NCBI GenBank assembly: GCA_964481315.1
Contig: CAYZVB010000004.1
Location: 1-32,000 of the forward strand
Source of the DNA: an uncultured Granulosicoccaceae bacterium
Lineage (GTDB): Bacteria > Pseudomonadota > Gammaproteobacteria > Granulosicoccales > Granulosicoccaceae
Length of the DNA: 32,000 bases
Direction: 5' to 3'
Positions 1-32,000 of this stretch are shown here, piece by piece; the stretch's first letter is position 1; every line of letters begins with the position of its first letter. The notes under the pieces are model-generated. The model was not told the DNA's origin and did not search any database. It was given only the letters and a program-made list of their open reading frames with translations. The position numbers and the translations under genes were made by a program.

Positions 1-520
1 AGCTTTGGGCAATCCCAGTTCGGTTGCAACTCGCCGGCAAGGCCACAGACCGGGCGCTCTTCAATCCTGCCATTGACAGCAAACAGCGTGGCGGCGATCT
101 GGTTAGGATGCGAGTCAGCGAAATTTGCAACTCCGGCGTCGTGTCTTCTCATGCGATGATTGTGTAGAAGAAAACATCGCACCGGGACAGTTTGAGATTA
201 CGGAAGGTGCGAGAGAGTCGATAACCGGGTGGATGGCGATTAGCGGGCTATCAGGGAACGACTATTTATTGCCAAGCCGGATAGCGAATTCTCCGCGTTA
301 ATCCACCCGGCAGTATGCTCGAATCGCAGAACAGTGGGTTTCGACAATCTGACCGAGATAGTGGCTGGTACGGGACGCACGCGCTGCGGCGGCCTTAGCC
401 TACATTCCACTGTCCAACGCGTTGGCTGACGAAGCTGCCGAGATGTCTTTTGGTGAGGGTAGCGTGACTATTCGTTGTGGAACCCCGCCGGGTCAAGATA
501 ACCACATAAGCAATAAGTTG
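1..520 (+). pseudogene. Decayed tyrosine recombinase / phage-type integrase; the 5' end lies outside the window
   Basis: Frame 3 reads LWAIPVRLQLAGKATDRALFNPAIDSKQRGGDLVRMRVSEICNSGVVSSHAMIV and then hits TAG at 165-167. The similarity resumes in another frame as PGQFEITEGARESITGWMAISGLSGNDYLLPSRIANSPR, TAA at 299-301, then STRQYARIAEQWVSTI. After a further shift it reads GWYGTHALRRP followed by TAG at 396-398, with a faint LLG..S.T(V/I)R(Y/C).G remnant near 450-480. The order and wording match the small tyrosine recombinase family as I recall it (..LFNLxIDSKLRxCDL.. QFEIT.. YGTHxxRR.. LLGH..VRYLG). There are at least 3 in-frame stops and at least 2 frameshifts. Confidence 0.6.
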
Positions 521-1074
521 TTTGAAGCGGCGTTCCCCAATTGGATGACTAGCCTTCAGGAGCATGCCAACCAAGGTCGTGTTTCCCGCGCTCACTACCT
601 GGGAGTTTTGAAGTAAGGTATTTTTATAGTAGTTGTTGGTGATGACAGAGAAAGTGCGTTGAGCAACTCCGAACTGGTTTTGTCTGATCTCGGAAAAATC
701 ATGGAGAAGGCAATAGAGGAGACAGGAGAAGCACCATCTTTTACCGCTGAAGAATCTTGCCTGATTGGACAGATTGGACCAGTGGCTATACTCCCAAAAT
801 AGATGCAGTACTCCCTGGTGTATGCTGGGCTGAGTATTTTCTTCCTTCCTTGATATAGTTTAATGTAGGGCGCATCCATCGCCATTAAGCGGACTGTTGT
901 CTAACTCAGCCGACAGTCCGCTGTGTGCACTCCAGAGTCATTCACTAAAATGTAAAAGCTCCGCAAATGAGTACCGTCGGGCAATAGCGCCCGGTTACTC
1001 GCGCCTCGATGTTTACAAAATATGTTAGATTGCTAATAACATAATCGTTTAAAAATGGCGCAAGGGGGAGCATT

Positions 1075-1536
1075 ATGTCCAAACCAGATTCGAAGGATGT
1101 TTCTCGGTTTGATCGATTCTTTGCGGTAGAAAGCAACAATGAATTCTGGACTCTGTCGGAAAAAGATTTAGGTGTCGGAGATAAGCAAGAGCTCCTGGCT
1201 CTTGCATTTACCTCACTTTATCATTGGGCCCGTGTCGGAACTGAAGACAATGTTCAGCTTGCTAACCTGGCAGTTGCAAGAGCATTATGCATTAACAATC
1301 TGCCGCTTGGTCTTCAGTACGCTGAATTTGCGTATGGCCATTTTAACGGTAAGGGCGAGGATTGGATTCAGGCATTTACGAATGCAATTTTAAGTCATGC
1401 GTTGCTTATGGTTGGAGAGGACGTTCGCTCAAGACAGCCTTATGAGGCTGCTATCGAGTTTCAATCGAAATTAAAAGAAGGAGACAGAAAGGTGTTTGAT
1501 GCAACCTTTTGTCTAATTCCCGTACCTCAATCCTGA
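1075..1536 (+). CDS. Hypothetical protein (153 aa)
   Basis: Uninterrupted ORF with an ATG preceded by the AAGGGGGAG Shine-Dalgarno sequence. The composition is protein-like and helical. I recognise no family motif. Confidence 0.55.
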   Translation: MSKPDSKDVSRFDRFFAVESNNEFWTLSEKDLGVGDKQELLALAFTSLYHWARVGTEDNVQLANLAVARALCINNLPLGLQYAEFAYGHFNGKGEDWIQAFTNAILSHALLMVGEDVRSRQPYEAAIEFQSKLKEGDRKVFDATFCLIPVPQS

Positions 1537-1914
1537 ATTATGCGGTCCAGGGTTCACTTTCACGTCATTTGCAACACGCTGTCGCCACCCAGAGAAATAT
1601 GCGAATAAGAACTGTCCGAAACTAAATGCATAATCAAGCTCCCATGCAGTGACATCGTACTTGGTGAAGCTGTTGAGGCTCAGAGTAATTATCGCCAATC
1701 GTTGCTTTTAGCATATTCTGCTAATAACCAGAACTTGAGAAAAGACTGGATTCGAGTTCCAAAGGTCAATAGTACCTGGCAGTTCCGGTGGTTATAACGT
1801 TCCAACTATTCCAATTGTCTCTTGTGGTGCCTCAGCAGTAGCCCGGATGGGTTATTGACTGCCAGCGCGTGCTCATTAGTCTGAAGTGTTCAATATGGAA
1901 TCGAGGAGTCAGAC

Positions 1915-2343
1915 ATGCGTATCAAATCCGTTGTATTGGTTGTACTTTCAATCGGCTTGTTTTCAGGAGGTGTTGTCTCCGCGAACGATGGCCCGCAGGC
2001 GGCAATGAAGGAGTTTGTAGCAGCATTTAACAGTCAGGATGCCGCAGGTGTGTCGGCACTGTTTCATGACGATGGAAAGCTCTTGCCAGACGGCCAGCCA
2101 ATGGTGTCCGGGATTAAGGCTATTGAAGAATTCTGGGCGGGTGCTTTTGGTGCAGGCCTTTCAGCAATAGAAAAAACGCCAATAGAAATTGTGGTTAGTG
2201 GTGATCTTGCTGTCGAAACCAGCAGTTATTTTATTACTTTTGGTGATGCAAGGCTTGCCGGAAAAGATACCCTGGTGTGGCGTAAAGATGCCGATGGAGA
2301 ATGGAAGATCTCGACAGATATCTGGGCCATGGATCAGGAGTAG
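1915..2343 (+). CDS. Secreted SnoaL-like/DUF4440 (NTF2-fold) protein
   Basis: A GAGGAG Shine-Dalgarno sequence lies upstream. The N-terminal signal peptide is MRIKSVVLVVLSIGLFSGGVVSA. The body (FVAAFNSQDAAGVSALFHDDGKLLP ... GKDTLVWRKDADGEWKISTDIW) has the typical NTF2/ketosteroid-isomerase-like pattern. A hairpin terminator follows the gene. Confidence 0.7.
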   Translation: MRIKSVVLVVLSIGLFSGGVVSANDGPQAAMKEFVAAFNSQDAAGVSALFHDDGKLLPDGQPMVSGIKAIEEFWAGAFGAGLSAIEKTPIEIVVSGDLAVETSSYFITFGDARLAGKDTLVWRKDADGEWKISTDIWAMDQE

Positions 2344-2362
2344 TGGGGTTGCCCTCTTTTAA

Positions 2363-2390
2363 ACGCCGGTTTCGGTAACCGGCGTATTTT
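2363..2390 (+). terminator. Rho-independent terminator after the SnoaL-like gene
   Basis: Perfect 9-bp stem ACGCCGGTT (2363-2371) / AACCGGCGT (2377-2385) with loop TCGGT, followed by ATTTT. Confidence 0.6.
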
Positions 2391-2512
2391 CCAATCCATC
2401 CTTAGTATTGCTAGACCTTCGCACACGCGCGATTGAAGCAACAACTGCGCTTAGTACTTGCGCGCATGATGGAAGGTTGTGGTGTTAGAAATTTGTTAGA
2501 GGACTCAGACTG

Positions 2513-3400
2513 TTATTCAATAATCTGCATCACGTCGTTGGTAATTGGATGTGCTTCACCGTATTTTTTGCGATACACCACAACCCCGTCAGGGACCACT
2601 GCTGAAAGATTCGATATTCGCACAAGCTTACCTTCTGCAAGCTTATGATTGACTGATCTGGCCCATCCCAGTGCCACACCATGACCTTGCTCTGCCACGC
2701 TTAAACACACCTGATAAGAGCTGAAAATTAGATCTGATCTTTTGGCAGATAAAGTCATATCGAACTGACTAAGAAAATTATCCCAGTCGACACCGCCCTT
2801 GTTTTCATAGTCCACCTGCAAAAGTGGTAATTGACATAATTCTGTTACTGAAAAGTTTTGCTTGCAGTTTTCAAGAAACGCAGGCGAGCAAACTGGAAAC
2901 ATTAAATCTTCGCCAATGGTTTTCTGTTCGAGCTCGGTGGTAGTTCGTGCACCCGGCTGCAATCCAAGATCAAAAGAAATGTCAGTCTGTTCAACCGGCT
3001 CGTAGCTGGAATGGATGATAAAAGCTATCTCTGGAAACCGTTCCTGCAAATGTTCAATTACCGGGGTAAGTACATGCGTGGCAAGCGATAAGTCACTATA
3101 GATCGTAAATCGGGTGTCCCTTTGAGAGTGGCTTCGCAGCTCACTGGCTATCGAACTCAGGCTGGTCAGGCTGCGAACGACGGTTTCATGAAACCGTGCA
3201 CCTGCTTCCGTCAGTGTTACATCATGGCGATGACGATCAAAAAGCTGCACAGAAAGGTTTTCTTCCAACTGCCGCATCTGCCGGCTCACACTGGCCTGCG
3301 ATAACGCGCATTCGTCGGCGGCACGGGAGAAGCTGAGCAGCCTGCCGGCGGATTCGAAAACTGCCAGCGTTCCCATGGGCGGTAACTGTCGTCTGATCAT
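2513..3400 (-). CDS. LysR-family transcriptional regulator
   Basis: The N-terminal wHTH reads LAVFESAGRLLSFSRAADECALSQASVSRQMRQLEENLSVQLFDRHRHDVTLTEAG and is followed by a substrate-binding-type C-terminal domain. The gene is 295 aa and divergent from the 3501 operon. Confidence 0.9.
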   Translation of the reverse strand: MIRRQLPPMGTLAVFESAGRLLSFSRAADECALSQASVSRQMRQLEENLSVQLFDRHRHDVTLTEAGARFHETVVRSLTSLSSIASELRSHSQRDTRFTIYSDLSLATHVLTPVIEHLQERFPEIAFIIHSSYEPVEQTDISFDLGLQPGARTTTELEQKTIGEDLMFPVCSPAFLENCKQNFSVTELCQLPLLQVDYENKGGVDWDNFLSQFDMTLSAKRSDLIFSSYQVCLSVAEQGHGVALGWARSVNHKLAEGKLVRISNLSAVVPDGVVVYRKKYGEAHPITNDVMQIIE

Positions 3401-3403
3401 AGA

Positions 3404-3464
3404 TATACAATTTACGTATAACTCAACACGAAATACGTGATTCTGAGATAGCTTAAGAAGCTAT
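3404..3464. promoter_or_regulatory. Cluster of palindromes in the lysR / 3501-operon divergent intergenic region (candidate LysR binding sites)
   Basis: Three palindromes are visible. TATAC-N7-GTATA at 3404-3420 contains a T-N11-A core. ACGTAT-N13-ATACGT lies at 3414-3438. ATAGCTT-AAG-AAGCTAT lies at 3448-3464. All lie between the lysR ATG (3400) and the ATG at 3501. Confidence 0.4.
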
Positions 3465-3500
3465 ACAGTATCAATATTCAAATACCAGTGTAAAACGAAA

Positions 3501-3968
3501 ATGAATCATGAGACATTGCATCAGGCAGATATGCGGGTAGCATTCCTTACCGCGGAATGGTTGGTCACTATTGATACCCCAAACGGTGGTGTGGAGACGG
3601 TACTACAGGCTTTAGAGCAGGATTTATCGCTTACTCAGGGGCCATACGATTGTTGCAGTTACACTCATGGGGGTGGCACACAGCGCTTTCGGTGTCTGGA
3701 GGGTTCGCATGCCGGAAACGAAGGCACGATTCAACAAACTGCTGCTTCTCAGATCGTCGTATCAATTCCCCGGGAACGCGATCTTTTACAGCGACTATTC
3801 GATTCGGTATATCAACATCATGTTAACGAAGAGCCGACCATTAGAGTACAGGAGGTTTTCGGTAGCCGGTCGAAGCTGCTGGATGATAAGGACAATCCAA
3901 ATCGTTACTGGAATCGGGCAGACGCCAACACGCTCCACGGACACACAGTGAAAACCTCTAATGAATAA
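3501..3968 (+). CDS. YqfO / Nif3-insert-domain-like (PII-fold) family protein (tentative)
   Basis: The segment WLVTIDTPNGGVETVLQAL ... GPYDCCSYTHGGGTQRFRCLEGSHAGNEG ... VVSIP ... HHVNEEPTIRV follows the pattern I recall for YqfO-type proteins (G.Y..CS....G.G.FRPLEGS.P..G...E.R.E......HPYEEP). The stop overlaps the next gene's start (ATGAATAA at 3961-3968). The true start could be the ATG at 3531. Confidence 0.5.
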   Translation: MNHETLHQADMRVAFLTAEWLVTIDTPNGGVETVLQALEQDLSLTQGPYDCCSYTHGGGTQRFRCLEGSHAGNEGTIQQTAASQIVVSIPRERDLLQRLFDSVYQHHVNEEPTIRVQEVFGSRSKLLDDKDNPNRYWNRADANTLHGHTVKTSNE

Positions 3969-4782
3969 ATTAAACAGTACCACTGACTTCGGAGCATTAC
4001 ACAACACAGACGGTATGCTGATCATGCCTAACCCGTGGGATCGTGGCTCGACCAGGATATTTTCTCAGTGCGGTTTTAAAGCACTTGCTACTACCAGTGG
4101 CGGTATGGCCTATGCGCTTGGTAAGCGAGATGGTTTCGTAACGCGGGAGGAGGCGCTGCAACACTGCAGGGAAATAGTGTCGGCTACCGATTTACCAGTC
4201 TCCGCTGATCTTGAAAAAGGTTATGGCAATTCACCGGAAGCGGTTGCGACCATCATCAATGATGTTGCAGCAACAGGTGTTGCCGGCTGTTCCATTGAAG
4301 ACTACACCGGTGACCCGGACAACGCTATATTTGACGAAAGCCTGGCGGTTGAACGAATCGCAGCTGCTGTTGAAGCGAAAAACTCACTGGATAGAGATTT
4401 TATATTAACCGCGCGTTGTGAGTCTTTTTTGTGGAATCAGGGTGCACCGGAGCCGGTGGTCCGGCGCCTGCAAAGATTCGCCGATGTGGGCGCTGATGTT
4501 GTTTTTGCACCGGGTATGGATAGTCTTTCTGATATAGAGACACTTGTGCAGTCGGTGAATGTTCCTGTCAATGTGGTGGTGAGTTCGCCTAACCGTCCAT
4601 ACGATGTATCAGACCTTCAACAAATTGGTGTAAAACGAATCAGTATTGGCTCTTCGATGGCTCAGCTGATCTATGGAGCAGTTATTAAAACAGCTACTGA
4701 ATTTGCTAAAACGAATTCGCTGGAGTTTGTCAGCGATGCCATGAATTATGAAGAGCTGGAATCCTGGTTTTCAGAACAATGA
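3961..4782 (+). CDS. Isocitrate lyase / PEP mutase superfamily enzyme (2-methylisocitrate-lyase / oxaloacetate-decarboxylase-like)
   Basis: The motifs MPNPWDRGSTRIFSQCGFKALATTSGGMAYALG, LPVSADLEKGYGN and AGCSIEDY are typical of the ICL/PEPM TIM-barrel family. The start overlaps the upstream stop. Confidence 0.85.
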   Translation: MNKLNSTTDFGALHNTDGMLIMPNPWDRGSTRIFSQCGFKALATTSGGMAYALGKRDGFVTREEALQHCREIVSATDLPVSADLEKGYGNSPEAVATIINDVAATGVAGCSIEDYTGDPDNAIFDESLAVERIAAAVEAKNSLDRDFILTARCESFLWNQGAPEPVVRRLQRFADVGADVVFAPGMDSLSDIETLVQSVNVPVNVVVSSPNRPYDVSDLQQIGVKRISIGSSMAQLIYGAVIKTATEFAKTNSLEFVSDAMNYEELESWFSEQ

Positions 4783-5064
4783 ATGCATTATGCGGGCAGG
4801 GGGCAACGAAGTGTGCGCGGGCAAAGGCTTTTCAACGGTCGGAGCTTTGAGCGTCGAAGACGCACTTATGAACCCTGAATTGATCAGTTTAGGGTAATTG
4901 TTCTTTTTAGCCGTTATACCTTACCCTGTAAGTACAGCAATGAGCTTATTTGTGATCGGGCGTAGGCCGCAACAGAACGTTGCAGGTGGCTATGTGACAC
5001 CTCACTGCCTTGAGTTAAAAGTAAAGAGTCATTCTGTGCAATCCCATGAAACAGGAAATTCAGC

Positions 5065-5427
5065 ATGAAAGTAGATCCAGCGCTATTGAGTTTTGCGGAA
5101 GAAATTCTAAGCGAAATGATTGAGGCCGAAAGTAGCGATACCGGAGACTACGATCTGTTTGTAAAGCATTTCGATAAGGTGGATGATTTTGGCCCAACAA
5201 GATTTAAGAAAGAGTTAATGTGCATCCGTGAAGATCTTGGGGATTACAAAGACAGGGAATATCTCGGTGCGTTAAAAGGTCACGTGGATCCTGACAATCC
5301 CGACAAGTATCCTGAAAGCATAAGGTTTAACTGGCGTGGCATATTCGAGAAAAATGAAACGCTGATTACGTTGGGTTTGTACAAAAAGGACGGCAAATTT
5401 GTAGTCAGGGAAATCATGTACCGTTAA
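5065..5427 (+). CDS. Hypothetical protein (120 aa)
   Basis: Clean ORF with an AGGAA Shine-Dalgarno-like sequence upstream of the ATG. The composition is acidic and protein-like. I recognise no family. Confidence 0.55.
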   Translation: MKVDPALLSFAEEILSEMIEAESSDTGDYDLFVKHFDKVDDFGPTRFKKELMCIREDLGDYKDREYLGALKGHVDPDNPDKYPESIRFNWRGIFEKNETLITLGLYKKDGKFVVREIMYR

Positions 5428-5499
5428 GTATGCCAGATCGATTGGTCAGGCAATTCTGGTTGTAACTGCCAGCTATGCAGCGCTGCTTTGCATTCAACC

Positions 5500-6597
5500 T
5501 TACGTATTGCTTCCGCTAAACCAGTCGAGCTTGTCGTGTAACGTAACCACATGACCGATGATCAGCATAGTCGGTGCAGTTACTTCGCTTCGTGCTACCA
5601 GTGCGGGCAGGTGTTCGAGTGTGCTTGCCAGTACCCGCTGTTGTGGCTGGGTGCCTTGTTGCACCAGTGCTGCCGGCGTATCCGCGGCACGGCCGTGGGT
5701 AATCATTGCGGCACAGATTTGTTCGAGCCCGGTCAGTCCCATATAAACCACCACCGTCAGTTGCGGTGATACCAGCTCGTTCCAGTTCAGGTTGATTTCA
5801 CCGTTGCGCAGGTGGCCGGTCACAAACACCACAGACTGTGCATGGTCACGGTGGGTGAGGGGGATGCCGGCAAACGCGGCACAGCCACTGGCTGCGGTAA
5901 TGCCGGGCACAACCTGGAACGGCACTCGTTTTTCTGCCAGCGTTTCGATTTCTTCGCCGCCGCGGCCAAAGATGAACGGGTCGCCGCCTTTTAAGCGCAC
6001 CACATTGGCGGGGCGCTGTGCCAGTGTCACCAGTAAATCGTTAATCGATTCCTGCGGCAGCGTGTGGTTGGACTTTGCCTTGCCCGCGTAGATGAATTCG
6101 GCGGCCGGGTTGCAGCGCGCCATAATCGGTTTGCTGACCAGTCTGTCGTAAACAATAACATCGGCTTCCTGAATCAGTCGCAGCGCGCGCAGTGTGAGCA
6201 GTTCGGGGTCGCCGGGACCGGCGCCCACCAGTGCCACTTTGCCCTGGTGCTGGCCGTGTTGTTGATGATCGGTTTGGCTGAGCATCCAGCTTGCGTGCTG
6301 TGGATTGTCGATGCTGTAGCAGAAGCGGTTGCGCTGGTCGCACCAGTCGAGCACCTGTCGGTTAACGGCGGGGTCGTCGCCGGCGGCGATGACCAGCCAG
6401 TGGTGGTCAATGTCGTCGGTGCTAACCGCACGTGCTTCGCAGCGAATCTGTTTGGTTTCGGTGGTGGCGCTGCCAATCATCAGCACACTGGCACGGTGCA
6501 GCACAAGCCATTCGGCCAGACGCACTGCCTGAGCGGAGTTGCCAATCACAAGACACGGGCGGTTTTCTAAACGGAGCGGGGCATGGAGCAATTGCAT
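5500..6597 (-). CDS. CysG-like uroporphyrinogen-III C-methyltransferase with a shortened N-terminal Rossmann remnant
   Basis: The C-terminal 250 aa is close to E. coli CysG SUMT ([66 protein letters not shown]). The N-terminal ~105 aa ([16 protein letters not shown] ... [15 protein letters not shown] ... RFCYSIDNP) matches only the first half of the CysG dehydrogenase/ferrochelatase module. I place the start at ATG 6597, because the 120 codons upstream in the ORF track look non-protein-like. Confidence 0.8.
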
Positions 6598-6741
6598 GCG
6601 CCAATAGTAACGAAATTTGTCTGAAGATGAGACGGCATCGGGTCGCGTTTGACGGAATATTCCGGCTTTTTTCGAACCGGTGGCAAGCCCTATTTCTAAG
6701 GGGATATTGAATGTGGCGCGCCACAGTAATACCCTCGACCG

Positions 6742-6963
6742 GTGGCTTATCATGTCTTTGAAATAAATCCTTTTCAGCAGCTGACTTACCTGCAGTCGCA
6801 CCCGAAATATCGGGAGGCGAAAGATTTCCTGAGTCAGTGTCGCAACGCACCCGGTGTGGTGAAAGGCACAACTTTCCGTATGATGTTTGCTGACAACCCC
6901 GATCAGGCCGAGCGGCTGCTGAAACAAAAACGCCCGCCGCGGCCGATGGGCGAGCACGATTAA
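6742..6963 (+). CDS. Possible small hypothetical protein (73 aa, GTG start)
   Basis: This is the only protein-like frame in the 400-bp cysG-tusA gap ([61 protein letters not shown]). It has no clear Shine-Dalgarno sequence and starts at GTG, so support is weak. Confidence 0.3.
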
Positions 6964-6999
6964 TCAATTAATAAAAATGCCTAAGAGCGAGGAACCCAA

Positions 7000-7230
7000 T
7001 TGAGCGACTTTACCAAAGAGCTTGATGCCAGCGGACTAAACTGCCCGATGCCTATTTTGCGCGCAAAAAAAGCCCTCAAAGAGCTGCAGTCGGGTGACAT
7101 ACTGCGAATTATCGCTACCGACCCGGGCTCTGTTAAAGACTTTGAGGCGTTCGCCAAGCAAACCGGCAACGAGCTGCTTGAGTCTAGCGAAGACGGCGAC
7201 AGTTTTGTTTACCGCCTGAAGAAAGCCTGA
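7000..7230 (+). CDS. TusA-family sulfurtransferase / sulfur carrier
   Basis: It has the LDASGLNCPMPILRAKKAL CPxP active-site motif and a ~76-aa alpha/beta TusA size. The start is TTG with a GAGG Shine-Dalgarno sequence 8 nt upstream. Confidence 0.85.
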   Translation: MSDFTKELDASGLNCPMPILRAKKALKELQSGDILRIIATDPGSVKDFEAFAKQTGNELLESSEDGDSFVYRLKKA

Positions 7231-7251
7231 TTAGTAAGAAAGCCTGATTAG
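7219..7251 (+). repeat. Perfect tandem duplication (16 bp x2, 17-bp period) covering the tusA stop codon
   Basis: AAGAAAGCCTGATTAG occurs at 7219-7234 and again at 7236-7251, separated by a single T. Confidence 0.85.
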
Positions 7252-7314
7252 CAGGCGCTTTGCTTCCAAAATTACCCGTATTTCCTGAATTCAAAACCGG
7301 GGCGCTCTAAGTCA

Positions 7315-8454
7315 ATGGAATTCACCAATATCCACCTGGTCACTACGCTGGGTTTTGTTCTGGCGCTGATTTTCGGTGCTGTCGCCAATCGCACCAACTT
7401 CTGCACCATGGGGGCGGTAAGCGACTGGGTGAATATGGGGCTGAAAGGCCGCCTTGGCGCGTGGGTGCTGGCCATGGGAATTGCCGTTGCCGGTGCGCAG
7501 ATTCTCGAGCTGACCGGCCTGGTTGACGTTGGCAGCAGTATTTACCGCACCACCAATTTCGGACTCGGCGGCTATATTATTGGCGGGTTGTTGTTTGGTG
7601 TTGGCATGACGCTCGGAGGCGGGTGCGGTCAGCGCACGCTGGTGAGGGTCGGTACCGGCAACCTTAAGTCTCTGGTGGTGTTACTTATTCTCGCAATCTC
7701 GGCCTACATGACGCTTCGCGGCCTGTTTGCGGTACTGCGGGTGGCGGCTATTGAGCCGATGACCATTGACCTTGGCGAACAGGGCATTGCTGATCAGGGG
7801 CTTGCCAGTGTGCTGAGTGGCTGGTTCGGGTTTGAAGCAACTAATGCGGTGCGCTGGGGAATTGGACTATTAGTGGCTGCGCTGCTGATTTTGTGGGCGC
7901 TAAAGCAGGAGGCGCTGCGGGAGAGTCGCGACAATCTGGTGGCCGGCATTGTGATTGGTTTAATCATTACCGCGGCCTGGGTAGTGACCGGCTTGATCGG
8001 GGTGGACGACTTTGACCCGGTACCAGTCGAGGCCATGAGTTTCATCGCACCTACCGGCAACACGCTGAGCTACCTGATGACTTTCACCGGTGCAACCATC
8101 AACTTTGGTATTGCCATAGTATTTGGCGTGATTGCAGGTTCTTTTCTATATGCGTTGTTTAGCCGTACCTTTGCGATAGAAACCTTTTCTGATCGCGGTG
8201 ATATGGTCAACCATTTAAGCGGCGGGTTACTGATGGGGTTTGGCGGTGTGCTGGCGCTTGGCTGTACCGTTGGACAATCGATTAGCGGTATATCTACGCT
8301 GGCGCTGGGGTCTTTTGTTGCTGCTATTTCCATTGTTATTGGCAGTGCTTTTACCATGCGTGTGCAATACCATCGCATGGATGACATGGGGCTGTTTAAG
8401 GCATGGGGCGTTGGACTGGCTGATGTACTAATGCCGTGGCGCATGAAAGACTGA
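7315..8454 (+). CDS. YeeE/YedE-family inner-membrane sulfur (thiosulfate-type) transporter
   Basis: The protein is polytopic and Gly-rich. It carries three Cys motifs typical of YeeE: NRTNFCTMGAVSDW, LGGGCGQRTLVR and LALGCTVGQSISG. It lies directly downstream of the tusA-like gene. Confidence 0.85.
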   Translation: MEFTNIHLVTTLGFVLALIFGAVANRTNFCTMGAVSDWVNMGLKGRLGAWVLAMGIAVAGAQILELTGLVDVGSSIYRTTNFGLGGYIIGGLLFGVGMTLGGGCGQRTLVRVGTGNLKSLVVLLILAISAYMTLRGLFAVLRVAAIEPMTIDLGEQGIADQGLASVLSGWFGFEATNAVRWGIGLLVAALLILWALKQEALRESRDNLVAGIVIGLIITAAWVVTGLIGVDDFDPVPVEAMSFIAPTGNTLSYLMTFTGATINFGIAIVFGVIAGSFLYALFSRTFAIETFSDRGDMVNHLSGGLLMGFGGVLALGCTVGQSISGISTLALGSFVAAISIVIGSAFTMRVQYHRMDDMGLFKAWGVGLADVLMPWRMKD

Positions 8455-8457
8455 TGC

Positions 8458-8832
8458 ATGTCTGAAAACACGCTGAAGTTTTTTCGCAAGGCACCTGACT
8501 CCGCGCAAATCGCCGACGAACCCAGTACCTGCAAGGAAGCCGAACCGTTTGCGTTAAGAGTGCTCGATGACAGCATGGAGCCTGAATTCAGGCGTGGCTG
8601 TATTATCGTGATCGACCCGACCGGACGTGCCACCGATGGCAGTTACGTTCTGGTGGAAGGGCAAACCGATGTGTTGTTCAGGCAGCTGAAAAAAAACGGC
8701 AGCGACTGGCAACTGCAACCACTCAATACACAGTACGCAGCTTCAAACGAAGTAAAGAACGATTTAAGTAACGTGATGGGCATCATTGTGCAGCGGGCCG
8801 GCGTCAGGCGCAGCTACCACAAACACTATTAG
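8458..8832 (+). CDS. Stand-alone S24 (LexA/UmuD-fold) domain protein without an HTH
   Basis: FALRVLDDSMEPEFRRGCIIVID ... DVLFRQLKKNGSDWQLQPLN ... VMGIIVQ parallels LexA [23 protein letters not shown] ... EVTVKRLKKQGNKVELLPEN ... GVIR. The ATG lies 3 nt after the yeeE stop. Confidence 0.75.
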   Translation: MSENTLKFFRKAPDSAQIADEPSTCKEAEPFALRVLDDSMEPEFRRGCIIVIDPTGRATDGSYVLVEGQTDVLFRQLKKNGSDWQLQPLNTQYAASNEVKNDLSNVMGIIVQRAGVRRSYHKHY

Positions 8833-8868
8833 CCCGTAGCTGTAGAGTCGCTGCCAACCTGTTTGCAG

Positions 8869-9552
8869 CTATACCTCTGACCACATTCGCAGCAGGTTGG
8901 TATAGGCCCTGTCTACCGTTGCAGTGACCTGAGCCGCTTTTGCTGATAAATGCAGTGCCTGCCGGGCTTCGTCAAGGTCACTGAGTATTTCACGTTGTTC
9001 AGCACTCCTCACCAGGCTTTGTGCCCACAACACACAGGCCAGCCGTTGCCCTGCAGTAATTTCGGTGACCTCGTGAAGGCTTGATGCGGGATACACTACG
9101 GCAGCACCTGCATCGAGCTTTACGTTAACCGGTCCGAAGTGCGTGTGTATTTTTAGTTCGCCGCCGTCGTAGCTGTCTTTGTTACTTAAAAAGACGGTCA
9201 CCGCAATATCGCTGCGATAACGCGCCGAGGCGCTTCCCATCACCGGATCGTCAACGTGTGGCTGGTACTGCATACCGGTACCATAGCGCGATACAAAAGC
9301 AGCAGATACCTTACTGGGCAAAGCAGCACGTTGAAATGTTTCGTGTTTATACAGCTTGGTGACCACCAGTTGATTAATGGTTTTCCAGCTTTCGCAGCGC
9401 TGATCCATTTCATCATTGTGTTTAATTTCTGCTGCGTGCGCACCTGCACTGTGCCGACCCGACTGCCAATCAGCGGTGTTAACCAGCTGATTGATTGTTT
9501 CAAGTTCGTCGGCGCTGAGTACATTTTGTATGGTAGTAAGCATAGTGTGCAC
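8869..9552 (-). CDS. PKHD-type Fe(II)/2-oxoglutarate hydroxylase (PiuC/YbiX family)
   Basis: It is colinear with E. coli YbiX: the N-terminus IQNVLSADELETI, the HVDD facial triad, SYDGGEL, VVYPASSLHEVTEIT, and the C-terminus YTNLLRMWSEV versus YHNLLREWSEI. Confidence 0.85.
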   Translation of the reverse strand: MHTMLTTIQNVLSADELETINQLVNTADWQSGRHSAGAHAAEIKHNDEMDQRCESWKTINQLVVTKLYKHETFQRAALPSKVSAAFVSRYGTGMQYQPHVDDPVMGSASARYRSDIAVTVFLSNKDSYDGGELKIHTHFGPVNVKLDAGAAVVYPASSLHEVTEITAGQRLACVLWAQSLVRSAEQREILSDLDEARQALHLSAKAAQVTATVDRAYTNLLRMWSEV

Positions 9553-9585
9553 TTATAAAGGATTTAAAGTGTGCTGCGTGTTTGT

Positions 9586-9614
9586 GTAGGGTGGATAAGC
9601 GGAGCGCATCCACC
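9586..9614. repeat. REP-like imperfect palindrome / hairpin between the two oxygenase genes
   Basis: GTAGGGTGGATAAGCGGAGCGCATCCACC has stems GGTGGAT/ATCCACC plus GCG/CGC. Its style resembles enterobacterial REP units (GTAGG..GGATAAG..GCATCC..). I saw only one copy in the window. Confidence 0.4.
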
Positions 9615-9648
9615 TTTTGTTACCCCCGCATGGGTATACCGACAATAG

Positions 9649-10227
9649 TCACGCAAACAACACCCAGGTTGTAGCAATATACTTCACACCCTGTGTGAGC
9701 GTGACGCCACGATGTTCATGCGTCCAGAACGGTGGAAACAACACCAGCTTACCGGCCTGCGGTGTGATTTTTAAATTCTGCAGTCTGAATTCTGTTTCTC
9801 CACCGGGGCCGGGCACATCATTGAGGTACCATATTGCAACCAGTTGTCTGTCACTGAACGAGTGGCTGCCGCTGTCGACGTGCCAGTGAAAATACTCGCC
9901 CTCATTGGTGCGCTGAATGGCGTACCCGAAATCTTTAAAGCGCCCCGAAAAAAACGGGTGCTGTGCGCGCATAAATTTTATGCCGCCTGCCAGTGACTGA
10001 AACAGTAACTGATCAATGTCTTTCCAGTGTGGCTTGCCGCTTATAACGAGGTCGGTAGAACGTTTAATATCCATATTAACGTTTTCTGTCTGGCCGATTC
10101 GTCCCTGGTATTGTTCATCGGTGGCCGATTCAAAACGATCAATAATGGTGCTGCACTGGGCGGCAGACAACGCGTTGTCGCGAACATAGATCTGCGTTGC
10201 CGGCGCGATCTCGTGGAAGTCATTCAT
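9649..10227 (-). CDS. Small 2OG-Fe(II) oxygenase (prolyl-4-hydroxylase-like fold)
   Basis: It has the HWHVD (HxD) motif and the distal FPPFWTHEHRG His, plus AIWYLNDV..GGETEF, which is typical of P4H-type double-stranded beta-helix enzymes. The start overlaps the upstream stop (ATGA at 10224-10227). Confidence 0.8.
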   Translation of the reverse strand: MNDFHEIAPATQIYVRDNALSAAQCSTIIDRFESATDEQYQGRIGQTENVNMDIKRSTDLVISGKPHWKDIDQLLFQSLAGGIKFMRAQHPFFSGRFKDFGYAIQRTNEGEYFHWHVDSGSHSFSDRQLVAIWYLNDVPGPGGETEFRLQNLKITPQAGKLVLFPPFWTHEHRGVTLTQGVKYIATTWVLFA

Positions 10228-11279
10228 GGTTGTTTTTGCACTGCCTGTTCGATAGTCGTTTTGTAGTCAAAGCCTGTACCGCTGCGGCTGAACTCTTCAA
10301 TCAGTTGTGTTGCGACAAACTGCCAGCGTTGTTGTTCGGTATTGATATGCGCTGAAAGCGCTTTGATTGGGTTGGTACTGTCTAATAACTTCTGCTGTAA
10401 ACCAATCGGTTCCAGTAGGGATTCACGAATACCCTGCAGCCCGGCCAGCCAGAAATCGAGATGGGCTGATGCCTGATGTTCTACGATGTATGGCCAGGTA
10501 CCGAGTGAGTCGGCCAGCAAGTCACCTACCGCTCTTATATAACCCTCACCGGGTTTTCCCTGCAGGCTGAGCAGCATGTTTAAATAGTCACTGCCGAGAT
10601 GTTTGTTGGCGTTGATCTCACCCTGTTCGTGGTGAATGAATACGGGGCTTAAGTCAGTGGCGGCAGCGGCAATCCGGTTGTCGTCAGGGTGGTTTGCATC
10701 AATGTGGTAGTGCGCAAGCAGCCGCGCCATTGGCCCGGGGTTTTTACGCAGGCGCCACTCTGCGGTCATTTGCCAGAGCATTCTTTTGATTGCATCGTGA
10801 CGGATAATAATGGTGCCGTCGCGTGACATGGCCGGCAGCGTGATGGAGTCACGCGCAATTTCACGACCGAGTTCCAGTTGCGGGTAGGGTGCATTGCTGC
10901 GCTGCAGGCACTCTGCCAGTACAAAGTGCGGTTGCCCCAGGCGGCCGTATCCTGCCGTGTATACCAGTGGTGAATCTTCCAGTGCGCGGTTAATCGCATC
11001 ACTGTCGAACGGATGGTATGCGGTTTTATTGATGGTGAGCGGTTTGAATTCTGTTTCTTCGATGGTGTCCCAGTAGTCTTCGGTTTCGCGCACCCAGTTA
11101 CCGAGCACTTCACCGTCGATAGGGCCATCGAGTGACAGGTTGTTTTTCCAGCGATAGTGTTCCTGCATGCGCAACAGGTAAACACACATGGAATAATCAC
11201 GTGCGAAGCGTGCATCGGAGATGTCGCAGTTGTGTTGCACTGTTTGCTGCAGTTTGGAATTCAGTGCCTTCATCAGCAC
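10224..11279 (-). CDS. Conserved-looking hypothetical protein (351 aa), function unknown
   Basis: Long clean ORF with protein-like composition, translationally coupled to the 2OG oxygenase. I can name no catalytic motif. His/Asp-rich patches are present (HYHIDANHPDD, FIHHEQGE). Confidence 0.7.
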   Translation of the reverse strand: MLMKALNSKLQQTVQHNCDISDARFARDYSMCVYLLRMQEHYRWKNNLSLDGPIDGEVLGNWVRETEDYWDTIEETEFKPLTINKTAYHPFDSDAINRALEDSPLVYTAGYGRLGQPHFVLAECLQRSNAPYPQLELGREIARDSITLPAMSRDGTIIIRHDAIKRMLWQMTAEWRLRKNPGPMARLLAHYHIDANHPDDNRIAAAATDLSPVFIHHEQGEINANKHLGSDYLNMLLSLQGKPGEGYIRAVGDLLADSLGTWPYIVEHQASAHLDFWLAGLQGIRESLLEPIGLQQKLLDSTNPIKALSAHINTEQQRWQFVATQLIEEFSRSGTGFDYKTTIEQAVQKQP

Positions 11280-11439
11280 AGCATACCACGGCCTTTTTTA
11301 GCAGGTGGCGCCTTTGTTTGTGCGCTTTATAAGTGGACGGGGTAACATAGGCAAAAGCATTAACCGGAGCAACATATTGGCGGGTCGACGCATAAGAGAT
11401 CGTTGGCATAACTCAACTCCCGAGCGCGATAACCGTGAT

Positions 11440-11967
11440 GTGATCGGCGAGAAGTCGTCAGATGATCAGGCCAGTGCGCTTGCGTTTATATTGTGGCGTC
11501 ACGCCCTGAACGGGGCAATCAATCTGCACGCAGAAGATTTTCGCTATGACTCTGATCAGCAGCGCATTGGTGTCATTAGTGAGTTGCTTGCGTTTCAAAT
11601 TCAACACGTTGACCGCCTGACTCACAGTTTTATTGATCAGCAGTCACGCAGTGCACTAATTACCGAATTGTGCAATAAAGTCGCGCAGCATATGCAGGAG
11701 AATTTAAGCGATATTGCGGGGCCGGGGAATTACATTCCACCGTTTATTGCACTGTTGAACAAACGCTTCGAAAGCTACGCCGAATTTTCCTACAACGATG
11801 ATATTCCGGGTTATGGCAGCTTTCGTTATCTTGGTCATCAGGTACTGGAGATCATGGGCGAAGATCAGGACAACCGCTGGGTGATTGATCAGATCATCGA
11901 GATTGATGCACCGGATATTACCGAACAGGTAACCAAATCGACTCAGCGTTTGTTTGGTCGCGACTAG
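11440..11967 (+). CDS. Hypothetical protein (~175 aa; the ORF is open from 11305)
   Basis: The frame is protein-like from about GTG 11440 (VIGEKSSDDQASALAFILWRH...). The first 45 codons of the ORF-track version are Arg/Gly-rich and overlap the divergent promoter region. The start is uncertain. The stop overlaps the convergent gene (CTAG). Confidence 0.5.
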   Translation: MIGEKSSDDQASALAFILWRHALNGAINLHAEDFRYDSDQQRIGVISELLAFQIQHVDRLTHSFIDQQSRSALITELCNKVAQHMQENLSDIAGPGNYIPPFIALLNKRFESYAEFSYNDDIPGYGSFRYLGHQVLEIMGEDQDNRWVIDQIIEIDAPDITEQVTKSTQRLFGRD

Positions 11968-12926
11968 TTTGCTGTGTAATCGGTTAACAGTTCTGTGCGG
12001 TCGAGTCCGGCCAGCTGTGAACGCCATTCGTTCTGCGTGCCGGCGCTTAGGTATAGTTTTAGCGGTTGTGTACTTTGCTGCTGCAGTGCGGTAATTGCGC
12101 TATTTAAGCCGGTTTTGTCGGATAATGGCTGGTAAGAAAACCAGTCGAATGCATCCGCCCAGCTGCGACACAGGTTATGCCGATAGTGGTTTGATGCTAC
12201 CCACAGCAGTGAGCAGTCGGGGTCAGTTTCGGTCGCCATGATATGTTCGATCATGGGTTTGGCGACTGCAAAGTTTGTATCTACCGTGACAAATACATGA
12301 TGAAAGCGGGTGAGTGTGTTGTCGTCAACGGCAAAGCGTCCATGCGGGCCTTCAACAGTAATGCGTTCACGCTTTGGAAGTTGCACAATTGCCTGCTGCA
12401 GTTCTGTGTGCTCCGCGCTTATGTGAAATTCCAGTGTGCCTGCTTCGCAGGGGCAGGTGGCAATCGGCAGCAGCTGTGGAGTGCAGCCGGGGATGTGTAT
12501 GTTTGCGTATTGTCCGGCCAGAAACCATAACGCCTTGCCGCGCAGGATTTTCAGTCGAATCACCAACACATCGTCAATGGTTTCAGCGTGGCAAATACGG
12601 GTATTTAGCTGCTGCAGTGGAATGTCTTCAGCGTTGCCTGCTTCGGTCACTTCAATGTCGATTGGTGTCAGTGCCTTATGGCTGCACAGTAAAACCACAC
12701 CGGCACTTTTCTCTGCGGCGGTGAGTGTGTAGTCGTGAAAGGCGGTGGCTTCGACTTTCCCCGTGACTATTCGTGCGCGGCATTCACCGCAGCTGCCGTT
12801 GCTGCAGCGATACGGCAATGCAATGCCTGCCCGCAGTCCCGATTCCAGCACGCTTGAATGCGGGGCGGAAATAAACTGTTTACCGCTCGGAAGCAGTGTT
12901 ACCAGCGGGTGCTGCGGGTCAGCCAT
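11964..12926 (-). CDS. 2Fe-2S ferredoxin domain fused to an FNR-like (degenerate) reductase domain
   Basis: It has a plant-type cluster motif, CSNGSCGECRARIVTG ... LLCSH. Downstream lie a beta-barrel plus Rossmann-like region with EGPHGRF. The RxYS and GGTGxAP positions read LPIAT and VDTNFAVAKP. Confidence 0.75.
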   Translation of the reverse strand: MADPQHPLVTLLPSGKQFISAPHSSVLESGLRAGIALPYRCSNGSCGECRARIVTGKVEATAFHDYTLTAAEKSAGVVLLCSHKALTPIDIEVTEAGNAEDIPLQQLNTRICHAETIDDVLVIRLKILRGKALWFLAGQYANIHIPGCTPQLLPIATCPCEAGTLEFHISAEHTELQQAIVQLPKRERITVEGPHGRFAVDDNTLTRFHHVFVTVDTNFAVAKPMIEHIMATETDPDCSLLWVASNHYRHNLCRSWADAFDWFSYQPLSDKTGLNSAITALQQQSTQPLKLYLSAGTQNEWRSQLAGLDRTELLTDYTAN

Positions 12927-13078
12927 TGGGTGTGCCTGCTGCCGCCGGCGCGAGGCTTTCGTTACTGAATGTCATTGTTGAGTCTGTGAGTGGTAGTTTG
13001 TGTACCGGTACAGCGGTGATTCCGTCTATCCTTTAAGATATATATGCTTGCGGTTTCGCACTGAGTTAGGCTATTGAA

Positions 13079-13282
13079 ATGGAACAATCTCTATACCATT
13101 CAACATTAAAAGCGATGCATGAGGCCGGTGTGGCTGATGCGTACTGTCATGGCTGGGCAACCGGTGCTCTCGGCAACCCTGCGCTGGAAGAACAGCGTGT
13201 TACCGATGAATATACCGCAGGTTTCGAAGATGGCAAAAACGGTGTTACTGACGCATTTGACCGCTGGGTAAAAAAGTCGTAA
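13079..13282 (+). CDS. Possible small hypothetical protein (67 aa)
   Basis: ATG ORF with protein-like composition and no CxxCH motif. The Shine-Dalgarno sequence is weak. Confidence 0.35.
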   Translation: MEQSLYHSTLKAMHEAGVADAYCHGWATGALGNPALEEQRVTDEYTAGFEDGKNGVTDAFDRWVKKS

Positions 13283-13421
13283 TTAGCGTTGTGTAATGCG
13301 CCCGGGGGCTCTATCCCTTTTTGCATATTATCTCGCCTGTTCGATTGGCTTATAGTTGGTTTGGTAGTGCCGGATAGGCAATTGTGCGGTCCGGTGCCTT
13401 CTACGCTCTGGGGGAGCAACT

Positions 13422-14687
13422 ATGCAAAAAATTAATCGGCGACAATTCAACGCGATCCTGGGCGCAGGCGTCGCATCACTGGCGCTGCCCTTCAATATCG
13501 GCGCGCAGGCCAAGCCCAAGGTGGTTGTTATTGGTGGTGGTGCAGGTGGCGCAACTGCCGCGCGTACCATGGCTATGTCGGGCGCTGTTGATGTCACACT
13601 GATCACCGCATCAGACTCGTACACCACCTGCTTCTTTTCCAATTTGTACCTGGGTGGCTTTAGAGAGTTTGAGTCTATTACCCACGGCTACGACAAGCTG
13701 CAGGCTGCCGGTGTGAACGTGGTTACCGGTTTTGCCACCGGTGTTGATATGGACGCTAAATCAGTCAGTCTTGAAGACGGGTCTTCCGTCGCCTACGACC
13801 GCGTTGTTGTTGCGCCTGGCATCGATCTCAAATACGACACTGTGCCGGGGTATTCTGAAGCCGACGCAGAAATCGCACCGCACGCGTGGCAGGCCGGAAC
13901 CCAAACCCAGTTGCTTAAAGCCAAACTCGATGCGATGGAAGATGGCGACAATATCGTGATGGTACCTCCGCCAAACCCCTATCGCTGCCCGCCGGGACCA
14001 TACGAGCGTGTTTCCATGATGGCGCATATGCTTAAAACCCGCGGCATGAATAAAAGCAAAATTATTATTCTCGATCCAAAGCCAAAGTTCTCGAAGCAGG
14101 GACTGTTTCAGGAAGGCTGGGAAAAGCACTACGCCGGCATGATTGAATGGTACGGCCCTGATGTACACGGCGGTGTGGTTAACGTCGATGCCAAGTCAGG
14201 TACGGTTGAAACCGACCTTGATGAATTCCAGGGCGCGGTACTGAATGTGGTTCCAGGCCAGCAGGCAGGTTCAATTGCGATGGCTTCGGGCTTAACCGAC
14301 GACTCCGGCTTTTGTCCTATCGATGCTAACTCCATGCGTTCGACAGTGAATGAAAACGTATTTGTTTTGGGCGATGCCAGTATTGCCGGTGCCATGCCTA
14401 AGTCCGGCTTTTCGGCGAACAGTCAGGCCAAGGTTGCATCCAATGCAATAATGGCGGAATTAACCGGTGCCGAGGCAGGGCCTGCCAGTTATTCAAATAC
14501 CTGCTGGAGCCTTATTGCTACTGACGACGGCGTTAAAGTAGGGGCACAGTACGCGCCTGAAGACGGCAAAATTGCTGCTACTTCCAAGTTCATTAGCCAG
14601 ACCGGCGAAGATGGAGAGCTTCGCAAGACTACCTACCTTGAATCCCTTGGTTGGTATGCCGGAATCACTGCAGATATGTTTGGGTAA
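13422..14687 (+). CDS. Tat-exported FccB/SoxF-like sulfide dehydrogenase flavoprotein
   Basis: It has a twin-arginine signal (MQKINRRQFNAILGAGVASLALPFNIGAQA) and an FAD GxGxxG motif (VVVIGGGAGGATAA). It also has PYRCPPGPYERVSM, GFCPID and VFVLGDAS...MPKSGFSANSQAK, as in flavocytochrome c flavin subunits. A GGGGAG Shine-Dalgarno sequence lies upstream. Confidence 0.85.
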   Translation: MQKINRRQFNAILGAGVASLALPFNIGAQAKPKVVVIGGGAGGATAARTMAMSGAVDVTLITASDSYTTCFFSNLYLGGFREFESITHGYDKLQAAGVNVVTGFATGVDMDAKSVSLEDGSSVAYDRVVVAPGIDLKYDTVPGYSEADAEIAPHAWQAGTQTQLLKAKLDAMEDGDNIVMVPPPNPYRCPPGPYERVSMMAHMLKTRGMNKSKIIILDPKPKFSKQGLFQEGWEKHYAGMIEWYGPDVHGGVVNVDAKSGTVETDLDEFQGAVLNVVPGQQAGSIAMASGLTDDSGFCPIDANSMRSTVNENVFVLGDASIAGAMPKSGFSANSQAKVASNAIMAELTGAEAGPASYSNTCWSLIATDDGVKVGAQYAPEDGKIAATSKFISQTGEDGELRKTTYLESLGWYAGITADMFG

Positions 14688-14717
14688 TAGCGTTAACTTC
14701 CGCGCTAACCTGAACCT

Positions 14718-14775
14718 CTCTGTCAGTAGTGTTGGCCAAGTTGTCAACTATAGTTGAACCACTCTACTGACAGAG
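14718..14775 (+). promoter_or_regulatory. 12-bp perfect inverted repeat spanning the fccB-like / pteridine reductase junction
   Basis: CTCTGTCAGTAG (14718-14729) pairs with CTACTGACAGAG (14764-14775). The 34-nt spacer itself contains TTGGCCAA and GTTGTCAAC palindromes. The right arm ends 2 nt before ATG 14778. Confidence 0.4.
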
Positions 14776-14777
14776 TG

Positions 14778-15500
14778 ATGCTGATCACCGGTGCGTCGCA
14801 ACGCATCGGTGCAGCTATTGCCCGCCGTGCGCATGAGCACGGCTATTGCGTTATAGTGCACTACCGCTCTTCTGCGGCAGCTGCAGCCAAGCTTGTACAA
14901 TCCCTGAATGATTCCCGCAGTAACTCCGCAATCAGTCTGGCGGCGGATTTTAAAGATTTACAGCAGTGCAGGCTGTTAATCGATGCCGCAGTTGCTCAGT
15001 GGGGCAGGCTCGATGTGCTGGTAAACAACGCCTCAGAATTTTTTCCAACCCCGCTCGGTAGCATTGGCACCGCCGAACTCGAAACGCTTTTTAATGCGAA
15101 TGTGTTTGCGCCGTTGCTGTTATCTCAGGCGGCATTGGCGGAACTGGGTCGTCACAACGGTGCGGTGGTCAATATTCTCGATATCTATGCGAAGCTTACC
15201 CATCGCGAACACAGCGTGTACTGTGCATCAAAAGCGGCGCTTTCCATGTTGACGCGGTCACTGGCTGTAGAGTCTGCGCCGCAAGTCAGGGTGAATGGCG
15301 TAGCGCCCGGGGCGATACTTTGGCCGGAAGGGCCAAGCGCCGTTTCCGACGATGAGCAAGCTAAAATGCTGGCGAAAATTCCGTTGAATAAAATCGGTAG
15401 TCCGCAACAGATTGCAGCTGCTGTAATGTATCTGTGTAGTGACGATGCACAATTTATCACCGGTCAGACCATTGCAATTGACGGTGGTCGAACGCTTTAA
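14778..15500 (+). CDS. Pteridine reductase (SDR family, FolM/PTR1-like)
   Basis: It has MLITGASQRIGAAIA, HYRSSAAAA, VLVNNASEFFPTPLG, YCASKAAL (YxxxK) and RVNGVAPGAILWPE. It sits upstream of folB-folK. The ORF track allows a TTG at 14754, but the conserved SDR N-terminus begins at ATG 14778. Confidence 0.8.
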   Translation: MLITGASQRIGAAIARRAHEHGYCVIVHYRSSAAAAAKLVQSLNDSRSNSAISLAADFKDLQQCRLLIDAAVAQWGRLDVLVNNASEFFPTPLGSIGTAELETLFNANVFAPLLLSQAALAELGRHNGAVVNILDIYAKLTHREHSVYCASKAALSMLTRSLAVESAPQVRVNGVAPGAILWPEGPSAVSDDEQAKMLAKIPLNKIGSPQQIAAAVMYLCSDDAQFITGQTIAIDGGRTL

Positions 15501-15629
15501 TTGCAGTGAGTATTGATGCTGCCGGTGACATCGCAACCCCCTGGAGCTGATACTTATTGTGTGCTGCATGCCGAGTGACGCACCGGGAGACTGCTGATAA
15601 GCGTAGTTTTCAGGTATATTATTTCCGCT

Positions 15630-15995
15630 ATGGATAAGATATTTATAACTGAACTGCGCGCCGAAACAATCATCGGAATAAACGACTGGGAACGCAAAGT
15701 TCGCCAGCCGGTGACCGTGGATCTGGAAATGGCCACAGACATCAGTCGCGCTGCAGCAACAGATGATATTCAGTTTGCACTTAACTACAAAACGCTTTCC
15801 GATCGGTTGGTGAGTTTTATTGAGGCCAGTGAATTTCAGTTGGTTGAATCATTGATTGATGGTTTGGCAAACATAGTGACCGATGAGTTTGGCGTGCCGT
15901 GGGTTCGCATCACGCTGCATAAAGTTGGTGCGCTGAGTAAAAGCAAAGATGTCGGACTGATTATCGAGCGTGGTGAGCTGGTTACAAAAAGTTAG
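15630..15995 (+). CDS. folB: Dihydroneopterin aldolase
   Basis: It is colinear with E. coli FolB: MDKIFITELRAETIIGINDWER versus MDIVFIEQLSVITTIGVYDWEQ, plus PWVRITLHKVGAL and VGLIIERG. Confidence 0.9.
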   Translation: MDKIFITELRAETIIGINDWERKVRQPVTVDLEMATDISRAAATDDIQFALNYKTLSDRLVSFIEASEFQLVESLIDGLANIVTDEFGVPWVRITLHKVGALSKSKDVGLIIERGELVTKS

Positions 15996-16002
15996 CTGCA
16001 CA

Positions 16003-16509
16003 GTGACGCCAGTGAATAAAAAAGCGCTGATTTACATTAGTCTTGGAAGTAACATTCTTCCGCAACAAAATACAGCGAAAGCCATCGGTACAATTAAAGG
16101 TGAGCTCACTGATTGCGCTGTGTCGAAGGTTTACCGTTCACCGGCGGTGGGTATGGAAGGTGACGACTTTTTAAACGCAGTGATTGGTGGTTACACCTGC
16201 AAAAGTATTGATCAGGTTCTTCAGTGGCTGCGTGACATTGAAGTGCTGCACGGCAGAGTTCGAACCGATAACAAGTTTATTGACCGGCCACTGGATCTTG
16301 ATTTGTTGCTGTATGCGGCAGAAGTTTCGCCCAACCTGCCACACCCCGATATCGAGCAGCAGGCTTATGTGCTGCAGCCACTGGCAGATGTGGCCGGTAC
16401 CCTAATTCATCCGGTGGTTAACAGTTCGATTAGTGCTATGAATAATGCGCTGAAAGTTCGCTGCCCGGAAAAATATGAAGTACTGACCCCGGTAGAGTTG
16501 CCCGGTTAA
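16003..16509 (+). CDS. folK: 2-amino-4-hydroxy-6-hydroxymethyldihydropteridine diphosphokinase (HPPK)
   Basis: It has the HPPK motifs ALIYISLGSN, VYRSPAVG, FLNAVI, RPLDLDLLLY and LPHPDIEQQAYVLQPL. I chose the start at in-frame GTG 16003, just after the folB stop. The ORF track's GTG 15970 would overlap folB. Confidence 0.8.
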   Translation: MTPVNKKALIYISLGSNILPQQNTAKAIGTIKGELTDCAVSKVYRSPAVGMEGDDFLNAVIGGYTCKSIDQVLQWLRDIEVLHGRVRTDNKFIDRPLDLDLLLYAAEVSPNLPHPDIEQQAYVLQPLADVAGTLIHPVVNSSISAMNNALKVRCPEKYEVLTPVELPG

Positions 16510-16522
16510 TAGGTCGCGGTTA

Positions 16523-16549
16523 TGCCTCTGCGATATCACTGCAGAGGCA
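16523..16549. terminator. Hairpin between convergent folK and the DUF1127 gene
   Basis: Perfect 9-bp stem TGCCTCTGC (16523-16531) / GCAGAGGCA (16541-16549) with a 9-nt loop. A T-rich run lies downstream on the + strand. Confidence 0.55.
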
Positions 16550-16559
16550 CAGCGTTTAT

Positions 16560-16814
16560 CTATCTTTGTGGCACATCAAATACCGCGCGGTTACATTCTT
16601 CCTGCGCCTGCGAGCGGGAAATGCCGATATCTCTGAGTTGCTCGTCGGTAAGCTTTGCCAGTTCGCGCCGTTCGGCGTTAATGCTGTACATGGTTATTGC
16701 GTGCGCCAGAATCCATTTGATGCGGTCGGTGAGGCCGTTCCCGGTTTGCCTTGAAGTGCGGTCCGTGCCAGCAGTGCCGAGTGTATTGGATTGATTTGCG
16801 ATCAGAGTAGCCAT
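16560..16814 (-). CDS. DUF1127 domain-containing small protein
   Basis: The C-terminal ERRELAKLTDEQLRDIGISRSQAQEE matches the DUF1127 signature (L..L.D..L.DIG..R). Confidence 0.7.
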   Translation of the reverse strand: MATLIANQSNTLGTAGTDRTSRQTGNGLTDRIKWILAHAITMYSINAERRELAKLTDEQLRDIGISRSQAQEECNRAVFDVPQR

Positions 16815-17070
16815 TTTTTCGTCCTTGAGATTTTATTGGAAATTCAGGGATATAAGCTTCCCTGTTGAGTAGTATTATCGTTCGGCGGCAAAAACAAACC
16901 AGCATGCCGTTACCGGTGGTCTACGGTAATATTCCCCGATGCCTTGTCATCCTTTACCTTTTGCGCATTACCCGTCGCCTTGGCACCATGTGGCGCAATC
17001 CACAAACATCACCTGTACGTAGTTTTTGCCGTACCCGCCGCGTGCTGCCATTTCCGGAAATCTGCAATCT

Positions 17071-17799
17071 ATGTCACCTGAGCCCGAAAAAACCGGACAG
17101 TTCCTCGTTCTTCAGCGGGTTGTAAAAAGCTACCCCGGTGAGATGGCCGGGCCCCCGGTATTGCGTTCCGTGTCGTTTGCGGTTGCCCGCGGGGAACGCG
17201 TTGCTTTACTGGGGCAGAGCGGCTCCGGGAAATCGACGCTGCTTAACGTGGTGTCGGGGATTGACACCATCGACAGCGGGGAGATTGTGATTGACGGTGT
17301 ACTACTGCATGCGCTCTCGGAAAACCAGAGAACGCTGTTCAGACGCGAACACATCGGGTTTATATATCAGTCATTTAACCTGATCCAAACGTTGACAGCG
17401 CTCGAAAATATCAAGCTGCCACTGCAGTTGAACGGTGTGGCCTTAGATTTGACAGAGCAGAACGCACAACAAATGTTGCAACGGGTTGGGCTTGCAGATC
17501 GCGCCGCTGCATTTCCGGATCAGTTATCCGGGGGCGAGCAGCAGCGAGTGGCCATTGCGCGCGCCATGGTACATCGACCTGCACTGGTGCTTGCCGATGA
17601 GCATACCGGTAATCTGGATGCTGAAACCGGCGCACAAATGATGTCACTGTTTAACGAAATTGCCAGTGCAACAGGCCAGACCGTGCTAATGGTGACACAC
17701 AGCCGTGCGGTGGCTTCGACCGCAGACCGGATAATCCGCATGGTCGATGGTGCAGTGGTTGAAGGTGATGGTGACGGGAGCCGGTCTCTTGCCTGGTAA
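17071..17799 (+). CDS. ABC transporter ATP-binding protein (MacB/LolD/AttE-like)
   Basis: It has Walker A GQSGSGKST, the Q-loop, the signature LSGGEQQRVAIARA, Walker B LVLADEHTGNLD and the H-loop VTHS. I place the start at ATG 17071 (MSPEPEK...). Confidence 0.9.
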   Translation: MSPEPEKTGQFLVLQRVVKSYPGEMAGPPVLRSVSFAVARGERVALLGQSGSGKSTLLNVVSGIDTIDSGEIVIDGVLLHALSENQRTLFRREHIGFIYQSFNLIQTLTALENIKLPLQLNGVALDLTEQNAQQMLQRVGLADRAAAFPDQLSGGEQQRVAIARAMVHRPALVLADEHTGNLDAETGAQMMSLFNEIASATGQTVLMVTHSRAVASTADRIIRMVDGAVVEGDGDGSRSLAW

Positions 17800-17818
17800 C
17801 GCAGTGCCGGACTCACCG

Positions 17819-20386
17819 ATGGTACGTGCAGGCGGATCGGTTTACCGGTTGCTGTTGCAGTGCGCCCGCCGTTACTGGGCGCAGCATGTGTGGCAGGCAG
17901 TGCTGATGCTAACCGGCATGGCCCTGGGAGTCGCTGTGGTGTTTAGTGTCGACATTGCCAATCAGAGTGCCAAGCGTGCGTTTGCTTTGTCCCTTGATGC
18001 GATAACCGGTCGCACCACGCACCAGCTTACCGCAGGCAGCAGCGGGCTTGACGAACAGCTATACACCTACCTGCGCACCGAAATTGGCTATCGCAGCAGT
18101 GCACCGGTCGTTGAAGGTTCTATAGTGGTTAACGGTAAGGGCGGCAGTGAAACGATGCAGCTACTGGGGGTGGACCTTTTTGCAGAGCCCATGTTCCGTA
18201 ACCAGCTGGATACTCTGCAGAGCAGCACTGATACGCCGGTGGCCGGTCGTGACCGACTGGCATTGTTGCAGGCGGGCACCGTAGTACTTGGCAGTGCAAC
18301 GGCTGCGCGACTCGGTGTAGCGCCCGGGGACACTCTTGACGTCGAGGCTGCGGGTAGCCGTCACCAACTCACGCTGGTGAACCTGGTCGACACTGACCAG
18401 CAACCGGTGTTCGACTCCATGGCAATGGCAGATATTGCTACCGCACAGTCGCTGCTTGCAATGACCGGCAGGCTTAGCCGAATTGACCTTGTCATAGATA
18501 ATCAACAACAACTCGATACGCTGCAGGCGCAGTTACGCAGCAGGGCACCGGGTATCACCCTGACTGAAGCTTCGCGCCGCAACAATGCGTTGCAGCAAAT
18601 GACTGCTGCATTTCATACTAATCTGCTGGCGATGAGTTTGCTGGCGTTGCTGGTAGGTGCATTTCTGATCTACAACACCGTTACCTTGTCGGTGCTGCAA
18701 CGGCGAGGAGTATTTGGTCAGCTGCGGGTGGTGGGTGTGCAATGAACAGAACTTGCGGTTTCTATTGTTGTTGAAGCGCTGTTGTTTGCAGCGGTTGGGA
18801 TTGCCATTGGTTTGTTGCTTGGTCTGGCACTGGGCAGTGTGTTGCTAAACCTGGTCACACGCACTATTAATGACCTTTACTTTGTACTGGACGTCAGGCG
18901 GTTGGATTTCCCTGTCACAACAGTGCTAAAAGCCATTGGCCTTGGTATTGCCGCTACAGTGCTTGCGGTACTTGCGCCGGCGCGGGAGGCGGCAAACAGC
19001 CCGCCTGTCACCCTGATGCAACGCTCAAGTATAGAGTCGACTACCCGTGCCATGGTGCCTTTATTATCAATCATCGGAGTGTTGAGTGGCGTTGCCGGTA
19101 TTGCTGTGTTGTGGATGAGTGATGGTTTGTTTGCAGCATTTGTTGCGCTGTTTTTGATAGTGATTGGCTACAGTCTCCTTATTCCAAAAGGGCTTGTCAT
19201 GCTGGTGGTGCTGTTTAAGAAACTGCCGGTGTTTAAAAACGGCGGGCTGGGGCAATACCCCTTCCGATCATTAACAGCCAGCTTAAGCCGGACGTCAGTG
19301 GCTGTCGCGGCACTTGTGGTTGCGGTATCGGCGACCTGCGGTGTTGGTATTATGATTGGCAGCTTCCGGTTGTCTGTGTCTGACTGGCTCGGCCAGACAC
19401 TGCAGGCAGACTACTATGTCAGAGATGCACAGTCGCTGAGCAATGCGCTCCCTGAGTCATTGCTACCGGCGGTTAAACAGATTGAAGGGGCGCAGGGTTT
19501 TCGCCTTGCGCGCACGTTTGACATAGAAGCTGAAAACCTACCCGCCACCCTGCTTGCTCTGGAATTTGCCGGTGACATTGAAAAAGGTTTGTCATTCAGT
19601 GATAAGGATATTGTGGTGTCTGATGCGTGGCAGCAGTGGCAGGCGCCGGATACTGTTTTTGTTTCCGAACCGCTGGCACGACGCTATTCAGTGAGCCGCG
19701 GTGACAACCTCGGTATCAATACATCTGCTGGCAGTGTTAACTTCACTATTGCTGGTATTTTTACTGACTACGGTGCCGGTAAAGGGCTGGTGATTATGCC
19801 AATGTCTACTATGCATCGGCACTGGAGTGATCGCGGGCTGAGTTCAATAGGTGTGTCAGTGGCCGGTGGCAGTGAAACCCAGGTTGCCGATCAATTGCGC
19901 AAGGAGGTGAATGCATCCCCCGGCTTAATGATGCGTTCGAACAAAGATATTCGTGATCTGTCGCTGACTATCTTTGATCGCACATTTGCAATTACACATG
20001 TGTTGCGGCTACTCACTGTGGGGGTTGCGTTTGTCGGAATTTTAAGTGCGTTAATGGCGCTGTCACTTGAAAGGCGAGCAGAGTTTGCTGTATTGCGTGC
20101 CCTTGGCATGACTCCATCTGAACTGCGACGGCTGTTGTTTACGCAGACCGGTACCATGGGTTTGATTGCTGGACTACTGGCGCTGCCACTGGGTATTGTT
20201 ATGTCTGCCATTCTGGTTGCGGTGATCAATGTCAGGTCATTCGGCTGGACGATGCAGTTCCATATACCACCGGCTGTGCTGGCAGAGAGTGTGGTACTGG
20301 CGCTGGTGGCAGCATTGCTCGCCGGAGCTTATCCTGCGTGGCGACTTAGCCAAATGTCACCGTCACAGGCGTTGCGCCACCAATGA
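17819..20386 (+). pseudogene. Double-FtsX-domain ABC permease (AttF/G-like, ~855 codons) interrupted by one in-frame TGA at 18743-18745
   Basis: ORFs 17747-18745 and 18782-20386 are in the same frame (offset 1035 = 345x3). The junction reads LSVLQRRGVFGQLRVVGVQ-TGA-TELAVSIVVEALLFAAVGIAIG. This is the conserved cytoplasmic loop of a single FtsX domain (ER..E.G.LRA.G......EA), so the stop splits a domain. A second FtsX domain lies at the C-terminus (LSLERRAEFAVLRALGMTPSELRRLL). Confidence 0.7.
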
Positions 20387-21510
20387 ATACATCGTTTATT
20401 AAAAAGTATATGGGGGCCGGGCTGTTGTTACTGGTGGCCTGTGATTATTCTTTTGAAAAAACACCGGTCACCACCGATGCGTCATCAATAGTCTCTTTAC
20501 ATACCGAGCTAGGTGGTGATGCCGGTGGTTATGAAAGAGCCTGTGGGCCACGTGAATTTACTTTCCCTGCTGATCATGGTGCACATCGTGAGTTCAGAAA
20601 CGAGTGGTGGTATATCACCGGTAACGTGAAAAGTGAAAGCACCGATCTTGGTTTTCATGTGACGTTTTTCAGGGTAGCTAATCAGCCGGAACCTGCTGAT
20701 AGCGAGTCTGCATGGGCTGCATCACAATTTTACATGGGGCACTTCGCCGTTACCGCGGCGGGGCAGCAAAAGGTTCGTGCACACGAACGTTTTGCAAGGG
20801 CCGCGGCAGGACTTGCCGGTGCTGAGCAACGCAATAGTGAAACGACGGTTTGGCTTGATGACTGGAAGCTCACGCACACTGCTGCTGGTGCCTGGGCGCT
20901 CGACGTGGCAGATGGCAGCGAAAAAATTAGTCTGACACTCACTGCTGAAAAACCTGTGGTATTGCAGGGAGAGGCGGGTTACAGCCGTAAGAGTGCCGAC
21001 CCCTGCAATGCTTCGTATTATTACTCCATGCCGCGGCTGCGCGCTGAAGGTCAAATCAGTGTTGCCGGTGAAAGCTATGACGTGACCGGTTCTGCATGGC
21101 TTGATCGTGAGTGGAGCAGCAGTGCACTGGCAGCTGATCAGGTTGGCTGGGACTGGTTTGCCCTGCAACTCGACGACGGACGCGACATTATGTTTTATCA
21201 GTTACGTAACTCAGACGGCAGCGCCGACCCGCACAGCCATGCGGTTGAAATTGATCAATCCGGTGACAGGCGATCCATTCCAGTGCCTGAACTAATCATT
21301 GACCACTGGTGGCAAAGCCCGAACGGTGGTAACTATCCGGTGGCTGGTCGGCTGCGACGTAGCGATACCGGTGAAGTGATTGTGTTTGAGCCATTGATCG
21401 AAAATCAGGAACTGTTACTGACGGTGCGATACTGGGAGGGTGCAATCCGCTTACGCAACGAAAGCGGTGAGCCTGTCGGTCGCGGGTATCTTGAACTGAC
21501 CGGCTACTGA
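20383..21510 (+). CDS. AttH / CrtC-like (hydroxyneurosporene-synthase-fold, lipocalin-like) lipoprotein
   Basis: It has a lipobox (GAGLLLLVAC) and the motif FTFPADHGAHREFRNEWWYITGN..LGFHVTFFR, typical of AttH/CrtC-family proteins. The start overlaps the permease stop (ATGA). Confidence 0.8.
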   Translation: MNTSFIKKYMGAGLLLLVACDYSFEKTPVTTDASSIVSLHTELGGDAGGYERACGPREFTFPADHGAHREFRNEWWYITGNVKSESTDLGFHVTFFRVANQPEPADSESAWAASQFYMGHFAVTAAGQQKVRAHERFARAAAGLAGAEQRNSETTVWLDDWKLTHTAAGAWALDVADGSEKISLTLTAEKPVVLQGEAGYSRKSADPCNASYYYSMPRLRAEGQISVAGESYDVTGSAWLDREWSSSALAADQVGWDWFALQLDDGRDIMFYQLRNSDGSADPHSHAVEIDQSGDRRSIPVPELIIDHWWQSPNGGNYPVAGRLRRSDTGEVIVFEPLIENQELLLTVRYWEGAIRLRNESGEPVGRGYLELTGY

Positions 21511-22000
21511 TCAACAGCTATACAGTCAAGCTTATTGGTCGAATGGTGCAACTAACTTGTACAGCAGTGTTCCCCTTTGTAGTTGCCACCGTAGTGGTAC
21601 TGTCATTTTCGGTGTAGATGAATATAGATTTGTGTTTTTGTAAGAATGCTATTGCGTTGTGTGCTTCTTGTGCTTTTAAAGATAAACCTGCGCCTGCTGC
21701 TGTTTGGACCCACTGCGTAGCAGCAATTTATCCGTTCGAATAAATACTTTATGTATTAATGAATGGCATTTTACGGGTATGCATCATGGGTTGAGTTGTG
21801 TCTTTGTCGATTAAGGCATCAGACATGACGCATTGTGCACGGGTGTTTCCCGTGACACCTTTACCGAACTATAGTAGTTTCACCGTGAGGATCTGTGACA
21901 AGTGTATGTTATGTGGTCAGTACTTCCACAAGCAGGTGCTTTTGCCTTTATAAGGTTTATGTGTAAATAAAACACCGTAAAACTACTGTGAGGAGGGAAT

Positions 22001-23608
22001 ATGGCGAGTGATCCAATTGAGGTCAGGACTGAACGGGATCTTGAGTATCACACCGATTATAAGATGGGGCAGGACAACATCCGTCCGTTTGGCCTCGACA
22101 TTCATAACCCGGTTTTTTTAATTTCAAGCGTCATCATTGGCGCCTTCGTGCTTTTATCGCTGGCCAATCAGGAAGCATCTGCAGAATTCTTTGGATGGCT
22201 GCGTCCCTGGCTTACAAGTACTTTCGACTGGTTTTTAGTTCTATCTGTCGATGCAATCACCCTGTTCTGTCTTGTGCTCATCATATTGCCGGTGGGGGCA
22301 GTAAGAATCGGTGGTAAAGATGCCCGTCCTGACTATTCATATGCCGGCTGGATCGCAATGATGTTTGCTGCGGGTATTGGCATTGGTCTGTTATTTTTCG
22401 GTGTACTCGAACCGGTTTACTATAACTTTGCTGAAGGCGGCAATGCTGCGCCACTTGGTATTGATATTACGCAGCCCGGTAACGAGTATGCCGGAGTGGT
22501 CGGTACCATCCACCACTGGGGCCTTGAGGGCTGGGCAGTTTATGCAGCAGTTGGGTTAAGTCTGGCGATATTTTGCTATAACCTGAAACTGCCGCTTACA
22601 CTTCGTTCGGCGTTTTACCCAATACTGGGTGAGCGCATCTGGGGCTGGTGGGGACACGCCATCGATACACTGGCAGTGTTTGCAACGTTGTTCGGACTCA
22701 CTACGTCACTCGGGCTTGGTGCACAACAAGTGGCTGCAGGTCTGAATGAAATATTTGGTATTGAACCAAGTAACACTGTTACGGTAATGCTGATTATCGG
22801 TATCACTATGATTGCACTGGTTTCAGTGTGTCTGGGCATGGATAAGGGCGTTAAGCGGCTTTCCGAAATAAACATGGTGATGGCGGTAGTGCTGTTTATT
22901 TTTGTGATATTCGCCACCGGTGCCGGTGCGGCAATTTCGCGTTACGGCAGTGTGATGGTGGATTACGTGGTCGCGTTACCGGCGCTGTCGAATCCGTTCG
23001 GTCGCGAAGACACCAGTTACTTTCATGGCTGGACAACGTTCTACTGGGCGTGGTGGATTGCATGGTCTCCGTTTGTTGGTATGTTTATCGCGCGAATATC
23101 AAAAGGACGTACAGTGCGTGAATTTGTAATCTGTGCACTGCTTGCGCCAACGCTTGTTTGTGCGTTTTGGATGTCAACCTTTGGTGGCGCTGCCATTGAT
23201 ATGCTTAACGCCGGCGGGGCTGAAGGAGTACGGGCAACGGTTATTGACAGCTACGCTCCCGAAGGTGCGCTCTTTGGTTTTCTGAAGGAGTTACCTCTGT
23301 ACGGTATAGTGGCGCCAATCTCATTGATTCTGATTGTGATCTTTTTTGTTACATCGTCAGATAGCGGAAGTCTGGTTATCGATACCATTACCGCCGGTGG
23401 GAAAATGGATGCGCCCGTTGTTCAGCGTGTTTTCTGGTGCACCCTGGAAGGGCTTGTCGCCATTGCGCTGTTGTTAGGCGGTGGTTTGAGTGCGCTGCAG
23501 GGGGCTGCAGTATCAACCGGCATTCCGTTTACCATTGTGGTGCTCGTGATGTGTTACTGTCTGTGGCTTGCTCTGAGATCGGAGCACGCGAAACTTAAGC
23601 ACAGTTAG
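22001..23608 (+). CDS. BCCT-family (betaine/carnitine/choline-type) compatible-solute transporter
   Basis: It has a GAGGAGGG Shine-Dalgarno sequence, 12-TM-like hydrophobicity, and the BCCT signature WTTFYWAWWIAWSPFVGMFIARISKGRTVREF. Confidence 0.9.
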   Translation: MASDPIEVRTERDLEYHTDYKMGQDNIRPFGLDIHNPVFLISSVIIGAFVLLSLANQEASAEFFGWLRPWLTSTFDWFLVLSVDAITLFCLVLIILPVGAVRIGGKDARPDYSYAGWIAMMFAAGIGIGLLFFGVLEPVYYNFAEGGNAAPLGIDITQPGNEYAGVVGTIHHWGLEGWAVYAAVGLSLAIFCYNLKLPLTLRSAFYPILGERIWGWWGHAIDTLAVFATLFGLTTSLGLGAQQVAAGLNEIFGIEPSNTVTVMLIIGITMIALVSVCLGMDKGVKRLSEINMVMAVVLFIFVIFATGAGAAISRYGSVMVDYVVALPALSNPFGREDTSYFHGWTTFYWAWWIAWSPFVGMFIARISKGRTVREFVICALLAPTLVCAFWMSTFGGAAIDMLNAGGAEGVRATVIDSYAPEGALFGFLKELPLYGIVAPISLILIVIFFVTSSDSGSLVIDTITAGGKMDAPVVQRVFWCTLEGLVAIALLLGGGLSALQGAAVSTGIPFTIVVLVMCYCLWLALRSEHAKLKHS

Positions 23609-23618
23609 TTGTAAACGG

Positions 23619-23643
23619 CTGGCCGGTAGTTTGTACCGGCCAG
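23619..23643. terminator. Hairpin between the convergent BCCT and lipoprotein genes
   Basis: Perfect 10-bp stem CTGGCCGGTA (23619-23628) / TACCGGCCAG (23634-23643) with loop GTTTG. Confidence 0.6.
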
Positions 23644-23650
23644 TCTATGT

Positions 23651-24679
23651 TTACTCAACCTTTCTGCGGCGACTATGACCGTGTGTCTCGGCCATCATGA
23701 TGGTGGTTGTTCCGACACGATTAGCACCGTTGGAGTATCCGACCACTTTGAGCTTATGGTTCTCCTGAATGGAGAATGGTTCAGTGACAGCGCCGTTAGC
23801 GTCGAGGAACGTCGTTTCGTCACTGATCGAAAAAATAAAGTTTTTGATCCTGAAGCTACTGCTAACGTAAACCGCAGTAACCATATTTTTAACCGTGACT
23901 GTTTCAAACTGCGCCGGCATCGGCTGCGTAACGATAGACGCGCCCGTCGCGAAAAGTGGTGTGTCAGGCAGGCTGTCGGGTTCCGGATTTAGCAGTTCTG
24001 CCTTGATCGTTGTGCCGAGGGTCAGTTCCCGGTTATCTACAGCCAGCATGAGTGACTGACTGTCGATACTGGTTCCACCGATCAGTAGGGTTTGTGTCGA
24101 TTCCGATTCCAGTCCACCGACAACATAATAGTTTTGTTCGAGATCGGGAACCCTGATGTAATCTGCGACTATGTTGCCGCTTGCATCTCTACTTCCGCTC
24201 ACCTCGATGATGTTGTCCTGAAATATATCTTCAACAGTCAGCGAATCGAGATGCGTATCCGGTGTAACGCTAATTGTCTGGCCCAGCACTTCAATAATAG
24301 ATTTATCATCTGATGTTGTTTCTATGGGGCCGGACAACAGCGGCTGGTACATGATGGAGGTTGCAGTCTTTTGCCGGTAGTCGACTTTGGCAACCACTGA
24401 CATACCCATTCTCAGTTCTTCGAACTGAGCTGTTTTGCCATTGATAGATATTTCCGCCTGCGCAGCGTCGAATGCCACACCGTCGATTGAAAGCTGGTTT
24501 ACTGAATCTACCTGTCCAACGAATATGCCGGTGTCAAGTATGGGAGCAGTCTTGCCAGTGCCGCTGATACCTCCTGTGGGATTGTCGCTACAGCCGATAA
24601 AAAACAGTGTCGAAAGAAATAACAGAGTGCAAATTGATTTATACACAGGGCGTGGCATCGTTTTATATGAGTTTTGCAT
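23651..24679 (-). CDS. Lipoprotein with four degenerate beta-rich repeats (DUF5666-like, tentative)
   Basis: It has a signal plus lipobox (LLFLSTLFFIGC). Four ~50-60-aa units share the pattern G.V.SV.....L.V.G..V.V...T...........G..V.V.G, for example GQVDSVNQLSIDGVAFD... and IEVLGQTISVTPDT... The start may be the internal ATG at 24658. Confidence 0.65.
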   Translation of the reverse strand: MQNSYKTMPRPVYKSICTLLFLSTLFFIGCSDNPTGGISGTGKTAPILDTGIFVGQVDSVNQLSIDGVAFDAAQAEISINGKTAQFEELRMGMSVVAKVDYRQKTATSIMYQPLLSGPIETTSDDKSIIEVLGQTISVTPDTHLDSLTVEDIFQDNIIEVSGSRDASGNIVADYIRVPDLEQNYYVVGGLESESTQTLLIGGTSIDSQSLMLAVDNRELTLGTTIKAELLNPEPDSLPDTPLFATGASIVTQPMPAQFETVTVKNMVTAVYVSSSFRIKNFIFSISDETTFLDANGAVTEPFSIQENHKLKVVGYSNGANRVGTTTIMMAETHGHSRRRKVE

Positions 24680-24686
24680 TGATTAC

Positions 24687-25733
24687 TTATTCCGGCTTTG
24701 CCGACGTTTCCTGCGTTTGGCCGGTTGCCGGCTCTATAAGACTGTCGTCGATACGCCGTTGTTTCGACTGAAACTGATAGATGCCGACGCCAACCCGGTA
24801 CTTATCGGTAGTGGTGGCAGAAGCGGTGAGACTGGAAAGCCATTTGTCGAGTTTTTCCAGTAGCTTTTGGCTTTCGGCGGCAGCGTACTGCTGAAATTCG
24901 GGAACTCTTTCGACCGGAACATTGATATACGCCACTTTGCGCTGAAACAATTTTGATGTGTTGTTCTGGCCATTGCCGTTGCCAGGGGCGTGGTCAGCGT
25001 CGTGGCCAGCGCTCTGGTCAATATTGTGTGCGATGGTTTCAATTAAGTCAGAGGTGTCTGTGCCAAGTACATTGACGCCATGTTCTTCTGTTGAGTTCAG
25101 GTATACCGACTTTTCCAGTTTTATCAGGCCGCGCTTTGTAGTGCTTATAATGCCCAGCCGTTCCAGTTCCTGTTTGATTGCTGTAGGCGTTATATCGCCG
25201 CTGTACTTCTTTACCAGTAACTCAAAGCTTTTATCGCCTTCCGGGCTTAGTGCGGCAGGGTTTCCGCTTGCGGTATGAAATTTTGAATCCCGCAGCCATC
25301 CTGAAACCACTCTGGATGTTCTGTTGAGCTTGTCACTGGTTTCCTGGTCTGTCAGTGGTGGCAGGGACTCGAGTCGACGGATTTCACGTCTGTACATGCC
25401 AGTCATTGCACAGATTCGCGATGTGGTGGTTCTGGCGTTTTCCTCCTGAATAAGCTCCATCGCTGCAGACAGGTAGGCACGGCGTGCCAGCTCGTTCATT
25501 GCACTGACAGACATGCCGCGGCGAAGCGTAAACCTCGCCATTGCTTTTAGAACCTTGTACACCGCGACTGATAGTCCGGTTTTTTGAATGTCTGGTTCAA
25601 CAGAACTATTCATTAGTTTTTGAAACAATCCCTGAGTGCTGATTAAATCCTGTGGCACGTGTTCACATACAATTAACAGCAGGTTGTGCATCGACGCGGC
25701 GACAGGTTGCCTTGTGCGGGAAAGTTTCGGCAT
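24687..25733 (-). CDS. Hypothetical protein, possible HTH-containing regulator (DUF6502-like, tentative)
   Basis: Clean 348-aa ORF ending 7 nt before the lipoprotein gene. The segment RRGMSVSAMNELARRAYLSAAMELIQEENARTTTSRICAMTGMYRREIRRL looks like a helix-turn-helix module. Confidence 0.6.
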   Translation of the reverse strand: MPKLSRTRQPVAASMHNLLLIVCEHVPQDLISTQGLFQKLMNSSVEPDIQKTGLSVAVYKVLKAMARFTLRRGMSVSAMNELARRAYLSAAMELIQEENARTTTSRICAMTGMYRREIRRLESLPPLTDQETSDKLNRTSRVVSGWLRDSKFHTASGNPAALSPEGDKSFELLVKKYSGDITPTAIKQELERLGIISTTKRGLIKLEKSVYLNSTEEHGVNVLGTDTSDLIETIAHNIDQSAGHDADHAPGNGNGQNNTSKLFQRKVAYINVPVERVPEFQQYAAAESQKLLEKLDKWLSSLTASATTTDKYRVGVGIYQFQSKQRRIDDSLIEPATGQTQETSAKPE

Positions 25734-25927
25734 TTTTTCCGAGATCTATAGAAAACGGAATAAAATCCACAGAGCGGCATGACCCGGCAGTATGCAAAGT
25801 CATGGTGATTTTGCAGGAGGAGCCCGGGTGTTCAGTTGAGGCAGTTCACTACCGGGAGCAGGGCGGAATGGTTGCAGGTACGGACTAAGCCATCGAAGGG
25901 CCGGCAGGTCTGTCAGGCTGACCGATG

Positions 25928-26311
25928 TTACAGGATCGGATAAGACCCGTCTTTATCGTGGGTTTCGGTACCGGTGAGGGCCGGTGTAAAAACACAGACT
26001 ATTGTCAGATCACTGATGGCATTAAGGCGGTGGCGGTCATGTTTGTCCAGAGTGTAGGTAGAGCCTGCAATAAGATGGTGTTCTTCACCGCTGGCGAGAT
26101 CAGTGACGATCGCCTCACCCTGAATAATCAGGTTTGCTTCGATATGATTTTTATATTCCATATCGAGAGATGTGCCAGCTGCCACTGTGGTTTGTGTGAG
26201 AGTAAACCCGACATTGTCATCGCGAAGCAGATATCTTGCGCTGCTCCAGTGGCCGGGCTTTTCCGCGTAGCGTCCGGTTTTTTTCAAATCTTCCAAATGT
26301 CTGATGATCAT
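25928..26311 (-). CDS. ectC: EctC-type (L-ectoine synthase family) cupin, solitary
   Basis: It is colinear with characterised EctC: MIIRHLEDLKKTGR, EYKNHIEANLIIQGEA versus HYKHHFEAVYCIEGEG, LDKHDRHRL versus LDQHDEHLL, and the C-terminal CVFTPALTGTETHDKDGSYP. No ectA or ectB lies in the window. Confidence 0.85.
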   Translation of the reverse strand: MIIRHLEDLKKTGRYAEKPGHWSSARYLLRDDNVGFTLTQTTVAAGTSLDMEYKNHIEANLIIQGEAIVTDLASGEEHHLIAGSTYTLDKHDRHRLNAISDLTIVCVFTPALTGTETHDKDGSYPIL

Positions 26312-26514
26312 AGCTGCTGTCGTCGGTTATAATCCGGCTGCTACCGGCTGGTCGGGAATGCGGAGTCGATTGCTTCACGTTTCCAGCCGAGTGTAACGCG
26401 GTAAATACCGTAAAAGCGAATACATCGAACTTGTTGTTTCCCCGGGCCTGCGTAAAGCGCGACTATTGCGGAGAACAGTCTGGACGTCGGTCGATTCTCT
26501 GCTATTAATTATCG

Positions 26515-26883
26515 ATGGTTTATCTAATGTTTGCACCTTCAATGCGTCTCGACGAGGTGTCGTCGAAACTGAGCCGGTTGTGGTCACGGGCGGTGCAACG
26601 TGTTACAAAAAAAGTGCTGGGAGGGCCGGTGAGTATTCTGTGGGTCCCGGTAATACTGCTGGTTGCGATAATTTGTATCCCATTGCCTTTTCCAACCGGC
26701 CTGCCGCTGGTGGTGCTGGCGCTGTCGCTGCTGCTCAACCGGTCGCGCCGGGCAAAAGTGCGCTACATCAAGTTTAAAAGGCAGCTGCACCCCGGTTCCA
26801 GAGCGCAGCGCTGGTTCGATACCGTAGACAGACTATTGCGAATAAAGCGTCGTAAATCACTCTGGAATCTGCGCAACTCTTAA
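26515..26883 (+). CDS. Small membrane protein (PGPGW-like, tentative)
   Basis: Two adjacent hydrophobic helices (ILWVPVILLVAIICIPLPFPTGLPLVVLALSLLL) are flanked by basic segments. The start is uncertain. Confidence 0.45.
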   Translation: MVYLMFAPSMRLDEVSSKLSRLWSRAVQRVTKKVLGGPVSILWVPVILLVAIICIPLPFPTGLPLVVLALSLLLNRSRRAKVRYIKFKRQLHPGSRAQRWFDTVDRLLRIKRRKSLWNLRNS

Positions 26884-26923
26884 CCAGCTGTAGCTATCGC
26901 GGTTGGGTGTAACAAGGTCAGTT

Positions 26924-27547
26924 TCAGGCTGCCGGGCTCGCAGAAAGTGAGCAGCGCCCGCGATCCGGGTTGGGTTCGACTGAGGCGTTGACGATTTTTT
27001 CAAGTTCATCAGCACCACCGACATAGCTGCCATCTATCCAGATTTGAGGGACGGTGATCGGTGTTTTCGGACCGACAATCGGTTTTACCCTGCCAATCAT
27101 TTCGTAGAGCGCACGCGGTTCTCTGACAACATCATGATACTGATAGTCCAGATTGGCGTTTTGCAGATAGGTTTTGGCGCGGGTGCAGTGCGGACAGGTT
27201 TCTTTGCCAAACACATGGTTGCCGGGGCGTGCTGCGCGCTGCACATGCGCGGCAATGACTGCTTCAGTCAGCAGACCCCTGTTAAGTGCATGCCCCTGGC
27301 TGACCAGTTGCCCCTCCACAATCACTATGGGCGCATGCCAGCCGCCGTGGCGCAGAGGCTTCCACCAGTGTGATAACCAGTCGTGCGTTTCGAGTACAAC
27401 CGGAATCCCATCGAGTTCGTTCGACAGGGTATCCTGTATCACGTCGGTGGTTAGAGCGCATTCACCGCAGGGGATAGATACCTTGAACGGGCCCCATTTT
27501 CCCGCCCAGCGGTACAACGATATTTTTACAGGTTCGGGTGAGTCCAT
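26924..27547 (-). CDS. Two-domain thioredoxin-fold protein (N-terminal CGEC domain plus C-terminal glutaredoxin CPHC domain)
   Basis: I place the start at ATG 27547, which has a GAGG Shine-Dalgarno sequence. The C-terminal part HVFGKETCPHCTRAKTYL ... VPQIWIDGSYVGGADEL is a classical glutaredoxin. The N-terminal part KISLYRW...SIPCGECALT...APIVIVEGQLVSQG is a second Trx-like unit. Confidence 0.75.
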   Translation of the reverse strand: MDSPEPVKISLYRWAGKWGPFKVSIPCGECALTTDVIQDTLSNELDGIPVVLETHDWLSHWWKPLRHGGWHAPIVIVEGQLVSQGHALNRGLLTEAVIAAHVQRAARPGNHVFGKETCPHCTRAKTYLQNANLDYQYHDVVREPRALYEMIGRVKPIVGPKTPITVPQIWIDGSYVGGADELEKIVNASVEPNPDRGRCSLSASPAA

Positions 27548-27631
27548 GTTAGCCTCGCAATGCAGTGACACTGGTTGGTCTGTTTGCAACTCAACAAGTT
27601 CCCGTCCCGGCAACCCGCATCGCGGCCTGTT

Positions 27632-28117
27632 ATGAACTCGAAACATGCACACCTGACGTACAAAAATGATGTGGCTAATGTCGAACATGACATTGAGCGC
27701 AGGCTGCTACAGTCACTTGGCGTTAATCAGCCGCAGGCGGTTAACCGACACTTCAATCTGGTGACAGAAGATGAAAGCGGCACGATGGTGGCGGGGTTAA
27801 CTGCCGCCACATCTTACGGCTGGTTGCTGATAAAAATGCTCTGGGTCTGTGAATCGCAAAGGAATACGGGTGTTGGTACCGAGTTAATGCAGCGCGCTGA
27901 ACAGATAGCTATAGAGGCGGGGTGTCACGGTGCCTGGCTGGACACTTCAAGTGCATCTGCTCAGGCATTTTATGTAAAGCTTGGCTACGAGCCGTTCGGA
28001 ATACTGGAAAACCAGCCCGGGCAACTGCCGCCGTCTCACAAACGCTGGTTTATGAAAAAGGCATTGCCGCCTGTTGCAGGTGTCGTTGAAGCTGTTGGTC
28101 ACAGTGCACTAAAATAG
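27632..28117 (+). CDS. GNAT-family N-acetyltransferase
   Basis: It has acetyl-CoA motif A (QRNTGVGTELMQRAEQIAIEAGCHGAWLDTSS..AQAFYVKLGYEPFG). I place the start at ATG 27632. Confidence 0.75.
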   Translation: MNSKHAHLTYKNDVANVEHDIERRLLQSLGVNQPQAVNRHFNLVTEDESGTMVAGLTAATSYGWLLIKMLWVCESQRNTGVGTELMQRAEQIAIEAGCHGAWLDTSSASAQAFYVKLGYEPFGILENQPGQLPPSHKRWFMKKALPPVAGVVEAVGHSALK

Positions 28118-28141
28118 CGGGACGTTAACGGAATCTTAAAC

Positions 28142-29500
28142 ATGCCTACCAGAATACTGATACCAAGCGGTGTGCTTGGGCTGGGCTTTGATCATGACGC
28201 GCTGGCCAGAGGTGTGGCCAACAAGCCTGATGCAATTTGCATTGATGGTGGCTCTACCGACAGCGGACCGTTCTATCTTGGTACCGGCACCAGCAAGTAT
28301 TCGACCCTTGCTACCCGTTCCGACTGGCGTGAATTAATGATTGCAAGGCAGCAGCTTGGCGTGCCACTGGTTATTGGTTCCTGTGGCACCTGTGGTGCAG
28401 ACCAGACTGTTGACTGGATGTTTGAACTTACCTGTGAAATAGCTACAGAACTCGGTCAGCAGGTTAAGGTGGCAAGGCTATACAGCAGCCAGCCCGCTAA
28501 CACATTAATTAGTGCATTTGAAAGTGGCCGAATTACTGAGCTGCAGCCTTCGATACCGCTCGATAAAAACCTGTTAGGCGAATGCAGCAATGTGGTTGCA
28601 CTGGCCGGGGTAGAACAGATTAATCATGCACTTGCCAGTGGTGGCGACATTGTGCTCGCGGGTAGAACCACAGACACCGCTGTTATCAGTGCAATACCTA
28701 TTGCCAATGGCGAGCATGCAGGAGCTGCCTGGCACGGTGCCAAAATCGGTGAGTGTGGTGCGTTGTGTTCAACGAATCCGGTGAGCGGTGTCATACAAAT
28801 CGATTTTGATCATGAAGGTTTTAGCGTTGTGCCTCTGGCGGACGGTGCCAGTTGCACGCCTTATTCAGTGTCTGCACACATGCTGTATGAAAACTCTGAT
28901 CCGCTGCGGCTTGTTGAGCCCGGCGGTGTGCTTGATGTCAGTGAGGCAAAGTACCAGGCAATAGACAATGATTCGGTGCGGGTAACCGGATCAATATGGC
29001 ACAGCACTAATGACTACACCGTCAAGCTCGAAGGTTCCAGGCTGGTGGGTTATCAGACATCAGCACTGGTGATGCTGCGGCAACCCCGTTACGTTGCTGC
29101 GGCACATCAGTGGACAGAGCGGCTGCATGGCTTTCTAACAGAAAAAATACAGCAGCAAATGAATTTATCTGAAAGTGCATACGATATTGAATTCAGGCTC
29201 ATTGGTGTTAATGCCACCCTTGGTCACCTTGAAACGCTTGAATCGAATCCGTCAGAAGTTGGCGTGTTAATGCTGGTGACCGCCGACTCTCAGGACACCG
29301 CCAATGATATTGCAAGACTGTGCAATCCTTATCTGCTTCACTATCCGTTGTCAGACAACGAAGAACTGCCAACCTTTGCGTTTCCGTATTCCCCGGCAGA
29401 GTCTGCGCGCGGCGCACTGTATGAGTTTGCATTGAATCACGTGTTGCACCTAAACGATCCGATGGACGCATTTCGCCTTACTGTGTCGGAGGCAGGCTAA
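28142..29500 (+). CDS. AtuA-like / DUF1446-family protein (tentative)
   Basis: The 452-aa protein has an N-terminus RILIPSGVLGLGFD ... ICIDGGSTDSG that loosely parallels the AtuA N-terminus (RIGGASGFWGD ... DYLAE). The assignment rests mainly on the partnership with the downstream DUF4387-like gene, whose start overlaps this gene's stop by 1 nt. Confidence 0.5.
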   Translation: MPTRILIPSGVLGLGFDHDALARGVANKPDAICIDGGSTDSGPFYLGTGTSKYSTLATRSDWRELMIARQQLGVPLVIGSCGTCGADQTVDWMFELTCEIATELGQQVKVARLYSSQPANTLISAFESGRITELQPSIPLDKNLLGECSNVVALAGVEQINHALASGGDIVLAGRTTDTAVISAIPIANGEHAGAAWHGAKIGECGALCSTNPVSGVIQIDFDHEGFSVVPLADGASCTPYSVSAHMLYENSDPLRLVEPGGVLDVSEAKYQAIDNDSVRVTGSIWHSTNDYTVKLEGSRLVGYQTSALVMLRQPRYVAAAHQWTERLHGFLTEKIQQQMNLSESAYDIEFRLIGVNATLGHLETLESNPSEVGVLMLVTADSQDTANDIARLCNPYLLHYPLSDNEELPTFAFPYSPAESARGALYEFALNHVLHLNDPMDAFRLTVSEAG

Positions 29501-29814
29501 TGACAACTCTGGTTGAAACAGCTCGTACAGTACGCAGTAAAAATGCCGGGCCGTTCTGGGTGACTGTCGATATTTTCTTTAACGACTCAGCCGCGTTTCA
29601 ACGCGTTTCGCAGTTACTTAACAGTGAATCGGTTGCAACGGTACTACAGGTGCCGGTCGTTGAGCTGAAACGCTTTGATCTGGCAGATATCTATGTGATC
29701 AAGTTCAGCTTCCCGCGATCGGTGGTGCAGGGCAGTCGCTTCGACCGTGATATGCATGGTGCTCAGTATGCGAATCTGGTGGCGGCAATTGAGGTTCCCG
29801 CAGAGGTGCTTTAA
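29500..29814 (+). CDS. DUF4387-like small protein (tentative)
   Basis: VRSKNAGPFWVTVDIFF ... IYVIKFSFPR...QGS.FDRDMHGAQ matches the pattern I recall for DUF4387 (IRSKNAGPF..T.DI.F ... IK.S.PR...GS..D.D.HG.QQ). A GGAGG Shine-Dalgarno sequence lies upstream, with a TAATG overlap. Confidence 0.65.
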   Translation: MTTLVETARTVRSKNAGPFWVTVDIFFNDSAAFQRVSQLLNSESVATVLQVPVVELKRFDLADIYVIKFSFPRSVVQGSRFDRDMHGAQYANLVAAIEVPAEVL

Positions 29815-29937
29815 ATTCAACCGCTTGCGTAATATCGGGCGGGCTTTACAGAAAAAAAATGCCGGTTTTTTTGTAAACAATTATTTTTTGTGGTCGCTAG
29901 CTTCGACTCTCACGTTTCAGTCACGGGTTAGCGTTCC

Positions 29938-30468
29938 ATGGATACTGCGCAAAACGATAGCAATTACACTCCCCTGCCAGTCGAAGAGGTGTTCGAAGGC
30001 TTCGAAATGGCTGTTGCAGATTATGAATCCGGCCGCTCATCGCTGGACACCTCCAGATTGCAGTTGGAGCGTGCTCAGGCACAGCTTGAGTATGCCGAGC
30101 TTACACTTGACGAGGCCGATGCACAGCTTGAAGTAATTGTGATGGCGTTTAATGCAAGTACGCCGCAGTCACCGGACTACCCCGAACTCATGATAGAGCT
30201 CGATATCGCCACAGCAAACATGCTTGAGGCAACAGAACAATGCGAAGCACTTAAATCACAATGCGTGCTCGCACATGAGCGTTACCAGAGTGAGCTTGCC
30301 AGTAGCGAAGAAACCTATGGTGTGGCCACAGCGTTGTGTGCAGAACTGTCGCGTTCACTTGACGGGCTGCAGGGTCTGCAGGCTTCCAATGACCCGCACT
30401 ACAGTGCTGATGAAGTGTTGTCTTCGCTGTCGGATACTGCATACCGTTTTTTCCGCGACTCTGCGTAA
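29938..30468 (+). CDS. Acidic, predicted coiled-coil hypothetical protein (176 aa)
   Basis: Clean ATG ORF that is strongly acidic and helical (LQLERAQAQLEYAELTLDEADAQLE). The Shine-Dalgarno sequence is weak and I recognise no family. Confidence 0.45.
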   Translation: MDTAQNDSNYTPLPVEEVFEGFEMAVADYESGRSSLDTSRLQLERAQAQLEYAELTLDEADAQLEVIVMAFNASTPQSPDYPELMIELDIATANMLEATEQCEALKSQCVLAHERYQSELASSEETYGVATALCAELSRSLDGLQGLQASNDPHYSADEVLSSLSDTAYRFFRDSA

Positions 30469-30491
30469 TAGCCGGCCTGCATTTTTTAAAG

Positions 30492-32000
30492 TCAGGTGGC
30501 AGACTGATCATTAAACTGCAGTTTGGCCAGTTGTGCGTACACGCCGTTTCGGGCCAGCAACGTTTGGTGTGACCCGGCCTCAACCAGCTCGCCGTTGTCG
30601 AGCACCAGAATGTTATCGGCGTTTTTAATGGTGGCGAGCCGGTGTGCAATAGTCAGGGTGGTTCTGCCATGCATTGCATTTGCCAGTGCCAGCTGCACCT
30701 TGCGTTCACTTTCTGCATCAAGCGCACTTGTCGCTTCATCAAGTAACAGTAACGGCGGATTTTTAAGTAAAGCCCTTGCAATGGAAATTCTCTGGCGCTG
30801 TCCGCCGGATAACCGCACGCCACGTTCACCCACATATGTGTTGTATTGTTCCGGTAGCGCCTGAATAAATTCATCTGCCTGTGCAGCTACTGACGCTGCT
30901 ACAACTTCCTCGTCACTGGCATTCAGTTTTCCATAGCGAATGTTTTCAAGTGCACTGGCTGAAAACACCACACTTTCCTGCGACACCAGTCCAATGGTAT
31001 TGCGCAGCGTTTCCAGTGAATAATGATCAACTGGCTGGTGATTCAGCGCAATGGTTCCGCTCTGCGGGTCGTAGAATCGTAAAAGTAACTGGAACAGAGT
31101 AGATTTGCCGGCACCTGAAGGTCCAACAACGGCGATATTCTGACCGGGTTCAATAGTAAAGCTAATGTTGTTAACTGAGCGGTGCTGCGGCCGGCTGGGG
31201 TAGCTGAAACTGACGTTTGAAAAATCTACCGCCGCACCCGCTGCAGGTGTTGTAACAGATGTTGCCGAATGGCTGTGGTGCTGTTTTATGGATGGTCGGG
31301 CCTCAAGCAGTTCGATCAGTCGTCCGGTGGCACCCGCTGCACGCTGTACTTCACCGTATACCTCTGCCACTGCCGCCGCGGCACCACCGGCAATAACTGC
31401 GTACATAACAAACTGCGCCAGCAGGCCGGCCGACATACTACCCGCCATTACCGCTCTGGCGCCGAGCCACAGCACAAGAACAATTGCACCAAATACCAGT
31501 ATGATCGCGAGCGCTGTGAGTAGTGAACGTGATTTATTGCGTTTAACTGCCGCCTGAAATGCCGTGTTGTTGATGCGGGTATAGCGGGAGGTTTCAAAAT
31601 CTTCGCGACTGTAAGCCTGCACAATCTGCATGGCGCTTAAAGTTTCGGCAGCGATGGCGCCGGTGTCGGCCAGTTTGTCCTGACTGACTCGTGATAGTGT
31701 TCTGACCCGCCGACCGAAAATCAGAATTGGCAACACCACCACAATCAGTAAGCCGATAATTATCACGGCAAGCTTCAGCTCGGTAACCAGCATCATGATC
31801 AGCGCTCCACTGAACAGCACCGCGTTGCGCAACCCCAGTGAAACACTGGTGCCAACCAGTGACTGGATAAGTGTGGTGTCTGCGGAAAGCCTGGACAGCA
31901 CCTCGCCGGTTTTAAGGCTTTCAAAAAACATCGGGTCCTGTCGCAGCACACTGGCGTAGACGTCACTTCTGAGGTCGGTGGTTATTCGTTCACCCAGCCA
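30492..32000 (-). CDS. ABCB-type exporter (fused TMD-NBD, MsbA-like), N-terminus outside the window
   Basis: It has Walker A GPSGAGKST, signature LSGGQRQRISIARA, Walker B LLLLDEATSALD and TIAHRL. The frame stays open upstream of the track's GTG to the window edge, reading WLGERITTDLRSDVYASVLRQDPMFFE. Confidence 0.9.
   Translation of the reverse strand, partial: WLGERITTDLRSDVYASVLRQDPMFFESLKTGEVLSRLSADTTLIQSLVGTSVSLGLRNAVLFSGALIMMLVTELKLAVIIIGLLIVVVLPILIFGRRVRTLSRVSQDKLADTGAIAAETLSAMQIVQAYSREDFETSRYTRINNTAFQAAVKRNKSRSLLTALAIILVFGAIVLVLWLGARAVMAGSMSAGLLAQFVMYAVIAGGAAAAVAEVYGEVQRAAGATGRLIELLEARPSIKQHHSHSATSVTTPAAGAAVDFSNVSFSYPSRPQHRSVNNISFTIEPGQNIAVVGPSGAGKSTLFQLLLRFYDPQSGTIALNHQPVDHYSLETLRNTIGLVSQESVVFSASALENIRYGKLNASDEEVVAASVAAQADEFIQALPEQYNTYVGERGVRLSGGQRQRISIARALLKNPPLLLLDEATSALDAESERKVQLALANAMHGRTTLTIAHRLATIKNADNILVLDNGELVEAGSHQTLLARNGVYAQLAKLQFNDQSAT

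Follow-up and report, generated by a model that had tools for sequence, protein, structure and literature searches.

The present study asks why a gene for a protein of the LexA fold should close a sulfur-uptake gene unit. S24 domains, as found in LexA, lambda cI and UmuD, are textbook self-cleaving switches, and in the window analyzed here, a stretch of 32,000 nt from an uncultured Granulosicoccaceae bacterium, such a domain is encoded directly after genes for a sulfur carrier and a permease. The original prediction, made by reading the sequence, was that its product could be a new subunit of the transporter with a regulatory, gating or processing role. The patterns detected favor a different reading, to which we assign a probability of roughly 40%: the protein would be a non-proteolytic S24-fold binding or sensor module, dependent on a cysteine and linked to sulfur or siroheme metabolism, and not a structural subunit of YeeE.

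The gene unit

Three closely packed genes on the plus strand had been described, and their coordinates were as given, but the unit comprises four genes because a conserved open reading frame for a 73-aa protein (orf73, 6742..6963, plus strand, taken from the list of reading frames) stands before tusA. The S24-like gene is the last cistron of this orf73-tusA-yeeE-S24 unit, both here and in related Granulosicoccaceae. The tusA-family gene (7000..7230, plus strand, TTG start) encodes a 76-aa sulfur carrier matching PF01206 at 1.2e-25, with its only cysteine, Cys15, in the NCPMP motif; against NCBIfam models it scored 58.9 bits for TusA (equivalog cutoff 78) and 23.6 for TsuB/YeeD (cutoff 147.5). 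The 379-aa YeeE/YedE-type permease (7315..8454, plus strand) matches PF04143 (Sulf_transp) at 7.1e-63 and carries the three expected cysteine motifs at C30 (NFCTMGA), C104 (GGGCGQR) and C317 (ALGCTVGQ), while its scores with the NCBIfam TsuA models, 95.7 (cutoff 400) and 68.9 (cutoff 645), fall far under both thresholds; judged by its sequence it is a member of the YeeE family and at most a possible TsuA orthologue. Only 3 nt separate the yeeE stop from the start of the S24-like gene (TGA TGC ATG; 8458..8832, plus strand, 124 aa). The Pfam families proposed for the three proteins (PF01206, PF04143 and PF00717) were all matched far above chance.

The pair of TusA-family carrier and YeeE-family permease with three conserved cysteines resembles the TsuA-TsuB (YeeE-YeeD) and SoxT-TusA systems. 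It differs from them in the order tusA then yeeE, in scores under the TsuA, TsuB and TusA equivalog cutoffs, and in having a third component of the S24 fold, which is missing from the described systems. An accessory to a sulfur transporter with this fold had been thought undescribed, and none was found in the literature searched; searches for TusA with YeeE and S24, for siroheme synthase with a LexA-like protein, and for S24 with rhodanese returned nothing relevant, and the SoxT paper is silent on such a protein.

A consensus scan of positions 6500-9000 found no convincing promoter or terminator at the yeeE/S24 junction, a result that says nothing on co-transcription. The same scan gave a weak signal for a small GC hairpin (7242..7256, plus strand) in the 84-nt spacer between tusA and yeeE, possibly an attenuator or mRNA-processing site, in a scanned region where 7 terminator-like sites occurred with 3.1 expected. 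Homologues of orf73 were recovered by jackhmmer at 33 loci, 5′ of tusA in Granulosicoccaceae and 5′ of cysG in the Thiothrix group. They form 68 protein clusters, every one named "hypothetical" and none with a Pfam domain, and orf73 itself had no family match in Pfam or NCBIfam.

Fold and catalytic residues

The 124-aa protein belongs to Peptidase S24 by both fold and sequence family. It matches PF00717 at 2.5e-16 (59.8 bits, gathering cutoff 23.3) over profile positions 23-114 of 116, and an AlphaFold2 model built on a 113-sequence alignment reached a pLDDT of 86.6, with the core above 95 and residues 21-30 at only about 69; a model from a 30-sequence alignment gave 53 and was set aside. Foldseek matched the model to the C-terminal domains of lambda cI and LexA and to UmuD' (1f39, 6a2q, 1jhe, 1umu) at 2.3-2.9 Å rmsd over about 90-100 residues. 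The beta-barrel is the same as that of the cI and LexA C-terminal domains (TM 0.75-0.78, target-normalised), and the sequence is colinear with them, down to the (G/D)xSM motif and the general-base strand, as expected from the first description of an essentially S24-only, LexA-colinear protein.

What the protein lacks, compared with LexA and cI, is also as first described. Pfam and NCBIfam profile searches found no helix-turn-helix (HTH) family in it, whereas the repressors have an N-terminal winged-helix or XRE HTH, and direct reading of residues 1-35 found neither the Ala-Gly nor the Cys-Gly that marks the N-terminal cleavage-site region of self-cleaving repressors and UmuD. The alignment to cI begins at about residue 132 (about 132-135 across the family), past the A111-G112 cleavage site. 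The by-eye placement of Arg where LexA has Lys156, with the nucleophile Ser kept, was borne out by phmmer and by the family profile, in which FRQL aligns with FKKL of lambda cI and Arg75 falls on K192; the Ala of a cI K192A mutant chain likewise aligns under this Arg, and Ser39 aligns with cI Ser149 in the profile alignment. The Lys general base of catalytic S24 peptidases (LexA K156, cI K192, UmuD K97) is in this protein an Arg. Its other landmarks are Cys25 and a C-terminal QRAGVRRSYHKHY tail.

UmuD' is perhaps the most instructive comparison, consisting of an S24 domain alone with no DNA-binding domain attached, ranking as a top Foldseek match, and acting through partner binding and not through DNA. 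UmuD retains Ser60 and Lys97, is cleaved at Cys24-Gly25 and has umuC as its partner gene, while the window protein has Arg for Lys and no umuC nearby; no umuC or other Y-family polymerase gene was found in the window or among the loci examined. The protein scored 24.6 with the NCBIfam UmuD model NF007621 (cutoff 110) and 22.4 with the LexA model TIGR00498 (cutoff 110.95). A UmuD orthologue was ruled out by the missing umuC and the score under the cutoff. The protein and its family appear cytoplasmic from a by-eye reading that found no signal peptide or transmembrane segment, and a secreted or signal-peptidase-like protein was dropped as a candidate on the same reading.

Conservation across the family

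A search at E<=1e-10 recovered 272 representatives of the S24-like family, and no description of the family was found in the literature. Members carry the database labels "S24 family peptidase", "LexA repressor" and "DNA polymerase V"; these labels are misleading. The family-invariant set begins with a Cys immediately preceding core strand 1 and, beyond the former Ser, Met-x-Pro-Glu-Phe; it further includes Arg75, Gln112 and a basic tail that ends the protein in K-x-Y. Cys25 is present in 128/128 representatives, Met40 in 143/143, Pro42 and Glu43 each in 142/143, and Tyr124 in 83/83. Minimal members have the invariant Cys at residue 3-4 (MSGC...), where the core also begins.

An explanation to be weighed at this point is that the gene is decaying from a complete repressor of the LexA or cI type, or was left behind by a prophage. 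Among homologues of solved structure the closest is indeed the C-terminal domain of phage lambda cI, and the nearest relatives that contain the Lys are repressors of the XRE-HTH+S24 type, but dN/dS in the family is about 0.05, corresponding to strong purifying selection, hundreds of homologues without HTH share the family-specific signature, and the locus has no phage genes nearby and lies in DNA of uniform composition. Every Arg-type member is without HTH, and none of the long members has one apart from canonical HTH+S24 outgroups; fused domains in long members were limited to weak or probably artefactual matches (Band_7, NAD_binding_1). We regard a remnant of either kind as hardly credible.

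The catalytic residues show a different pattern from the invariant set. The Lys position holds Arg in 123/131 representatives and Lys in only 3, two of which (P0251 and P0258) are canonical HTH_3+S24 repressors. Ser39 is kept in 88% but replaced by Thr, Asp, Ala, Val or Glu in 16/138 (12%), and the members in which it is replaced retain Cys25 and Arg75, as well as the K-x-Y tail in those sequences that reach the C-terminus, suggesting that the nucleophile Ser is dispensable. Unlike cI and LexA, the family has an invariant Arg at the Lys192/Lys156 position, a Ser that is not universal, and its own invariant Cys, PEF motif and basic tail. To judge from these alignments, family members most likely no longer work as Ser/Lys autoproteases. 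The degenerate Ser/Lys pair together with another invariant set points, most likely, to a non-proteolytic scaffold with a new cysteine-centred site. Some residual hydrolysis with Arg is possible for the window protein because its own Ser39 is intact.

It could be argued from this last point that the protein still works as a peptidase, with Ser39 paired to Arg75 or with Cys25 serving as the nucleophile, and that it cuts either a partner in trans or its own C-terminal basic decapeptide at Ala114-Gly115. The family keeps its SM motif and the core that forms the cleft, along with Ser39 in most members, the one Ala-Gly of the protein (A114-G115) lies inside the conserved C-terminal motif QRAGVRR (QRAGxRR in the family), and small residues stand before Cys25. 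Gly115, however, is found in only 66/95 representatives, and some members with all other invariants have Asp, Ala, Val or Glu in place of Ser. Arg serves poorly as a general base, and we know of no S24 enzyme that uses one. Peptidase activity therefore seems very unlikely, and since the family as a whole has a degenerate Ser/Lys dyad, a processing role on the transporter is unlikely as well.

Loss of catalysis on this type of fold has at least one parallel, the SipA-type S26 pseudo-peptidases, which appear among the Foldseek matches and keep the S24/S26 fold minus its catalytic residues as a binding or chaperone module. The likeness is distant (TM about 0.5, 11-12% identity), and SipA works in pilus assembly outside the cytoplasm, whereas the present family, apparently cytoplasmic by eye, has its own Cys/Arg/Tyr signature.

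Gene neighbourhoods

That S24-only reading frames might recur downstream of yeeE proved true in part. The gene directly upstream is yeeE in 20/154 loci with a readable upstream gene, representing 20 species-level genomes, and spacing is short, most of 22 loci having gaps between -4 and about +30 nt; all the yeeE-linked loci, however, are of Granulosicoccaceae type, a single family-level clade. Even there yeeE-linked and yeeE-less loci are interleaved and the linkage has been lost repeatedly: the S24 gene lies directly beside cysG, without tusA-yeeE, at seven loci of the clade (L011, L014, L015, L018, L021, L026 and L039), and in one relative (L005-L007) it directly follows tusA without yeeE. 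The other 134 of the 154 loci have other upstream genes, among them cysG (26), a SlyD-like FKBP, PtsI and an ABC transporter.

These data bear most directly on the proposal of a dedicated accessory subunit, whether regulatory, gating or processing, acting on the permease or on TusA. The 3-nt gap after yeeE, the order and short gaps conserved in about 20 species-level genomes, and the relative with tusA directly upstream would all be consistent with it. The proposal nevertheless does not survive the comparison well, given that only one clade shows the linkage, which elsewhere gives way to cysG, tusA alone or other partners, that 45/142 S24 genes have opposite-strand genes on both sides and so look monocistronic, and that the window protein has, by eye, no transmembrane segment or signal peptide. 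Characterised YeeE-YeeD systems are reported to need no third protein (PMC11073785, PMC11582611). Because the family elsewhere adjoins cysG, rhodanese or unrelated genes, a subunit dedicated to the transporter is distinctly unlikely.

The most widespread neighbour across lineages is cysG, directly adjacent in 26/154 loci, which cover four or more arrangements or lineages, and inside the locus in more. In Thiothrix, Thiolinea and Thiofilum, cysG is followed by the S24 gene with overlapping or near-zero gaps (-11 to 0 nt). Rhodanese is a convergent, non-operonic neighbour in 26 loci, TusA and DsrC are occasional neighbours, and at least one immediate neighbour is YeeE, CysG, TusA, DsrC or rhodanese in 62/142 loci. 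Neighbours in other lineages include rhodanese, NarXL, FKBP, PtsI, RuBisCO and purEK, and many loci have no sulfur-related neighbour, with RuBisCO, purEK, a PTS/rpoN cluster, malic enzyme or FKBP in its place. One or two clades make up most of each locus sample, and the neighbour counts therefore partly reflect inherited synteny and not independent events; the metagenome sample, drawn with a tight alignment (A4), is biased to one subclade.

An alternative explanation could be a generic UmuD'-like adaptor, presumably dimeric and without sulfur chemistry, in which the Cys is structural or forms an inter-subunit disulfide and the neighbours are inherited synteny in sulfur-oxidising Gammaproteobacteria. 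The highly variable context and frequent monocistronic placement would fit, as would the known role of the S24 fold in dimerisation and partner binding and the existence of inactive relatives such as SipA, but this would not easily account for cysG adjacency in different orientations and distant subclades, including overlapping stop and start codons, or for the recurrence of three sulfur-transfer proteins (TusA, rhodanese and DsrC) as neighbours. An exposed Cys conserved in 100% of sequences, even at residue 3-4, would also be unusual for a purely structural role. We consider such an adaptor possible, if rather doubtful.

Possible function

Under the preferred reading of a Cys-dependent, non-proteolytic module, the invariant Cys would carry the function of binding or sensing, its most plausible role being to accept or sense sulfane sulfur or a redox signal. 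The protein is probably a dimer, by analogy with the C-terminal domains of LexA, cI and UmuD'. Sulfur could be delivered by TusA after YeeE-mediated import in this genome and by rhodanese in other lineages, and the signal would then be coupled to a siroheme- or sulfite-linked process. This fits a published model in which sulfur passes from a YeeE-like importer to TusA and on to a Cys-bearing acceptor (PMC11582611). A more specific version, that Cys25 is persulfidated by TusA or rhodanese and that the old cleft of the presumed dimer, with the K-x-Y tail, binds or tunes CysG or sulfite reductase, is speculative and by itself unlikely; if true, it would make a repurposed S24 scaffold the basis of a new class of proteins for sulfur relay or signalling.

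There are several implications. First is that a large conserved offshoot of S24, common in sulfur-oxidising and sediment Gammaproteobacteria, has shed its HTH, cleavage site and catalytic Lys while gaining an invariant Cys and a basic tail, and is thus a clean new case for research on pseudo-enzymes. Secondly, the family is a candidate for the partner that TusA, rhodanese and CysG have lacked in studies of sulfur metabolism. Reading the protein as a YeeE subunit is too narrow, and experiments built on it would be misdirected.

Other genes near the locus

The divergent cysG-like gene and the nearby fccB-like gene, which had suggested a coherent sulfur context, were both confirmed. The FccB gene lies at 13422-14687. 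The cysG gene (siroheme synthase family; 5500..6597, minus strand) encodes a short form that scored 415 bits with NF007922 (cutoff 400) and matched both PF13241 and PF00590; in this protein and its closest relatives about 90 aa of the middle dimerisation/ferrochelatase subdomain are absent compared with full-length orthologues.

On the other side of the unit lies a convergent conserved cluster (8869..12926) of five genes: a PKHD/YbiX-type 2OG-Fe(II) dioxygenase (8869-9552, minus strand), a second 2OG-FeII_Oxy_3 protein (9649-10227, minus), a member of the DUF6866/Sfum_1244 family (10224-11279, minus), orf220 (11305-11967, plus) and a Fer2/FAD reductase-like protein (11964-12926, minus). By manual count roughly 30 loci, the distant L087 and L096 among them, have this cluster next to the S24-like gene, and at four loci (L022, L023, L025 and L058) orf220 lies directly downstream of the S24 gene in the same direction.

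Gene arrangement in the window

The original prediction described a tightly packed tusA-yeeE pair followed by a third gene for an S24-type protein, and its observations are confirmed in full detail. Pfam searches assigned all three same-strand ORFs: tusA at 7000-7230 (+; PF01206 TusA, 1.2e-25), yeeE at 7315-8454 (+; PF04143 Sulf_transp/YeeE, 7.1e-63) and the S24-like gene, encoding 124 aa, at 8458-8832 (+; PF00717 Peptidase_S24, 2.5e-16, 59.8 bits vs a cutoff of 23.3), with 3 nt separating the yeeE stop from the S24-like ATG (TGA TGC ATG). The sole Cys of TusA is within NCPMP, the conserved-motif Cys of YeeE are Cys30, Cys104 and Cys317, and the pair is a YeeE-family/TusA-family module that scores under the NCBIfam TsuA, TsuB and TusA equivalog cutoffs. 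A small GC-rich hairpin (GCCTGATTAGCAGGC) at 7242-7256, inside the 84-nt tusA-yeeE spacer, is possibly an attenuator or mRNA-stability element. Both genes proposed as sulfur context are real: a divergent, short-form cysG-like gene at 5500-6597 (-; Pfam/NCBIfam) and an FccB-type flavocytochrome c sulfide dehydrogenase flavoprotein at 13422-14687 (+; FCSD_central, FCSD-flav_bind). To these may be added a conserved 73-aa ORF (orf73; 6742-6963, +), identified with its homologues ahead of tusA, and an Ala-Gly within a conserved C-terminal motif of the S24-like protein, QRAGVRR.

Fold and protease site

An AF2 model from a deep alignment (pLDDT 86.6, core >95) matched best to the C-terminal domains of lambda cI and LexA and to UmuD', with rmsd of 2.3-2.9 A over 90-100 residues. 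The PF00717 threshold and the fold are thus common to the S24-like protein and the S24 family, but the Lys base, cleavage site and HTH of its catalytic and regulatory members are all absent, as is the umuC partner of UmuD. No HTH model in Pfam or NCBIfam matched, residues 1-35 contain neither Ala-Gly nor Cys-Gly, and in profile alignment the family starts at about cI residue 132-135, past the cleavage-site region. Arg at the catalytic Lys position, first aligned by eye, was recovered by phmmer and a 113-sequence family profile (FRQL over lambda cI FKKL), and in the K192A mutant chain of cI the Ala aligns under this Arg. Lys occupies position 75 in only 3 representatives; the two scanned, P0251 and P0258 (223-225 aa), are canonical HTH_3 + S24 repressors and therefore an outgroup.

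The nucleophile is retained in the window protein, where Ser39 aligns with cI Ser149, and in 122/138 representatives, but it is dispensable: the other 16 carry Thr (7), Asp (5), Ala (2), Val (1) or Glu (1) at this position yet retain Cys25, Arg75 and, if their C-terminus is covered, the K-x-Y tail. A still-active peptidase, possibly trimming its own tail at A114-G115, is quite unlikely. Ala-Gly is the classic S24 cleavage dipeptide, and A114-G115 (window 8797-8802) lies directly past the last core strand in the conserved motif QRAGxRR, where a cut would free a basic decapeptide with a K-x-Y end; however, Gly115 is present in only 66/95 representatives, and nothing points to cleavage at this site.

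Family and conserved signature

A word-indexed search returned 352 homologues, and an exhaustive profile search of 1.84 billion cluster representatives gave 272 family representatives at E<=1e-10, nearly all of 100-200 aa. Their source annotations include "S24 family peptidase", "LexA repressor" and "DNA polymerase V", while NCBIfam LexA and UmuD scores for the S24-like protein are far under cutoffs. Among 145 of the 272 representatives aligned to the family profile, conservation was complete at Cys25 (128/128), Met40 (143/143) and Tyr124 (83/83), and high at Pro42 and Glu43 (142/143 each), Phe44 (138/143), Arg75 (123/131), Gly108 (102/103) and Gln112 (96/101), and the tail is basic. Minimal members (~102 aa) begin MSGCAGSEPFAL, so that the invariant Cys is residue 3-4, and the first 24 residues of the window protein are an extension specific to its lineage. 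The window gene is under purifying selection, with dN/dS of about 0.05 vs its closest orthologue, a comparison in which synonymous sites are saturated. A truncated, decaying fragment of a repressor was rejected on this value, and a decayed remnant of any kind is highly implausible. What is new is a degenerate S24 scaffold, itself of known fold, that has given up the Ser/Lys dyad and evolved a new, Cys-centred conserved site.

Genomic neighbourhood

Loci were drawn from one-genome-per-species references (79) and metagenomes (80, seeded with the minimal-type subfamily), with individual protein look-ups added, and neighbours were annotated by BLAST, jackhmmer and de novo clustering; this gave 164 non-redundant loci, 154 with a readable upstream gene. 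Conserved linkage to yeeE and tusA held within one clade only: yeeE was co-directional upstream in 20/154 loci, all from Granulosicoccaceae-type genomes, where the order orf73-tusA-yeeE-S24 is kept with yeeE-S24 gaps mostly between -4 and about +30 nt, real evidence of co-expression there. Elsewhere other neighbours were found, and in the S24 tree yeeE-linked loci are scattered among sister genomes that show one of two other arrangements: the S24-like gene directly and divergently beside cysG without tusA-yeeE (L011, L014, L015, L018, L021, L026, L039), or, in one lineage (L005-L007), directly after tusA. In Thiothrix, Thiolinea, Thiofilum and relatives, an orf73-like gene, cysG and the S24-like gene follow one another on one strand, with -11 to 0 nt between the last two, and cysG again lies upstream on the same strand in part of the metagenomic loci of the minimal type (7 directly adjacent, 11 within the locus). 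The gene is thus a last cistron, tightly spaced to yeeE or cysG according to clade, or, since opposite-strand genes flank it on both sides in 45/142 loci, often monocistronic. A dedicated YeeE/TusA accessory, as first proposed, would fit the clade-restricted order, but it is unlikely; partner genes change across loci and placement is frequently monocistronic, and therefore the protein is no dedicated YeeE subunit.

Counted over all arrangements, of which there are at least four, cysG is an immediate neighbour in 26 loci. A convergent single-domain rhodanese occurs in 26 and a divergent SlyD-like FKBP in 28; an MsbA-like ABC transporter (11), PtsI (10), malic enzyme (6) and a NarL/NarX-type two-component pair also recur, and RuBisCO or purEK are isolated cases. 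At least one immediate neighbour is YeeE, CysG, TusA, DsrC or rhodanese in 62/142 loci (44%). Sulfur-transfer and siroheme genes recur as neighbours without being universal, and part of this association must be inherited synteny because a few clades dominate each sample.

Among the metagenomic loci of the minimal subfamily (L096-L175), a recurrent arrangement comprises a divergent SlyD-like FKBP, the S24-like gene and a convergent rhodanese with a CRSGLRS active-site loop, followed by a NarL-type regulator with a GAF-HisKA_3 kinase, and a PPi-type phosphofructokinase further upstream. In seven Granulosicoccaceae loci without tusA-yeeE (L011, L014, L021, L026, L039, L078, L084), the cysG/S24 pair is preceded, at a distance of a few genes, by dsr genes whose products are DsrC (PF04358, with PKPTGCV at the C-terminus), a DsrM-like membrane protein and a DsrK-like Fe-S protein.

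Possible role

The C-terminal domains of LexA, cI and UmuD' are dimeric binding modules, and SipA is an inactive signal-peptidase homologue. By analogy, the S24-like protein would perform no Ser/Lys proteolysis and act as a binding module, its functional centre probably the conserved, exposed N-terminal Cys. This Cys may accept or sense sulfane sulfur or thiol redox state, with coupling to a process linked to siroheme or sulfite. Such a role appears most likely because three sulfur-transfer proteins (TusA, rhodanese, DsrC/TusE) and cysG recur next to the gene and because a model for YeeE-like importers runs from import to TusA and then to a Cys-bearing acceptor or sensor (PMC11582611). We give this overall reading, a non-proteolytic, Cys-centred S24 module serving as a sulfur/siroheme-linked acceptor or sensor, a probability of about 40%; within it, confidence is high in a pseudo-peptidase with a Cys-centred site that is no YeeE subunit, and low in the specific sulfur-relay chemistry. 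A sulfur-independent, UmuD'-like adaptor is a doubtful but serious alternative. No publication treating TusA, YeeE and S24 together was found in the literature searched, and the most relevant YeeE-neighbourhood study mentions no peptidase, LexA-like or siroheme-linked partner. If the Cys of the S24-like module is a persulfide acceptor, the family gains interest.

Associated genes

The listed cysG ORF (5500-6957) is over-extended, with a likely start at the Met at 6597. Its product and those of its closest relatives (L009, L010, L012, L013, L014) lack the dimerisation/sirohydrochlorin ferrochelatase subdomain, a stretch of about 90 aa that would separate the Rossmann NAD-binding part from the SUMT domain. 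It is present in Thiothrix-group loci, L005, L027 and L066, and its place is taken by an unrelated insert in L018. The orf73 product, with motifs YHxFEINPF, YREAK and RMMFA, belongs to no Pfam or NCBIfam family, and its 68 clusters in the protein collection are all named "hypothetical". Small, well conserved and unnamed, it is linked to either tusA or cysG: in Granulosicoccaceae its gene opens the tusA-yeeE-S24 unit, and in Thiothrix, Thiolinea and Thiofilum a related protein of ~78 aa is encoded ahead of cysG-S24.

The convergent cluster at 8869-12926 encodes a PKHD/YbiX-type 2OG-Fe(II) dioxygenase, a second oxygenase (2OG-FeII_Oxy_3), DUF6866 (NCBIfam Sfum_1244), a ~200-aa protein assigned to no family (orf220, 11305-11967, +) and a Fer2/FAD reductase-like protein. 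It accompanies the S24-like gene in about 30 loci from different subclades, including distant ones such as L087 (5980-8620) and L096, and orf220 is directly downstream and co-directional in L022, L023, L025 and L058; the cluster could be the real functional partner. One chromosome, OZ241870.1, carries two S24-like paralogues at distant sites (L047 and L050), one adjoining a 2OG oxygenase and the other not.
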